A stretch of DNA of 63,674 nt, the filler included. It is 7 parts of 7 records of this genome, joined end to end, with 100 filler letters (N's around TTAATTAATTAA, not from the genome) between each part and the next. Parts side by side here need not be neighbours in the genome. Positions count along the whole stretch, not along the records: positions 9,476 to 37,669 come from SRR20825010_584; 6 more parts are not named here. One strand, given 5' to 3'. The position numbers and the translations under genes are program-made. The notes below the pieces were generated by a model, which was not told where the DNA came from, ran no database searches, and saw nothing but the letters and a program-made list of their open reading frames with translations. Below, one piece after another: positions 1 to 63,674 of the stretch (within the stretch, counting starts at the first letter, position 1; each line of letters starts with the position of its first letter).

Positions 1-73
1 GGAGAATATCGGAGTCGAACCGATGACCTCTTGCATGCCATGCAAGCACTCTAGCCAGCTGAGCTAATCCCCC
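1..73 (-). tRNA. tRNA-Ala(GGC); discriminator base and CCA lie beyond the window edge
   Basis: The reverse complement, GGGGGATTAGCTCAGCTGGCTAGAGTGCTTGCATGGCATGCAAGAGGTCATCGGTTCGACTCCGATATTCTCC, folds as a cloverleaf with anticodon GGC, a GTTCGA T-loop and the G3:U70 alanine determinant. Confidence 0.96.
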
Positions 74-123
74 TTTTTGGTTTTTAAGATTGCCAAAAAT
101 AGTGAATTTTTCAATACACTTCT

Positions 124-963
124 TTATTTTAAAAATTCGATAGCAACCTCAGTTACTTTTTTGAGATCACTAGGCATTTTATCTTCTTCCCAAGGATGCT
201 TGGCGCCAAAAACGTGATCTGCGGTATCAATTACAGCCAATTCGCTTTTAGGATTCCAAGAATGGATTGCTTGTGCTTCTTTTAATGAGACTGTAGGGTC
301 TTCACTACCATGAATAATTAGTTGCGGGATTTTTATATTTCTAGTAACACGAGCTAATGTATAGCGTAGTTCATTTTCTTTAAAATCTTTATAAAATTGG
401 AAATTGTGAGGTAGCATTTGCTTCGTTCTACTGTTTTCTACATAGGTAACCCCTGTTTTTTTCCAGGTATCAAACTCCGTCGTGCCTTCTAAAAATCTAG
501 CTTTAAAATCACTTATACCTGCCCAAGTAATAACCTTGTTTATCCGCTCATCTTCCAAGGATTTAATCAACACAATTCCACCACCACGACTATGGCCAAT
601 CAATGAAATGGTTGAAGTATTTTTTGGAAAATTATCGTTCCCGCTTTCAATTTCATTTAAAATTCTATCTAAATCATCTAGTTCTATACTAAAATTATTT
701 TCGGCAAAAGCTTCCAAATCCGCGAAATCAAGAGGTTGTTCCACCGTTCCGCCGTTATGGGAAAAATTAAATTTTACAAAACAAAAACCGGCTTCTGCAA
801 AAGTTTCTGCTACCAAATGCCATGCACCCCAATCTTTAAAACCTTTGTAACCATGGCAAAGAATTACTATTGGTTTCGGTTTGTTTGATTCTTTATAATA
901 AACGTCATAAAGGATAGGTTTTTTTGCTTCTGAAGTAAGTATTTGGTTTTGTTTAATAATCAT
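124..963 (-). CDS. Alpha/beta hydrolase (dienelactone hydrolase/S9-like)
   Basis: 279 aa; HGYKGFKDWG, nucleophile elbow GHSRGG, HGSEDPTV and ADHVF catalytic motifs. Confidence 0.88.
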   Translation of the reverse strand: MIIKQNQILTSEAKKPILYDVYYKESNKPKPIVILCHGYKGFKDWGAWHLVAETFAEAGFCFVKFNFSHNGGTVEQPLDFADLEAFAENNFSIELDDLDRILNEIESGNDNFPKNTSTISLIGHSRGGGIVLIKSLEDERINKVITWAGISDFKARFLEGTTEFDTWKKTGVTYVENSRTKQMLPHNFQFYKDFKENELRYTLARVTRNIKIPQLIIHGSEDPTVSLKEAQAIHSWNPKSELAVIDTADHVFGAKHPWEEDKMPSDLKKVTEVAIEFLK

Positions 964-3692
964 TATTCAATTTCTTTTTCTGTAAATGCTATGTTTTGAT
1001 CGCAAATTTCAACAATAAGTTTTTTTAATTCAACAGTAAATGTTTCCAAAATATCATTTGTAATAATTTGAGATTTGGTTCCACCACGGGCCTTTTCTTT
1101 TACCCCAAATTTTAAATATCCGCTACTTAAATTTTTAAATGAAATTATTCCAGCTTCAGCATTGATTATAGGCATTTCGTTGTTCATCATTAATGCATAC
1201 ATTAAAACCTGAAATGCTTTGCTAAATTTATAATCCAAAGTCAACTCCTCCCAGTCAATAAGCTCTACATCGGCTTGCTGAACAACACCTGTTTTATAAT
1301 CAATTATTCTAAGTTGGCCATTAAATTCATCTACTCTATCTACTTTTCCGTGAATTTTTATAGGAAAACTAAGCTCAGGAATTGAAAGCTGAAAAGTAAG
1401 ATCAGTCTCTATTTTTATAATTTTTATCCTGTTTCCAGCTTTAATTTCAGCAATTTCGCTATCAAGAAAATTTGAAATATAACGTTTTGCAACTTCAAAA
1501 ACGATTAAGTTTTTTCCTTTAGAAAAAGTACCTCCCTTAAAGGTTTTTTTAAACTGATTCGTTACTTCTTCATGAATTTCTTTCTTCAAATCTAAAAGAT
1601 GTTGAGACGATAAAAATTCACCTATAAATGGCTTATAAAACGTCTCTAAGGTATCATGAACAATAGTGCCTAAAGTATTGGCTGCAACGTTTTCTTCTAC
1701 TTCCTCAAAATCATTTAGTTTTAGAATTTTTTGAAAATAGAAGTCTAACGGATTACGAATGTAGGATGTTAATGCTGAAGGTGAAAAACCTTTGACGGCA
1801 ATCTCCTGAAGGCGTTTAATAACCGCATCTGTTTTTTGAATTTTCTTAAGTGCTTGCCTTTTTATTTGAACTTTTGGCGAAAGTATTCGCTTTTCAATTG
1901 TATGATTTGGTTGTCTCTCAATTTCTAATTGTCTTATAAAGCGGCTTTTTTCACCAGTATTTATACTTTCAGAATGGTTATTATAAATTAATGTAATCTC
2001 TTTAGCACGGTGTAATAATCTGTAAAAATGGTAGGTGTAAATAGCATCTTTCTCTGTAAAAAGTGGAAGGTTAAATTGCTGTTTTAAATCGTAAGTTATA
2101 AAAGATGCATTTGATTTTCCGGAAGGAAAAATACCTTCGTTAACCGACGTTATAATAACGTTTTCAAAATCGAGCACCCGAGTTTCCAACACACCCATTA
2201 ATTGAAGTCCGCTGTAGGCATCCCCTTCAAAATCGAGCGAAGTGGAAGCGGATAATTCTGTAAACAGGCTTAGTACACTTTTTACGGATTTTAAATGAGG
2301 ATACTTGTGATTGAGAGATTCAATTTTATTGAATATGCCTGCAAGTTGACGGAATATAGCACGTTCAATAGAATTTGATTTATGCTTATCTTCCAATAAA
2401 TTAATAATTTGTAAACCAACATTTATTGCTTTTATGCTATCATCATTCCAATCCTCAAAAAGAAGTTGAAATAATTTTTTATCAGAAGTACTAAATAATT
2501 CCGCAAAAGTAGCTGGTGTAATATGAGTTATATTTTCTCTAATTATACTGTGAGTAATTTGGCTTGTATTTGGCAACAAATCTGCGGCAACAGGATGTTT
2601 TAAAATTGAGAGAATATCTTTATAATATAGTGTTTCTGTTCTATGAAGATGAATAGAAAAAAGCAATTCAAAAAAGACGGTTGCAGGAAAATTTTTCAAT
2701 GAAACACCCATCGTAACATTTAGGTTCTTTACATTTTCTGGTAAAGAATAAAGTACTGGAATCAGCAAGTTTTCGTCTCCCAGCACGATTGCAGTTTTAT
2801 TTATTTCTTCTTCAGAAAGGTGGGAAAGCAATTCTCCTATATATTTTGCCTGTCCTATATTTTTTTGAACCTCAACAAAATGAATGTTTTTAGCGGTTTC
2901 GAAATTAGAAGCTATAAACTTGGGAGTTTCATTTTGAAAGTGTTTCCATTCCTTTAAATATTTCCTTACAAAATAAGATGCGCTGTGCTTTACATCTTTA
3001 TAAAACGACTGATCTGCATCCCAATAAATTTTAGTATTCCCAGTTTCAAGAAGCTCCTGAATAATGTATTGTTCCGCTGTATTTAAGGCATTAAACCCTA
3101 TAAATACATGCTTTTTAGTAAGGTTTCCATTTATGTAATGTTCAAGGTTTAATGAAGCTTCACGGTACACCATACCTTGATAACCAATATTTTCATTCAA
3201 TAATACTGATTGAATCTTTTCATAGAAATCTGGGAGGCTTTCCCAAAACTGCAAATAGTTATTTATAAGCTCCGTTTTTTCATCTTGCACACCCCATCTT
3301 TCCAGGGTTTTTATACTTGCTAAGTAGCCGAAAAAAGGTTTTGGATCTACTAAATAGCGATCCATTTCATTAAAATCATTAAGAAGTGTTATGGCCCAAG
3401 TAGAGTACGTTTCGAAATCTTCCTTTTCGGTAATACCATTTGTATTTAGATAAGCTTCATAGCTTTTAAAAAGCAGTTCTGTATTATCTATTATAGAAAG
3501 ATTGGAGAGATCTTCTACAAATTCTTCGATGCTCCATATTTGTGGAGCAAATTGAGTTTTGTTTACTTCTCTTTTCAATTCGTTCATCAAAAATCCTCCG
3601 GCTCTTTTACTAGGTAGTATGAAGGTGATTTCAGAAATATCTGAAAAGGATTTTTTAATATCGGCGAGGGTTTCTTGAATGAATGTTACCAT
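963..3692 (-). CDS. PD-(D/E)XK nuclease family protein (Bacteroidetes AddB-like recombination/repair subunit)
   Basis: 909 aa; inactive helicase-like N-terminus (ILPSKRAG, GVLETRVLDF) and C-terminal nuclease motifs FSPSAL, GKVDRVD and IIDYKTG. Confidence 0.88.
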   Translation of the reverse strand: MVTFIQETLADIKKSFSDISEITFILPSKRAGGFLMNELKREVNKTQFAPQIWSIEEFVEDLSNLSIIDNTELLFKSYEAYLNTNGITEKEDFETYSTWAITLLNDFNEMDRYLVDPKPFFGYLASIKTLERWGVQDEKTELINNYLQFWESLPDFYEKIQSVLLNENIGYQGMVYREASLNLEHYINGNLTKKHVFIGFNALNTAEQYIIQELLETGNTKIYWDADQSFYKDVKHSASYFVRKYLKEWKHFQNETPKFIASNFETAKNIHFVEVQKNIGQAKYIGELLSHLSEEEINKTAIVLGDENLLIPVLYSLPENVKNLNVTMGVSLKNFPATVFFELLFSIHLHRTETLYYKDILSILKHPVAADLLPNTSQITHSIIRENITHITPATFAELFSTSDKKLFQLLFEDWNDDSIKAINVGLQIINLLEDKHKSNSIERAIFRQLAGIFNKIESLNHKYPHLKSVKSVLSLFTELSASTSLDFEGDAYSGLQLMGVLETRVLDFENVIITSVNEGIFPSGKSNASFITYDLKQQFNLPLFTEKDAIYTYHFYRLLHRAKEITLIYNNHSESINTGEKSRFIRQLEIERQPNHTIEKRILSPKVQIKRQALKKIQKTDAVIKRLQEIAVKGFSPSALTSYIRNPLDFYFQKILKLNDFEEVEENVAANTLGTIVHDTLETFYKPFIGEFLSSQHLLDLKKEIHEEVTNQFKKTFKGGTFSKGKNLIVFEVAKRYISNFLDSEIAEIKAGNRIKIIKIETDLTFQLSIPELSFPIKIHGKVDRVDEFNGQLRIIDYKTGVVQQADVELIDWEELTLDYKFSKAFQVLMYALMMNNEMPIINAEAGIISFKNLSSGYLKFGVKEKARGGTKSQIITNDILETFTVELKKLIVEICDQNIAFTEKEIE

Positions 3693-3697
3693 AGCCT

Positions 3698-3734
3698 AAA
3701 AATAAGAAACGCCTCCGAAAATCGGAGGCGTTTC
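3698..3734 (-). terminator. Rho-independent terminator after ompA
   Basis: 13-bp stem GAAACGCCTCCGA/TCGGAGGCGTTTC followed by TTATTTTT on the minus strand. Confidence 0.8.
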
Positions 3735-3765
3735 AAAAATATTTATTAAAACTTGTCTGCTGAGA

Positions 3766-4270
3766 TTATTTCTTTAAAGAAATTTCAACACGACGGTTTT
3801 GTTGTCTTCCTGCTTTAGTAGCGTTAGTTGCAATTGGTTTTGCTTCACCATATCCAACTGAAGTCAATCTGTTACCGTCCATACCTATAGTAGTTAAGTA
3901 ATCTTTTACAGAAGCAGCTCTTTCGTTAGACAACTTTAAGTTGTTAGCATCGCTACCTTGGCTATCTGTGTGACCTTCTATTTCAAAGCTATCGTTAGGG
4001 TATTCTTTCATAATATCAGCGATATTTTGAAGAACAGCGTAAGATTCTTTTCTGATAGAAGATTTTCCTAAGTCAAAAAGGATTGTTTTAGAGTAGTCGT
4101 TCAATTGCTTAACGATTTCAATAGAAACCTCAGGACAACCTTTGTTTGCTACAGTACCAGCAACATCTGGACACTGATCGTCTTTGTCAAGTACACCGTC
4201 ACCGTCTTTATCTTTGTAAGGACAACCGTTGTTAGCTTTTGGACCAGCTTCGTTAGGACAAGCATCATCT
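3766..4270 (-). CDS. OmpA family protein with thrombospondin type-3-like Ca-binding repeats; 5' end truncated by the contig end
   Basis: The frame stays open to the gap (DDACPNEAG...DKDGDGVLDKDDQCPDVAG), then an OmpA_C domain (EGHTDS, LSNERA, GYGE, NRRVEI). Confidence 0.92.
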
Positions 4271-4370
4271 NNNNNNNNNNNNNNNNNNNNNNNNNNNNNN
4301 NNNNNNNNNNNNNNTTAATTAATTAANNNNNNNNNNNNNNNNNNNNNNNNNNNNNNNNNNNNNNNNNNNN
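4271..4370. other. Artificial contig spacer
   Basis: N44-TTAATTAATTAA-N44 places stops in all frames; base composition changes abruptly across it. Confidence 0.98.
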
Positions 4371-4654
4371 GCCTGACGTTCCACATAGACGGCCGTCACC
4401 TGCTCGCGTTCCTGCAAATAACGGCGTGTCGCCTCCGCTTCTCCGGCATCTACGCGAAATGCCACCCCCCTACACGATCCACCGGCATCAAGACCAAAGA
4501 CGAGACCCGGACGCTCAGGCGTGCCACGATGGACATGGCTATAGACACAGAAATCGCGATGATAGCCATGCAGCCGCGCAGGTCTGCGCTCGGCGAACGC
4601 GAATCCGGGACGCCACATCAGCGACCCATATCCAAATACCCATAAATCCTGCAT
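4371..4654 (-). CDS. chaC: Gamma-glutamylcyclotransferase ChaC; 3' end truncated
   Basis: LWVFGYGSLMWRPGF, HRGTPERPGLV and YLQERE motifs. Confidence 0.9.
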
Positions 4655-4691
4655 TCTAGTGCCTCGTTTCTCTCCTCATTCTAGCGATCAC

Positions 4692-5828
4692 ATGACCGAC
4701 ATACCACCGCCCGCTGACACATCATCCGCATCTGCCAAAAAGCCGCGTGCGCCCTTCAGCACTTTCTTGCCGCTGATCGGCGTGGTCGTGATTGTACTGG
4801 CCTATACGGCCTATTGGTTCGTTGTGTCAGGCACTTTGCGTGACCGTATTGAGGCATTTGCAGCCGAAAGTCGCGGAGGCGATATTTTGGCCGAATGGGA
4901 AACGCTTTCGATGGAGGGTTACCCCTATCGCATCGCCGCCACCTTCACTGCCCCAAACATCACCGCCCCCCGAACGCCGGAAAACTGGAGCTGGACTGCC
5001 GCCGGTCTCGAAGCTGATGTCATGCCCTATAATCTGCGCCACGTTGTGTTGAAGGTCGATGGCGAACAAACGCTGCAATATAGCGATACGCGTGGTCCCG
5101 CGCCGCTGCGCCATACAATCCACGCCAATGCGGAAGGCACATGGGCCAGCTATGTCGCACTCAAAGGCATGCCCTTCGGGCGCCTCGCAATTGATGTGAA
5201 TAAGCTCGTTGCCCGACGCGACGGCGGTGCCAGTCTCGACCCCTCGTCTCAAGGCGAACGCCTCACTGCAGAGCGTCTGCAATTTCACGTCCGGCCCGCC
5301 GAAAATACTGACGCAAGCGACATCTCGCTCATCGGCAGTTACGACTTCGCGCTACAAGGCAACAATATGGCTGTCTCTGCCATAGGCCCCGCGCAAGTGC
5401 TCGGCACTCACATCGAACTCCTGACCATGCAGGCACGGTTACGCGATCTGCCCGCGGGTAAAAGCGCCAGCCCCGCGCGGCTCGCAAAAGCATGGATGCG
5501 CAATGGCGGGCGCCTCACTGTCTCTGATCTCCAGATCAAATGGGGACCGCTTGATCTTTGGGCGCAGGGCAATCTCGCGCTCGACAGCGAAGCCCGCCCC
5601 ACAGGCAATCTCGACGCCGAAATCCGCGACTATCCAGCCCTTGTGCAGGCGCTCGTGAATCAGGGCATCATCAGAGCACAAGACGCGAAGATCGCACAAC
5701 TCGGCCTCGGCCTCGTCGCCCAGTTTCAAGGCAAGAATGACGGCGCCATCGCCGTGCCTATCGCTATGAAGGAGGGAAAGCTCTTTCTCGGCCCGCTCGT
5801 CGTCGCGCGCCTCGATCCGCTTTTCTGA
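4692..5828 (+). CDS. DUF2125 domain membrane-anchored protein
   Basis: N-terminal TM ending YTAYWF, GYPYRI, and C-terminal GKLFLGPL, typical of the family; usual position beside tyrA/chaC. The ATG at 4692 is preferred as start. Confidence 0.75.
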   Translation: MTDIPPPADTSSASAKKPRAPFSTFLPLIGVVVIVLAYTAYWFVVSGTLRDRIEAFAAESRGGDILAEWETLSMEGYPYRIAATFTAPNITAPRTPENWSWTAAGLEADVMPYNLRHVVLKVDGEQTLQYSDTRGPAPLRHTIHANAEGTWASYVALKGMPFGRLAIDVNKLVARRDGGASLDPSSQGERLTAERLQFHVRPAENTDASDISLIGSYDFALQGNNMAVSAIGPAQVLGTHIELLTMQARLRDLPAGKSASPARLAKAWMRNGGRLTVSDLQIKWGPLDLWAQGNLALDSEARPTGNLDAEIRDYPALVQALVNQGIIRAQDAKIAQLGLGLVAQFQGKNDGAIAVPIAMKEGKLFLGPLVVARLDPLF

Positions 5829-5834
5829 GCCGGC

Positions 5835-6788
5835 TTAGCCCTCGTCAGGGTCCGGCGCGCCATGCGTCGGATTGCGCCCGAAATTTGGCACGGGATTATC
5901 TTGTCCCGCATCGATGATCGAACGGCGAACGGCGCGCGTGCGAGTGAAAAGATTGAACAACGCGTCACCGTCACCCCAGCGAATAGAACGTTGCAACGCT
6001 GAAAGGTCTTCGGAAAAGCGTCCCAGCATTTCCAAGATCGCTTCCTTGTTGTTCAGACATACATCTCGCCACATAGTCGGATCGGACGCCGCCAAACGCG
6101 TGAAATCACGAAAACCACCGGCGGAATATTTGATCACTTCGGCCTCTGTCACCGTCTCCATGTCATCGGCCGTCCCGACAATATTATAGGCGATGAGATG
6201 CGGCAGATGACTGGTGATCGCCAGCACGAGATCATGATGTTTGGGCTCCATGAAATCAATTTTCGATCCACACGCCTCCCAGAACGCTGCCAGCTTTGCC
6301 ACCGCGCCGCGATCACTGCCGGGCACCGGCGTCAGAATGCACCAACGTCCGTCGAACAATTCAGCAAAGCCCGCATCGGGGCCCGATTGTTCGGTACCCG
6401 CAATCGGATGACCTGGAATAAAATGCACACCATCGGGAATATATGGCCCTGCATCACGCACCACGGCGTTTTTAACCGAGCCCACATCCGTCACAATCGC
6501 ACCAGCCTTCAGTGCGGGTTCCATTTCCGCGCAGACTTTAGCAAGCGCGCCCACAGGCACACAAAGCACGATAAGGTCGGCATCACTCACGGCTTCCGCC
6601 ACGGTCGTCGCCGTCTCGTCGATAAAGCCCAGCGCTTTCGCACGCTCACGCGTTGCTTCTGTCGAAGCAAAACCTACGATTGTATCGGCAAGTTCCGCCC
6701 GCTTGATCGCATAGCCCAGTGAGCCACCGATCAAGCCGAGACCAATCAGTGCAATGCGCTTGAAATGTGGATCCACTTTGTCGGCCAT
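5835..6788 (-). CDS. tyrA: Prephenate/arogenate (cyclohexadienyl) dehydrogenase
   Basis: GLGLIGGS Rossmann motif, DVGSVK, GHPIAGTE, SHLPH and GFRDFTR. Confidence 0.93.
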   Translation of the reverse strand: MADKVDPHFKRIALIGLGLIGGSLGYAIKRAELADTIVGFASTEATRERAKALGFIDETATTVAEAVSDADLIVLCVPVGALAKVCAEMEPALKAGAIVTDVGSVKNAVVRDAGPYIPDGVHFIPGHPIAGTEQSGPDAGFAELFDGRWCILTPVPGSDRGAVAKLAAFWEACGSKIDFMEPKHHDLVLAITSHLPHLIAYNIVGTADDMETVTEAEVIKYSAGGFRDFTRLAASDPTMWRDVCLNNKEAILEMLGRFSEDLSALQRSIRWGDGDALFNLFTRTRAVRRSIIDAGQDNPVPNFGRNPTHGAPDPDEG

Positions 6789-7888
6789 CACGACTGACCC
6801 ATAAAATCTTTAAGCACATCCACAACCAAACGGTTGGCTTCTTCCGAACCTACGGTCAGGCGCAGACAATCAGGCAATCCGTAAGACCCCACTTGCCGCA
6901 GCACCAACCCGCGCTGCATCAGAAATGCATCGGCATCTGCCGCGCTCTTGCCCGCCACATCGGGAAAACGGATCAGCATGAAGTTCGCAACACTAGGGGC
7001 CACTGTCAGTCCGAGTTTGGAAATCTCATCCGTCAGCCAACCAAGCCATTTTTCATTATGCTCACGCGCAGCATCCATAAAGGACACATCAGCAATCGCC
7101 GCTGCCCCCGCTTCCATAGCCGGAATGGATACATTGAACGGCCCGCGGGTGCGGTTGATCACATCGACAATATGGGCAGGCGCATACATCCAGCCCAGTC
7201 GCAGAGCTGCCAATCCGTAGATCTTCGAGAATGTACGCGTCATCACGACATTCTCGTTCGTCGCCACCAGCTCTATGCCGCATTCGTAATCATTGGCAGA
7301 CACATATTCGCTATAGGCCGCATCAATGACGAAAAGAATATCCTTGCGCAATCCGGCATGCAGACGGCGCACATCTTCCACCGGCAGATAGCTGCCTGTG
7401 GGATTATTGGGATTCGCCAGAAAAACGATCTTTGTCTTCGGCGTCACGGCCGCAAGGATCGCATCAACATCGGCCTTAAGGCCGGTTTCCTTGACAGCCA
7501 CCAGCTTGGCACCAGCCGCTGCCGTCACCACCGGATAAATCAGAAAACCATGCTCGGTCGCTATCGCCTCGTCGCCTTCTCCCAGATAGGCCTGCGCCAA
7601 AAGATGCAGCAACTCGTCCGACCCCGAGCCGCATACAATGCGGTCCGCATTCAACCCGTAGCGCTCGCTAATCGCTTTGCGCAGCTTGGCCGATGTGCCT
7701 TCAGGATAAAGCTCCAGCGCGCCAACCGCCGACATGAAAGCCTCTTTGGCTTTCGGGCTCGGTCCCAGCGGTGTCTCGTTCGATGACAATTTAAACATCT
7801 TGATGCCGCTCGGCACGCTGGAACGACCGGGTGTATAGGCTTCGATGTCGAGAATGCCGCTTTGCGGTTCAGGCCGTGTCTTGCTCAT
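6788..7888 (-). CDS. hisC: Histidinol-phosphate aminotransferase
   Basis: [18 protein letters not shown] and the PLP-lysine motif [16 protein letters not shown]; start taken at MSKTRPEP. Confidence 0.95.
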
Positions 7889-7889
7889 T

Positions 7890-8786
7890 TTACTCGCCGT
7901 CCTTCTTGCGCCGCACAGGATTGGCATAACCACCTATCACCACCGCACGTTCCGCCTGACCTTCCCCCGTCAATGTTAACAACCGCGGGTCGTCATGCGC
8001 GACATGGGAAGCCACTTCAAACAAATTATGTCGCGAGGCCCCGCCATCATTGGTCTGCGCCACCGAAATGCGTGTCGCGACAAACCCCGCCGCCTTCACC
8101 TTGGCCGCAATCGCCGCTTCACTTACGGCACCTGCCGTTGTTACCACCAGCAGACTTGTGTCATCGCCTGTATCGTCGAAACTGGCCTGCGTCACCACAT
8201 AGGCTGTCGGGTTCTGGCTATCACCTTCGACTTCCAGAAACGGCAAACGCGCCACTACGCGCGCGCCTGTGTCGCCTGCCATTGCCAGTGACGGCCACCA
8301 GTCGCCCCCGTCGAAATTTCCAGGTGAGGGCAAAATCGCAACCACCGAGGCATCAGAACTCGCCCGGCGCAGCACTTCACGCACATTGTCGTGCAATTCC
8401 ATTTCCGTAGACGAGCCATAATAGCTCCGCGCCAAGTCCCAATAAGCGATCTTGTCTCCCGCGCCAAACACGTCCACACGGAACGGCCCTTGAATGGCCG
8501 TCATTGTCGAAATGATCTCGCGAAAGAGCCGAAACACCACTTTCAAAGGCAGACGACCCGACTGGCGGCTGGCCAGACGTCGCAGCACATCAGCTTCTCG
8601 CCCCGGACGGAAAGCGATAAAACTGCCCTTTCCTGCCGCGCTTGCCGTGCGCGCCTTGGCTTCAGCCACTTCGACCACCAGTTCGGTCCGCTTCATCAGC
8701 AGGTCTTGCACTGCATCGTCGATCAAGTCGATCTCGCGGCGCACATCGGAGAGGTCGCGGCCAGTGCTCGGCTTTTTGGTGGACAT
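7890..8786 (-). CDS. Chorismate mutase (type II) with a degenerate PDT-like C-terminal region
   Basis: [13 protein letters not shown]...RPGREA chorismate mutase domain; first gene of the CM-hisC-tyrA operon. Confidence 0.85.
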
Positions 8787-8985
8787 TTCAGGCTCTCGTC
8801 AGCGGTCTGGAAAGTGAAAAAAATCCCCTGCCGTCCACAAAACAGACCGGCCGGGAAGCCGGGCGGCATGCCATGGGCGAGGAAACGCAAACACATGTCG
8901 GACGCCGGAGCCAGACCTGCCCCGAATTCCGGCCTGCAAGAAGCGGTATTCATAAGGGGATGAGGCCCCAAAAGGAAGGAAAACA

Positions 8986-9024
8986 TTGACATTCAGGGGG
9001 TCCCATACCTAGCTATGGACCCCC
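8986..9024 (+). promoter_or_regulatory. Probable sigma70 promoter of metX, overlapped by an inverted repeat
   Basis: TTGACA at 8986-8991 with a weak -10-like element (CTAGCT/TAGCTA) 17-18 nt downstream; inverted repeat GGGGGTCCCATA...TATGGACCCCC. Confidence 0.5.
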
Positions 9025-9156
9025 GCAAACAGGCACCGATCGCCCTGATTGCTGGCCGTCAGGACCAATTTTAGCGTCCTCGCAAGCCGCCAAGGCACGC
9101 GACAGGCGCAATGCCAAGACGGATCAGACAAACCGGTACCGAGCAGACAAAGATAA

Positions 9157-9375
9157 ATGAGCGAAACGCGCCCTGTAACCGCCGCCCCCACCGCCACCGA
9201 CCTTTCGGGCGCGGAAGCGGACGCACGCGTCAATGCCGTCAGCGCAGTCGAGTATTTCGATGCCGATGCACCGCTCAAGCTTGATAGCGGCGTCAGCCTG
9301 ACACCTTTCCAGATTTCATATGAGACCTATGGCCGGTTGAACGAGGACAAATCCAATGTCGTCCTCATCTGCCAT
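9157..9375 (+). CDS. metX: Homoserine O-acetyltransferase; 3' end truncated
   Basis: LKLDSGVSL...[19 protein letters not shown] is the MetX N-terminus. Confidence 0.9.
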
Positions 9376-9475
9376 NNNNNNNNNNNNNNNNNNNNNNNNN
9401 NNNNNNNNNNNNNNNNNNNTTAATTAATTAANNNNNNNNNNNNNNNNNNNNNNNNNNNNNNNNNNNNNNNNNNNN
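9376..9475. other. Artificial contig spacer
   Basis: N44-TTAATTAATTAA-N44. Confidence 0.98.
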
Positions 9476-9809
9476 GTTCATCATGCTGATCTTCTTCATC
9501 GTCACCGCGGTCTTCGTGAAGGAAGCCGGGATCGAGGTCGTGAAACCGAACGCCGAGACAGCCCTTGCCCAAAAGCAAGTCAGCATTCTCGTCGCGGTAA
9601 CACCAAACGACCAGATCCATATCAACAGAAATGAAGTCGCTCTCGACAGTGTCCGTACGACGATCGAGAAGCTTCATGCAGAAAACCCGAAAGGGACTGT
9701 TGCTATTCAGGCCGATATCGAATCGAAGGCTGGTTTGGTGATGAAAGTATACGACGCCATACGCGACGCAGGCGTTGAAAAAATTGCCATAGCAGCGGAG
9801 AGACAATAA
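9476..9809 (+). CDS. exbD: Biopolymer transporter ExbD; 5' end truncated
   Basis: FIMLIFFIVTAVF transmembrane segment and IQAD...VYDAIRDAGV. Confidence 0.9.
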
Positions 9810-10426
9810 TGATTACACGTGTAATTTCGTCGCTCATTGCCGCATCCGGCGTAACCTTTGGCTTGTTTTTCCTGATGCAAAGCCTGGTTTCCTTCAATGA
9901 TGAAGTAGACCTGAATGAGGACAAGCAGTTGCGTTTCATCGATGTTGTAGAAGACATTGATGACCAACCACCACAGCGCATGGAGCGTAAAGTGGAAAAG
10001 CCGCCAGAGGTGGAAGCACCTCCGCCTGAGATGGAAACGCCTCAGGTTGAAGTTGACGGTCCTAACAAGATGAACCTTTCCATCAGCCGCGCCAATTCTG
10101 GCTCTGGTGTGGATCTCGGTTCCATCGACCTCGGCCCAAGCCAGGATGGTGACTATCTGCCACTGGTACGGGTTCAGCCTCAATATCCACGTCGTGCGCA
10201 GGAGCGCGGCATTGAGGGTTATGTGATCGTTGAGTTGACGGTGAACGAAGACGGTACTGTACCGCCTGAGAGCATCCTCATACTTGAAGCTGACCCGAAG
10301 GGGTATTTTGAACGTGCTGCAACAAAAGCTGCAGAGAAGTTCAAGTACAAGCCTAAGGTCGTTAATGGCCAACCGCAGAAGGTGACCGGCGTGAAATACC
10401 GCTTCTCCTTCGATCTTGCAGACTAA
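9809..10426 (+). CDS. tonB: Energy transducer TonB
   Basis: N-terminal TM, Pro-rich linker and TonB_C domain (PQYPRRAQERGIEGYV, FKYKP). Confidence 0.93.
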   Translation: MITRVISSLIAASGVTFGLFFLMQSLVSFNDEVDLNEDKQLRFIDVVEDIDDQPPQRMERKVEKPPEVEAPPPEMETPQVEVDGPNKMNLSISRANSGSGVDLGSIDLGPSQDGDYLPLVRVQPQYPRRAQERGIEGYVIVELTVNEDGTVPPESILILEADPKGYFERAATKAAEKFKYKPKVVNGQPQKVTGVKYRFSFDLAD

Positions 10427-10446
10427 TTGGGGGACAGGAGACCGTC

Positions 10447-11805
10447 ATGAACATGATTGAAACCATCAAGTCTCTTCCTATGGCTTTGGCAACCGCTGCG
10501 ATCCTCGCCGCTCTGCCAATGCCTGAGGGCACCCCTCTGGGGAGTAAAGCGTTCGCGCAAGAGAAGGAAGAGTCATCATACGCTTCACGGGCAAAAACCC
10601 GTAAAGTTCCTGCCATGAGCGTGGATATCCACAAGAAGATCCAAAAAGCTCAGGAGGCAATGGACCTCAAGGAGTATGTGGAAGCCAAGGAGATCCTTAC
10701 GGATACTCTCGAAAGCAAACGCATCAACGACTATGAACGTGCCGTTGCCTGGCAACTTCGCGCGATGATTTCTTATGAAGAGGACGACACCGCAGGCACG
10801 ATCCGTGCCTACGAACAAATCCTTCAATATGCGGAAAGCATCCCGGAAGCGCTTGAACTGAACATCATCTATGGCCTAGCTCAGCTGTATTACAGCGAAG
10901 AAAACTACCAGAAGGCCATCGAGTATGTGAAGAAATGGGAACCTCGGGCTGAGGTCATCAGTGTAAACCACCTCGTGTTTATCGCGCAGGTTTATTACAC
11001 CCTGACCGATTTCGACAACTCACTGGCTTACATCTACCGCGCTATTTCCGACGCTCAGGCTGTGGACACAGTCGAAGTGAAGGAAACCTGGTACGGCATG
11101 GCTCTTTCCGCACACTGGGAACTTGGTCAATACACCAAGGTTCGCGATGTGCTTGAGATCCTGCTGATCAACTGGCCGAAGCCACAATACTGGATTCAGC
11201 TGGCTGGTGTTTATCAGGAACTTGGTGACGAAAAGACGTCTTACTCGCTGACAGAAGCGGCTTACAAACAAGGGTTCCTTGATGACAAGCCGCTTCAGCT
11301 GGTAAACGTTGCTCAGATCCAGCTTGCACGCGGTGCACCAATCAAATGTGCATGGGTTCTTGAGAAAGCCTTCAAAGAAGACCGTATCGAGAAAACCGCA
11401 CAGAACTACAGAACTCTTGGCCAATGTTACTTGATGGCCACCGAGTATGAGCGTGCGCTCAAGCCATTGACTGCTGCTGCGAAAAGCGAGGCAGACGGTG
11501 ACCTGTGGTTCCAGATTGCACAGGTGCAGATGCAGTTGACCCACTATACAGACGCCGTCAAAAGCTTTGACAATGTGGTTGAATCCTTCGATGGCACCAA
11601 AGATGAAAAAGACGCTGACAAGCGCCTTACATCTGTGATGCAGAAGGGGCAGGCCCTCACAGAGTTGAAGCGCTTCAAAGAAGCACATGCAGCTTTTGAT
11701 ACGGCCAACCGCATGGCGAAAGACCGCAAAGACAAGCGCATGATCACTCAGTGGCGCAACTATCTGAGAGCCGAACAAGCCCGCGAGGAAATGCTCGAAG
11801 GCTAA
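10447..11805 (+). CDS. Exported TPR protein of the TonB cluster (TtpD-like)
   Basis: Signal peptide ending AFA-Q and multiple TPR-like helical repeats; follows exbD-tonB; SD CAGGAG. Confidence 0.8.
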   Translation: MNMIETIKSLPMALATAAILAALPMPEGTPLGSKAFAQEKEESSYASRAKTRKVPAMSVDIHKKIQKAQEAMDLKEYVEAKEILTDTLESKRINDYERAVAWQLRAMISYEEDDTAGTIRAYEQILQYAESIPEALELNIIYGLAQLYYSEENYQKAIEYVKKWEPRAEVISVNHLVFIAQVYYTLTDFDNSLAYIYRAISDAQAVDTVEVKETWYGMALSAHWELGQYTKVRDVLEILLINWPKPQYWIQLAGVYQELGDEKTSYSLTEAAYKQGFLDDKPLQLVNVAQIQLARGAPIKCAWVLEKAFKEDRIEKTAQNYRTLGQCYLMATEYERALKPLTAAAKSEADGDLWFQIAQVQMQLTHYTDAVKSFDNVVESFDGTKDEKDADKRLTSVMQKGQALTELKRFKEAHAAFDTANRMAKDRKDKRMITQWRNYLRAEQAREEMLEG

Positions 11806-11832
11806 AGCTTCCAGACAAAAGGCAGATTACAA

Positions 11833-11860
11833 GCGGCGCTCCTTGGGGCGCCGTTTTTTT
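11833..11860 (+). terminator. Rho-independent terminator
   Basis: GCGGCGCTC-CTT-GGGGCGCCG followed by a T7 tract. Confidence 0.85.
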
Positions 11861-11969
11861 GTGGGGCCCTACATGCCTATCGGCGCACGGCTGCCATCTG
11901 CTTGATGCGCGTCAAACCAATCCCGCCACAATCGCGGTACACTGTCTCCATAGTTAAAGGAGGTCTATC

Positions 11970-12553
11970 ATCACCAAGACCATCGTCATCCTGCAGGGAC
12001 ACCCGGACCACAAGGAACAGCACCTGTGCCATACGCTCGCAACGCACTATAGGGAAGCAGCGGAAGCGACAGGGCATCAGGAAACCTGTGTCGATGTTGG
12101 CGCGCTCGATTTCCCACTCCTGACAAGCAAGGTTGAATGGGAAACAGGCGATACACCCGCAACGCTTCTTGCTGCTCAGGACGCCATCCTGCAGGCCAAA
12201 CATTTGGTGATCATCTACCCTTTATGGCTCGGCTCCATGCCGGCGAAACTAAAGGGGTTTCTAGAGCAGGCATTGCGGCCCTCGCTTACAGCCAGAGCCG
12301 CCTCCCCAACCAAATGGCGCTCGCTCCTTAAAGGATGCTCGGCCCGCGTCATTGTCACTATGGGAATGCCCGGCATTGCATATCGGGTATTCTACCTATC
12401 GCAGGGCCTCAAGGTCTTATGCCGCAACATACTGGCGTTCTCAGGCGTCGCGCCGATCCGAACAACGGTGGTTGGCATGGTAGAGAAAAAACAGATCGTG
12501 ACCTAGAGCGACTATTCGCCCGAATGAGAAAGCTGGGCGCAAACGCTACTTAA
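11970..12553 (+). pseudogene. Flavodoxin-fold NAD(P)H:quinone oxidoreductase with an ATC start and a frameshift
   Basis: SD AAAGGAGG is followed by ATC-ACC-AAG (ITKTIVILQGHPD...IIYPLWLGSMPAKLKGF). The family-like C-terminus (DLERLFARMRKLGANAT) continues in another frame after the A6 run at 12486-12491. Confidence 0.75.
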
Positions 12554-12610
12554 GTTATATTATAACTTTTTGTTAATGCCTTTTCATGATAATGTTACAT
12601 AGTAACGATT
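12552..12610. promoter_or_regulatory. Two Zur-type boxes upstream of the second tonB
   Basis: Perfect palindrome AAGTTATA-T-TATAACTT (12552-12568) and TGTTACATAGTAAC (12593-12606), matching the proteobacterial Zur core GTTATANTATAAC. Confidence 0.72.
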
Positions 12611-12622
12611 CAGGAGGGTATT

Positions 12623-13240
12623 ATGACCATCACACCATATGCAAGGGCGCTTCCCATCATGTCGGGCGCAGCGCTCACCACCTTCATGTTGTTCTTTCTG
12701 ATGCAAAACCTCGTACGCAATGACGGGCTTGAGCTGCTTGATGATGTCTCTGTTCTCCAATTCGATGGCGTTATCGAGAGCCCCATTCCCGAACCGGTTC
12801 GCAAAATTGAACGTCTAACTCCCCCGCCCAAACCTATAGAACTTGAGCCAATAGAGATTGATCGCCCGCCAACTACCGGCGGCCCCCAAATTGGCCTGCC
12901 CGCCCGCCCACAAAGGCCGGTGTCGGTAGGCAACGACACCAAAATCCAACTTGGTTTTTCCGACGGTGAACGCCTGCCGCTTGTGCGTGTACAGCCACAG
13001 TACCCGCGCCGCGCGCTCGAACGCGGCACAGAAGGCTCAGTTGTTGTTGAGTTCACTGTCACCGAGGACGGTACCGTTGAGGACGCCCAAGTCATAGAAG
13101 CCAACCCTGCGGGGTATTTCGAGCGTGCAGCCTTAGCAGCGATCTCGAAGTTCAAGTACAAACCCACTGTGGTTGACGGCAAGGCCTATGCCTCCAAAGG
13201 TGTGCGCTTCCGTATGGCGTTTGAACTGGCTGGCGAATAG
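12623..13240 (+). CDS. tonB: Energy transducer TonB (paralog 2)
   Basis: TM, Pro-rich linker and TonB_C (LPLVRVQPQYPRRA); SD CAGGAGG. Confidence 0.92.
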   Translation: MTITPYARALPIMSGAALTTFMLFFLMQNLVRNDGLELLDDVSVLQFDGVIESPIPEPVRKIERLTPPPKPIELEPIEIDRPPTTGGPQIGLPARPQRPVSVGNDTKIQLGFSDGERLPLVRVQPQYPRRALERGTEGSVVVEFTVTEDGTVEDAQVIEANPAGYFERAALAAISKFKYKPTVVDGKAYASKGVRFRMAFELAGE

Positions 13241-13250
13241 GAGGCATTTC

Positions 13251-13649
13251 ATGAGACCAATACGCACCAAAACGGGCGCTCAGGCAAAAGCCGATATGAC
13301 GCCCATGCTCGACATCGTATTTATCATGCTCATCTTCTTCATTGTCACCGCAACCTTTATGCGGGAAACGGGCATTAGGCCCAATATGCCGCAAGGCTCG
13401 AGCCCCAAGTCACCGCTTGAACCGATCGCATTTCAGATAGACGCGGAAAATCGCATCTTTTATGCAGGACGGTTGATCGACCCATGGCTCGTAGAACCCA
13501 TCATCAAAGGAGAGAGCGTGTTGCGCCCCAAAGCACCGGTCGTGATCTCCATAAACCCCGGGGCGCATACAGGAGCCTTTGTTCGCCTACATGACGAAGC
13601 GCGAAAAGCAGGCATGCCGAACGAGAGGATTGCGGTTCTGATTGAGTAA
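13251..13649 (+). CDS. exbD: ExbD (paralog 2)
   Basis: DMTPMLDIVFIMLIFFIVTATF; ATG 13251 follows an AGGAGG that overlaps the tonB stop. Confidence 0.9.
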   Translation: MRPIRTKTGAQAKADMTPMLDIVFIMLIFFIVTATFMRETGIRPNMPQGSSPKSPLEPIAFQIDAENRIFYAGRLIDPWLVEPIIKGESVLRPKAPVVISINPGAHTGAFVRLHDEARKAGMPNERIAVLIE

Positions 13650-13674
13650 TGGGCGTTACGACGGAACCGCGGGG

Positions 13675-13710
13675 AAGGGGTGGCGAAGGTTTGCCACCCC
13701 TTTTTTTCTT
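13675..13710 (+). terminator. Rho-independent terminator between convergent genes
   Basis: AAGGGGTGGCGAA-GG-TTTGCCACCCC followed by a T7 tract. Confidence 0.85.
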
Positions 13711-13714
13711 TTAC

Positions 13715-14974
13715 CTAGTCGACGATGGCGTCGTTCACGTAAGTGCGCATCTCGCCTCTGACATCATAAACACCGGTGGGTAGGATGTTTGTCATCAGGA
13801 TCGCCACGATATCGTGGGTGGGGTCGATCCAGAATACCGTATTGGCCATGCCGCCCCAGAAAAACTCTCCAACTTCACCCGTATTGCCAAACTTCGCCGG
13901 GTCAAGCACAACGGCAAAATCAAGCCCGAAACCAAGCCCGCGTTTGCCACCGGCGATGCCCGGCAGTGCTTCCGGCAATTGGTTCTTGGACATCATGGCA
14001 ACCGTTTCAGGCTTAAGGTATGTCACACCGTTCATGGTGCCACCGTTTGCGACCATTTGCGCAAACTTCCAATAGTCAGCCGTTGTGGAAACAAGACCAC
14101 CACCACCAGACTTGAACTGGGGGTTGATTGAATAGTCCTGCAGGAGTTTGTTGCGGGCAGCAATAAGCTTCTTCTCTTCGTCCAGCTCATAGATGCCAAC
14201 AAAACGATCAAGCTTATCCGCAGGCACATAGAAATCTGTGTCGCTCATCTCCAGCGGGTCAAATATCCGCTCTTTCAGAAATTCGTCAAACGGCTGGCCC
14301 GAAAGCACTTCAATCAGATAGCCCTGCACTTCAACTGAAAGAGAGTAAACCCACGCTGCGCCTGGCTGATAGAGAAGCGGTTGTTCGGCAAGCCTTGGCA
14401 CCCACTCGGCCATCGGCTGGTCCACGCCAATCAACTGGTTCTTGAGGTAACTTTTATCAACCGGCGTATCACCAAAAACACCGTAGGTAAGGCCAGAAGT
14501 ATGCCGCATCAGGTCACGCACAGTGATATCGCGCGCTGCGGGCTCTGTCTCAAGCGTGCCGTCTTCCGCTTCAGCCTTGAAAACGCGGGCGTCAGCAAAT
14601 TCTGGAATATATTTTGAAACCGGGTCGTCCAGTTCAAACTTGCCTTCTTCATAGAGCATCATAAGCGCCACACCGGTGACAGGCTTGGTCATGGAATAGA
14701 TGCGGAAGATGGCATCCTCCGCCAGCGTACGGCCACTTTCCATATCAAGCGCGCCATAGGTTTTGAAATGCGCAACCTTGCCCTTGCGCGCAACAAGCGT
14801 CGTCAAGCCAGCCAACTTGCCGTCGTCTACATAAGCCTGAAAATGCGCGCTCATCTCCGCCAGTTTTTCTGCAGAAAGACCCACTTCGGCGGGGTCAGCT
14901 TCCGGCAGCTCAGCGGCAAAAACGCCCATCGGCAGCAGACAGGCTAACACAAGCGACAGTATGTATTTTTTCAT
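13715..14974 (-). CDS. Secreted serine hydrolase (beta-lactamase/class C-like esterase)
   Basis: Signal peptide MKKYILSL...VFA after SD GGGAGG; SxxK (SMTK), HTSGL and WGG. Confidence 0.9.
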   Translation of the reverse strand: MKKYILSLVLACLLPMGVFAAELPEADPAEVGLSAEKLAEMSAHFQAYVDDGKLAGLTTLVARKGKVAHFKTYGALDMESGRTLAEDAIFRIYSMTKPVTGVALMMLYEEGKFELDDPVSKYIPEFADARVFKAEAEDGTLETEPAARDITVRDLMRHTSGLTYGVFGDTPVDKSYLKNQLIGVDQPMAEWVPRLAEQPLLYQPGAAWVYSLSVEVQGYLIEVLSGQPFDEFLKERIFDPLEMSDTDFYVPADKLDRFVGIYELDEEKKLIAARNKLLQDYSINPQFKSGGGGLVSTTADYWKFAQMVANGGTMNGVTYLKPETVAMMSKNQLPEALPGIAGGKRGLGFGLDFAVVLDPAKFGNTGEVGEFFWGGMANTVFWIDPTHDIVAILMTNILPTGVYDVRGEMRTYVNDAIVD

Positions 14975-15178
14975 GGTGACATCCTCCCTCAGTGAAAAGA
15001 TAGCCCAAGCCCGGATCAAGGCAATAGAAGGCCCGAGAAAAGGCGGCAAGGCCCGCACTAACTGCGTGGCCCTTTAGCGTTTACTTTGCCCTAACCATGT
15101 TTGGTTACAATATTTCTAGAAACCCCAAGGGGATATGGCGTAAACTGGCCTCAATGGGGGTCATAGACTGGGAATTCT

Positions 15179-16123
15179 ATGAACCGGATGCTCATGCCTC
15201 TCAAACCTCTACTATGGCCTCTCTGGGCTATATGGTTGAGCGCGGCAGTTATAACCCTGGGCCCTTCCCTGCGCGCAGACGTGATCATCGTCGATTCGTA
15301 CAAGCACCACACCAGCATGCAGATAGCGCACGGTATCAGCAAAAACTGCCCGGCCTGCGGCACGATCAAATATATGGATATGCAGCGCGAGCCTTCCATT
15401 GGTCGTGAAATCATCAAAGACCTGCGGCTGAGAAAAGCAGACGGCACTCTCGATCTGGTTATCGCCCTGGGGCCACGCGCTGCCAGTCTTATTGCTCACG
15501 GTCTGCCAGACACACCGACCCTGTTCACCGTGCATGATGAACCGGATGAGGATTTAATCAGCAACCGCCAGCTAACATTCTTTGATGCTCGCCCCCCTCT
15601 TCCGCTTCAGCTTGAAGCGCTGGCAACACTGAAACCCGGCATCCAGACCGTTGGCATTATTGCCCGCCGGGAAACGCTAGAGCCCGTACGCCAAAGCGTC
15701 ATTGAGGCCGCTCAGGCACAACACATCAACCTGCGTGTTTATTATGTGGAAGCCCCTCAGGACGTAGGTGCAGGCCTCAGGCAGGCCATCAAGGAATCTG
15801 ACGGCCTTATTTTCCTGCGTGACCCAATGGTGCTCAACAGTGATACTGTGCGCTATATCCTGAGGCTGACATTGGAAAACCAGATCCCGACCTTTGTCTA
15901 TTCCTCATCACTTGTGAATATGGGGATGACAGCGACATTGCAAGCAGACCCGGTGAAGCTTGGGGGGCGAATTGGCGCTGCGTCTCAGGCGCGACTAACA
16001 GGTGCCACCCTGACGGACATCACGTCCGAAGCGGACATTTTCATCCTTGAGGTCAATGAGCGCACAATGCGTCATATACCCGGCGCAACAACACCTAAAG
16101 GCCGGGAGGTGGTTTTTAAATGA
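15179..16123 (+). CDS. Periplasmic ABC substrate-binding-like protein (PF04392-type) coupled to a sensor kinase
   Basis: Signal peptide; [21 protein letters not shown] and IPTFVYS pattern; overlaps the next gene (ATGA). Confidence 0.65.
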
Positions 16124-17832
16124 GCTTACCTGACGATACCCCCATGATCCCGGCCTCCTCTCGCCCCAGTGCGCGGAGCTTTGTTGACCGCTTTACGCTC
16201 AGAACACGCGCTATCGCTTTTCTCGTTCTTTTCGTGGCCGCCGTTGGCGGCATGATGGCGATGGTATTTATCGGCACCACCAGCCAACTCATGACCGCTG
16301 ATCTTGAAAAACGCGGGCGTGTTGCTGCGGCTGGCATTGCAGAGAACGTCAAACTCGGGCTTCTGGTAGCCGACCGGGAGCTCCTTAAAACAGCGCTGGC
16401 CCCCTACCTGCTCGACCCCGACATCATACACATTGATGTTGTGGCCTCAGACGGCGTGATGCTCATCAGTCTACCTGAAGATATCAGACCGCTGGAGGTT
16501 GCCGACACCTTGTTGGAGGAAACCTTCGCTACAAAAGAAATCGTCATTCAGAAGCTTTCCGACGCAGCGGCCAGCTCTTCCGATATGCCCGGCTATCATA
16601 TCGGCGCCCCCGTGCTGCGCGATGTCATTGCCGGTAGTGATACGCCAGAAGAAATGGACCGCAACATGGCCCATTCGGATATCATTGGCATGGTTCGGGT
16701 CGGGCTTTCAACCGAACGAATGCACGAACAAATTGATACGCTCATCAGCCGTGCTGGGCTTGTTGCCGCTTTCCTCGCCGTTCTTGGTCTTGCCGTCGCA
16801 TCCATCCTCCTTCGGGCATGGATTGCCCCACTTGACACCCTCACGCGCATCGCGCGGAAGATTTACACCAACGGCCTTGATGACGCGATGGAAAGCGAGG
16901 ACCTTTCTGCCATCGCATCCGCCAGTTCAGAGCACAATTCCAGCGAATTAACGACCTTACAAATCGCCTTCCTAGACATGCTGGAAGAGATGAAACAGCA
17001 CGATATTCTGCAGGCTGAGCAAAAGGACCGGTTGGAGCAGATGGTGGTGGAACGCACGATGGAACTGACCTTCGCCAAGGAGGAGGCCGAGGCCGCCAAT
17101 ATCGCTAAATCCAAGTTCCTCGCTTCCATGAGCCACGAGCTACGCACACCGCTGAACGCTGTGATTGGGTTTTCCGAAATGCTGAAAGGCGATATCCCGG
17201 TGACGCCAGAGCAGGAAAAAGAATATCTCACCTATATCTGCGATAGCGGCAAACACCTGCTTGATATCATCAATGATATTCTCGACCTATCCAAGCTCGA
17301 GGCTGGCAGGTTTGAACTGCAAATCAGGGACGCGCTGCTGGATGAGGTTGTCACGGCGGCCGCGGCACTCAGCCAGCCATTCATTGAGCGCAAGAACCTG
17401 CGCTTCAGCCTGGATTGTCCTCGCCTTCAGGTCAGGACTGATACGCGCATCCTCAAGCAGGTTATCATCAACCTTGTTTCAAACGCCGTGAAATTCACCC
17501 CGGCCGACGGTGAGGTTTCCGTTCATGCCTATGAATGTGGTGACAACTATTGTCTCACCATTGCCGATACGGGCATTGGCATGAGCGAAGCGGAAATAGA
17601 TGTCGCCATGCAGCCCTTTGCCCAGGTAAGCGGACATATGTACATCCGGCAGGATGAGGGCTCAGGCACCGGCCTTGGACTTCCGCTGGTTGAACATTTT
17701 GTGCTGCTTATGAAAGGCGACATGAAGATCGAGTCTGAAAAAGGCCAGGGCACCAAGGTACATCTCACACTACCCAAATACCCAGAACCCCTTGATACTC
17801 ACAAATCAGACGATGATTTCGACTATATCTGA
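16120..17832 (+). CDS. Membrane sensor histidine kinase (2 TM, HAMP-like, HisKA, HATPase), PleC/DivJ-like
   Basis: H-box [29 protein letters not shown] and GTGLGL. Confidence 0.92.
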
Positions 17833-17853
17833 GCTATAGACCCTGCTGATCGC

Positions 17854-19860
17854 CTAAATTGAGACTGGCAGGTCCGGCTGAGGCTGCAATGGCTGTGACG
17901 CCAGCAACTTGTATAGATCGGAGAGCCGCGTGGGTTTCGCGAGAAACCCGGCAAAACCACACTCATTGTATAGTTTCACATCGCCCTGAGTAACGTTTGC
18001 CGTAAGCGCAACAATAGGGACATCTGCATTGAATTTGCGAATTTCCCGTGTTGCCGTAATGCCATCCATTTCCGGCATCTGTATGTCCATGAAAACAATA
18101 TCAAACGCACATTCGCGCATCTTCGCAATTGCGTCCGCACCGTTGATAGCGCGCACGATGGTGCAGCCCGTGGGGCGCATCATCTTGCTGAAAAGTACAG
18201 AATTCAGCTCTACGTCCTCGGCGTGCAGAACCATGCGGCCCCGCAAGTCCGGGGCAGCGGCGGAGTCCTGTGTACGTTCTTTCTGGCGCCGCTCACCTTG
18301 CTTGAGCGGCAGACTGATACGGAAAAGCGTACCCTCCCCCTTTTTACTATAAAGCTTGATCGTACCTCCCATCAGATCGATCAGACTGCGCACAATGGAA
18401 AGGCCCAACCCGGTACCGCCAAAACGCCGATTGATAGACGCATCGGCCTGCACAAATGAGCTGAAAATCTTGCTCTGTTCCTCCTGACTAATACCAATAC
18501 CGGTGTCAGACACCACAAACTCGAGCATGGATTGGTTGTCCATATAGCGTGACGCAACACGGATACTTACCGTGCCCTTATCGGTAAACTTAATCGCATT
18601 GCTGACAAGGTTCATCAATATCTGGCCGATGCGGGTTTCGTCCCCTATCCAGAAACGATGCAGGCCATCTTCAAGCACCAGCTCAAACTTCACATCTTTC
18701 TCGCCAAGGCTGGTGCGGGCATTGCGTTCTATATAATTGAGGATCTTATCCAGAACAAACGGGGCTTCCTCAAGGGTCAATTGCCGTGCCTCGATTTTGG
18801 AAAAATCAAGGATATCACTAATCACATGCATCAGGTTATCGGCCGAGCTTTTGGCAGCCTCCAGCAAATCCCTCTGTCCCGCAGATAATTTTTCCTGATC
18901 CAGAAGCTGAATCACACCAATCATGCCGTTCATCGGTGTACGTATTTCGTGTGACATATGCGCAAGGAACTTGGATTTTTCCAAGCTGGCTGCTTCTGCT
19001 TCCCGCTTCGCAAGCAAAAGCTCATTCTCATAGGCTTCCTGTTTCCTGAGAAACCTGACAGCAAAAAGAAAAGCAAGGCAAACGCCCATCAAAAAGATCA
19101 CTCGGATAATGTGCCGCCTTGGTGCATAAGGGGCCTCCGCCGCAAGCTGCCAACTACCGGATGGCAGCTTCAGTGTCGACAGCGTCGCGGCATCACTGGA
19201 AAACAATGTCTCGTCGCCAAAGATCATGTCCCCCGAACTGCCAAGGGCATCCTTGCCGCGAATAGCGAGCTTGGCATCAGGCAACACCGCGTGCACCTCT
19301 GTCAGCAACGCGTCCACATCAAGCACAACAGACACCATACCCCACAGCGTGCCGTCACTTGCCCGGAAAACCGGCTGTCGAGCGATAATACCCTGCCCGC
19401 CTTGCACAAGCGTGAGAGGACCAGCAAGGACCGTGGTATTCTCTTCAATCGCGCGTTCAACCATTTCAAACTGCTTGATATTGGTGCGGAAGTTGAGCCC
19501 GACAGCCTTTTCATTCCCCTCAAGGGGGTACATGTGCGAGATAATCAGGTCTCGGGCCGCACCCATGTTTCTGATCTGGTTCTCCTGAGTAAGAAGGTCG
19601 CGTGCGAACGCCTCATATTGAGCCTGATCAATCTCGGGTTCGACGGAGATATAGGACTTCAGGCTGGCCGTCAGCGCCAGGTTCTGGATGAGTTTTTCTT
19701 CCAGAACCGCTCGGTACTCCGACACAAGGTCAGTTGACCGCGCATGATGTTCCTGCGCCTGTGCCTGCAAAAGGAAATAGAAAAGGATTGCGCCCCCGAT
19801 CAGGAAGAGGGCGCTGGTAACAAGGATACGCTTTTTGTATTTTTCTAGCATGCTCACCAT
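17854..19860 (-). CDS. CHASE-domain hybrid histidine kinase with receiver domain
   Basis: CHASE motifs (YPLEGNEKAVG, LAGPLTLVQGG), SHEIRTPMNG, and receiver FMDIQMPEMDG...KP. Confidence 0.92.
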   Translation of the reverse strand: MVSMLEKYKKRILVTSALFLIGGAILFYFLLQAQAQEHHARSTDLVSEYRAVLEEKLIQNLALTASLKSYISVEPEIDQAQYEAFARDLLTQENQIRNMGAARDLIISHMYPLEGNEKAVGLNFRTNIKQFEMVERAIEENTTVLAGPLTLVQGGQGIIARQPVFRASDGTLWGMVSVVLDVDALLTEVHAVLPDAKLAIRGKDALGSSGDMIFGDETLFSSDAATLSTLKLPSGSWQLAAEAPYAPRRHIIRVIFLMGVCLAFLFAVRFLRKQEAYENELLLAKREAEAASLEKSKFLAHMSHEIRTPMNGMIGVIQLLDQEKLSAGQRDLLEAAKSSADNLMHVISDILDFSKIEARQLTLEEAPFVLDKILNYIERNARTSLGEKDVKFELVLEDGLHRFWIGDETRIGQILMNLVSNAIKFTDKGTVSIRVASRYMDNQSMLEFVVSDTGIGISQEEQSKIFSSFVQADASINRRFGGTGLGLSIVRSLIDLMGGTIKLYSKKGEGTLFRISLPLKQGERRQKERTQDSAAAPDLRGRMVLHAEDVELNSVLFSKMMRPTGCTIVRAINGADAIAKMRECAFDIVFMDIQMPEMDGITATREIRKFNADVPIVALTANVTQGDVKLYNECGFAGFLAKPTRLSDLYKLLASQPLQPQPDLPVSI

Positions 19861-19895
19861 TACGTTGACCCCGCAAACACTTATAGGTCAGAGCG

Positions 19896-19911
19896 GTTAA
19901 GCAGCCGTTAA
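19896..19911 (-). promoter_or_regulatory. CtrA box upstream of the CHASE kinase
   Basis: The minus strand reads TTAA-CGGCTGC-TTAAC (exact TTAA-N7-TTAAC) followed by a CTATAAG -10-like element. Confidence 0.7.
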
Positions 19912-19967
19912 AATGAAGCGCGCACCAGCGTTTGCCAGCGCGCGCTTATACTCAATAACGCAGAGCT

Positions 19968-20585
19968 TTAGGCCGCAGCCTTATACTCCACCCCCTCAGC
20001 GCCCAACGCTTGCTGGAAGGACGGTAGGGCAGATACCTCTGCCAACATGCGGCGCACATTTTCACCAAGTGGGATATCCACAGGGAAATAGCCGCCCCAG
20101 TTGGCGTAAACTGTCAGCATGATATCGGCGATGCTGACCTTGTCACCGGTCACGAACCGGGTTTCCTGGAGTTGTTTATCAACCAACGACCAAAGCTTGG
20201 CAGCCGCACCTGCCGCAGCCTCAAACGCCTTACCCTGTGCCGCATCGCCGTCCAGAGCCCGCGCCACAAAAAAGAGCTTGCTGTAGGCTGGGTGCACAGT
20301 GGCGTTAGCATACAGTAACCACTGCAGCGCGTTTGCCCGCCCCGGTGTGCCAGCCGCAGGCAACAGGTCACTGCCGTGTTTCTCAACAAGATGAAGCACG
20401 ATTGCAGCCCCTTCACGGATCAGCATGTCACCGTCCCTGAGCACAGGCACAGCCCCCAGCGGGTTGATGGTGGCAAAGTCTTCAACATCGCTTTTGTTAA
20501 TGAGTTCAAACGGCTGGCCCAGTTCTATAAGCAGGGCGTGGATCGCCAGCGAACAGACGCCGGGGGAATAATAAAGCTGATACAT
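19968..20585 (-). CDS. Glutathione S-transferase (beta-class-like)
   Basis: LYYSPGVCSLA, NPLGAVPVL, EGAAI and SIADI; ATG 20585 after SD AAGGAG. Confidence 0.9.
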   Translation of the reverse strand: MYQLYYSPGVCSLAIHALLIELGQPFELINKSDVEDFATINPLGAVPVLRDGDMLIREGAAIVLHLVEKHGSDLLPAAGTPGRANALQWLLYANATVHPAYSKLFFVARALDGDAAQGKAFEAAAGAAAKLWSLVDKQLQETRFVTGDKVSIADIMLTVYANWGGYFPVDIPLGENVRRMLAEVSALPSFQQALGAEGVEYKAAA

Positions 20586-20615
20586 ATCTGTCTCCTTTTT
20601 CATTTTTAACTAGGT

Positions 20616-21701
20616 TTAAGTGTTTGTGGGTTTGTTGAAAATCTGTGTGACGCCATCCGTGAGCGCACCCATGACATCCGCTGCGCGGCGATATTTAAGG
20701 AGCGGTGCGCCCTGCCCTGCGTAAAAAGAAGCAAGCTCAGGTTTACCAGCCTTCAGGGCGGCTTTCTTAAGCGGGGTGGTGAACCATGCCTGAAGCGGGA
20801 ACGGCAGGAAGGCTTTCACCCTCTCTACATCCGCCACAAAGCGGTTGGGCAAAAAGCGAGCAAGCCTGCCCGTATAAGCGCGGGAAAGAACGGTCTCATC
20901 TGCGGCGGTGTCAAAAATCAAATCCCGGTGCTGGTCGGTGGTGTTTGATTCCGCACACGCGAGAAAGGCGGTGCCAAGCTGCACAGCGTCAGCCCCAAGC
21001 GTTAGCGCTGCCGCAACACCGCGTGCATCACCCATGCCGCCAGCAGCAACCACAGGAATGCCCACGGCGTCCCGCACCTGTGGCACCAAAGGGAGTGTAC
21101 CGACGAGGCTCTCTTCCGCTCGTTTGATGAAAGACGGCCGGTGCCCACCCGCTTCAAAGCCCGTGGCCAGCACCATATCAACCCCTGCGGCCTCAAGCGC
21201 TTTCGCTTCCGCCACGGTTGTGGCCGCACCCAGTGTTTTAATGCCCGCTATCCGGCACCGCGCCAGCACCTCCGCGCTTGGAATACCAAACACAAAACTG
21301 AACACAGCTGGCCTGGCTGCAATCAGCGCCTCAACCTGTGCTTCATATTGCTCCACATGGTCTTTGGGCATGCCCGGTGCTTGCATGCCAAGCTCGTCAT
21401 AATAGGGCTGGAAAAACTCTACCGCGCTCTGATAACCGGCCTCATCAAGCCCCTCACCGCCCTCATCAACCACAGAAACCCAGAGGTTGAGCGCAAACGG
21501 CTTATCTGTTGTTGCGCGTATCTGCTGTGTAACGCTGAGGATTTCATCTGCCGAGAGGTTATGCGCCCCAAAGGACCCAAGCCCGCCTGCGTTTGAAACC
21601 GCCGCCACAAGCTCGGTCGACGAAAAGCCACCACCAAAAGGCCCCTGGATGATGGGATACTGAATGCCGACAGCTTCGGTAAAGCGTGTTTTCTGCCACA
21701 T
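20616..21701 (-). CDS. Nitronate monooxygenase family flavin oxidoreductase
   Basis: PIIQGPFGGG, VSNAGGLGS, EAGGHR, AAGG and GTAFL. Confidence 0.9.
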   Translation of the reverse strand: MWQKTRFTEAVGIQYPIIQGPFGGGFSSTELVAAVSNAGGLGSFGAHNLSADEILSVTQQIRATTDKPFALNLWVSVVDEGGEGLDEAGYQSAVEFFQPYYDELGMQAPGMPKDHVEQYEAQVEALIAARPAVFSFVFGIPSAEVLARCRIAGIKTLGAATTVAEAKALEAAGVDMVLATGFEAGGHRPSFIKRAEESLVGTLPLVPQVRDAVGIPVVAAGGMGDARGVAAALTLGADAVQLGTAFLACAESNTTDQHRDLIFDTAADETVLSRAYTGRLARFLPNRFVADVERVKAFLPFPLQAWFTTPLKKAALKAGKPELASFYAGQGAPLLKYRRAADVMGALTDGVTQIFNKPTNT

Positions 21702-21757
21702 GGGGCGTGTTCTCCTTCCATAAAGTGAGCAAGCTTTACGGATTGAGATAACCACGG

Positions 21758-21831
21758 CATACTAAGTTTCAAGAAGTAACCAGGTATTTATAAGTTACCA
21801 TATGGTAAGTAGGTCACCAGACCGTAACTAT
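21758..21831. promoter_or_regulatory. Probable HxlR operator region of the divergon
   Basis: Perfect palindrome TTACCATATGGTAA (21795-21808) flanked by related GTAAC/GTCAC half-sites. Confidence 0.55.
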
Positions 21832-21865
21832 CTATGAATATTACATTTTTATTGATGTCCGCGAG

Positions 21866-22243
21866 ATGGATATGCTCACAAGACGCAAAAGCAAGGTGGC
21901 CCCACCACCGCATGAATGCCCGCTCAACAGCTGCCTCGCGATCATTGGCGGTGCCTGGACGCCCAACATCATCTTGCAACTGAGCGAAGGCCCGCGCCGC
22001 TTTAGCGAGCTGAAGGATGATATCCCCGGCGTCTCTGCCAAAATGCTCACCACACGGCTGAAAAAGCTTGAGGCGGATGGCGTCGTAAAGCGCAGGGTGA
22101 TGCCCACCTCCCCACCAACGGTGGAATATTCGCTGACCGATCTGGGCGCTGAGCTTCAGCCCGCCATTGCCGCCATTGTGAGCGTCGGCCACCGGCTGAA
22201 AGAACGCAGGCAAAAAAGCACACGCGGGGGCTCGCCGTCTTAG
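21866..22243 (+). CDS. HxlR-family winged-helix regulator
   Basis: N-terminal redox Cys motif (ECPL), RRFSEL and PPTVEYSLT. Confidence 0.92.
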   Translation: MDMLTRRKSKVAPPPHECPLNSCLAIIGGAWTPNIILQLSEGPRRFSELKDDIPGVSAKMLTTRLKKLEADGVVKRRVMPTSPPTVEYSLTDLGAELQPAIAAIVSVGHRLKERRQKSTRGGSPS

Positions 22244-22845
22244 GCCTGAGTTAAAGCAGGCCACGCCGCGAGGGCGCAGTGCGCTACCGCGAGAAGGGTC
22301 TCTCGTGAAGCACCGTCCCGCGCCGTAAATGTCATACCGTGCTGTACAGACACATAATATGCCGCAATAGCATGCGTATCCGCTCCCTCACAGATTTCAC
22401 CCGCTGCCTTTGCCTGCTCAAAACGCTCTTCCAGAAGTGTTATGTTTTGTGCCCGCAGAGCCCTGAGCGCGTCACACACTTTCTGGTTGGCTCCGTTCGG
22501 TTGTGGCGCGGCCAAAACAATCATGCACCCTCTGGGATGGTCACTTTGGGTGAAGGCATTCGCGGACGCCACAAGTACATGACGTACCGCATCAAAAGCT
22601 GTTTCAGCTACCGAGAGCATATCCCAGATTCCGCTTCCCTCCTCCTTTGAATAAAGGGAAATCGCCTCTTCAAAAAGCCCTTCCTTGCTGCCAAACGCTG
22701 CATAAAGGCTGGGCGGCTTTAATGCCATGGCGGTAGTCAGATCACTCAACGAAGCACCTTCAAAGCCCTTGGCCCAGAAAACGTGCATCGCCTTTCTCAG
22801 CGCATCCTCGCGATCATACGCGCGCGGCCTTCCTCTCATAGCCAT
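22240..22845 (-). CDS. TetR-family regulator (ComR/NemR-like)
   Basis: RGRPRAYD...FWAKGFEGAS...SLYAAFGSKEGLF and GCMIV. Confidence 0.93.
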   Translation of the reverse strand: MAMRGRPRAYDREDALRKAMHVFWAKGFEGASLSDLTTAMALKPPSLYAAFGSKEGLFEEAISLYSKEEGSGIWDMLSVAETAFDAVRHVLVASANAFTQSDHPRGCMIVLAAPQPNGANQKVCDALRALRAQNITLLEERFEQAKAAGEICEGADTHAIAAYYVSVQHGMTFTARDGASRETLLAVAHCALAAWPALTQA

Positions 22846-22855
22846 CGGCTTCTCC

Positions 22856-22935
22856 TTATTTTGTATCGATCAATAAATAAATCACTTGACGGTATGAGAC
22901 AAGCGGTACATTTATGTATCGATCAATACATAAAT
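22856..22935. promoter_or_regulatory. Duplicated TetR operator between tetR and the SDR gene
   Basis: TGTATCGATCAATA occurs twice; the second copy is the long palindrome ATTTATGTAT-CGATCA-ATACATAAAT. A TTGACG lies between the copies. Confidence 0.8.
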
Positions 22936-22948
22936 TGAGGATACCCCC

Positions 22949-23689
22949 ATGCAAACTCTCGACAGTAAAGTAGCCTTTGTAACCGGTGGAAGCCGCGGTA
23001 TCGGAGCCGCCACCGTGCGGGCTCTTGCCCATCAGGGCGCAAGCGTTGCCTTTACCTTCAACTCGAACGAAACGAAGGCAAACGCCTTGGTCGCCGAGCT
23101 TGAAGAAAATGGCCTGAAAGCTTTGGCCCTGCAGGCAGATAACGCTGAGAACGGCGCTGTCACGTCAGCGGTTGAGGCAGCGCACGCGGCCTATGGTGCG
23201 CTTGACATTGTGGTGAACAACGCTGGCATCTTCGATGTAAAACCCGTTCTGGATTTTACCATGGCTGATTATGACCGAACGGCGAACGTTAACATTCGTG
23301 CCGTGTATGAAGCCTGCCTCGCTGCTGCACACCTTATGAGTGATAGCGGCCGCATCATCAACATTGGCAGCACGTTGGCTGTGCGCGCGCCTTTTGAAGG
23401 CCTTACCTTATATTCGCTCAGCAAAGCCGCACTTACAGGCCTCACCAAGGCACTTGCCCGCGACCTTGGTCCCCGAGGCATTACCGTCAACATTGTGCAT
23501 CCTGGATCAACCAACACCGATATGAACCCAGCAGACGATGAAGCAGCCGCTAGCCAGCTCGATATGATGGCCATTCGCCGCTTCAGCGATCCGGAAGATG
23601 TCGCAGCACTGATCGCGTGGCTCGCAAGCCCGGAGGCGCGTGCTATCACTGGGGCTGAATATACGATCGACCACGGAGCCAACGCCTAA
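22949..23689 (+). CDS. SDR-family oxidoreductase
   Basis: TGGSRGIG, NNAG and YxxxK (YSLSK). Confidence 0.93.
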   Translation: MQTLDSKVAFVTGGSRGIGAATVRALAHQGASVAFTFNSNETKANALVAELEENGLKALALQADNAENGAVTSAVEAAHAAYGALDIVVNNAGIFDVKPVLDFTMADYDRTANVNIRAVYEACLAAAHLMSDSGRIINIGSTLAVRAPFEGLTLYSLSKAALTGLTKALARDLGPRGITVNIVHPGSTNTDMNPADDEAAASQLDMMAIRRFSDPEDVAALIAWLASPEARAITGAEYTIDHGANA

Positions 23690-23693
23690 TCTG

Positions 23694-24875
23694 ATGGCCA
23701 GGCCTGGCATGAAAGTTGGCGTCTCCCCCACAACGCGTCCGACGGTGTTTCCGCTCGCACTTGGTGCGGCGGTCATTGTCACAACGGAATTCCTGTTTGT
23801 GGGGGCGCTGCCCGCGATAGCAGTCTCCCTACAGATTACAGAAAGTCACGCCAGCATACTCATCTCGCTTTTTGCGTTATCTGCCGCAATCCTGGGGCCT
23901 CTATTAACACTTGTCTGGTCTGATTATAGCCCGACTGTCGTGTTGAAGAGGTGCATGCTGGCACTTATGCTCAGCCATCTCGCATTGGCTATGGTACCAA
24001 ACCTCTGGCTCCATGGCGGCATCCGTATATTGCAGGGTGCTCTCCTTACCCCTTTTATCAGCGTCGCCAGTGCACTCGCGGCGGAACTAGCGCCACCTAA
24101 AGACAAAATTCTCGCTGTGGCTCGTGTTAATCTCGGCACCATCATGGGTATTGTGTTTGTCGTGCCTGCCTTTATCGCGCTTGAAGCATACCTTGGGCTT
24201 ACAGTGCTCTTTCTCCTGCTTGCTGGAGCTTCCCTGCTCACGCATGTTCTGCTGCCTTCCACGCCTGTACCGGCATCACAAACCAGCAGCATCGCGAACC
24301 AACTGGGTATTCTGAAACAGCCGATGGTATTGCGGCACCTTGCTGCTTCGGCACTCACATTTGCTGTTCTTTTTATGCCTTATAGCTTTATCCGGCTGTT
24401 CATCAACCACGCGTTTGGTACTGCATTTCTCGGAACGAACGAAACCGTGGCATCGCTGGTTTTACTCCTTTTTGGCATTGCCGGCATTTGGGGCAACAGC
24501 CTGGCAGCTCACCACGTAGAAAAGCACCCAAGGCTTACTACCGGCATCCTTACCACTGCTGTCGCGCTTTGCACCGCCATGCTCAGCGTCGTAACAAACG
24601 GGGCATGGCTGAACCTTTTGTTATTCGCCTTATGGGGTACCGCCCATTCTGGCAGTTTCCTCGCGTGCCAAATCAGGGTAATGCAAGCCACGCCTCAGGC
24701 GCGCGCGTTCGCCCTTTCTCTTAATATCGCCGTATGCAATCTCGGCATCGCTATAGGCGCCTCGGCGGGGAGTATAGCACTCTCGCACGGCGGTCTTGGC
24801 TTCATATGGCCTGGGTGCATACTCCTGAGTGCCCTGACAATAACCGTGCTGGCTCGAACAAGCCGGCAAGTATAG
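23694..24875 (+). CDS. MFS transporter (DHA1/AraJ-like)
   Basis: About 12 hydrophobic segments and the TTEFLFVGALP motif; start uncertain (23694 or 23709). Confidence 0.82.
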   Translation: MARPGMKVGVSPTTRPTVFPLALGAAVIVTTEFLFVGALPAIAVSLQITESHASILISLFALSAAILGPLLTLVWSDYSPTVVLKRCMLALMLSHLALAMVPNLWLHGGIRILQGALLTPFISVASALAAELAPPKDKILAVARVNLGTIMGIVFVVPAFIALEAYLGLTVLFLLLAGASLLTHVLLPSTPVPASQTSSIANQLGILKQPMVLRHLAASALTFAVLFMPYSFIRLFINHAFGTAFLGTNETVASLVLLLFGIAGIWGNSLAAHHVEKHPRLTTGILTTAVALCTAMLSVVTNGAWLNLLLFALWGTAHSGSFLACQIRVMQATPQARAFALSLNIAVCNLGIAIGASAGSIALSHGGLGFIWPGCILLSALTITVLARTSRQV

Positions 24876-24967
24876 AAAGATATGCGGCGCCCCTACACAT
24901 TCCCGCCCCAATCCCCACATAAGTCTTGCAATCGATTTATATAACAAGCGACAGATGGGGGAACATC

Positions 24968-25597
24968 ATGAGCGCGACAGCGAAATTCTGGAACCGTATG
25001 GCCAAAGGTTATGCGAAGTCATCCATTGCCGATCAGGCATCCTATGAACACAAATTAGAGCTTACCCGCAGTTACTTCACCCCTGAGATGGAGGTGGTTG
25101 AGATCGCCTGCGGCACTGGCAGCACAGCCCTTTTGCATGCGCCACACGTGAAACATATCCTCGCCACTGATATCTCTGAGAACATGCTCGCCATCGCGCG
25201 GGAGAAGGCCGGAGCCCAAGGCATCACAAATGTGACGTTTGAATGCTCGCCGATTGACGAGCTGACCGTGCCGGATGGCAGCACTGACATGGTGATGGCG
25301 CATTCGATCCTGCACCTGTTGCCGGAACCCGAAGCAACAGTTGCCAGTGTGCACAAAATGCTCAAACCCGGCGGTTTGTTTGTCTCCAGCACCGTATGCC
25401 TTCAGGACGGCTTGGGATTCTTCAAATACATCCTGCCTATCGCGCGCCTGGTTGGGTATGCACCGCCACATGTGGGTTTCCTGAAAGAGGAGGAGCTTGA
25501 AAGCATGATCACAAGTGCTGGTTTTACCCTTGAACACAACTGGCGCCCCGGCCCCAAGAAGGCCGTGTTCATCATCGCGCGGAAAAGTGAAGCGTGA
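24968..25597 (+). CDS. Class I SAM-dependent methyltransferase
   Basis: EIACGTG, DISENM and LKPGG. Confidence 0.9.
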   Translation: MSATAKFWNRMAKGYAKSSIADQASYEHKLELTRSYFTPEMEVVEIACGTGSTALLHAPHVKHILATDISENMLAIAREKAGAQGITNVTFECSPIDELTVPDGSTDMVMAHSILHLLPEPEATVASVHKMLKPGGLFVSSTVCLQDGLGFFKYILPIARLVGYAPPHVGFLKEEELESMITSAGFTLEHNWRPGPKKAVFIIARKSEA

Positions 25598-25606
25598 TAT
25601 GTACTG

Positions 25607-26353
25607 GTGTATACGCAATACACCGAACGGGCAGAACCAACTGTGGACGTTGAGGAAAACAGCATAGAGGCACAGCATCCGGAGATAGTTTCCGCGCAGC
25701 AATCTGCCGTGTTGTGCCAAACCTGCGGCTTGTGCTGCAATGGCGCGCTGTTTTCCTTTGTTGCCCTGAAGGAAAAAGACGTTGAAGCCCTGAAGGGCAC
25801 ACCAATCAAAATCCGCGCAGACAAAGACGGCAAAACCATCTTCAGCCAGCCCTGTGCTGCGCTGTCAGGCACATCATGCTCCATTTATGAAACGCGCCCC
25901 GGCGCGTGCCGCAGTTATTTATGCTCGCTAACACGCGGTGTTCTGAACGGCAGCAATGACCTTGAAAGCGCGCTCGGCCATGTCGCAGACATGAAAGCAA
26001 GGGGAGCATGGCTTCTGGCAAACGTGCCGCAGGGCATGTTGAAACAACGCGCGCCTGCGCCCGCAAAACAGACGCCGCTAACGGCCAACACCATCCTCAA
26101 GATGTGGCAGGCCCCAAAACCTGAGGCTACCGGCGGCGAAGCTACCGGTAATGAAAGCAACGAACCACTATCGTTGTGGACACTGCTGAGCCTGCTTCAC
26201 CCGCGGTTTCTGGCAAAACACCAACAGGTGGGCCTGACCGCGCAAGACAGGGCCTATGTCGCAAACGCCTTTGCCTATACCAAACGGGTTGACCGCCTGT
26301 TTGAAAAAACGCCCCTTCTCAGAAAATATGCGGAGCTGGTTCAACAATTCTAG
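25607..26353 (+). CDS. YkgJ-family cysteine-cluster (CxxCxxCC) protein
   Basis: CQTCGLCC...PCAAL...CSIYETRPGACRSYLC; start uncertain. Confidence 0.8.
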   Translation: MYTQYTERAEPTVDVEENSIEAQHPEIVSAQQSAVLCQTCGLCCNGALFSFVALKEKDVEALKGTPIKIRADKDGKTIFSQPCAALSGTSCSIYETRPGACRSYLCSLTRGVLNGSNDLESALGHVADMKARGAWLLANVPQGMLKQRAPAPAKQTPLTANTILKMWQAPKPEATGGEATGNESNEPLSLWTLLSLLHPRFLAKHQQVGLTAQDRAYVANAFAYTKRVDRLFEKTPLLRKYAELVQQF

Positions 26354-26628
26354 AAGCTGGCCTGAGAGGACCAGGCTCGTCATCGCAGAGGGAACTCGGA
26401 AGATAACGTGCCCCGGCGTTTCTTTCTTCCTCAAGTAGTTATATCCCTCGATAGCACCCCCAAGAATTTGCATGCCTACTGTTCCCCGTCAGCGCCTATG
26501 GGACAGGTTAGCGGGTTTACTTAAAGGAGGATTTTTGGTTCGGATTTTTTGCATAACCGTCACGAACCAAAAAAAAACACCTGAGGGCACAATACAATGC
26601 CAAACTCACTATACTTCCTCATCACCCT

Positions 26629-28053
26629 TTATTTCTCGGGTAACGCATTCAGTATTTCTGAGAAATGCTTATTGACATCGAACTTTTCTCCCCTGTTCGT
26701 CCAGCCAAACCGTATCACAACGGCATCTTTCGAGGGAACAATCGCAATATGTTGCCCCGCATACCCTGCGGCCATAAACAGGTCCTTGGGTGCATCAACT
26801 AACATACGGTCCTCTTCATTATCCAGGCTGCCACGATTATGCCAAAACTGTGCGCCATACATACCTTTTGGAGCCAGCGGTGTAACTGATCGCGTATAAG
26901 CCACCCACTCTCTAGACAAGACCTGCTTGTCACCAACCATGCCTTCGTTCAAAAATAATAGACCAAAACGTGCCCAATCCTGGGCTGTGGCATAAAAGTA
27001 TGAACTACCAACATGCGAACCGGACACATCCGGCTCGAACACAGCACTTGTCATGCCCACTGGCTTAAAGAAATGATCCCAGGCATAGGTGTGTACGTCT
27101 TGCAGAGTGCCCCCTACTGCATCAAACAGGATATGAGACAATATGTTTGTCGTTCCCGATGAATAATACCACTTTGTATCAGGCGCTGTTTCAGCAGGCT
27201 TATTCGCTGCGTATTTCGCCATATATCCTTCACGAAACAACATGTTCGTGCTGTCGTTCCCTGGAATATAGGGCTCTGTAAACTCAAGCCCACTTGTCAT
27301 ATTCAGCAAACTACGAAGCGTAATTTGACCGCGTGCATCACCTTCTGCAGACCACTCTGAAACCGGTGCCGCTTCGTCTAGCGCAAGCTTATTCCTGGTT
27401 ACCATTGTTCCAATCAGCGCACTGGCAACACTTTTGCTGGCTGACCACGCTAAAAACCGGCTTTCTTGATTAAAGCCTTCAGCATATTTCTCTGCAACAA
27501 TCTTCCCCTGGTAGACAACGAGGACAGCCCGTGTATCAACGGTCTGATGTTCAGAAGCATCAACAAAAGCCGCATCTACAGCAGCATCAAGTTTTTTCCA
27601 GTCAACGCCTCTACGGTTCCTGTCCAAAGACACTTCATCGCCTAAAGGCCACTCCTGCGCACGTCGGGGCCTAAAATTATCAGCGATTTCTTTTGCTTGC
27701 TCAAGCAGTTGGTCCGGGGTGCTGTTATCCAACATAAGTGTGCACCCCACCCCGGGGCGGTACAGGGCAGATCGCTTTACATCGCCCGCAATTGCCGTGG
27801 CTATCTTGGTGTTCTGATCAAAGCCAAACTCAACATCCTTTAACAAGGGATATGCAATGGGCCTCAGATCACGTTGAACCACATTTTCAGGGGTACGGTT
27901 TTGCAGGAACACACCTGAACAGGCCAGTTTCGCACCCGCACCCGCCGCCATTTCCTTAGTAATCGTTGCCATGTCCTGGTGCTCGTTTGCCTGAGCTTGC
28001 AAAGATATGGTTCCAACAGCGGTACATACCGCGAGATACAGATACGATTTCAT
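26629..28053 (-). CDS. Secreted serine hydrolase (beta-lactamase fold, NylB-like)
   Basis: Signal peptide (AQA), SxxK in WSASKS, MTSGL, YSSG and ARFG. Confidence 0.88.
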   Translation of the reverse strand: MKSYLYLAVCTAVGTISLQAQANEHQDMATITKEMAAGAGAKLACSGVFLQNRTPENVVQRDLRPIAYPLLKDVEFGFDQNTKIATAIAGDVKRSALYRPGVGCTLMLDNSTPDQLLEQAKEIADNFRPRRAQEWPLGDEVSLDRNRRGVDWKKLDAAVDAAFVDASEHQTVDTRAVLVVYQGKIVAEKYAEGFNQESRFLAWSASKSVASALIGTMVTRNKLALDEAAPVSEWSAEGDARGQITLRSLLNMTSGLEFTEPYIPGNDSTNMLFREGYMAKYAANKPAETAPDTKWYYSSGTTNILSHILFDAVGGTLQDVHTYAWDHFFKPVGMTSAVFEPDVSGSHVGSSYFYATAQDWARFGLLFLNEGMVGDKQVLSREWVAYTRSVTPLAPKGMYGAQFWHNRGSLDNEEDRMLVDAPKDLFMAAGYAGQHIAIVPSKDAVVIRFGWTNRGEKFDVNKHFSEILNALPEK

Positions 28054-29126
28054 TATTTAATCCTCTCAAGTAAGGCTTCTAAATCCCGCACAAACCATTC
28101 TGGACGCATGGGATGGGCCGCATGAGGGGTGTTTGGATAGTCCACAAGTGTGATCAGGTCGGGGTGCATATCACGCAGTTTTTCAAAGGACCCCGTCGCG
28201 TCAAACAGGTCCCCTGTTGGGTCAATAATGACCATCGGAACTGACAGATTACGGTATGTGATATAAGGATGAACACGGCGCCAGGATTGGTGCAGCAAGG
28301 GAAGCCTATGGGTTAGGCCGGGATTAATTGCCGCCTCACCAAAGGCATCGAACATTTTGGCATCATCATGATGCATGCCAAACGTACCGTCTTTTTTTTC
28401 AACCACAAAGGAATGAAGAGCAACCATTGATAATTTGGGAAATTCACCACCCCATCCCGGAACATATAAGTTCGCCATAAACTTTATTCCTGCAAAACGG
28501 TCTTGAAACACTGGCATTTGCATCGCAGGCATATGCTCCAACATGGCTTTCATCTGCTCGTACATAATTTCTGTCCGGAGCTGCACAGCATCCGCGCCAC
28601 CATCTTCCAGAACGATACCGAGCACGCGCTCTGGATAGTTTTCATAAAAGGTGGTCGTCACACCTCCCCCCAGAGAAAGGCCGCCAATAACCGCTTTTTC
28701 AATGCCAAGTTTATCCATCATCGCGGCAATATCATCGGCAATATGCGCGAGGGAAAACTCATAGTTGTCAACTTGAGTGTGACCGTGGCCGCGATATGAA
28801 ATGGAATAGACATGATAACCGGCTTCAACAAGCTGGTCAGCGACATTCACCAACTCAAATCCTGTGCTACTGTATCCATGTGACCAAATAAGCGGCACAC
28901 CGCTATCGTCTCCCCACTCCAGATAATGCATTTTGATGCCATTGACCTCAATGAAACGCCCATGCTCTCTATCAATATTCAAATACTGTTCATATGCTGC
29001 AGCTACACGAGCGCGGTTCTCTGAGGTATCTGGCAAAATATCTTGTGGTGAGTTTGCTTGCGCACCAATGGCAAACAAGCTCAAGGCCAATGTTATAATT
29101 GGGTGAAAAAGACAGTATTTCATCAT
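28053..29126 (-). CDS. Secreted alpha/beta hydrolase
   Basis: Signal peptide (AQA), HGYS oxyanion motif, GLSLG nucleophile elbow and C-terminal His (TPHAAH). Confidence 0.88.
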   Translation of the reverse strand: MMKYCLFHPIITLALSLFAIGAQANSPQDILPDTSENRARVAAAYEQYLNIDREHGRFIEVNGIKMHYLEWGDDSGVPLIWSHGYSSTGFELVNVADQLVEAGYHVYSISYRGHGHTQVDNYEFSLAHIADDIAAMMDKLGIEKAVIGGLSLGGGVTTTFYENYPERVLGIVLEDGGADAVQLRTEIMYEQMKAMLEHMPAMQMPVFQDRFAGIKFMANLYVPGWGGEFPKLSMVALHSFVVEKKDGTFGMHHDDAKMFDAFGEAAINPGLTHRLPLLHQSWRRVHPYITYRNLSVPMVIIDPTGDLFDATGSFEKLRDMHPDLITLVDYPNTPHAAHPMRPEWFVRDLEALLERIK

Positions 29127-29203
29127 GTAAATCCTTACGTAGCCGAATAGAAGCAGGCTGGAACACCTGCTGCCTTGTGGACAGGAATTTGCTTATGTCT
29201 CTT

Positions 29204-29235
29204 CTACAGAAGAGCCTCGACAGGCTCTTCTGTAG
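29204..29235. other. Perfect 14-bp hairpin between the receptor and hydrolase genes
   Basis: CTACAGAAGAGCCT-CGAC-AGGCTCTTCTGTAG, with no U-tract. Confidence 0.7.
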
Positions 29236-29269
29236 CGGTGATTTTTGTCAGAAGAGGAATAGGTCGGCT

Positions 29270-31918
29270 TTAGAAATCATATGCGAGATTAAGGCCAATC
29301 GTACGCGGACGATTTGTACTCGCTGCCTCAAAAAACGGACCTTGACGGTCGATGCCGTACAGTACCTTTTCGTCAAATAAGTTGTTTGCAAACAAAGAGA
29401 TACTATACCCATCGACACTGCGCAGCCCTATACGGGCATCGACGAGACCATAAGATGGCAGAGCAACATCAAGATCCAGGTTAAAGTCATTCAATCGCTC
29501 GCCAACATATTTGTATGTCACGATACTATATAGCGACAATTCATCGTTCAGCGGCCGAGCCCAATCAGCTGTAATCGCAAAACTTTCCTTCGCTGAACCA
29601 GGAAGGCGATCACCATTTTTACCTGACACACCACCCGGCACATCTTCTTTCAGTTTAGGGTTGCTGAGCGCACCATTGAAAGAAAGGTTGAGAGCTTCGC
29701 TGGCTTGGAACACCATGCTGAATTCAAGGCCTGTCACCTGCGCTTTACCAACGTTTTGTGTCGTTCTGCCAAAGGTAATCGGGTCCTGAACAGTTAGCTG
29801 GATGTCTGTATAGTCAATCAAATAAGCTGAAAGGTTGGCGATCAAACGACCATTCAACCATGTTGATTTGATACCTAACTCATAGTTCCAGAGAGTATCG
29901 GAATCAAAAGTGGAAAATTCAGATATTGCTGTTGGCAAATTGAAGCCGCCCCGACGATACCCTGAGGTGGCCGTAGCATAGGCAAATACATCGTCGTTCA
30001 ACTGATGCTCTAGCGAAAACTTGAAGGTGTTAACATTTTCACTGGTATCAAAAGGAAGTCCGACAAGGGCACCTGCTCCGTTAAACGCATTAAAGATACC
30101 ATCCGCTTTGATGCCCAGCCTGTCAAATTCAACATGAGAGCGCCGATATCCAACCGTGAACTTGGTTGCGGCTGTAAAGTTCAGGCCCAGTTCACCGTAC
30201 ACCGCTTGTTCTTCACCATTCATCGCATCGATAGAGTCAAGGGCCACATCTCCGTCGGTGAACGGTATTAGACCAAACAGTATCTGATCAGGTCCTTTAT
30301 AAATATTGAACTGCTTAATGGCTGTTTCTTCATCCTCATAATAAAGGCCGAATATCCAATCAAAAAAGCCATCGCTGGAAGACACAAAGCGTAACTCGAG
30401 GATATCCGTTTCTGTATCCTGAGAAGGGTTGCCATCGGCTGGAATATCACAGGCACAGCCACTCCTAAAGCCAACGAACTCTCTCTGATCAAACGTAAAG
30501 TCGAACTTCAGCTTATTGCGTGTCGCCAAAAATGTTGTCGTAAAACCCTCAAAATCTTTTTCGAGTTTTAGATTGAAAAACTCATACGTATTGTCGCGTT
30601 CCTCAACTACACCACCAATTGCAGTACGCGCATTCAGATCAAAGGGAACATCAGGCCCTTCGTCACCTGCTATGTTCAAATCTCCAGGGGTGCGAGTTGT
30701 GGTGACAGAGTTAGGCCCTGCATTCTGGCTCTGATAGAGATAGGTGAAATCAGCGCTGAAGGTGTCTGTTACGTCCCAGTGTGCCGCAAGTCTGCCACCC
30801 CATGTTTTTTCTTCGTTAATATCGTCAATGCCCAACTCCACATTATCGATGAAGCCTGCGTTGTCGTAATAATAGCCTGTCATGCGGACAGCCAGGTTCT
30901 CCGCAACAGGTATATTCAAATATCCATGCCCGCCATAATTGGAGCCGCCGTCCGCAGTATCAGAAAGATAAGTATTGAGACCGCCGGCAAAAGCCTCAGT
31001 GTCGGGCTTATTGGAAATATAACGCACTATGCCGCCCATGGCACTACGGCCAAAAAGTGTGCCCTGCGGGCCTTTCAACACCTCCACACGGCTCACATCA
31101 ACCAGACGGATATCCGCTGCTGTCGAGAAGCTGGTTGTAGTGAGGGCAAAGTCATCAAAATATGTGGCTACCGACGAACTGCCTGACTCTTGCGTGGAAG
31201 TATTGATATTACGGATGATAATTCTGTTTGAACCGCCACCTTCGTCATTAGCTGTAACGCCGGGCACAGTATCGATAAACTGGCCAATACTATTATAGCC
31301 TTTTTCTTCAAGGCTTTTGCCGCCAAACGCACTAATGCTCAACGCTGTTGACTGCACGCTCGATTCTCGACGAGTAGCTGTCACCACAATCTCGTCCAGG
31401 TCAAAGGCGCTACTATTCGTAGCATTGTCCTGCGCATGCGCACCCCCTGCACCAAACAGGAAACTGGCAACACTTGCCAGTAAGCTCTTTTTCAGCTTGC
31501 TATTATTCATTGTGTTTTCCTCCCGGCCCTGCTCTGTGGCCTGACCTCGCCCTTTGGCTTCATTGAACGAGATCACAATGACCCCGTTTTCGGTTAGGCC
31601 GCCGGCAAGGGTTGTATCCCTGAGCATTATCGAGAGTGCTTCGGTCAACGTGTACGTGCCACTTAGTGCCTGAGAGCGTTCAGTGGCTGTATCACCCGAA
31701 GGAATAATTAATGATTTCCCCGTTTCTCGCGCCAAGGCAAAGAGAGCAACATCAATTCGGGAGGAAGGTATATCGAGAGTATAGTGTTTTAGTGCTGGAC
31801 CATCAGCGATTGCCGCGACGGCATTTCCACAGCTTAATCCAACGAAGATTAAAACAAACCCAATATACCTGCGTAGTCCACCCCATTTATCCCTCGGCCG
31901 TTGTTTCAAATCCGTCAT
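29270..31918 (-). CDS. TonB-dependent transducer (STN signalling domain, plug, barrel) with an internal second signal peptide
   Basis: Signal peptide, STN-like domain (YTLDIPSSRIDVAL...LSGTYTLTEAL), TonB box LDEIVVTA, plug RVEVLKGPQGTLFG, C-terminal Phe. Confidence 0.93.
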   Translation of the reverse strand: MTDLKQRPRDKWGGLRRYIGFVLIFVGLSCGNAVAAIADGPALKHYTLDIPSSRIDVALFALARETGKSLIIPSGDTATERSQALSGTYTLTEALSIMLRDTTLAGGLTENGVIVISFNEAKGRGQATEQGREENTMNNSKLKKSLLASVASFLFGAGGAHAQDNATNSSAFDLDEIVVTATRRESSVQSTALSISAFGGKSLEEKGYNSIGQFIDTVPGVTANDEGGGSNRIIIRNINTSTQESGSSSVATYFDDFALTTTSFSTAADIRLVDVSRVEVLKGPQGTLFGRSAMGGIVRYISNKPDTEAFAGGLNTYLSDTADGGSNYGGHGYLNIPVAENLAVRMTGYYYDNAGFIDNVELGIDDINEEKTWGGRLAAHWDVTDTFSADFTYLYQSQNAGPNSVTTTRTPGDLNIAGDEGPDVPFDLNARTAIGGVVEERDNTYEFFNLKLEKDFEGFTTTFLATRNKLKFDFTFDQREFVGFRSGCACDIPADGNPSQDTETDILELRFVSSSDGFFDWIFGLYYEDEETAIKQFNIYKGPDQILFGLIPFTDGDVALDSIDAMNGEEQAVYGELGLNFTAATKFTVGYRRSHVEFDRLGIKADGIFNAFNGAGALVGLPFDTSENVNTFKFSLEHQLNDDVFAYATATSGYRRGGFNLPTAISEFSTFDSDTLWNYELGIKSTWLNGRLIANLSAYLIDYTDIQLTVQDPITFGRTTQNVGKAQVTGLEFSMVFQASEALNLSFNGALSNPKLKEDVPGGVSGKNGDRLPGSAKESFAITADWARPLNDELSLYSIVTYKYVGERLNDFNLDLDVALPSYGLVDARIGLRSVDGYSISLFANNLFDEKVLYGIDRQGPFFEAASTNRPRTIGLNLAYDF

Positions 31919-31928
31919 CTCTAACGAC

Positions 31929-31972
31929 CTATATAATGAGAGCAGGGTGGGTGAAAAAACCGGACATATTTT
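31929..31972 (-). promoter_or_regulatory. Putative ECF-sigma promoter of the receptor
   Basis: AAAATATGTCCGGTTT...ACCC...GCTCTCATTATATAG, nearly identical to the motif at 33714-33756. Confidence 0.72.
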
Positions 31973-32015
31973 ATATTTTTTCTGTCATTAAGGTCTCTGG
32001 GCTACTTTTTTCAAT

Positions 32016-33116
32016 CTAACTCGCAGTCAAATGCACAAGGTTGGGTTCTATACGATTTGCCTTGATATTTAAGGCAGCTTCAACACCCTCCAGCATCAAA
32101 TCCACATCGCCAATTTGAAGAATTCCTGTAATTTTCTTATCCTTCAGGGCGTCATCCATCACCTTGATCTTTACCGTCGTATAGCGCGCCACTTCGTCAA
32201 TGACAGACTGCAGGTCTTCATCGTAGAAAACCAACTGACCTGTAGTCCACGAAAGGCGTTTAGCCAGATCACGCTCAGAAACAGATTGTTGGACATTGGT
32301 TTCGGTCCTGCCTATGTCGGCAGCCCCGCCTTTACTTACCATGATAGGTGTTTCTTGATATACCAAGGCATCCATTACATTGTTTTGAGCCATGCTTTTG
32401 TCTAACCGCCGGGCAAGTGCAACTCGGCCGTCAGTAACAGTCACACTTACCTTGTGTTCAGCCACACGTACGGCAAAGCGTGTTCCCACTGCACGAATAA
32501 CACCATCCGCTGCGTAGACCAGAAATGGCCTCTCCTTATCATGAGCAACATCAAAGATTGCCTCACCAGCAATCAAACGAACAACGCGTTCTTCCCCGGA
32601 ATATGACTGCTCAATAATACTATCGGTGTTCAGATGAACCTGTGACCCATCAACCAAATCAACGATCCGCGTCTCACCAACAGCTGTGGCATAATAATTT
32701 TCCACATCTGCAGATGGAGATGACAAAAAGATACTCGCTGAAACAACGCCGATGAGCAGGACAGCCACTGCAAAAGCCGTTACCTTAAGGCGCGCCAAAG
32801 CCGGACCGAATAGGCCCAGCGGCATCTGACCATTCGCACGCCCCTCCTCCTGTCCTTCCCCTGCCATAAGCGGCGCAAGCCTGCTTAAAGGTTCATTAAG
32901 GCCATACCAAAGGTCCGCCGCCTGCTGAATTGAATCCTTGTTCTTCGGATCTTCCGCCAACCAGTCCGTAAAATCTGCACGTTCTTCTGCTGTTAAGTCG
33001 CCGCGGTCCAACTTGGCGAGCCAATCCGCCGCCTGTAACTTTTGTTTCTCTTCTTGCCGCAAGGGCACGATGCTTGGATCATCATTCATTTCTGTCGCCT
33101 TTACCATTTCTGGCAT
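32016..33116 (-). CDS. FecR-family anti-sigma factor
   Basis: AADWLAKL N-terminal domain, one TM, FecR motifs TAVGE, LVDGS.VHLNT, GEAIFDV and AVGTRF. The start may be ATG 33089. Confidence 0.92.
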   Translation of the reverse strand: MPEMVKATEMNDDPSIVPLRQEEKQKLQAADWLAKLDRGDLTAEERADFTDWLAEDPKNKDSIQQAADLWYGLNEPLSRLAPLMAGEGQEEGRANGQMPLGLFGPALARLKVTAFAVAVLLIGVVSASIFLSSPSADVENYYATAVGETRIVDLVDGSQVHLNTDSIIEQSYSGEERVVRLIAGEAIFDVAHDKERPFLVYAADGVIRAVGTRFAVRVAEHKVSVTVTDGRVALARRLDKSMAQNNVMDALVYQETPIMVSKGGAADIGRTETNVQQSVSERDLAKRLSWTTGQLVFYDEDLQSVIDEVARYTTVKIKVMDDALKDKKITGILQIGDVDLMLEGVEAALNIKANRIEPNLVHLTAS

Positions 33117-33681
33117 GCTTACCCGCCGCTGTTTTCTTGTTTATTTCTTTTGCCGAAACCTGCCCCATAAATTCCACACCATAACCGCGCCCTGCCATGA
33201 CATCCTGGCAGCGCTTAATGCCACGTGCGAAATATTTCTCGACCGTATTAACGGACAAGCCCATTTTCTTGGCTACTTGCTTGTGCGAAAAACCGTATAC
33301 TCTGCGCAATAAAATCGCCCGTCTGTGCGATTGGGGTAGCGTTTCTAAAGCCTCCCAAAACACCTCTAACATTTGTTTATAATATAGCTCTCGGTCAATT
33401 GGGGCTGTATGCGATTCCAGAATAGCTTCATCAATTTCCCATTGTACTTCTCGGGCACTGCGTTCCTGGTCCCGAAAAACAATGTTGCGAGACACCGTGA
33501 ACAAATAGCTCTTGGGGTGATCAATTTCGCGGGTTTCATTTGCTTCCAATGTACGTGTCAAAGATTCTTGTAATATGTCATCAACATCTGATGGCCTTAC
33601 AGACAACCTCAACAGACCGCGCACCAGAACATCCCGGTATTCGGCAAAGGTACCCAGTATCCTATTTTTACGCTTCGACAT
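33082..33681 (-). CDS. ECF sigma factor (FecI-like)
   Basis: DVDDILQE, SYLFTVSRN and region 4 LPQSHRRAILLRRVYGFSHKQVA; start taken at MSKRKNR. Confidence 0.9.
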   Translation of the reverse strand: MSKRKNRILGTFAEYRDVLVRGLLRLSVRPSDVDDILQESLTRTLEANETREIDHPKSYLFTVSRNIVFRDQERSAREVQWEIDEAILESHTAPIDRELYYKQMLEVFWEALETLPQSHRRAILLRRVYGFSHKQVAKKMGLSVNTVEKYFARGIKRCQDVMAGRGYGVEFMGQVSAKEINKKTAAGKHARNGKGDRNE

Positions 33682-33713
33682 CGCACCCTTTCCATCGCCC
33701 TGATACACCGCCA

Positions 33714-33756
33714 CTATGTAATGAGAGCGTTAGGGTTCAGAAACCCGCCATATTTT
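33714..33756 (-). promoter_or_regulatory. Putative autoregulatory ECF promoter of the sigma gene
   Basis: AAAATATGGCGGGTTT...ACCC...GCTCTCATTACATAG, matching 31929-31972. Confidence 0.72.
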
Positions 33757-34089
33757 TTATCATATTTTGATTAATGAACTTATGCCACCGACATTGACGG
33801 GACCATCCTCCGTCGCACCAACGTGCCAAACCAAAGACCGAGGTCATCAACGACAACAGAAGCGCCGCAGCCAAGCTCGAGCCGCTGTGGTGCCCAGATC
33901 AGGTGAAGACGTATATCAAGCGTCACCAGAAGTGAGACTCAAAAAATGGTGTTTCGGAAGTGGGTGGTCATAGTTTTGGCCACCCATTTTTCATGACTTG
34001 AATACGCTCAAATACCGAGCATAATGACGGAACACACCGCGCAAATTTACGCCATGTATGGTTAAGTATGTTGAAATATAAAGAAAATG

Positions 34090-34174
34090 TGGTGCCCCCG
34101 GTCGGACTCGAACCGACACTCCCGAAAGAACCGGATTTTGAATCCGGCGCGTCTACCAGTTCCGCCACAGGGGC
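34090..34174 (-). tRNA. tRNA-Leu(CAA)
   Basis: GCCCCTGTGGCGGAACTGGTAGACGCGCCGGATTCAAAATCCGGTTCTTTCGGGAGTGTCGGTTCGAGTCCGACCGGGGGCACCA; long variable arm and encoded CCA. Confidence 0.97.
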
Positions 34175-34314
34175 CTGTGAGGTGGGCTCTTGTTGAGCGC
34201 CGTGCATCATATACACCGCCGCACACACGTCAAGCGCGGAAAAGTGAGATTGTGTGATTGTATTTCCCCGCCCACGTTGCTAACCATCATTTGGCGTAGT
34301 GGCGGGGAGCACCA

Positions 34315-34893
34315 ATGCTGAAAAAGCTGTATGACTGGACGATCGCGAAGGCTGAGAGCCCCGCGAGTGAGAAGTGGCTGGCGGGCATATCCTTTGCCGA
34401 GAGCAGCTTTTTCCCCATCCCCATCGACCTCATGATGATCCCGATGATTCTGGCCCGGCCCATGCGCGCGTTTCGGCTTGCCACCATCACGCTGGTTGCC
34501 TCCGTGCTTGGTGGCATGTTCGGCTATATGATCGGCGCACTGCTCTTTGAAGCCATCGGCCAGCCCATTCTTGAGCTTTATGGCTACCAGGAGGCTTTCG
34601 CCACCTTCCAGCAGAACTATGCGGAATATGGTATCCTGATTATTCTGGTGGCCGGGTTTACGCCCATCCCCTTCAAGGTGGTGACCATCGCAAGCGGCGT
34701 GGTGAGCATGAACCCTTTTGTGTTTTTCCTCACCGCTATACCGGCACGGGGTGCGCGCTTCTATCTGGTGGCGGCGCTTTTGTGGAAGTTTGGTGACCCG
34801 ATCCGGGAGTTTATTGAAAAGCGCCTCGGGCTGGTGACAACCGCCTTTGTCGCCCTTGGCATTGCCGGTTTCGCCGCGATAAAGTTTTTGTAA
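34315..34893 (+). CDS. YqaA/DedA (VTT) family membrane protein
   Basis: SFAESSFFPIP and GFTPIPFKV. Confidence 0.9.
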   Translation: MLKKLYDWTIAKAESPASEKWLAGISFAESSFFPIPIDLMMIPMILARPMRAFRLATITLVASVLGGMFGYMIGALLFEAIGQPILELYGYQEAFATFQQNYAEYGILIILVAGFTPIPFKVVTIASGVVSMNPFVFFLTAIPARGARFYLVAALLWKFGDPIREFIEKRLGLVTTAFVALGIAGFAAIKFL

Positions 34894-34911
34894 GCGTTCA
34901 GGAGAGAACTC

Positions 34912-35397
34912 ATGGCGTCATCCCTTATGTCCCTGCCTAACCGTGAGCCCGTGCTTTTTGCTGGCCTAGTGGCGGCGGCGCTTCTCTTGAGTGCGTTTGC
35001 CTTCCAATATGCGGGCTATCCGCCGTGTGAGCTGTGCTGGTGGCAACGTTACCCCTATATGGGTGTGATTGCGGTTGCCCTTGTTGGCAAAGCCATGCGC
35101 GCGTTGCCGCAGGGGTTGGTGCTCATAGTGCTCGCGCTTCTGTTCGCTTTAGACGCAGGCATCGCTGCCTTCCATTTTGGGGTGGAGCAGAAATGGTGGG
35201 AAGGTCTCGCCACCTGTTCAGGTTATGTGAATATGGGCGGCAGCGTTGATGACGCGCTTGACGCCATCATGAACGCGCCCGTTGTGAGGTGCGACGAAAT
35301 AGCATGGTCCTTGTTTGGTATATCAATGGCGGGTTATAATTTCCTTATCGCAACAGGGATGACCCTGTTTATGTTGAAAAAAGCCAAAGATGCCTGA
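34912..35397 (+). CDS. dsbB: Disulfide bond formation protein B family
   Basis: PCELCWWQR, a second Cys pair (TC...RCD) and 4 TM segments. Confidence 0.88.
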   Translation: MASSLMSLPNREPVLFAGLVAAALLLSAFAFQYAGYPPCELCWWQRYPYMGVIAVALVGKAMRALPQGLVLIVLALLFALDAGIAAFHFGVEQKWWEGLATCSGYVNMGGSVDDALDAIMNAPVVRCDEIAWSLFGISMAGYNFLIATGMTLFMLKKAKDA

Positions 35398-35402
35398 AGC
35401 CG

Positions 35403-36008
35403 ATGAGCAAAACCGAGCCAACACATAAAGCCACTACCGAGAGACAGACACCGGCACGCCCGCTGCCCGGTGACCGTGGTTATACGGCGGAGACAGAGCG
35501 CATGCTGCGGGTGGACCACGCGGGCGAATTTGGTGCCGTGCGCATTTATGCGGGCCAGCGCGCCGTGCTGGGTGAAGGCCACCCGCGCGCCGGGCTTTTC
35601 AAGCATATGTATGAGCAGGAAGAGGTTCACCTCGCCCGCTTCAACAAAATGATCACTGAGCGCGGCGTGCGCCCGACCCTTATGGCGCCTTTCTGGCATG
35701 TGGCCGGGTTTGCGCTTGGGGCCACCACGGCGCTAATGGGTGAGAAAGCCGCCATGGCCTGCACCGCCGCCGTGGAAGAAGTGATCGACGACCATTACCA
35801 GCACCAGCGCGACAGCCTCGCCGCGCGCGACGATGCCCACCGTGACCATGAGCTTGAAGAAGTGATTGAGACCTTCCAGGCGGAAGAGGTGGAGCATATG
35901 GAAATCGCGAAAGCCCACGGGGCCGAAGACGCCACCGGCTACCCCCTGCTGTCCGGCCTCATCAAGGCCGGGTGCCGTACCGCGATCTGGATCTCCAAGC
36001 GGGTTTAA
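35403..36008 (+). CDS. coq7: Demethoxyubiquinone hydroxylase (Coq7 di-iron family)
   Basis: RVDHAGEFGA.RIYAGQ, EEVH, AVEEVIDDHY and EEVEH. Confidence 0.92.
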   Translation: MSKTEPTHKATTERQTPARPLPGDRGYTAETERMLRVDHAGEFGAVRIYAGQRAVLGEGHPRAGLFKHMYEQEEVHLARFNKMITERGVRPTLMAPFWHVAGFALGATTALMGEKAAMACTAAVEEVIDDHYQHQRDSLAARDDAHRDHELEEVIETFQAEEVEHMEIAKAHGAEDATGYPLLSGLIKAGCRTAIWISKRV

Positions 36009-36037
36009 CGCCGTCTCTTAAAACCCAAATCCAAATC

Positions 36038-36062
36038 ATAGCTGACAATTATTGTCAGCTAT
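36038..36062. promoter_or_regulatory. Perfect palindromic operator (WYL/YafY-type TGACA-N5-TGTCA)
   Basis: ATAGCTGACAAT-T-ATTGTCAGCTAT, with a TATAGT -10-like element at 36070-36075. Confidence 0.65.
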
Positions 36063-36105
36063 CCCATCGTATAGTCTTGCCCACGATAAAACCGGGGCAA
36101 CAACC

Positions 36106-36252
36106 ATGCGACACGAGACGATAGCAACCGAGGTAAATTCACCCGAGATCAAGACCGCTTACGAACAGCCGGCGGCAGATTCCGCGCATATCTGGCGCTG
36201 GATATTGGCCGCAGCCGGGCTTTGCATATTACTGGGCTTTATTGCGGGATAA
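36106..36252 (+). CDS. 48-aa protein with a single C-terminal TM helix
   Basis: MRHETIATEVNSPEIKTAYEQPAADSAHIWRWILAAAGLCILLGFIAG; GGGG SD-like sequence and a promoter-like region upstream. Confidence 0.55.
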   Translation: MRHETIATEVNSPEIKTAYEQPAADSAHIWRWILAAAGLCILLGFIAG

Positions 36253-36276
36253 ACAAACCGCCGCGTACAAGTACAA

Positions 36277-36996
36277 TCAGCGCAGTTCAACCCTGCCGTT
36301 TGGGGTGTTCAGGATGAGCGTGAGCTCAGGGGCTTCTGCGCTGTCTAACTCAAACGGCAACCCATAAGCCTCAGCAAGACCATGTAGCGTTTTTGCAGAC
36401 GGCCCGCCTAGCACAAGGGCCTCTATCTCCGTGCCCGACGGTGATGTCATGGCAGGGTGCGGCTCTGTCATCCACTCAATCGCGAACTGGAAGGTATTGT
36501 CGCCCCAGTTTAAGCCTGAGAGGGATACTGTGCGCCAGCTCAGGCTCGTGCCGTCAGGTTTCTGCCTGCCACCTTCGCGTACCTCACCCAGCTCTAGGCC
36601 TTGAGCCTGCAACAGGGCGGGTGCTTCATCAGCGCTTCGCATGCCAAGCGCAAAACCCGCAATATGTGCATGGGCATAAGTGGCGGCACGCTCGCCCATC
36701 ATATCAGGTGTGACGCCCTCTTTCGGCCCTGCGATTTCGAGATAAGTACAGGGCCCGAGCTGCGCCAGATAGTTGGCGGTTACACCATTGCTGTGCGCGC
36801 CGCCATATACCGGCTTCACACCTGTGAGGGCTTCAAAGCGCAAGGCATAGGCCGCCAAATCTGGCACCGCATACACCACATGATCAAGGGTAATGGCACC
36901 ATCACAGCCGTCCTGCGCCTTGACCACAACACTGCCGCCCGCACACAAAAAACAAGCCGCCATAAGCGCCCACAACTTTCCCCATATATTTGTCAT
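36277..36996 (-). CDS. Exported VOC/glyoxalase-like (Glyoxalase_3) protein
   Basis: Signal peptide; LDHVVYAVPDL, GGAHSNGVTAN, YLEI and GGRQKPDG..LSW. Confidence 0.85.
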   Translation of the reverse strand: MTNIWGKLWALMAACFLCAGGSVVVKAQDGCDGAITLDHVVYAVPDLAAYALRFEALTGVKPVYGGAHSNGVTANYLAQLGPCTYLEIAGPKEGVTPDMMGERAATYAHAHIAGFALGMRSADEAPALLQAQGLELGEVREGGRQKPDGTSLSWRTVSLSGLNWGDNTFQFAIEWMTEPHPAMTSPSGTEIEALVLGGPSAKTLHGLAEAYGLPFELDSAEAPELTLILNTPNGRVELR

Positions 36997-37154
36997 TTAT
37001 TGCTCCAACCCATAATCTAGGAAGGTGCGCCATACCCCCAGCGCACACTGATACAAGCATGATACCCGCTTGATGACGCGACAGCCATTACCTCACACAT
37101 CCTGTATGAGGTTCGGCGCCCAGCGCTCACGCATATCGCGACAGCTAAACCGGC

Positions 37155-37669
37155 CTATTGCTCCAGCTCGGCATCCCAATAAAGAAAATCCCGCCAACTT
37201 TCATGCAGATAATTTGGCGGGAATTGGCGACCACTTGCATGCAGCTCCTGATTGGTGGGCCTATGGGGCCAGCGCATGGGAAACATGCTGGCTTCTTCGG
37301 GCGTGCGGCCACCCTTCCTCAAATTGCACGGCGCGCAGGCGGCGGTAATATTCGTCCAGCTTGTACGGCCGCCATAAGTGCGCGGGATCACATGATCAAA
37401 GGTCAGGTCTTCCGTTGCGCCGCAATACTGGCAGGTAAATTCATCACGCAGGAAAAGGTTAAACCGTGTGAAAGCCGGATAGCGCGGCTGGCGCACATAT
37501 TTTTTGAGCGCAATCACGCTCGGCAGATGGATTGCCGTAGAAGGTGAATGCACCTGACGTTCATATTGTGAAAGAATGTTTACCCGGTCGAGGAAAACGG
37601 CCTTCAGTGCCGTTTGCCAGTTCCACAGGCTGAGCGGAAAATAGCTGAGCGGCCGGTAATCGGCGTTCA
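37155..37669 (-). CDS. HNH endonuclease (conserved alphaproteobacterial McrA-like type); 5' end truncated
   Basis: The frame is open to the gap (NADYRPLSYFPLSLW); RDEFTCQYCG, DHVIPR and CAPCN. Confidence 0.9.
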
Positions 37670-37769
37670 NNNNNNNNNNNNNNNNNNNNNNNNNNNNNNN
37701 NNNNNNNNNNNNNTTAATTAATTAANNNNNNNNNNNNNNNNNNNNNNNNNNNNNNNNNNNNNNNNNNNN
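37670..37769. other. Artificial contig spacer
   Basis: N44-TTAATTAATTAA-N44. Confidence 0.98.
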
Positions 37770-39093
37770 CCATAAAGCTGCAATGGAAGCGCACGGGATC
37801 GGCGCCATCGACCTTCTCTGTGTCAATCTCTATCCGTTTGAAGCAACTGTCGCCAAAGGCGCGGGTTATGCCGAATGTGTAGAGAATATCGACATTGGCG
37901 GCCCGGCCATGATCCGCGCAGCAGCAAAAAATCACTCTTATGTCGCTGTGATCGTCGAAGGCAACGACTACGCATCCGTGCTGGAAGAAATCAAAACCAA
38001 AGGCGGCACGACACTCGCACTGCGCAAACATCTCGCCCATAAGGCCTATGCACGCACAGCCGCCTATGACGCCGCAATCTCCAACTGGTTTGCCGATGCG
38101 CTTGAGGACACAGCACCTGATTTCCGCGCTTTTGGTGGTCAGCTGAAACAGACACTTCGCTATGGCGAAAATCCACACCAGTTTGCAAGCTTCTATGTGA
38201 ACGGCGACAACCGCCCCGGGGTGGCAACTGCCGTACAGCTTCAGGGCAAAGAACTGTCCTACAACAACATCAACGACACCGATGCCGCCTTCGAACTCGC
38301 TGCAGAATTCGATCCTTCACGTCCCGCCATTGCAATCATCAAACACGCCAATCCATGCGGCGTTGCCACAGGCAACACACTGGTTGAGGCCTATCGCGCC
38401 GCTTTCGCCTGTGACACGGTTTCAGCATTTGGCGGCATCATTGCTTCGAACGTGAAGCTTGATGGCGGAACAGCCGAAGAAATTTCAAAGATCTTCACCG
38501 AAGTAATCATCGCGCCTGATGCCGACGAAGATGCGCGCCGCATCATCGGTGCCAAGAAAAATCTGCGCCTCCTCATCACAGGCGGCCTGCCTAATGCGAT
38601 GAGCCCCGGCCTTACTGTCAAATCGGTTGCAGGCGGCATGCTGGTTCAGTCACGCGACAATGGTCACATCACGCTGGATGATCTAAGGGTCGTAACAAAG
38701 CGCCAACCCAACGAACAGGAACTCAAAGACCTCCTCTTTGCCTTCCGCGTCTGCAAGCACGTAAAGTCGAATGCAATTATCTATGTCAAAAACGGAGCTA
38801 CAGTAGGCATTGGCGCAGGCCAGATGAGCCGCGTGGATAGTGCTCGCATTGCGGCCCGCAAGGCACAGGATGCTGCCGAAGCCGCAGGCCTGAAGGAGCC
38901 AGCCACCATCGGTTCGGTCGTGGCATCAGATGCCTTCTTCCCCTTTGCTGATGGCCTTCTGTCAGCAGCTGAAGCAGGCGCCACCGCTGTAATCCAGCCC
39001 GGCGGATCAATGCGGGATGACGAAGTCATTGCTGCGGCCGACGAAAAGGGTCTGGCCATGGTCATGACGGGCATGCGCCACTTCCGCCACTAA
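37770..39093 (+). CDS. purH: Bifunctional AICAR transformylase/IMP cyclohydrolase; 5' end truncated
   Basis: [36 protein letters not shown] and RHFRH. Confidence 0.97.
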
Positions 39094-39102
39094 GGAAACA
39101 GG

Positions 39103-39438
39103 ATGGAGCGACCAATGATAATCGTCACCACTACGAATAGTGTCGAAGGCCGCTCCATCATCGAATATCGCGGCGTGGTTGCGGGCGAAGCTGTCATTGG
39201 CGCTAATGTTTTTCGTGACATGTTCGCCGCCATCCGCGATTTCGTCGGCGGGCGCGCGGGAGCCTACGAGAAGGTTTTGAAGAAAGCCCGCGAAGCGGCA
39301 ATCAACGACATGATCGCCGAAGCCATCGCGGTCGGCGCCGACGCCGTCGTTGGCGTCGATCTCGACTATGAAACCGCAGGCAAGAGCGCGGCCATGCTGA
39401 TCGCGGTCGCCTCAGGCACCGCCGTCAAACTTGGCTAA
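39103..39438 (+). CDS. YbjQ/UPF0145 heavy-metal-binding family protein
   Basis: [12 protein letters not shown]...GGR...[10 protein letters not shown] and SGTAV. Confidence 0.9.
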
Positions 39439-40859
39439 TGTACCACGGCGCTTGAGCGTTCTTCCTTGACGAATAGAAGCAACGCCAGACCAATCAAGAT
39501 CAGCGGAATAGTTACCATCAGACCATAGCGCTGGTTCTGCGTGATTTCTGTCACGATGCCGATGAAGAGCGGCGCGATCCAAGCCGTCGCCTTGCCGCAT
39601 AGAGCGAAGAGGCCGAAGAACTCCGTCATCATCTCTCTGGGAGCGATACGCGCCATCATCGTGCGACTGGACGCAATGACCGGCCCGACCATCAAGCCAA
39701 AAAGCGCGATCATGCCAAGAAAGAGCTGCTGCGGCAGAGTCGAAAAGGCCGGAGCATCGTCAGCCACAGGGACATGAATAACAAAGAAAATTCGATCCTT
39801 GTCAAACGACAGGATAACAATGAAGAAGAGAACCACGCCGGCAATCGACCAGATCAATGTGCGTTTCGAACCAAGCTTCAGGTCAACCCAACCGCCGATG
39901 AAAGCACCCAACGCCGCAAAAAGCGTGACCCAGACGCCATAGATCGCCATCTGCATCGCACCCCAATGAAAAATAGAGGCCGCAAGAATCCCACCGAAGA
40001 CGAAGATCGCTGTCATACCATCGTAGAAAAGCATACGCGCCAGTAGATAGAGTCCAATGTTTCGAAAGTGACGCACGGACTTAAGTGTCTGCCAGAGCCG
40101 ATAGAGGCCTTGCTTCGCCGCCTCACGCCGCCCGAGGCCCTTCGTCTTCTGATCCGGCACCATAAAAAGAAGCGGCAACATAAAGACAATAAACCACGCG
40201 CCCGAAATCGGCCCAACGATCCGGTCCGTCTCATGCGCTGTCTTGGAAAGACCGAAGAGCGGTTCGGATGGGATAAAGGAGGCAGTCACTTCGCCCGGCA
40301 ACTGAAAGAAAATCAGTACAAGGATTAGCGCGACAATAGCCGCGAGCTGGCCCATACCGATACCGATACCCGACAAGAGCCCGATACGTCGGTCGGACGC
40401 GATGGTCGGCAGCATGGCATTGGCAAAGATGATGGCGAATTCCATGCCCACCGCCGCAACGACCAGCGAAATCATGACATGGAGTAGCGGCCCACCAGGA
40501 ATGGCAAACCAGAGCGCAAAACATCCCGTCGCACACATGAGCATGGAAGCAACGATCCAGGGCTTGCGCCGTCCCGCTGCATCGGCCATCGCCCCAAGCA
40601 ACGGACTGATCAACGCAATCGTGATGCCTGCAATTGCCTGCACATAGCCCCAATGGGCCTGCCCCTCCACCGGATTGGCGGCAAGCACATTGGTAAAGAA
40701 TGGTGGAAAGAGAAAAATCGTGATGAGCGAGAAATAGGTCTGGTTTGCCCACTCGTAACACACCCAGGCGCCTTGCGCCCAGTTGGAGGCGGGTTCCCCG
40801 CCACCCGTATCATGCGGCGGCTGCAATGAGGGAATGGCCCCGTCGATAATCTCGCTCAC
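39435..40859 (-). CDS. MFS transporter (UMF1/Atg22-like)
   Basis: [17 protein letters not shown] and EFFGLFAL; about 12 TM segments. Confidence 0.88.
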
Positions 40860-42265
40860 TAGTCTGCTGCCTCCACACGTGTCTCCTCCACGAAATACAT
40901 CAGAGCCAGCCCTGCAAGCATAAGGACCAGAATTGACGCAAACCCCACTCGCTGGCTTTCAAAAAACCAAGTGACCTGACCGACAAGCAATGGACCCATA
41001 AAGGCCGTCGCCGTACCCGACAGGGCGTAGAGACCAAAAAACTCAGACATTTTCGATGGCGGAGCAATACGCGCCAACATCGTCCGGCTATTGGCATAAG
41101 CGGCTGTAATGCAGATTGCAACCACTAGGACAACGCCCAGATACATAAGTTCTGGCAATGTGTTGAAGAACGGCAGATCCCAGATGGGCGCGCTGGCGGT
41201 GTCATAGGGTATGAAAAACAGAATGGTGGTGGGGGTCATGGAAACTGCCAGCACAATGCCAATCGACGTACCGCCAATAGATGTAATGATAGCTCGCTTT
41301 GATCCGAAGCGATCATCAAGCCAGCCACCGAAAAACCCGCCTCCGACTGCGAAGATAGAAAGAATGATGCCGTATATCGTGAGCGTCAGCGCATCCCACT
41401 TGAACACGCCTGCCGCATAAACGCCGCCGAAAATCAGAACCGCAGTCTGCCCGTCATTGAAAAACATACGAGCAATCAAATAGGTTGCGACATTACGATA
41501 ATGCCGGACCTGCTTGACGGTCTTGAGGACACGGCCAATACCATCTTTCACAGCTTTCACTTTGTCGATTTTCTTTGTTTGAATCACATCCGGCGTGAAG
41601 AACAAAAGCGGCAAGGTAAAAACAAGAAGCCAAATCGCAGTAATTGGCCCTGAGATGCGACTGTTTTCATGCATCGACACATCAAGCCCGAACAAAGCCT
41701 TATCGGGAATGAAACTCCACGACACTTGACCCGGCAGCATGAAGGCATAAAGCATGAAGCACAGGATCAGCAACGCACCTGCATTGGCCATCGCCAGTGC
41801 GAGCCCAGACAGAAAGCCGATCCGCTCATGCGGCGCAACAGCTGGCAACATCGAATTGTGAAAGACCTCTGTGAACGAGAAGGCCACGGAGACGATAATG
41901 AAGAGAGCTGCGATCTGGTAGATACCGAGACCCACACCGCTCGGCAAAGCCCACCAAAGGGAAAAAATGGCCGGCACCATGATCGCCACAAAAGCAATCA
42001 GCCACGGCTTGCGACGACCGCCTGTATCTGCAATCGCGCCAAGCACCGGACCGAACAGCGCAATAATAAAACCCGCAACACTATTGATATTGCCCCAGAT
42101 CGCTTGACCGCGAACCGGATCGCCAACAACAAAGTTGGAAAAATAGGGAGAGAAAATATAGATCGTTACAATGATCACATAGGGATCACGCGCCCATTGG
42201 AAACCCGCCCAACTAATCTGACCTTTGAGATCAGCGGCTGGTGCGCCTGTGGCCGACACAGCCAT
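40859..42265 (-). CDS. MFS transporter (UMF1/Atg22-like), tandem paralog
   Basis: FQWARDP, GAIADTGGRRK and EFFGLYAL; start uncertain. Confidence 0.88.
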   Translation of the reverse strand: MAVSATGAPAADLKGQISWAGFQWARDPYVIIVTIYIFSPYFSNFVVGDPVRGQAIWGNINSVAGFIIALFGPVLGAIADTGGRRKPWLIAFVAIMVPAIFSLWWALPSGVGLGIYQIAALFIIVSVAFSFTEVFHNSMLPAVAPHERIGFLSGLALAMANAGALLILCFMLYAFMLPGQVSWSFIPDKALFGLDVSMHENSRISGPITAIWLLVFTLPLLFFTPDVIQTKKIDKVKAVKDGIGRVLKTVKQVRHYRNVATYLIARMFFNDGQTAVLIFGGVYAAGVFKWDALTLTIYGIILSIFAVGGGFFGGWLDDRFGSKRAIITSIGGTSIGIVLAVSMTPTTILFFIPYDTASAPIWDLPFFNTLPELMYLGVVLVVAICITAAYANSRTMLARIAPPSKMSEFFGLYALSGTATAFMGPLLVGQVTWFFESQRVGFASILVLMLAGLALMYFVEETRVEAAD

Positions 42266-42427
42266 ATTTTTTGAATGAGTTTGCGTATCAGCGGAATCCG
42301 GCCGTGGATCATTCTCGATCGCCTCACGCACGTCCCCCAGTTCTTTAAGACCGTCCACCAACTCGCCCCCCAATTCCAGTGCTGTATATCCTCTGACGGG
42401 ATATCGTTCAGCTGTTGGCGAATTGGA

Positions 42428-43654
42428 TCATATGTGAGCAGGTGAGGAAAGGCTCGCAGGCACTAGCCCATCCGAAAATGCGCGATGGACCGCCAGTCCA
42501 AGCGTAAGGACAAGAAGCGGAAAACCAAGTTGGAAATGCGTCACGCCCGCAAGAGGAGCCACGCAAATCGGCAGCACATAAAGCGCAACCAATAACATTT
42601 TATCCTTAAAGTCGGCTCCACGCTGAACCATATCACTGCCAAGAATGATAAGGGTCGGCGCAAGAATAGCGAATTCATAGTCAAATGTGTAAGGCGGGAT
42701 CAGAAGCGTTGCGCTGATCAGCACAGCCCATGACATGCGGCTTGGACCATTTTTCCACCACACATAAACTGTACAGACCATTGCACCAACGGCCGTCGCC
42801 ACCTGTGCCGCATAGGCGATGGGTTCGGACACACCGAACTCACGCAAAAATATAAATGCACTTGGCATCTTGGACCATGGCAGAAATCCGTTTTCCATGA
42901 TGCCGCGAACGAGTTCTGTATTCTGAAAAAAAGCCTGCCAGAGATCTACACCGAAAATGACAGTGGCAATTCCGGTGATGGTTGCAGCTGTTAGGCCGGT
43001 GGCAATGAACACTCGCCATTGACCCGTAACCAGAAATGCAAAGGGGAGCAATACACCGAGTTGCGGCTTGTAGATAAGGAATCCAAGAATAAGTCCCGCA
43101 AGCCAAGGCCGTCCGCGCTCAAGCGCTAGCAATCCACCAACAAAAATGGCTGCTGAGTAAAGTGAATTCTGACCATGAAAGACGCAGATAAAAGCGCCGG
43201 GAAAAGCCAGAAGAATAAAGATCACGTCGAATCCGACCGCCAAACCGCGATCAAATAGCGGGCGCAGGGCGAGAACATAAAGGCAAAGCCCGAGCCCGAC
43301 AAAAACGAAATAGGAAACCCCGTAGGGAAGCAACGCAAGTGGCGTCACAAACATCTGGTAAATTGGAGGATAGTGCCAAAGAAACACCATCTCATTGGCA
43401 GGCACAGCCACCTGTTCGGCTATCAGAATACTCTTATAGTCAAAAACGGCCAGTGCATCGCCCTGAAGCGTTAGATGCGAGGCTCCCCAGAAAGTGATAA
43501 AATCGTAACCGAGCGGCTTTCCAAACACATCCACCATAGCAGTGGCCGAAGCCACAAGGGCGATAGCAGCCAAAACATAGACAGCTAGGGTCAGGCGCGG
43601 ATAAACACGCAATCTTTCAGGATCAAAAAAGAGTTTGGAAGACGGCGTGGACAT
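42428..43654 (-). CDS. GT87/DUF2029 polytopic glycosyltransferase
   Basis: GYDFITFW, YPP, GQNS, KPQLG and DYE motifs. Confidence 0.85.
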   Translation of the reverse strand: MSTPSSKLFFDPERLRVYPRLTLAVYVLAAIALVASATAMVDVFGKPLGYDFITFWGASHLTLQGDALAVFDYKSILIAEQVAVPANEMVFLWHYPPIYQMFVTPLALLPYGVSYFVFVGLGLCLYVLALRPLFDRGLAVGFDVIFILLAFPGAFICVFHGQNSLYSAAIFVGGLLALERGRPWLAGLILGFLIYKPQLGVLLPFAFLVTGQWRVFIATGLTAATITGIATVIFGVDLWQAFFQNTELVRGIMENGFLPWSKMPSAFIFLREFGVSEPIAYAAQVATAVGAMVCTVYVWWKNGPSRMSWAVLISATLLIPPYTFDYEFAILAPTLIILGSDMVQRGADFKDKMLLVALYVLPICVAPLAGVTHFQLGFPLLVLTLGLAVHRAFSDGLVPASLSSPAHI

Positions 43655-43736
43655 AGGACCCCGACAACAGCAAGAAGACGCTGTAGAACCTATTCCAAGG
43701 GGCTTACGATAAATTTAAAACACAATCAGCGTTCAA

Positions 43737-44231
43737 TCAGGCTGCGGCACCGCAGCATTTCTTAAATTTTTTGCCCGAGCCGCATGTGCAGGGGTCATTG
43801 CGCCCTACTTTAGCAACCTGCCGGGGACGCGTGCCCATTACGCCATCAATATAGTACCAGCGACCGTCGCGACGGCCGAAATGGCCCGTTTCATGGTGGA
43901 CACGATCAGCGCCTTCCTGACGGAAGCGAGCCACAAACTCGACATAACCCTCGTCGTCCGCCTCGCCACCATTTTCGACATAACGGACTTCAAGGCCAGT
44001 CCATTCACTGGATTTGGACCATTCGGCAGCACCAGTCGCATCAAAATCTTCACGTGTGCCAGGCATGAGGCTTTCTTCCAGATAGGCAATATTGCCCGTC
44101 GCAAAAGCCGTATAGCGCGAGCGCATCAAAGCCTCCGCACTGGGTGGTAGCGCGGCACCCGTCAGATAAGGCTCGCAACAAGCGGCAAAGGCTTTGCCAG
44201 ATGCGCAGGGACAATCACTGGAAGTTGTCAT
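43737..44231 (-). CDS. ychJ: YchJ/UPF0225 protein with SEC-C motifs
   Basis: [26 protein letters not shown] and [18 protein letters not shown]. Confidence 0.92.
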
Positions 44232-44266
44232 GGAAGGCCTCATTCAGGGGTCGCATTCAGGCAGAG

Positions 44267-44288
44267 AAAAGCCGCCTTACCGGCGGCT
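44267..44288 (-). terminator. Probable terminator downstream of tRNA-Gly
   Basis: AGCCGCC-GGTAA-GGCGGCT followed by TTTCTC on the minus strand. Confidence 0.6.
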
Positions 44289-44312
44289 CAATCCTGGGCG
44301 TATCTGAGACTT

Positions 44313-44367
44313 TGGAGCGGGCGAAGGGATTCGAACCCTCGACCCCAACCTTGGCAAGGTTGTGCTC
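44313..44367 (-). tRNA. tRNA-Gly(GCC); 5' part lost in the gap
   Basis: GAGCACAACCTTGCCAAGGTTGGGGTCGAGGGTTCGAATCCCTTCGCCCGCTCCA. Confidence 0.93.
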
Positions 44368-44467
44368 NNNNNNNNNNNNNNNNNNNNNNNNNNNNNNNNN
44401 NNNNNNNNNNNTTAATTAATTAANNNNNNNNNNNNNNNNNNNNNNNNNNNNNNNNNNNNNNNNNNNN
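44368..44467. other. Artificial contig spacer
   Basis: N44-TTAATTAATTAA-N44. Confidence 0.98.
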
Positions 44468-44526
44468 ATGGAATTCATATGACTGGTCAGCCTTGTTGAC
44501 CTAAGATCAGGTCCTCTGGAGGATTC

Positions 44527-45255
44527 ATGACAGCCGACATTGCCAAGGACAGCGCGCGCCCGCGCGATTTTGCGCAAGGGGTGCGCGACAGCGTGCCCGT
44601 GGTGGTTGCGGCAATGCCGTTCGGGCTGCTGTTTGGCGCACTGGCGGTGGAGAACAATTTTTCGGTTTTCGAGGCCGTGCTTATGAGCGCCACGATTTTC
44701 GCCGGTGCGAGTCAGATGGTCGGGATCGACCTGTTCGGGCAGAAAGTGGCTCCGTGGCTGATCGTTCTCTCGATCCTTGCCGTGAATTTTCGGCATGTTC
44801 TTTATTCCGCAACCACGGGGCGGCGGATTGCGCATTGGGGGCCTGTCCAGCGGTTGCTCGGCTTCTTCATGCTGGTCGACCCGATGTTCGCTGAGGCCGA
44901 GCGGCGTGGCGAGACGCATGGAACCGTATCCTTCGGCTGGTATATGGGAGCGGCGCTGCCGCTTTACATTTGCTGGATTGCCGAAGCCTGGCTCGGCGCA
45001 TTGTTCGGTAATCTGGTTCCCGATCCACATGCGCTGGGCATCGATTTTCTGCTGCCAATCTATTTTCTGGGTCTGGTCATGAGTTTCCGCAAGCGCTCCT
45101 TCTGGCTCCCGGTGGTGCTTATGAGCGCGGCTGTTTCCATGCTGGCTTATCGCACTGTCGGCTCGCCCTGGCATGTTTCCATCGGCGCCATCGCCGGTGT
45201 TGCTCTGGCGGCGATCATGGCGCCGGACGCGCGCAAAGGCAGGCAAGCGCGATGA
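44527..45255 (+). CDS. azlC: AzlC branched-chain amino acid exporter
   Basis: PFGLLFG, FAGASQ and VNFRHVLYS; SD GGAGG. Confidence 0.9.
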   Translation: MTADIAKDSARPRDFAQGVRDSVPVVVAAMPFGLLFGALAVENNFSVFEAVLMSATIFAGASQMVGIDLFGQKVAPWLIVLSILAVNFRHVLYSATTGRRIAHWGPVQRLLGFFMLVDPMFAEAERRGETHGTVSFGWYMGAALPLYICWIAEAWLGALFGNLVPDPHALGIDFLLPIYFLGLVMSFRKRSFWLPVVLMSAAVSMLAYRTVGSPWHVSIGAIAGVALAAIMAPDARKGRQAR

Positions 45256-45554
45256 GCACCACGGTCTGGATCATTCTTGCCGGTGCCGTGCTAACTTTCC
45301 TGACGCGCATCGGCGGCCACATGGTGCTATCCCGCTTCGAGCGTATTCACCCGCGTGTGGAAGCGGGGCTGAATGCCGTGCCCGCCGCCGTTCTGACCAC
45401 GCTGGTCGCGCCGGCTGCCATGAATGGCGGGATCCCTGAAATCGCTGCTCTGACGGTCGGCGTGGTGGTTTCGCTCGTTGCCGGTGGGATGATGCCGATG
45501 TTCCTCTCCTCGGCGGCGGTGCTTATCCTGCTCCGCCACCTGATCGGCCAATAA
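45252..45554 (+). CDS. azlD: AzlD family protein
   Basis: TFLTRIGG...VPAAVLTTLVAP; ATGA-coupled to azlC. Confidence 0.88.
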   Translation: MSTTVWIILAGAVLTFLTRIGGHMVLSRFERIHPRVEAGLNAVPAAVLTTLVAPAAMNGGIPEIAALTVGVVVSLVAGGMMPMFLSSAAVLILLRHLIGQ

Positions 45555-45560
45555 GAGCCC

Positions 45561-47390
45561 TTAACGGAGAGGGGCGGTCGCCTTTTCGAGCCAGCCAAGG
45601 GTTTCGCCGTCGAGCAACGGCGTCAGGTTTTCGCGAACGCGATCATGATAGGCATCAAGCCAGGCACGCTCGCTGGAGGAGAGGAGGGCCGTGTCGATCA
45701 GACGGCGGTCGAACGGGCAGAGCGTCAGTGTCTCGAAACCATGCATGTCGATGTCTCCGCCAGCGATAGCGGTCGCTGGTTCCACGACGATCAGGTTTTC
45801 TAGCCTGATGCCATAGCCGCCAGGCTTGTAGTAGCCGGGTTCATTGGACAGGATCATGCCCGCTTCCAGAACCTGCGTTCCGGTTTTGGCGATGCGCTGC
45901 GGTCCTTCATGGACGGCGAGATAGGATCCGACGCCGTGACCGGTGCCATGGGCATAGTCGAGACCGGCCTGCCACAGGGCGTGGCGTGCGAACGGGTCAA
46001 GATCCATACCACGTGTGCCTTTGGGAAAGCGTGTTGCGGAGAGCGCGATCAGTCCCTTTAAAACACGCGTGTAGCGCTCCCGCATCTCGTCACTGGGACG
46101 ACCGATTATGATGGTCCGGGTAATATCGGTGGTTCCATCGTCATACTGCGCGCCGGAATCGACGAGATAGAGCTCATCTGCCCTGAGGGTACGATTGGTC
46201 TTTGTTGTAACGCGATAGTGGATTATCGCGCCGTTGGGGCCAGCACCGGAGATCGTGTCGAAGGAGATGTCGCGAAGGGGCATCTGCAGGCTCTGGCCTG
46301 TCTCTGTACGGCTCTCCTCCAGCTTTCGCACAGCGCTGATCTCGTCGACCGTGCCCGGTTCCTGCCGGTCGAGCCAGGCGAGGAAGCGTACCATGGCGAC
46401 ACCATCCCTGAGATGGGCAGATCGAGCGCCTTCCAGCTCGGTGGGGTTTTTAATGGCCCGAGGAAGCCGGGCCGGATCGTCAAGATCCGCGATGCGGCCG
46501 CCAGCCTCCTCCACAACCAGCCGCAGCCGCTCGGCTGCGAGCGATGGATCGAGGCCGATCGAACCCGGGTTTCCGGCCAAAGCCGAGAGTTCCGCTTCCA
46601 GCGTTGAAGGTGCTTTCAGATCTGCGAGCTGGGTCAGATAGGCTTCGGTTTCGCGGTTGAGCTTGCGCCTGTCGAGGAACAGCGAGGGCCGCCCTTCGGC
46701 CACGATTATGGCAAAGCCGAGGGCCAGTGGTGTATGGGGCACGTCCTGCCCGCGAACGTTGAATGTCCAGGCAATCGATGAGGGATCGGTAAGGACAGAA
46801 CATGCAGCGCCGGCCTCGCCGATGGCTTTTGCAATGCGGTCGAGCTTTGAGGTGGCGCGTTCTCCAGCATGGTCTTTCGGATGGATACGGGCCTGCGCCA
46901 GTGGCGGGGAAGGGCGATCTTCCCAAATCCCATCGACCAGATTGTCGTCGGTGGGCACGAGCTCGATGCCGCGCGCTTCGGCCTTGCCACGGAGAGCGCG
47001 AAGCTCTGCAATGGTGTGCAGCCATGGATCAAAACCGATGCGGCAGCCGGTCTTCGCGTTTCTGGCGATCCATTCGCGCGGCGGATTGTCGATCAGGCTC
47101 TCTATGGTGAAAATCGACGGGTCCGTCTGTTCAGCGGCCTGAAGTGTGTAGCGACCATCGACGAAGAGAATGGCGCGATCTTTGAGGATCAGGGCTGTGC
47201 CCGCCGATCCGGTGAAGCCAGTCAGCCAGGCGAGCCGCTCGGATGAGGGAGCGACATATTCGCCCTGATGCTCGTCTGCACGGGGAACGAGATAGCCGTC
47301 CAGATTTGCTTTCGCCATTGCATCACGGAGACGTCTGACGCGGGCGATGCCCTGGCTGGGGTCGGCGGTAACAACGAAAGATTGAAACAT
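45561..47390 (-). CDS. Aminopeptidase P (M24 family)
   Basis: Start at MFQSF; DSGAQY.DGTTDITRT, HGTGHGVG, HEGP, NEPGYY and GIRLEN. Confidence 0.94.
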   Translation of the reverse strand: MFQSFVVTADPSQGIARVRRLRDAMAKANLDGYLVPRADEHQGEYVAPSSERLAWLTGFTGSAGTALILKDRAILFVDGRYTLQAAEQTDPSIFTIESLIDNPPREWIARNAKTGCRIGFDPWLHTIAELRALRGKAEARGIELVPTDDNLVDGIWEDRPSPPLAQARIHPKDHAGERATSKLDRIAKAIGEAGAACSVLTDPSSIAWTFNVRGQDVPHTPLALGFAIIVAEGRPSLFLDRRKLNRETEAYLTQLADLKAPSTLEAELSALAGNPGSIGLDPSLAAERLRLVVEEAGGRIADLDDPARLPRAIKNPTELEGARSAHLRDGVAMVRFLAWLDRQEPGTVDEISAVRKLEESRTETGQSLQMPLRDISFDTISGAGPNGAIIHYRVTTKTNRTLRADELYLVDSGAQYDDGTTDITRTIIIGRPSDEMRERYTRVLKGLIALSATRFPKGTRGMDLDPFARHALWQAGLDYAHGTGHGVGSYLAVHEGPQRIAKTGTQVLEAGMILSNEPGYYKPGGYGIRLENLIVVEPATAIAGGDIDMHGFETLTLCPFDRRLIDTALLSSSERAWLDAYHDRVRENLTPLLDGETLGWLEKATAPLR

Positions 47391-47620
47391 GGAGCCTTGC
47401 CGCTTGGTCTGAAAAATCGAGCCGAACCTATAGCATGGCTGAGAAAAGCGGAACGGGCTCCGACAAAGGAATATCTCTGCCGCGCTGCACAATCGATTTG
47501 TTGCAATGCAAAATAAGATGGTAGCCATGCGCAAACGGCGCTGGTTGAGAGGGCTCTTCAGGCCTATCTTGAGACCATGAGCAACGGAGCTTTCGTTGCA
47601 AGAATTCAAGGAGAAATCAG

Positions 47621-47800
47621 ATGGCCCAAAAGCGTGGCTTTTTCCGTGGCGCATTCGACGCGCTGATCGAAGCCCGTCAGAAGCAGGTCCGGAGCTATGT
47701 GAACGGCGCGCTTCTGATGCTGGACGACGAAACACTGCGTGCACACGGATACAACCGTGACGAACTGAAGCGCAACCGCAGCGTTTCCCACATGTTCTGA
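47621..47800 (+). CDS. 59-aa DUF1127-like small protein (absent from the ORF track)
   Basis: SD AAGGAG; MAQKRGFFRGAFDALIEARQKQVRSYVNGALLMLDDETLRAHGYNRDELKRNRSVSHMF; has its own terminator. Confidence 0.8.
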   Translation: MAQKRGFFRGAFDALIEARQKQVRSYVNGALLMLDDETLRAHGYNRDELKRNRSVSHMF

Positions 47801-47823
47801 TCCGCTTTAAAGAGCGTTGATTC

Positions 47824-47858
47824 AAACCCCGGAAGCCCAGCTTTCGGGGTTTTTTCTT
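47824..47858 (+). terminator. Rho-independent terminator
   Basis: AAACCCCGGAAG...CTTTCGGGGTTT followed by TTTCTT. Confidence 0.8.
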
Positions 47859-47877
47859 GTCGGAAGCCCGCGCTCAC

Positions 47878-48750
47878 TCAGCGTTTCATGTGGATTGTGA
47901 CCCAGCCTTCCCGCGCCTGAGTGCGCACATGGCGGAACCCCTGTCCGCCATAAGCGGCAACGACTGCCCGCCTCTGCCGCTCGAGAATGCCCGACAGGAC
48001 AAGTGAACCACCCGGAGTTATGTGATTTGCCATCGCGGGAGCCAAAGCCATGAGCGGACGGGCAAGAATGTTCGCGACGATGAGGTCGAAGGGCTTCCTG
48101 CGGGCAAAGACAGCGTGATGAAAGCCGGGCGCGGTGTGCGTCTCGACCAGATCAGCGACGCGGTTGAGGCGGACGTTTGACGCGGCCACTTCTGTGGCGA
48201 TGGGGTCAATGTCGGTTGCCAGAACCGGAATACGGGCGGCCCTTGCAATTGCGATGGCCAGCACGGCACTACCGGTGCCCAGATCCAGCGCATTGCGCGG
48301 GTGCTCGCTTTTCAGAATGTTGGCAAGCGCGCCCAGACAGCCGGCCGTGGTGCCATGATGACCGGTGCCGAAAGCGAGGCCGGCATCGATCTCTATGGCG
48401 ATGTCGCCGATACGCTGCAAATGCCGGTCGTGGCTTCCGTGGACCAGAAAACGGCCCACACGGACCGGGCGCAGGCCTTCTAGCGAGTGGCTGACCCAGT
48501 CAATCTCCGGAACCTCTTCCCGCTCGAGCGGGGGGAGAGGGGAAACATCCGAGAGGCTTTCCAGCACCCGTTGTTCAAGTTTGTCGGCGTCCTCCTCGGT
48601 ATAAATAGATATCTGGAAGATGCCACTGTCTTCCTCGGGCTCGAAAATACTGATCGGCAGCCCATCATCCTCAAAATGCGTGTCGAGAATTGAAAAAATC
48701 GTTTCGGCCTGCTCGCGCGGCGCCGTCAGGTAAAGTCGTGTCTGGCCCAT
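47878..48750 (-). CDS. prmA: Ribosomal protein L11 methyltransferase
   Basis: [22 protein letters not shown] and LSGIL. Confidence 0.93.
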
Positions 48751-48762
48751 GAATTTCCGATG

Positions 48763-49341
48763 TCAGGTTTCGTTTGCCAGACGCTTCAGCTTGGCGATTG
48801 CAGTTTCACTGTTTTCTTCATAGGCGATCGTGCCAAAAAAGTCGCCATCGCTGTCGAGCAGCAGGATCGAAGCAGTGTGATCCATCGTGTAATCACCGTC
48901 TTCAAGCTCGACCTTGCGTACATAGATGGAAAAGCCTTTGGCCATGGCGGCGACCTCTTCGGGGTCGCCGGTGATGCCGGTGATACGGTCCGAGAAATTC
49001 GACAGGTAGGTCTTCATGACCTCGGGAGTATCGCGCTCCGGGTCAATGGAGACGAAATAGGGTTTGATGTCGGCGGCTTCATCTCCCAGTTGCTCGAGAT
49101 AACCGTCAAGCTCGAACAGGGTGGTAGGGCATACTTCCGGGCAATGGGTGAAGCCAAAGAAGACGACTCTGGGTCCGCCTTTGAATGCGGCTTCCGTGAT
49201 GGTGTTGCCATCCTGATCGACGAGTTCGAACGGGACGCCGAAGGCTTCGCCCGAATTCTGCTGCTGGTACCACTGAAACGTGAGAAGGCCGACGCCGACG
49301 GCCATGACCGCCAGGATGCCGATGAGAATGGATCGCATCAT
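48763..49341 (-). CDS. SCO1/SenC copper chaperone
   Basis: N-terminal TM, FGFTHCPEVCP, DPERD and YTMDH. Confidence 0.94.
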   Translation of the reverse strand: MMRSILIGILAVMAVGVGLLTFQWYQQQNSGEAFGVPFELVDQDGNTITEAAFKGGPRVVFFGFTHCPEVCPTTLFELDGYLEQLGDEAADIKPYFVSIDPERDTPEVMKTYLSNFSDRITGITGDPEEVAAMAKGFSIYVRKVELEDGDYTMDHTASILLLDSDGDFFGTIAYEENSETAIAKLKRLANET

Positions 49342-49378
49342 TGATGTTTACCTGAAACGAGAATGCTGGAAGGCAGCG

Positions 49379-49540
49379 TCAAAAGCACCAGGACAACCCG
49401 GATTCGACGAGTGCAAGGAAAATCCCGGCCCCGTTTTCCAGCCACATGGCGAAGGCCAGCCCGGTGAACGCGGCCAAAAGCAGCGTCGCCACGCCCAACT
49501 TGAACCACATGGCTGTGTGCCCTGAGTGCTCTGTTTTCAT
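49379..49540 (-). CDS. 53-aa small membrane protein upstream of SCO (absent from the ORF track)
   Basis: MKTEHSGHTAMWFKLGVATLLLAAFTGLAFAMWLENGAGIFLALVESGLSWCF; TM helix; ends 37 nt before the SCO start. Confidence 0.7.
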   Translation of the reverse strand: MKTEHSGHTAMWFKLGVATLLLAAFTGLAFAMWLENGAGIFLALVESGLSWCF

Positions 49541-49793
49541 ACCCCATAATAGGCGCAAGTTCGGGCTTCGCGCAAAGCCTCATCTTGTCGCAAGTGGGAG
49601 CGGGCCTGAAAGCAACCTCCCGCCGCCTGGAGGCCGACGGGAGGTTCAGGGTTGAGGTTAAGTTGCCATAACGGCTATGGGGACGGGTCAACCCCACATA
49701 TGCACTTTAACGATATATGGTTTGGAAATGATTGGCGCGGGCTTCAATCAGTGCGTGTAATCGATAGCATCGAGTGGCTGCGGGAGGTTTGCC

Positions 49794-50162
49794 ATGGCGA
49801 ATGCCGATATTCGGGTAAAGCGGATATATGACCCCGTAGAGGGCAATGACGGGAAGCGAATCCTCATTGACAGACTATGGCCTCGTGGCATGAGCAAGAC
49901 GCGCGCGGCACTCGATGCGTGGCTGCCCGATATCGGGCCGAGCCATGAGTTGCGCAAGTGGTATGCGCACAGACCCGAGCGCTGGAGCGAATTCTGCGAG
50001 CGATATCGGGAGGAACTGGCCCGTCGGAATGAGCTTTTGCAGGAACTGATGGACGCGGCGGAGGAGGGGCCTTTGACATTGCTGTTTTCCGCAACGAATC
50101 GCGATCGCAACCAGGCTGTGGTCGTTCGCCAGCTGTTGCAGGAAAAAAGCGATTCGCGTTGA
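49794..50162 (+). CDS. DUF488 (YeaO) family protein
   Basis: KRIYD, RILIDRLWPRG and PSHELRKW. Confidence 0.92.
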   Translation: MANADIRVKRIYDPVEGNDGKRILIDRLWPRGMSKTRAALDAWLPDIGPSHELRKWYAHRPERWSEFCERYREELARRNELLQELMDAAEEGPLTLLFSATNRDRNQAVVVRQLLQEKSDSR

Positions 50163-50355
50163 AACCTGATCTCAACCACTGATTGTTTCCGCCCCGATAG
50201 AGCATGGAAAGCGGGAAATCAGGGGACGAGCCTACGCGGCGTAGGCGTTTAGCCTATACAGCCCTGTCGCGCTCTTGACTTACTGAATACTTATAGAGAC
50301 ATATGTGCGCGTTTCACCTGTTTATGGTGGTAATTACGGTGTTGGGGCGGATTTT

Positions 50356-50748
50356 ATGATCAAGGATTTCGACAAGCTCAAGCAGCAGCTCAACGAGCTT
50401 TCGGAGGCAGTGAACAAGTTTGAGTCGGAAGCCGTGCAGTTGCGTGTGGTTGAACTGGTACTGGGCCAGAACGATGCTCGACCCGGCGGGTTTTCCGAGG
50501 GGGGGATCAACGACTTCATCGCCGGTCCCGGCATGATGAATGTCGTGCGCAGCACGCCTCGCCCCGGTCGACGCAAGACAACCACTGACAGTGCCAAGGG
50601 CGCCGTGGCAGCCTTGAACGATCTGCTTGAGAGCGACTTTTTCGATACCCCCCGAACCATCGGCGATATTGTTGCTCGCTGCCAGGATACATTCGGCATG
50701 CGCTACAAGTCGAATGCCTTTTCAGGACCGCTCTCGCGCCATGCGCGC
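50356..50748 (+). CDS. Hypothetical protein with a possible C-terminal winged helix; 3' end truncated
   Basis: Helical N-terminus, low-complexity linker, then DFFDTPRTIGDIVARC...Y.S..FSGPL. Confidence 0.6.
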
Positions 50749-50848
50749 NNNNNNNNNNNNNNNNNNNNNNNNNNNNNNNNNNNNNNNNNNNNTTAATTAA
50801 TTAANNNNNNNNNNNNNNNNNNNNNNNNNNNNNNNNNNNNNNNNNNNN
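50749..50848. other. Artificial contig spacer
   Basis: N44-TTAATTAATTAA-N44. Confidence 0.98.
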
Positions 50849-51019
50849 AGGAGTTCCCTTCCAGGGGACGAACCGCGCTTGCGCGGACATCGCCCAACGG
50901 GCGGTCAGGCATATCGGTGCTCGACAGGTCCATCCAGGCAATACCGATCCCAACCCCCATTCGCCATGCAAGTATGGCTTCCACGGGAAGGGAGGGCGAC
51001 CCTGTCTCCCGCGGAAAAA

Positions 51020-51044
51020 TCGCGGTCGAACGACCGCTCCCACA
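51020..51044 (-). repeat. REP element (GTGG/GTAG class)
   Basis: TGTGGGA-GCGGTCG-TT-CGACCGC-GA; a degenerate inverted partner lies at about 50989-51014. Confidence 0.65.
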
Positions 51045-51081
51045 ATGTGCCTCTTCCAAGCAGGAGGGCGCTAGCGGGTTG

Positions 51082-51816
51082 TCAGAACCAGAAACGTATC
51101 CCGACGACCACGCTGCTTTCTTCTGTTTTACCTCCTGCGCCGCGGATGAGGTCGGCCGTGTCGCCGTACTGCTTTTCCCAATTGACGCCGATGTAGGGGG
51201 CGATTTCACGGCGAATTTCGTAGCGCAGGCGTAGCCCGGCTTCGATATCCGTGAGGCCGTTACCGATGCCCAGTTCCTTGTCTTCCTTGCCGTAAAAATT
51301 GGCCTCTATTTCCGGAACCAGCACCAGCTTTTGGGTGATCAGCAGTTCGTACTCTGCCTCGACTCGCAGATTGGTGAGCCCGTCTTCACCCACGAACAAA
51401 TTGGCGTCCACTTCGAAGAGGTAGGGCGCGACGCCCTGAACACCGATGCTGGCCCAGTCCCGGTTGGGGTCGTCCGGTTGCCAGTCCCGCCGCACACCCA
51501 GCTGCCAGTCCCAGAAGGGCGCAAAGGCCCGGTTCCAGGCAAGGCGGGTTTCTGCGCCCTCGGTACCGGCATCCTCGTCGTCGTGCTCCGGATCCATTAA
51601 CCGCTCGCCTTCGGTGCTGAAATACAGCTTATTCAGGTCGCCGCCATGCCAGGCGCTGGCTTCCCAGGCCATGACGGTGCCTTCATCGCTGTCACGGGCT
51701 TCCAGCTGATCGACGGTGACACGGGTGAAACGGGGTTCGTTTTTACTCATGGCCAGGGCTGGTGAGGTGGCCGCCAGTGTGAGGCTGCCTGCCAGGAGCG
51801 TCATCAATGTTTTCAT
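51082..51816 (-). CDS. copB: Copper resistance outer-membrane protein B
   Basis: Signal peptide; VDQLE, GVQGVAPY.FEVD, GLRLRYEIRRE.APYIG and C-terminal RFWF. Confidence 0.93.
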   Translation of the reverse strand: MKTLMTLLAGSLTLAATSPALAMSKNEPRFTRVTVDQLEARDSDEGTVMAWEASAWHGGDLNKLYFSTEGERLMDPEHDDEDAGTEGAETRLAWNRAFAPFWDWQLGVRRDWQPDDPNRDWASIGVQGVAPYLFEVDANLFVGEDGLTNLRVEAEYELLITQKLVLVPEIEANFYGKEDKELGIGNGLTDIEAGLRLRYEIRREIAPYIGVNWEKQYGDTADLIRGAGGKTEESSVVVGIRFWF

Positions 51817-53774
51817 GAGCGGTGCCCTCCATGATCTTGGCCATGTGTGCCGTGCATGCCCTGTGTGTGAGTATCAGGCGTCGACGCAGCGGCGGGGCTG
51901 GTGCTGCCATCAACCACGCGCACTTCCCGGAACATGCCTGCTTCCATGTGATAGAGCAGGTGGCAGTGATAGGCCCAGCGCCCAAGGGCATCGGCGCGTA
52001 CCAGGTAGCTGAGTTTTTCGCCGGGTTTGACGGTGATGGTGTGCTTGCGCAGCAGTTTCCCGTCCCCCAGTTCCAGGTCGCTCCACAGGCCGTGCAGGTG
52101 GATGGGGTGGGTCATCATGGTGTCGTTCACCAGGGTGATGCGTACACGCTCGTGGTGGAACAGTTCCAGGGGCACGGAATCGGCAAACTTGATGCCGTTA
52201 AAACTCCACATGTACCGGTCCATGTTGCCGGTCAGGTGCAGCACGATTTCCCGGTCCGGTTGAAGACTGTCGATGGGGTTGTCGGGAGTGCTGCCGAGGG
52301 TTTCCATGTCGGCATAGGTGAGCACTTTCCAGGGCCGGTCACGCAGGCCAATACCGGGATCGGAAAGCATGTCGCCGGGCGCCATGGCGCGCATGTCGAC
52401 GCCGGGGCCGAATTCACTGGCGGGATGTTCGATGGCGCTGTCACGCGGTGGCAGGTCCGGGTTGTTGCTGTCGACGGCAAAAGGAACGGGGTCGGCATGG
52501 GCGGTGCCGTGGTGCGCCATACTCCCCTTAGTCATATCGCCATGGCCCATGCCGTGATGCTGCATGTGGTCATGGTTCATGGTGTCCTTGTCCATGGCCT
52601 TTTTATTCATGCTCCCATGGTCCATCGATTGATGGTCCATGGCGCCCATGCCCATTTCGGTGTGACCCAGCGGCGGGGGCGCGTCCATCTCAGGGACCAC
52701 AGCGGAAAGGGCAGCATCCGGTGTTAGCGTACCGCGTACGAAGCCACTGCGGTCGATACTCTGGGCGAACAGGGTGTAGGCCTGATCGGCTTTCGGGGCC
52801 ACGATCACATCCAGGGTTTCGGCCACGCCCAGCCGGCATTCATGGAAATCCACCGGTTTTACCGGTTGGCCGTCCATGGCCACCACGGTCATGTCGAGGC
52901 CGGGAATACGAATGTCGAAGAAGGTCATGGCGCTGGCGTTGATAAAACGCAGGCGTATACGTTCACCGGGATTGAATCGGCACGTCCAGTTATTGGCGGG
53001 GCTCTGGCCATTCATCAGGTAGGTATAGGTGTAACCGGTCACGTCCGCCAGGTCGCTCTGGCTCATGCGCATGGTGTTCCACATGTGCCGGTCCTTGAGC
53101 GTTTCGATTACCCCTTTGTTGCGGAAGTCACTCAGCGTGTCGAATACGGTGCGTTCATTGAAATTGTAGTAATGGCTGAGCTTTTTCAGGGTGGCGTAAA
53201 TATGCTCAGGGTCTTCATCGCTCCAGTCAGAGAGTAAAACCACTTCGTCACGGTCCGCTGTGTGTGGGTCAGGGGCGCGCGGATGAATGACAATGGCGCC
53301 ATAGATCCCGGTTTGCTCCTGAAAGCCGGAATGGCTGTGGTACCAGTAAGTGCCGCTTTGTTTCACGGTGAAGCGATAGGTGAAGGTTTCACCGGGGGCG
53401 ATGCCATCGAAAGAGAGCCCGGGTACGCCGTCCATCTGGAAGGGCAGAAGAATGCCGTGCCAGTGGATGGAGCTGGTCTCAGGCAACAGGTTGGTCACCT
53501 TGAGGGTGATGGTGTCACCTTCATTCCAGTGCAGGGTGGGGCCGGGGATGCCGCCATTAATGGTGGTGGCCGGGCGGGTTTTACCGGTGATATTGACGTC
53601 GACGCCGCCCAGGGTCAGGTGAAACGTATCACCGGTGAGAATCGGGGCGTCGGTGTGGCCCTGACTGGCCAGTAGTTGACGGGCGTTGAGTCCGAGCCCC
53701 AGCCCGGCGGCACCCAGTGCCAGGCCCTGCACGAAACGACGTCGTGGCAGGGAAATCTGCGATTGCGTTTTCAT
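51813..53774 (-). CDS. copA: CopA-type multicopper oxidase
   Basis: Tat signal (PRRRFV); HWHG, WYHSH, HPIHLHG and YHCHLLYHM; Met/His-rich insert. Confidence 0.96.
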   Translation of the reverse strand: MKTQSQISLPRRRFVQGLALGAAGLGLGLNARQLLASQGHTDAPILTGDTFHLTLGGVDVNITGKTRPATTINGGIPGPTLHWNEGDTITLKVTNLLPETSSIHWHGILLPFQMDGVPGLSFDGIAPGETFTYRFTVKQSGTYWYHSHSGFQEQTGIYGAIVIHPRAPDPHTADRDEVVLLSDWSDEDPEHIYATLKKLSHYYNFNERTVFDTLSDFRNKGVIETLKDRHMWNTMRMSQSDLADVTGYTYTYLMNGQSPANNWTCRFNPGERIRLRFINASAMTFFDIRIPGLDMTVVAMDGQPVKPVDFHECRLGVAETLDVIVAPKADQAYTLFAQSIDRSGFVRGTLTPDAALSAVVPEMDAPPPLGHTEMGMGAMDHQSMDHGSMNKKAMDKDTMNHDHMQHHGMGHGDMTKGSMAHHGTAHADPVPFAVDSNNPDLPPRDSAIEHPASEFGPGVDMRAMAPGDMLSDPGIGLRDRPWKVLTYADMETLGSTPDNPIDSLQPDREIVLHLTGNMDRYMWSFNGIKFADSVPLELFHHERVRITLVNDTMMTHPIHLHGLWSDLELGDGKLLRKHTITVKPGEKLSYLVRADALGRWAYHCHLLYHMEAGMFREVRVVDGSTSPAAASTPDTHTQGMHGTHGQDHGGHRS

Positions 53775-53783
53775 TGGAGTGCT

Positions 53784-53822
53784 CCTGTTTGTTTGAGAAA
53801 AAAATCAGCTCAAACAGACAGG
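53784..53822 (-). promoter_or_regulatory. Hairpin sequestering the copA Shine-Dalgarno
   Basis: On the minus strand CCTGTCTGTTTGAG pairs with CTCAAACAAACAGG (13 of 14 bp). The 3' arm includes AGG of the SD AGGAG. Confidence 0.75.
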
Positions 53823-54223
53823 GACGGTGGGCGTAACGGCAGGCGATGAATACCGGCGTGAATCGTTGTAATGAGGGAGTCCGTGCCGGGGGGCGAGGGG
53901 ATAAAGGCATTCGCCACAAAGGCAGCGTCACTGGCGGCGGTGATCTGGCACAGGGTAATGCACTGGCAGCTGTCGCTGTCTTCGCAGCCGTTTATCTGCA
54001 TCTGAATCTGCGTCATGTCGTGGCCGGCGGTCATGTCACCATTGGCCGTGTCGGCAGAGTGGTGACAGTGTGTCATGGAGGAGGGCGGCATGGGGCTGTC
54101 GGTAGCCGTGGACATGGCCATGGTGAGCGTGTTTGCAGACAGCAAGCTGCTCACCACCATCAGGGTGGCGGCGAGCAAGGTGGCGATAATTGCCCGGCTC
54201 TGTCTTTTCAATACACTCGACAT
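53810..54223 (-). CDS. CopL/CutF-like leader protein with a C-terminal RPP motif
   Basis: Signal peptide, Met/His/Cys-rich middle (HCHH, C.....CQC...C) and C-terminus LPLRPPSLSV; lies directly upstream of copA. Confidence 0.78.
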   Translation of the reverse strand: MSSVLKRQSRAIIATLLAATLMVVSSLLSANTLTMAMSTATDSPMPPSSMTHCHHSADTANGDMTAGHDMTQIQMQINGCEDSDSCQCITLCQITAASDAAFVANAFIPSPPGTDSLITTIHAGIHRLPLRPPSLSV

Positions 54224-54245
54224 ACTCGCATTATTGACCCTGGGG

Positions 54246-54893
54246 TTACCCCAAGGTCAAGCGGTTCTGGGTCAAGGTGTTGATGACCACGCTGGCAGAA
54301 ATGATCACCAGTAGCACGGCGGTGGCGCGCTCCACCCAATGGTGGTGTTCACGTAACCAAGGCAGCAAGCGGCTGCGCCCCAGCATGATGGCCACCAGAA
54401 TGTACCAGCCGCCATCGATGAACATGGCGGTGAGTACGATCTGGACCCGTGCAGCGTGGGCCATGTCTGCTTCCAGGAACTGGCTGAACACAGCGAGAAA
54501 AAACAGCGCGACTTTGGGATTGAGGAAGGCCACCAGAAAGCCATCCCGGGCGGCGCCATGAAGCACGTTGCTGCGCTCGCCTGAATCGGCGGGGGGCAGG
54601 GGCACGCGGCCTGCCTGCCAGCTTTTCCAGGCCATCCATAACAGGAACAGGGCCCCGGCCAGGGAAAAAAGCTGCTCCAGTACCGGGTAGCGACGGAACA
54701 GGATGGCCATGCCGGTGACGGTGGCTGCCGCCCAGATGCCGATGCCCAGGGCGTGGGTCACGCCTGCGATCGCGCCGGCCCGATGGCCTCCGTGTAGGGT
54801 ATGGCGGGTCACCACCGCCAGGCTGATGCCGGGGGCCATGGCCCCCAGGGCACAGATGCTGGCCAGCAACAGCCAGTCATGGAAGGGAAGCAT
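54246..54893 (-). CDS. LysE/RhtB family exporter
   Basis: GAMAPGIS and GFLVAFLNPKVALFF; about 6 TM segments. Confidence 0.9.
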   Translation of the reverse strand: MLPFHDWLLLASICALGAMAPGISLAVVTRHTLHGGHRAGAIAGVTHALGIGIWAAATVTGMAILFRRYPVLEQLFSLAGALFLLWMAWKSWQAGRVPLPPADSGERSNVLHGAARDGFLVAFLNPKVALFFLAVFSQFLEADMAHAARVQIVLTAMFIDGGWYILVAIMLGRSRLLPWLREHHHWVERATAVLLVIISASVVINTLTQNRLTLG

Positions 54894-54987
54894 TCAGGGT
54901 CTCGTTACACGCAAAGCAGACACTTTAGCGGGTTGGTATGACAGGTTGAAGAGCAGCGCAGCAGTGAGATGCGATTGGGCGGCAAGC

Positions 54988-55146
54988 AGTTGAAAGTTCA
55001 AAGTTTAAAGTTAAAACGCGAAGTTGATGCCCGTGACTGAATGGCTGCTCGGGACTTCGCGGTTCAGCGTTAAGGGCGCGGGCAGGGCATAAAATATGGA
55101 GCTCTCTTTCCCGCGCTTTTGAACTTTCAACTTTTAACTTTGAACT
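54988..55146. repeat. Intergenic element bounded by inverted arrays of AGTTNAA heptamers
   Basis: Left arm AGTTGAA-AGTTCAA-AGTTTAA-AGTTAAA; right arm (reverse complement) AGTTCAA-AGTTAAA-AGTTGAA-AGTTCAA; two internal hairpins. Confidence 0.8.
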
Positions 55147-55150
55147 CGGT

Positions 55151-55648
55151 CTAGTTTCCCGGGTGGTGGCTGAATACCTCGGTGCCGTTTTCATCAAACA
55201 ACAGCACGTCGTAGGCGTCTTTACGGTCGCCCATTTCCATGCCGGGGGAGCCCACGGGCATGCCGGGGACGGTGAGGCCTTTGCCTTCGGGGCGTTCGTC
55301 CAGCAAGCGGTCCACGTCGCTGGCGGGAACATGGCCTTCAATGGCGTAGCCGTCGATAAAGGCGGTATGGCAGGAACCGGTGCCGGGCAGAATGCCAGCT
55401 TTTTCCTTGATGGATTGCAGGTTCTGCTGTTCGTGCACGTTGACGGTGTAGCCGTTGGCTTCCATGTGCTCAACCCAGGCGCCGCAACAGCCACAGGTCG
55501 GGGATTTATACACTTCCAGCACCCTGTCGCTGGTGGCGGTAGCGGCGGGTGCGGTGGCGTCTGTGTTTGCCACGCTGGGTTTGGCCGGCTCGTTATCGCC
55601 ACAGGCGGCCAGTAGCAAGGCAGTAAAAAGAGTGATCCAGATTTTCAT
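55151..55648 (-). CDS. DUF411 metal-binding lipoprotein (CopG-like)
   Basis: Lipobox LAAC, YKSPTCGCC, SCHT, EGHVP and PGMPVGSPGME. Confidence 0.92.
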   Translation of the reverse strand: MKIWITLFTALLLAACGDNEPAKPSVANTDATAPAATATSDRVLEVYKSPTCGCCGAWVEHMEANGYTVNVHEQQNLQSIKEKAGILPGTGSCHTAFIDGYAIEGHVPASDVDRLLDERPEGKGLTVPGMPVGSPGMEMGDRKDAYDVLLFDENGTEVFSHHPGN

Positions 55649-55701
55649 GGGCGTTTCCTGTTTGGTTGGTGTTGCAGTGTATCCGGGAATGTCTTTCCCC
55701 T

Positions 55702-56061
55702 TTATTCCACAAATAAGGTGCCTTGGTACATTTGCATTTGGCAGGTGAAGCGGTACTTGCCTTGAGGCAGATTGTTCAGGGTCAGAGTGGTGATTGAGTC
55801 TGTTTCCAGAAACTCACTGGTGTCCAGCCCCTGGAATATCACCTGCTCGGCGCAGGGGGACGGGTCGCGCCGGTCGAAATGCAGGGTCAGGGATTGCCCT
55901 GCCCTGGCACGAATGGAGGCCGGAGAGTAGACCCCGTCTTCGACAATAATGGTGGCTTCCTGTGTGGTGGCCTGTGCGGTGCTTTTGCGGTGCGATAGCC
56001 AGAACCACCAGACCACCAATGCCATCAATATCAGGCCGGCCAGGTTGATGAAAATAGTCAT
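55702..56061 (-). CDS. Membrane-anchored cupredoxin-domain protein (CupA-like)
   Basis: N-terminal TM, YSP, SPCAE and FTCQMQMY. Confidence 0.88.
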   Translation of the reverse strand: MTIFINLAGLILMALVVWWFWLSHRKSTAQATTQEATIIVEDGVYSPASIRARAGQSLTLHFDRRDPSPCAEQVIFQGLDTSEFLETDSITTLTLNNLPQGKYRFTCQMQMYQGTLFVE

Positions 56062-56711
56062 GATGCCGCCTCCTGGGGTTTGCGAGCGGTGAGTATCACT
56101 GATCGCTTGTGCATGGTGTCACCGAGTACATCCACACTGTCTTCGGCAAAGGTGTCCAGCGTGGTGTCGGTAAAGCCGGCCTGCTCCAGGGCCTGCTGTA
56201 ATTCGGGGCCGTGGTAGGTGGAAAAGCCGTGCTTGAACACCGGCAGGTTGGCCATGCTGTTGTGATCACGCAGGCCCAGCACCAGGGTGCCGCCGGGGCG
56301 TAATAACAGGTTCAACACATTTAGCGCGAGAGGCAGAGGCTGCCAAAAATAGACCACGTTGACGGCAACAATGCGGTCCATGCTAGCGGGGGCCAGCGGC
56401 GCTTGGGTTAGTTCGCCGTGGATAAAGGCGGCGCGGGTTTCACCCAGGTAACGTTCGCGAGCTCGCAAGACCATATCCCGGGAGGCATCCAGACCGGTGT
56501 AGTGCAGGTTGCTCGCCTGCGCTAACAAGCCCGGAAGGTGGCCCGCACTCCCCGGGCCGATTTCCAGAATCCGGTCGCCGTCCGCAGGGGCCAGAGCCTG
56601 GTAGGCCGCGAGAATCACCGGGCTGTTTCGGTCATCCATATTGTCTGCGACCTTGTTGCCTTCTTCACCCTGGGGGTGGCGCAGTTGTGCGGCAAGTTGC
56701 TCCGGTGTCAT
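56058..56711 (-). CDS. Class I SAM-dependent methyltransferase
   Basis: LEIGPG, GLDAS and VNVVYFW...LRPGG; ATGA-coupled on both sides. Confidence 0.88.
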   Translation of the reverse strand: MTPEQLAAQLRHPQGEEGNKVADNMDDRNSPVILAAYQALAPADGDRILEIGPGSAGHLPGLLAQASNLHYTGLDASRDMVLRARERYLGETRAAFIHGELTQAPLAPASMDRIVAVNVVYFWQPLPLALNVLNLLLRPGGTLVLGLRDHNSMANLPVFKHGFSTYHGPELQQALEQAGFTDTTLDTFAEDSVDVLGDTMHKRSVILTARKPQEAAS

Positions 56712-57751
56712 GCGCTTGTTTCCTGGTTGTGTTTGGGTTTGAAAAACCGCAAGCGGTTGGCGTTGGTGACGACGGTGACGGAGCTGAGCGACATGGCCGC
56801 GCCGGCGATCACCGGGCTGAGCAGGCTGCCGGTGAGCGGATAGAGTATGCCGGCAGCCACTGGTACGCCCAGGCTGTTATAGACAAAGGCGCCAAACAGG
56901 TTTTGTTTGATATTGCGCACCGTGGCGGAGGAAATCGCCATGGCATCGGCAACGCCGTGCAGTGAACCGCCCATCAGGGTGATGGCAGCAGATTCGATGG
57001 CCACGTCGGTGCCGGTGCCAATGGCAAAGCCCACATCGGCCTGGGCCAGGGCGGGGGCATCGTTAATGCCATCGCCCACCATGGCCACGGTGCGGCCCTC
57101 TTTTTGCAGGGCGGCCACTTTTTTCGCCTTGTCTTCCGGCAGCACTTCCGCCATGACGTCATCCACACCAGCCTGTTCCGCAATGGCGTTGGCGCTGGCA
57201 GCAATGTCTCCGGTAATCATGATGACTTTCAGCCCTTGCGCTTTAAGGCGGGCAATGGCGGCTTTGGAGTCATCTTTAATGCGGTCGGCCACGCCAATAA
57301 TGGCCAGCAGATTTTTTTGCTCCGACAGAAACAGCGGGGTGGCACCCTTGTCGGTGAGGGGCGTGCTGTCGAGATTGATGGTTACCCCTTCGCTTTCCAA
57401 CCAGCGGCGGTTACCCAGCCGGTACGTTTTGCCATTGATGGTGGCGATGACCCCCTTACCGTTCAGGGCCTGGAATTGAGTGGCGTCGGCCAGCGATAAC
57501 TGCCGCTCTTTGCTCTCGTTGAGAATCGCCGTGGCCAGCGGGTGCTCAGAGCCGCTTTCCAGGCTGGCTGCGAGTTTAAGCACGGTGTCTTCCTGTTGCC
57601 CCTGCGCGCAAATGATATCGGTGACGGCAGGTTTGCCTTCGGTGATGGTGCCGGTCTTGTCGAGGACGATGGTGTCCAGCTGGCTGCTGGTCTGCAGGGC
57701 TTCGCCCTGACGAATCAGAATGCCGTATTCGGCCGCCTTGCCGACGCCCAC
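56708..57751 (-). CDS. Cu(I)-translocating P1B-type ATPase; 5' end truncated
   Basis: DKTGT, SEHPL, TGD and GDGINDAP; the YN and MSLSS transmembrane ligands of the P1B-1 class. Confidence 0.94.
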   Translation of the reverse strand: MGVGKAAEYGILIRQGEALQTSSQLDTIVLDKTGTITEGKPAVTDIICAQGQQEDTVLKLAASLESGSEHPLATAILNESKERQLSLADATQFQALNGKGVIATINGKTYRLGNRRWLESEGVTINLDSTPLTDKGATPLFLSEQKNLLAIIGVADRIKDDSKAAIARLKAQGLKVIMITGDIAASANAIAEQAGVDDVMAEVLPEDKAKKVAALQKEGRTVAMVGDGINDAPALAQADVGFAIGTGTDVAIESAAITLMGGSLHGVADAMAISSATVRNIKQNLFGAFVYNSLGVPVAAGILYPLTGSLLSPVIAGAAMSLSSVTVVTNANRLRFFKPKHNQETSA

Positions 57752-57851
57752 NNNNNNNNNNNNNNNNNNNNNNNNNNNNNNNNNNNNNNNNNNNNTTAAT
57801 TAATTAANNNNNNNNNNNNNNNNNNNNNNNNNNNNNNNNNNNNNNNNNNNN
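57752..57851. other. Artificial contig spacer
   Basis: N44-TTAATTAATTAA-N44. Confidence 0.98.
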
Positions 57852-59126
57852 ACCCAAGGCAACGGTCAATGACATGAGGCCCGCAACAGCCAGACCGACT
57901 GCGGCGAAGAAGATGCCAATGGACAGCCCGGCCTTGGTTCGCTGGATGACCTCTGTCTGGCGACCCTCGATGGGCAGGACACCCAGCCAATCAGTCGCCG
58001 CCGAGAGCCGCTGTGGCGTGCCCAGCAGCAACAGGACATCGCCCGCCCGGATCGTCAGCAGGCGAACACGGTCGCGAAACCGCTGCCCGCCACGAGAGAC
58101 CCCAAGCAGGGTTACCGAATGGCGGTTGAGCAATTGCAGGCTGCGGGCTGTTCTGCCTTCGATGCGCGCGCCATCGGGAACGATGGCTTCGGCCAGCGAC
58201 AGACCGGGGGCGGTGACGCCGCCTTCGTGCTTTTCGGAACCGGCAAATTCAAGCCCGGATTTCCCGGTAAAAGACTCGATTGCCTTGGGGTCCCCTTCGA
58301 CAACAAGGAAATCCCCCGCACGCAATGTTTCATGCATGCTCAGCCCCGGCCGCCGCTTGCCATTGCGAATGAGGCCCAGCAAGTGGACATCCGCAGCGTC
58401 CGCATTGGGGTACAGATCCCGGAGGATGATGTCGTCGGTCGAGGACTGCTCACCCACCCGGAGTTCAGCCACATAGCGGCCTTGGCGGATGTCTTTTTCA
58501 AACTCTGCAATTGACCCGTGTGATGGCAGCAGGCGCCAGCCGATGACGGACACAAAGGTGATCCCGACAATGGCAACTGCCAGACCGACAGGGGCAAAGT
58601 CGAACATCGCAAAGGGCGCGCCAACGGTGTCGTGTCGATAGGCGGAAATCACGATGTTCGGCGGTGTGCCGATCAAAGTGATCATCCCGCCGAGAATCGT
58701 GGCAAAGGACAGGGGCATCAGGCTTTGGCTTGGCGGGCGCTTTGCCTTATTCGCTGCCTCGATGTCCAACGGCATCAGAAGGGCCAGCGCGGCAACATTG
58801 TTGATGATTGCGGAAAGGCCCGCGCCCATCGCGGCGATGATAGCGATATGCAGGGGCAGGGGGCGTTCGGGGTCGACCAGTTTCGTTGCAACCAATTCCA
58901 CCGCGCCGGATGAGGACAGGCCGCGGCTGACAATCAGGACCAGGGCAATGATCGCAACCGCCGAATGGCCAAAGCCGGAAAACACCTCTTCGGTCGGGAT
59001 CAGCCCAAGCGATGCGGCGACGATCAGAGCGCCGAATGCCACAAGGTCATAGCGAAACTTGCCCCAGACAAGCAGCACGACGACGGATACGAGAAGGATG
59101 AATATCTGGGTCTGATCACTGGGCAT
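57852..59126 (-). CDS. SLC13/CitM-family permease with TrkA-C domains; 3' end truncated
   Basis: SAIINN, LGGMITLIGTPPN and two TrkA-C repeats (L.AGD.L). Confidence 0.9.
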
Positions 59127-59467
59127 GAGGTTGAACCTAGCACAAAGAAATGGGCGTCGGCATCAAGTGTCACGCGAAGATCAGGAATGTCCATGTCCCA
59201 AAATACAGACGCCCGGTTTCGGGCATCGCCGCACGGCCGCGGCTGCCGGTCAGGTCCGATCCACCGTGATCAAGATCTGTCCTGTCTGGTTAACTGACGG
59301 GGACGGGTCCGAAGGCGGTCTTGAATTGAGGTCAAAAGCGGGTCAAATGAGACACCCGACCACGTCACTTGGGTCTGCAACGGCACTGAGCCGGGACGAT
59401 GTGATCTGTTTCGGGGCCGCGCAACGCCATTGAATTTTGGTCAACCCCTACAGAAAGTGCGCCTGCC

Positions 59468-60484
59468 TTGGATGACAAAGCCCTTACCCTCCGCGAGACC
59501 TTGCTGAACGCCTGTCGCTCTGACGGTTTGGACCCCGACCTTCTCCCATTGCTTGAAGACATCGCCACCTCCTGCCGGGTGGTGTCACATCTGGTGCAAA
59601 GCGGGGCATTCACGGGCAGCCTTGGCGCGGCGGGATCGACAAACGTACAGGGCGAGGCGCAGCAACAGCTGGACGTCTTGGCGAACGACGTCTTTGTGCG
59701 TCACTGCTCCAGCAGCGACCGCGTTGCGGCGTTGGTGTCCGAAGAGGTCGAAGAGGTCTACTGGCTCAAGGACAATCCGGGGCCGGGCGATTACATCGTC
59801 TATTTCGATCCGCTCGACGGGTCGTCGAACCTTGCGATCAACATGTGTGTGGGGTCGATTTTTTCGGTGGTGCGTCTGGATCGTGAGATCGACGCCAGCG
59901 ACGACAGGTCGGTGCTGCTGCCGGGTTCGAGCCAGATTTGCGCCGGATATTCGGTCTACGGCCCGTCAACATCCTTTGTCCTGACCACCGGAAACGGGGT
60001 GACGGGGTTCACCCACCAGCCGGGCACCGGCGAATTCCGGGTGACGCACCCGGACATGAAGATCGACGATACCGCCAGCGAATTTGCGGTTAACGCGTCG
60101 CGATACGCAATGTGGGACGCACCGTTGCGGCGCTATTTCGACGAATGCCTGGCAGGACAAAGCGGGCCGCGCGGTCAGCGCTACAACATGCGCTGGGTCG
60201 CCTCGATGGTGTCCGAAGTGCACCGAATTCTGACCCGAGGCGGGGTGTTCATCTATCCCTGCGACGAGGGCAATCGGGAACAGGGTGGTAAGTTGCGCCT
60301 GATGTATGAGGCCAATCCGATGAGTTTCATCATCGAACAGGCGGGTGGCCGCGCGTCTACCGGATTGGAACGTATTCTGGACGTTGTGCCCACGTCACAC
60401 CATCAACGGGTTGCGGTTTTTCTGGGGTCGAAATCCGAGGTTGATGTGCTGGAGCAGTATCACCGCGAGGCGCAGCAGGGCTGA
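59468..60484 (+). CDS. fbp: Class 1 fructose-1,6-bisphosphatase (CbbF-like)
   Basis: NVQGE, SEE, FDPLDGSSN, MRWVASMV and GKLRLMYEANP; TTG start. Confidence 0.93.
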   Translation: MDDKALTLRETLLNACRSDGLDPDLLPLLEDIATSCRVVSHLVQSGAFTGSLGAAGSTNVQGEAQQQLDVLANDVFVRHCSSSDRVAALVSEEVEEVYWLKDNPGPGDYIVYFDPLDGSSNLAINMCVGSIFSVVRLDREIDASDDRSVLLPGSSQICAGYSVYGPSTSFVLTTGNGVTGFTHQPGTGEFRVTHPDMKIDDTASEFAVNASRYAMWDAPLRRYFDECLAGQSGPRGQRYNMRWVASMVSEVHRILTRGGVFIYPCDEGNREQGGKLRLMYEANPMSFIIEQAGGRASTGLERILDVVPTSHHQRVAVFLGSKSEVDVLEQYHREAQQG

Positions 60485-60492
60485 CGCCGGGG

Positions 60493-60521
60493 CCTGTGGT
60501 GGCGGAGGCCGCCACCACAGG
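60493..60521. terminator. 13-bp hairpin between the convergent fbp and tal genes
   Basis: CCTGTGGTGGCGG-AGG-CCGCCACCACAGG; there is no U-tract, so function is uncertain. Confidence 0.45.
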
Positions 60522-60531
60522 GGGCTAGATG

Positions 60532-61479
60532 TCAGGCCGCCATGCGTTCTGCAATCAGGGCGATCAGCGTGTTGTGATCCTTGTCGAAATTGCGAATGCC
60601 TTCGGCCAGCTTTTCGGTCGCCATGGCATCGGCGTTCATGTCCCAGCGGAACTGCGCCTCATCCATCTTGATCGCGGCCACGCCGGTGGCACCCTCGGGT
60701 GACAAGACGCGGGGCAGGTCCGATGTATCGGCCTCAAGGGCATCCAGCAGCTTGGGCGCGATGGTCAGGTTATCGCATCCCGCCAGCGCCTTGATCTGGT
60801 CGGTGTTGCGAAAGGATGCGCCCATGACAACGGTCTTGATGCCGTTGGATTTATAGTAGTCATAGATGCCGCGCACGGATTTGACGCCGGGATCTTCGTC
60901 CGGGGCATAGCTGTCACGCCCTTCGGCCTTTTTGTACCAATCGGTGATCCGGCCCACAAAAGGCGAAATCAGAAAGGCACCGGCATCGGCACAGGCGACG
61001 GCCTGCGCCATCGAGAACAGCAGCGTCAGGTTGCAGTCGATGCCTTCGTCCTGAAGTATCTCGGCGGCGCGGATGCCTTCCCATGTCGAGGCCAGCTTGA
61101 TCAGGATGCGGTCCTTATCGACGCCGCGGGCGGCATAGTCCGCGACGATGTCGCGCGCGCGCGCCACCGACGCGTGAGTGTCAAAGGACATGCGGGCATC
61201 GACCTCTGTCGAGACGCGTCCCGGCACCAGTTCGGTCAGTTTTGCGCCAATCGCAACCGTCAGCGTGTCGGCCACGGCCTTGGCGTCTAGCCCCTTGTCG
61301 CGCCCGGCAGCAATCTCGGCCGAGACCAGCGCCTCGGAGGCGGGGTCTTTCATTGCCGCCAGCACCAGGGACGGGTTGGTCGTGCAGTCCACGGGTTGAT
61401 ATGTCTTGACCGCCGCGACCTCGCCGGTGTCGGCGACCACGGTGGTCATCTCGCGCAGTTGATCCAATACGGTTGTCAT
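60532..61479 (-). CDS. tal: Transaldolase
   Basis: [37 protein letters not shown] and MGASFR. Confidence 0.95.
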
Positions 61480-61597
61480 GGTGTCTTGCCCCTTGCTGAC
61501 ATCGCCGCACTTTGGCGCCGGCGATGTTAGCGCCCTAATTGATACGGGATATAGGGTAAAGCGCGTTGCAGGGACCGGCAAGCATCCGTGACCGGCG

Positions 61598-62344
61598 TCA
61601 GAGGATCTGGCTTAGAAATTCCTTGGTGCGCGGATCCTTGGCATTGTCAAAGAAGGTCGTCGGCGGACCGTGTTCGACAATCACACCCTTGTCGGTGAAA
61701 TAGATGTGATCGGCCACCTCACGCGCAAATCCCATTTCGTGGGTCACAAGGATACAGGTCATCCCTTCGGCGGCCAGATCCTTGATCGTGACCAGAACCT
61801 CTTTCACCGTCTCGGGGTCCAGCGCCGCGGTGACCTCATCAAACAGCATGACATCGGGATTCATCGCCAGCGACCGCGCGATGGCGACACGCTGTTGCTG
61901 TCCACCGGACAGTTCTCCCGGATAGCTGTCTTCTTTGCCCTCCAGCCGGACCTTTTTCAGCAAGGATCGGGCGCGTTCGGCCACTTTGGCCTTGTCCTCT
62001 TTCAACACTTTGACAGGGGCCATCATGATATTTTCCAGCGCGGTCTTGTGCGGAAACAGATTGTACTGCTGAAACACCATGCCGACCTTTCTGCGCAGGG
62101 CCAGCTTGTCCAGCTTGTGGTCGTGCACCTCCTGCCCCTCAACAGTGATCGACCCACCCTGAATGTCGTTCAACGCGTTGATACATCTGATGAGCGTGGA
62201 TTTTCCGGACCCGGAAGGGCCGATGATGCAGATCACCTCGCCCTTCATGATGTCCATGGAAATGCCCTTGAGAACCTTCAGGGTGCCAAAGCTTTTTTCG
62301 ACGTCGCGAATGGAAACAATGGGTTGGTCGGGTGTCCAGGTCAT
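61598..62344 (-). CDS. Polar amino-acid ABC transporter ATPase
   Basis: [20 protein letters not shown] and VTHEMGFA. Confidence 0.94.
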
Positions 62345-62356
62345 GTTCGGCCTCAC

Positions 62357-63250
62357 TCAGAGTTTCACGGCAAACCTGCGTTCCAGACGGACCGTCAGAC
62401 GGGCGATCGGATAGCAGTATGCAAAAAAGATCAGCAGCACGAACCCGTAGAACGGGATCAGCAGTTCGGGGCGGTTGTTTTCGGCCTCGATGGCTTGGCG
62501 GGTCAGGTTCAGGATTTCCTCAACCCCCAGGATTGAGACAATGGGCGTGGCCATGGTCAGGATCGCGTACCAGTTCATCCAAGGCGGGATCATGCGTTTG
62601 ATGCACTGCGGCAGGATGATCTGGTACAGGGTCTGGCGGCGGGTGAATGCCAGACTTTCGGACGCTTCCCATTGCGCCGACGGCACAGACCCGATAGCCC
62701 CGCGCACGATTTCCGAGATGTTGGCCATGACTGGCAGGGCCAGACCGATGACCGCCTTGCTCCAGTCCGGGACCGGGATGGTCAGGCCAAACACCTCTAT
62801 CCGGAACGGAAAGCTGAGCATCACGATAAACAGCAGAACCAGCCAGGGCGAATTGCGAAAGATCTGGGTGATCCAGTAGGACGCCGAACGGATCACCCTG
62901 TTCGGGTTGACCTGACCAATCCCCAGTATGACCCCGAGGACGGTGCCCAGCAGCATCGTGAAAACTGAAATCAGCACGGTGTAGACAAATCCCTTGGTCA
63001 CAAGGAACGGAATCCAGCGCAAGAGGACCGTGAAAGGGCTGTCCTTGGTCGTCGCGCCGTCCTGTGCCAGCGCAAGCGACGGCAACAGCATGGCCACAAG
63101 CACCAGCACAAAAGGTGCCCAAGGCGGGATCGACGCCAGCCAATGGCTGAAATTCATCACGCCTGCATGATGTCTTGGGGCAGGGGGCGGCAACAGGACG
63201 GGCAGATCGGTGGTCGCGGCAGTGGAAATCCCGGGGATATGGCGTTTCAT
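62357..63250 (-). CDS. Amino-acid ABC transporter permease
   Basis: FRNSPWLV and SEIVRGAI...QWEASESL (EAA loop); start uncertain. Confidence 0.9.
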   Translation of the reverse strand: MKRHIPGISTAATTDLPVLLPPPAPRHHAGVMNFSHWLASIPPWAPFVLVLVAMLLPSLALAQDGATTKDSPFTVLLRWIPFLVTKGFVYTVLISVFTMLLGTVLGVILGIGQVNPNRVIRSASYWITQIFRNSPWLVLLFIVMLSFPFRIEVFGLTIPVPDWSKAVIGLALPVMANISEIVRGAIGSVPSAQWEASESLAFTRRQTLYQIILPQCIKRMIPPWMNWYAILTMATPIVSILGVEEILNLTRQAIEAENNRPELLIPFYGFVLLIFFAYCYPIARLTVRLERRFAVKL

Positions 63251-63254
63251 GGCA

Positions 63255-63674
63255 TCACACTCCATATCCGGGGATGCGCATGGACCGCTCCCATGAATTC
63301 ATGCCCAGAACCAGAACACCGACCAGCGAAAGATAGGCCACGAACAGGACCAGCATCATGGGGTTCTGCGCGGACGGAAAGTCGTTCCAGATCGTGACGG
63401 ATTCATACAGCAATTCGGGCACCGCGATGACAAAGGCCTGCGTGGTCGTCTTGACCAGATTGACCAGATTGTTGTTCAGCGCGGGGATCGACACCCGCAG
63501 CGCCAGCGGCAGCACGATATAGCCAAAGGTCTGCATCCGGGTGAACCCCAGTGCCTCGCTGGCTTCCTGCGTCGAATCCGGCACCGCCTCGACACCGGCG
63601 CGAAAGATCTCGACGTTGAAGGCACCGGCAAAGAACGACAGCGAAATGATCGCCCAGCCGACGTTTGAGATGAT
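63255..63674 (-). CDS. Amino-acid ABC transporter permease; 5' end beyond the window
   Basis: AFNVEIFRAGVEAVP...EASEALG and NLVNLVKTT; frame open to the window end. Confidence 0.9.
   Translation of the reverse strand: MISNVGWAIISLSFFAGAFNVEIFRAGVEAVPDSTQEASEALGFTRMQTFGYIVLPLALRVSIPALNNNLVNLVKTTTQAFVIAVPELLYESVTIWNDFPSAQNPMMLVLFVAYLSLVGVLVLGMNSWERSMRIPGYGV

Follow-up and report, generated by a model that had tools for sequence, protein, structure and literature searches.

Cell-surface signalling is a textbook trans-envelope pathway, and its current models assume that the STN signalling domain is present on every molecule of the TonB-dependent transducer. The structure of the PupB-PupR pair has been solved, and in the solved FecA, FpvA and FoxA a short soluble linker joins the STN domain to the TonB box. 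CheA (with its long and short forms), IF2 and ClpB are genes that give two isoforms from internal in-frame starts. Bacterial in-frame internal starts that lead to N-terminally truncated isoforms are also described in the accessible part of a Ribo-RET survey (bioRxiv 10.1101/520783).

According to the accessible part of a recent report, FoxA of P. aeruginosa exists as a larger protein that has the signalling domain and a smaller one that lacks it, the latter being seen only in a prc mutant (PMC11637429). The authors explain the short form by proteolysis in the periplasm, for which CtpA is proposed, and an excess of the free signalling domain is reported to block cell-surface signalling in Pseudomonas. 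As that report does for FoxA, the presence of two receptor sizes can alternatively be put down to proteolysis. The original prediction for the locus described here took it as a premise that in such transducers the STN domain stays covalently attached; considering the two FoxA bands and the cleavage proposed for them in that part of the report, this premise needs updating.

The receptor gene considered here lies in a window of 63,674 nucleotides, which is the whole stretch of DNA analysed, filler included, and its features are collected in table 1. Like E. coli FecA (with FecR/FecI), P. aeruginosa FpvA and FoxA, and P. capeferrum PupB (with PupR), its product has an N-terminal STN fold, a TonB box, a plug and a barrel, and the genes of an ECF sigma factor and a FecR-type regulator adjoin it directly upstream on the same strand, as expected of a cognate pair. 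A FecR homolog is located directly upstream of the receptor in 27/27 related loci with enough flanking sequence. Two differences from those transducers are highlighted. First, the neighbouring genes are hydrolases and not an iron ABC system; the two downstream hydrolase genes, whose place in the operon is judged from spacing, are probably members of the regulon and hint at a non-siderophore substrate. Second, whereas the known transducers have a short unstructured linker between the STN domain and the TonB box, the corresponding region here contains a segment of 26 residues that resembles a signal peptide and has its own Shine-Dalgarno (SD) sequence and ATG, that is, a full SD, a start and a signal peptide of the cleavable type.

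The order of elements claimed in the original prediction for the 882-aa ORF (signal peptide 1, STN, Met137, signal peptide 2, TonB box, plug and barrel) was recovered by sequence, Pfam, AF2 and Foldseek, and neither a stop codon nor an indel is located between the STN and receptor parts. Region 31000-32100 is identical in contigs of four DNA runs, which belong to 2 studies and may include the source of the window. The same 250 residues are present in G001, the nearest genome, which was used for comparison together with its relatives, and the first start of the ORF is conserved in P0004 and P0005.

Table 1. Features of the receptor locus; positions count along the window
Feature	Position	Strand	Basis
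ECF sigma factor gene, 210 aa	33082..33714	(-)	Pfam Sigma70_r2, r4_2, Sigma70_ECF
FecR-type sigma regulator gene, 366 aa	32016..33116	(-)	Pfam DUF4880, FecR, FecR_C
Receptor long ORF, 882 aa: SP1-STN-SP2-TonB box-plug-barrel, predicted signalling form	29270..31918	(-)	sequence, Pfam, family models
Signal peptide 1 (SP1) with the first, weak-SD start, residues 1 to 35 or 38 (AVA-A or AIA-D)	31805..31918	(-)	sequence; predicted cleavage site
STN signalling domain, residues 45-118	31565..31786	(-)	AF2, Foldseek
Internal SD GGGAGG, read as Arg-Glu-Glu codons, 8-nt spacer to ATG	31519..31524	(-)	sequence; anti-SD duplex -10.3 kcal/mol
Internal in-frame start ATG, Met137	31508..31510	(-)	sequence
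Short ORF of 746 aa nested in the long one: entire precursor of a plain TonB-dependent receptor, predicted to be transport-only	29270..31510	(-)	sequence; 59% identity to P0033
Signal peptide 2 (SP2), residues 137-162, MNNSKLKKSLLASVASFLFGAGGAHA, cut predicted before Gln163	31433..31510	(-)	sequence, family models, homolog comparison
TonB box DEIVVTA, residues 175-181	31376..31396	(-)	sequence
Plug domain, residues 188-297	31028..31357	(-)	Pfam PF07715, E 1e-17
Beta-barrel, residues 388-847	29378..30757	(-)	Pfam PF00593, E 1e-31
Alpha/beta hydrolase gene, downstream of receptor	28053-29126	(-)	Pfam
Beta-lactamase-fold serine hydrolase gene, downstream of receptor	26629-28053	(-)	Pfam
Hydrolase pair together	26629..29126	(-)	Pfam; operon membership inferred from spacing only

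Signal peptide 1 reads MTDLKQRPRDKWGGLRRYIGFVLIFVGLSCGNAVA, with the predicted cut before A. The identity of the STN domain is weak by Pfam, where the match (E=0.01) scores 16 bits and the threshold is 28.4, and firm by modelled structure: AF2 gives a pLDDT of 88-96 across residues 45-118, and the best Foldseek matches of the model are the signalling domains of PupB, FpvA, FoxA, PupA and FecA (TM 0.8, rmsd 1.4-1.7 Å). In addition, positions 9-97 of the NCBIfam FecA model match the STN region with E 5.8e-7. As judged from dN/dS ratios of 0.07-0.16 in four ortholog pairs of relatives, purifying selection is acting on the STN part.

Signal peptide 2 has the parts of a Sec signal peptide, namely an n-region KLKK, a core SLLASVASFLFGAGG and the site AHA-Q, and in 37 plain homologs the N-terminal signal peptides are about as hydrophobic as this core (KD 2.20 vs 2.15, p=0.62). 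In alignments with full-length receptor family models, the beginning of the models falls at residue 143 and the match continues from there, and residues 5-746 of the Met137 product align with residues 2-747 of the free-standing receptor P0033. These three proxies support the second Sec-type signal peptide that had been predicted at residue 137. It is followed by the sequence DEIVVTA, which, from general knowledge of the family, we take to be the TonB box. The match to plain TonB-dependent receptors (747-aa P0033 and 746-aa P0041) extends from the signal peptide to the C-terminal Phe, at 59% identity; in contrast to them, the complete receptor gene here follows, in the same frame, on an STN module that has a leader of its own. 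This collinearity of the Met137 product with plain receptors makes a fusion origin likely. Family-wide, signal peptide 1 is more hydrophobic than signal peptide 2 (KD 2.70 vs 2.15). In alignment A1 (12 rows), the Lys, Gly and Gln of signal peptide 2 are invariant and its Leu-Leu is conserved in at least 90%, and the signal peptide 1 part is without any conserved column. Signal peptide 2 is conserved beyond generic signal peptides, which hints at an additional constraint on it.

The SD predicted ahead of Met137, with its 8-nt spacing to the ATG at 31510, was confirmed at 31524-31519, and the first ATG has, as claimed, a much weaker one (-3.2 vs -10.3 kcal/mol). Conservation of these elements was followed in 33 related loci, defined as HMM matches covering STN through signal peptide 2 and de-duplicated on identical 180 nt; the codon examined was the in-frame one located 7-16 residues ahead of the hydrophobic core. 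The aligned codon is ATG in 15 loci and GTG in 18. Where this position is Val the codon is always GTG (18/18), against 375/1384 (27%) elsewhere in the same ORFs. The anti-SD duplex at the internal start has a median of -10.3 kcal/mol and is -6.4 at its weakest, whereas the 483 in-frame ATG/GTG codons at other positions have a median of -2.2, and 0.2% of them reach -10; at the first starts of the related loci the median is -4.85, even with the best candidate picked. A simple SD-core test with 13 loci chosen by eye gives 13/13 vs 13/231. Because all 33 loci keep the SD together with ATG or GTG, and 3.3% of the control codons reach the weakest value, the internal SD and start are beyond chance, the 33 loci standing for fewer independent observations since they are kin, several of them orthologs at 78-94% identity. 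Furthermore, in 32/33 loci there is less structure in the stretch from -4 to +37 around the internal start than around other codons (mean z 1.17), and codons 2-8 behind it are A/T-rich, also in 32/33 loci (0.63 vs 0.48), which is partly due to Lys and Asn codons. An ECF promoter within the STN coding sequence, driving the short form alone, is not favoured: the conserved promoter-like motifs found in relatives sit upstream of the first start.

Such elements could serve something other than initiation, with GGGAGG pausing elongation or belonging to an RNA structure, the hydrophobic segment acting as a functional linker, for example a partner-binding helix, and no short protein made. The strong conservation of signal peptide 2 in comparison with generic signal peptides would agree with this, as would a small covarying hairpin ~55 nt upstream and the lower synonymous divergence of the STN part than of the barrel in four close ortholog pairs. 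However, for pausing alone neither a fixed spacing to an ATG/GTG nor an unstructured, A/T-rich region after it would be needed, and in the AF2 model signal peptide 2 is without fold or contact (pLDDT <50). Single-sequence folds suggested that the TTTTCCGGCGG codons (Phe-Ser-Gly-Gly) upstream mask the internal SD, which is likewise unsupported when compared with synonymous recoding: the mean unpaired probability is 0.34 in native and 0.37 in recoded sequences, the native value is lower in 17/30 loci (Wilcoxon p=0.21), and RNAalifold returned no TTTTCCGGCGG-SD masking helix. We therefore regard a role without initiation as highly improbable.

Among 120 homologs, signal peptide 2 accompanies the STN domain in 50 by profile and in 4 by eye, which means that the internal signal peptide is kept in about 54 of the 70 STN-bearing homologs. 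The classic STN-linker form without this segment is found in 16/70; loci L002, L017, L023, L042, L043 and L045 exemplify it, as do P0006 and P0017. Neither Met nor Val is present in the search window of 3/50 profile-positive homologs; in P0071 a Met is located just beyond that window, and P0020 and P0021 keep the hydrophobic segment with no obvious start, therefore the segment may matter apart from initiation. A search with the 4-row alignment subset A2 gave 18 loci, all from alphaproteobacteria, 6 of which duplicate loci already in the set. Among the matches listed, only one full-span match has a stop between STN and receptor. No stand-alone STN protein of 74-238 aa matching residues 1-136 at E<=0.001 was found among 128 candidates, in a split-form search that relied on shared 5-mers and by which distant stand-alone STN proteins could be missed.

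The design is common to paralogs at 30-40% identity and to several alphaproteobacterial families, and a divergent form is present in Halieaceae. Consequently, the fusion considered in the original prediction is likely, but it was not recent. According to these homolog comparisons, the nested SD, start and signal peptide are a design of the family, neither chance nor a recent accident. It could be argued that a complete receptor gene acquired an STN module at its upstream end by fusion, and that its old SD, start and signal peptide are now functionless, so that only the long protein matters. Such a history would be in line with the collinearity of the Met137 product with free-standing receptors and with the classic forms lacking the segment among close homologs. 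Nevertheless, it is very unlikely that these elements are relics, considering that neutral retention of SD, start and signal-peptide features in 33/33 loci, across paralogs this divergent and several families, is implausible and that dN/dS at the junction is 0.02-0.32.

Another option in the original prediction was a cut at AHA-Q by signal peptidase. In that case the long precursor would be the main product, and either signal peptidase I or a protease of the periplasm would process it at or near AHA-Q into an STN-less receptor and an STN domain, free or membrane-associated, that acts on FecR in trans; this could coexist with internal initiation. The AxA-Q site is conserved, with its invariant Gln in alignment A1, signal peptide 2 is conserved above signal peptide 1, and P0020 and P0021 retain signal peptide 2 without an obvious start, all of which is compatible with processing. 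By Sec topology, however, a hydrophobic segment after a translocated domain would sit N-out/C-in. In this orientation the AxA site would face the cytoplasm, beyond the reach of signal peptidase I, which makes the AHA-Q cut a poor fit; arrest of signal peptide 2 in the membrane is also not expected, because its hydrophobicity is no greater than that of ordinary cleaved signal peptides. Processing by itself gives no account of the invariant ATG/GTG, the GTG-only Val codons and the strong SD. A precedent for it comes from the accessible part of the FoxA report, where bands of ~84-85 and 73-74 kDa in the P. aeruginosa prc mutant are ascribed to a proposed cleavage and the free FoxA signalling domain stabilises the anti-sigma factor (PMC11637429). 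On balance, processing as the main source of an STN-less receptor seems unlikely.

The comparative evidence (internal SD and start, GTG-only Val codons, a weaker first SD, an unstructured A/T-rich start and an intact in-frame STN) favours the remaining option, two isoforms. Our results suggest, with appreciable room for doubt, that one gene gives two receptors by alternative translation initiation, a signalling form and an abundant transport-only form. Since a complete and conserved second ribosome binding site, start and export signal are located inside it, the gene probably encodes both a signalling and a plain transport receptor. Initiation at the first ATG, with its weak SD, would produce a rare signalling receptor consisting of signal peptide 1, STN, linker, TonB box, plug and barrel, the STN domain of which would talk to the FecR-type regulator encoded just upstream; in this long form signal peptide 2 is expected to cross the translocon as part of the linker. 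The strong GGGAGG/ATG at Met137 would in turn produce an ordinary receptor precursor, which signal peptide 2 would guide through Sec before being cut off at AHA-Q, and the resulting transport-competent receptor without signalling domain is predicted to be the more abundant. The likely benefit would be that, upon induction, transport capacity could increase while STN dosage does not rise to the same extent. The anatomy of the locus and its conservation are observed directly, and from them we infer that both products are made, the ratio between them and the benefit.

More tentatively, and with rather less confidence than for the single gene, the same could hold as a two-isoform design throughout the clade. 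A weakly started signal peptide 1 of SRP grade would then provide few sensors, matched to FecR, and the strong nested start with an ordinary signal peptide 2 would provide the bulk transporter from the same ECF-driven mRNA, at a ratio fixed by translation. In the long form, the unusually conserved signal peptide 2 may also have a part in freeing the STN domain, as an element for recognition or cleavage.

Like the known internal-start genes, this gene has a second in-frame start with its own SD at a working distance, conserved in the related loci, and two proteins are predicted from it. Because a separate Sec signal peptide comes after the internal start, both isoforms are predicted to be exported, via different leaders. 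This signal peptide, and the retention of the design across a large receptor family, set it apart from cases of the CheA, IF2 and ClpB type and from those in the accessible part of the Ribo-RET survey. It resembles FoxA in having two forms of the receptor, predicted here, one with and one without the signalling domain, and in the FoxA system, too, as far as the accessible text goes, STN dosage matters for the anti-sigma factor. Unlike in FoxA, the short form would be encoded by a nested start, and the accessible part of the FoxA report (PMC11637429) describes no internal start or internal signal peptide. In agreement with the original prediction, literature searches found no prior description of this architecture and no described case of an internal start in a TonB-dependent receptor.

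If the two-receptor reading is true, many marine proteobacteria would set the ratio between sensing and transporting receptors by translation, and this would be a genetic solution to the problem that FoxA is proposed to solve by proteolysis. It bears on the question raised in 2024 of why an STN-less receptor form exists and how STN dosage controls the anti-sigma factor. It would also offer a clean handle to separate signalling from transport, by long-only or short-only alleles made with silent or single-codon changes. For annotation, it would mean that a second complete coding sequence is hidden in such genes, and in metagenomic receptor counts one ORF may stand for two proteins.

The receptor gene of the window carries, as had been proposed from the sequence alone, a second Shine-Dalgarno sequence (SD), start and signal peptide (SP2) nested in one long frame, and every element of the original prediction is found where it had been placed. 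The match of the signalling domain (STN) to its Pfam model is under the model cut-off (E 0.01). Positions 9-97 of the NCBIfam FecA model align with this domain (E 5.8e-7), and Foldseek matches it to the signalling domains of PupB, FpvA, FoxA, PupA and FecA (TM about 0.8 on the target, rmsd 1.4-1.7 Å over about 75 residues). The gene shares the tested defining features of TonB-dependent transducers, except for the plain linker between STN and TonB box, whose site is occupied by the nested start. No iron ABC transporter is present among the genes behind the receptor gene (26629-29126), and the system may serve the detection and uptake of an organic substrate, not of a siderophore. The N-termini of both downstream hydrolases are leader-like.

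Features of the receptor gene and its neighbours
Feature	Position	Strand	Remark
ECF sigma gene	33082-33714	-	
FecR-type regulator gene	32016-33116	-	
882-codon receptor ORF	29270-31918	-	97 nt beyond the FecR-type gene
First signal peptide (SP1)	31805-31918	-	first leader, MTDLKQRPRDKWGGLRRYIGFVLIFVGLSCGNAVA/A
STN domain	residues 45-118		AlphaFold2 pLDDT 88-96
Hairpin	31566-31588	-	9 bp; columns 81-103 of alignment A3; about 55 nt 5' of the internal SD
GGGAGG	31524-31519	-	from codons of the Glu/Arg/Gly-rich linker between STN and SP2
Internal start ATG (Met137)	31510-31508	-	8 nt after GGGAGG
SP2			after Met137, MNNSKLKKSLLASVASFLFGAGGAHA/Q
TonB box			DEIVVTA
Plug	residues 188-297		
Barrel	residues 388-847		
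Hydrolase pair	26629-29126	-	3' of the receptor gene; alpha/beta hydrolase and beta-lactamase-fold serine hydrolase

The long frame is not an assembly slip, because the contigs of four DNA runs (two studies, at least one run possibly being the source of the window) are identical over 31000-32100 and free of stops and indels, and because the nearest genome encodes the same first 250 residues. A stop codon between STN and receptor, one of the findings named beforehand as fatal to the proposal, is thus absent from these contigs; it is also absent from the listed full-span matches in relatives, with one exception. In that locus (L037; G023:C92:18700-20700, minus strand) a TGA replaces a conserved Gly codon inside the STN, behind which the SD, ATG, SP2 and receptor are intact, and FecR is encoded upstream. 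Either the long form was lost recently, leaving the short one, or the draft assembly is in error here. A search for stand-alone STN homologs of 74-238 aa found none within its limits. The dN/dS values of four close ortholog pairs are 0.07-0.16 (STN), 0.02-0.32 (SP2 junction) and 0.02-0.06 (plug and barrel); in two distant paralog pairs, with divergence near saturation, the ratio is higher or undefined. A FecR homolog is directly upstream in all 27 SP2-type loci having enough flank. The retained frame, the dN/dS values and the FecR context therefore identify the STN as a functional component of a signalling system and not as debris. In the pairs L051/L053, L057/L055, L054/L056 and L064/L067 the STN has diverged less at synonymous sites (0.50-0.87) than plug and barrel have (1.15-2.57), which hints at extra nucleotide-level constraint in the 5' part or at gene conversion.

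The design recurs in homologs. Residues 1-400 were used as query in a word-based search. The 120 proteins that it listed, among them that of the window, were classified with a profile built on twelve STN+SP2 segments (alignment A1): 50 have STN plus SP2, 20 STN only, one the leader part only, and 49 neither; these last are plain receptors or have some other N-terminal domain. On visual inspection, four of the proteins classed as STN only (P0024, P0025, P0026 and P0040, with the source names Parahaliea, Chromatocurvus, Pseudohaliea and NOR5-3) have a Met followed by a divergent hydrophobic segment, so that about 54 of the 70 STN-bearing homologs have the SP2 design and 16 the classic form. At the DNA level, 41 genomes related to the nearest one and one-genome-per-species contigs were used, the latter giving 18 loci (Kordiimonas, Maricaulaceae, Parvularculaceae, Amphiplicatus, Robiginitomaculum, Hyphococcus and Hyphomonadaceae). 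Profile hits covering STN through SP2, with exact duplicates dropped, form 33 distinct loci, which represent fewer than 33 independent cases, several being orthologs at 78-94% identity.

The internal SD, start and hydrophobic stretch, whose presence in homologs had been set as a check, are kept in all 33 loci. At 7-16 residues ahead of the hydrophobic core, the in-frame codon is ATG in 15 and GTG in 18; every Val at this site is thus encoded by GTG (18/18), compared with 375 of 1384 (27%) elsewhere in the same ORFs. The median anti-SD duplex at the internal start is -10.3 kcal/mol (weakest -6.4), against -2.2 kcal/mol at 483 other in-frame ATG/GTG codons, of which 3.3% reach -6.4 and 0.2% reach -10; at the first start it is -4.85 kcal/mol, even with the best candidate chosen. 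The first ATG of the window's gene had been said to have the weaker SD, and the values are -3.2 and -10.3 kcal/mol for the first and internal starts, respectively. In a simpler count, on 13 loci chosen by eye, the SD core occurs at 13/13 sites and at 13/231 control codons. In 32 of the 33 loci the region from -4 to +37 has less structure at the internal start than around other codons (mean z 1.17), and codons 2-8 are A/T-rich (0.63 versus 0.48, 32/33 loci), partly because of Lys and Asn codons. Invariant in alignment A1 are the residue of the SD-forming Glu codon, one n-region Lys, one core Gly and the Gln that follows the cleavage site. That the nested start is a functionless relic of a fusion is contradicted by this nucleotide-level conservation, which spans paralogs of 30-40% identity.

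A further explanation examined was that the GGGAGG region is a pause site or an RNA element. A small hairpin formed by codons of the last strand of the STN (Asn-Gly-Val-Ile-Val-Ile-Ser) covaries: pairing reaches 83% of cells in 30 loci against 69.6% in shuffles, and the covariation score is 0.464 (reached by 0/500 shuffles) against 0.253. Slid controls pair at 37-63%, and in seven of the nine pairs both sides have changed; relatedness can inflate these values. That upstream codons mask the SD was tested and is unsupported.

The identity of SP2 as a signal peptide was judged by three proxies, namely family-model alignment, alignment with a free-standing receptor and core hydrophobicity. Full-length receptor family models begin to align at about residue 143 from their first positions (TIGR01779 from 2, FoxA from 10, CfrA from 16), and the predicted 746-aa Met137 product matches a free-standing receptor of 747 aa at 59% identity (residues 5-746 against 2-747). 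The SP2 core (median Kyte-Doolittle 2.15, 50 homologs) shows no difference in hydrophobicity from the leaders at the N-terminus of 37 plain homologs (2.20, p=0.62), whereas SP1 is clearly more hydrophobic than SP2 in the same proteins (2.70, n=42, p=4e-10). SP1 also exceeds the plain-receptor leaders (2.70 versus 2.20; 42 and 37 homologs). In the AlphaFold model SP2 has pLDDT <50 and no structure, in line with a leader. Cleavage of the long form at AHA/Q, which would free the STN, is worth keeping as an alternative: FoxA is reported to occur in two sizes, apart by about the signalling domain (PMC11637429), and both the unusual conservation of SP2 and its retention in P0020 and P0021, which have no obvious start, point to some role in the long protein. 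However, cleavage leaves the start codon and SD unexplained, and Sec topology argues against access of signal peptidase to this site in the long form.

The related loci have conserved promoter-like motifs in the interval from fecR to the first start of the receptor gene (e.g. L003, L009, L055, L056, L062). Of 32 loci, 13 have GGGTTT..GTCTT, against 0.9 expected, and 21 have AGGCC[GA]G (as AAGGCCGGTG), against 1.1 expected; in nine loci a spacing of exactly 7-8 nt separates the two. The window's own gene has neither motif upstream of its first start and carries GGTTTTTT instead; GGTCGTT, shared with the paralog L031, lies 5 nt before its first ATG, an arrangement under which the leader of the long form could be very short or absent. 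In L033, L036, L058, L065 and L007 a short motif of the type Leu-Ile-x-x-Pro-x-His-x-Gly precedes SP1, and in some of these the true first start is ambiguous (GTG, TTG or possibly CTG).

What, then, would the two starts produce? Use of both is the most likely reading, as the simplest account of an SD, start and leader kept inside a longer kept frame; internal starts in frame are a known feature of bacterial genes in general (bioRxiv 10.1101/520783). In the full-text literature searched, mostly outside subscription journals, neither a description of an internal start nor a mention of a second signal peptide was found for a TonB-dependent receptor. The long product, from the first start, would be the transducer, and the short product, from Met137, a plain receptor, probably the more abundant of the two given the family-wide SD strengths. 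On the way of the long form to the outer membrane, SP1 would engage Sec and SP2 would be carried through as a passenger, a role which the moderate hydrophobicity of SP2 and the higher one of SP1 appear to fit. The latter would also be consistent with SRP-dependent, co-translational targeting of the long form, in which case SP1 could engage the translocon before SP2 emerges. In the current model for E. coli, the pull of TonB on FecA frees a C-terminal fragment of FecR (PMC12036975); the STN must then be attached to a receptor bearing the TonB box, an attachment that the long form would supply. For several Pseudomonas transducers, overproduced signalling domains are described as blocking signalling by protecting the anti-sigma factor (PMC11637429). 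By analogy, it is plausible that the nested start would lift transport capacity without increasing the dosage of the signalling domain.
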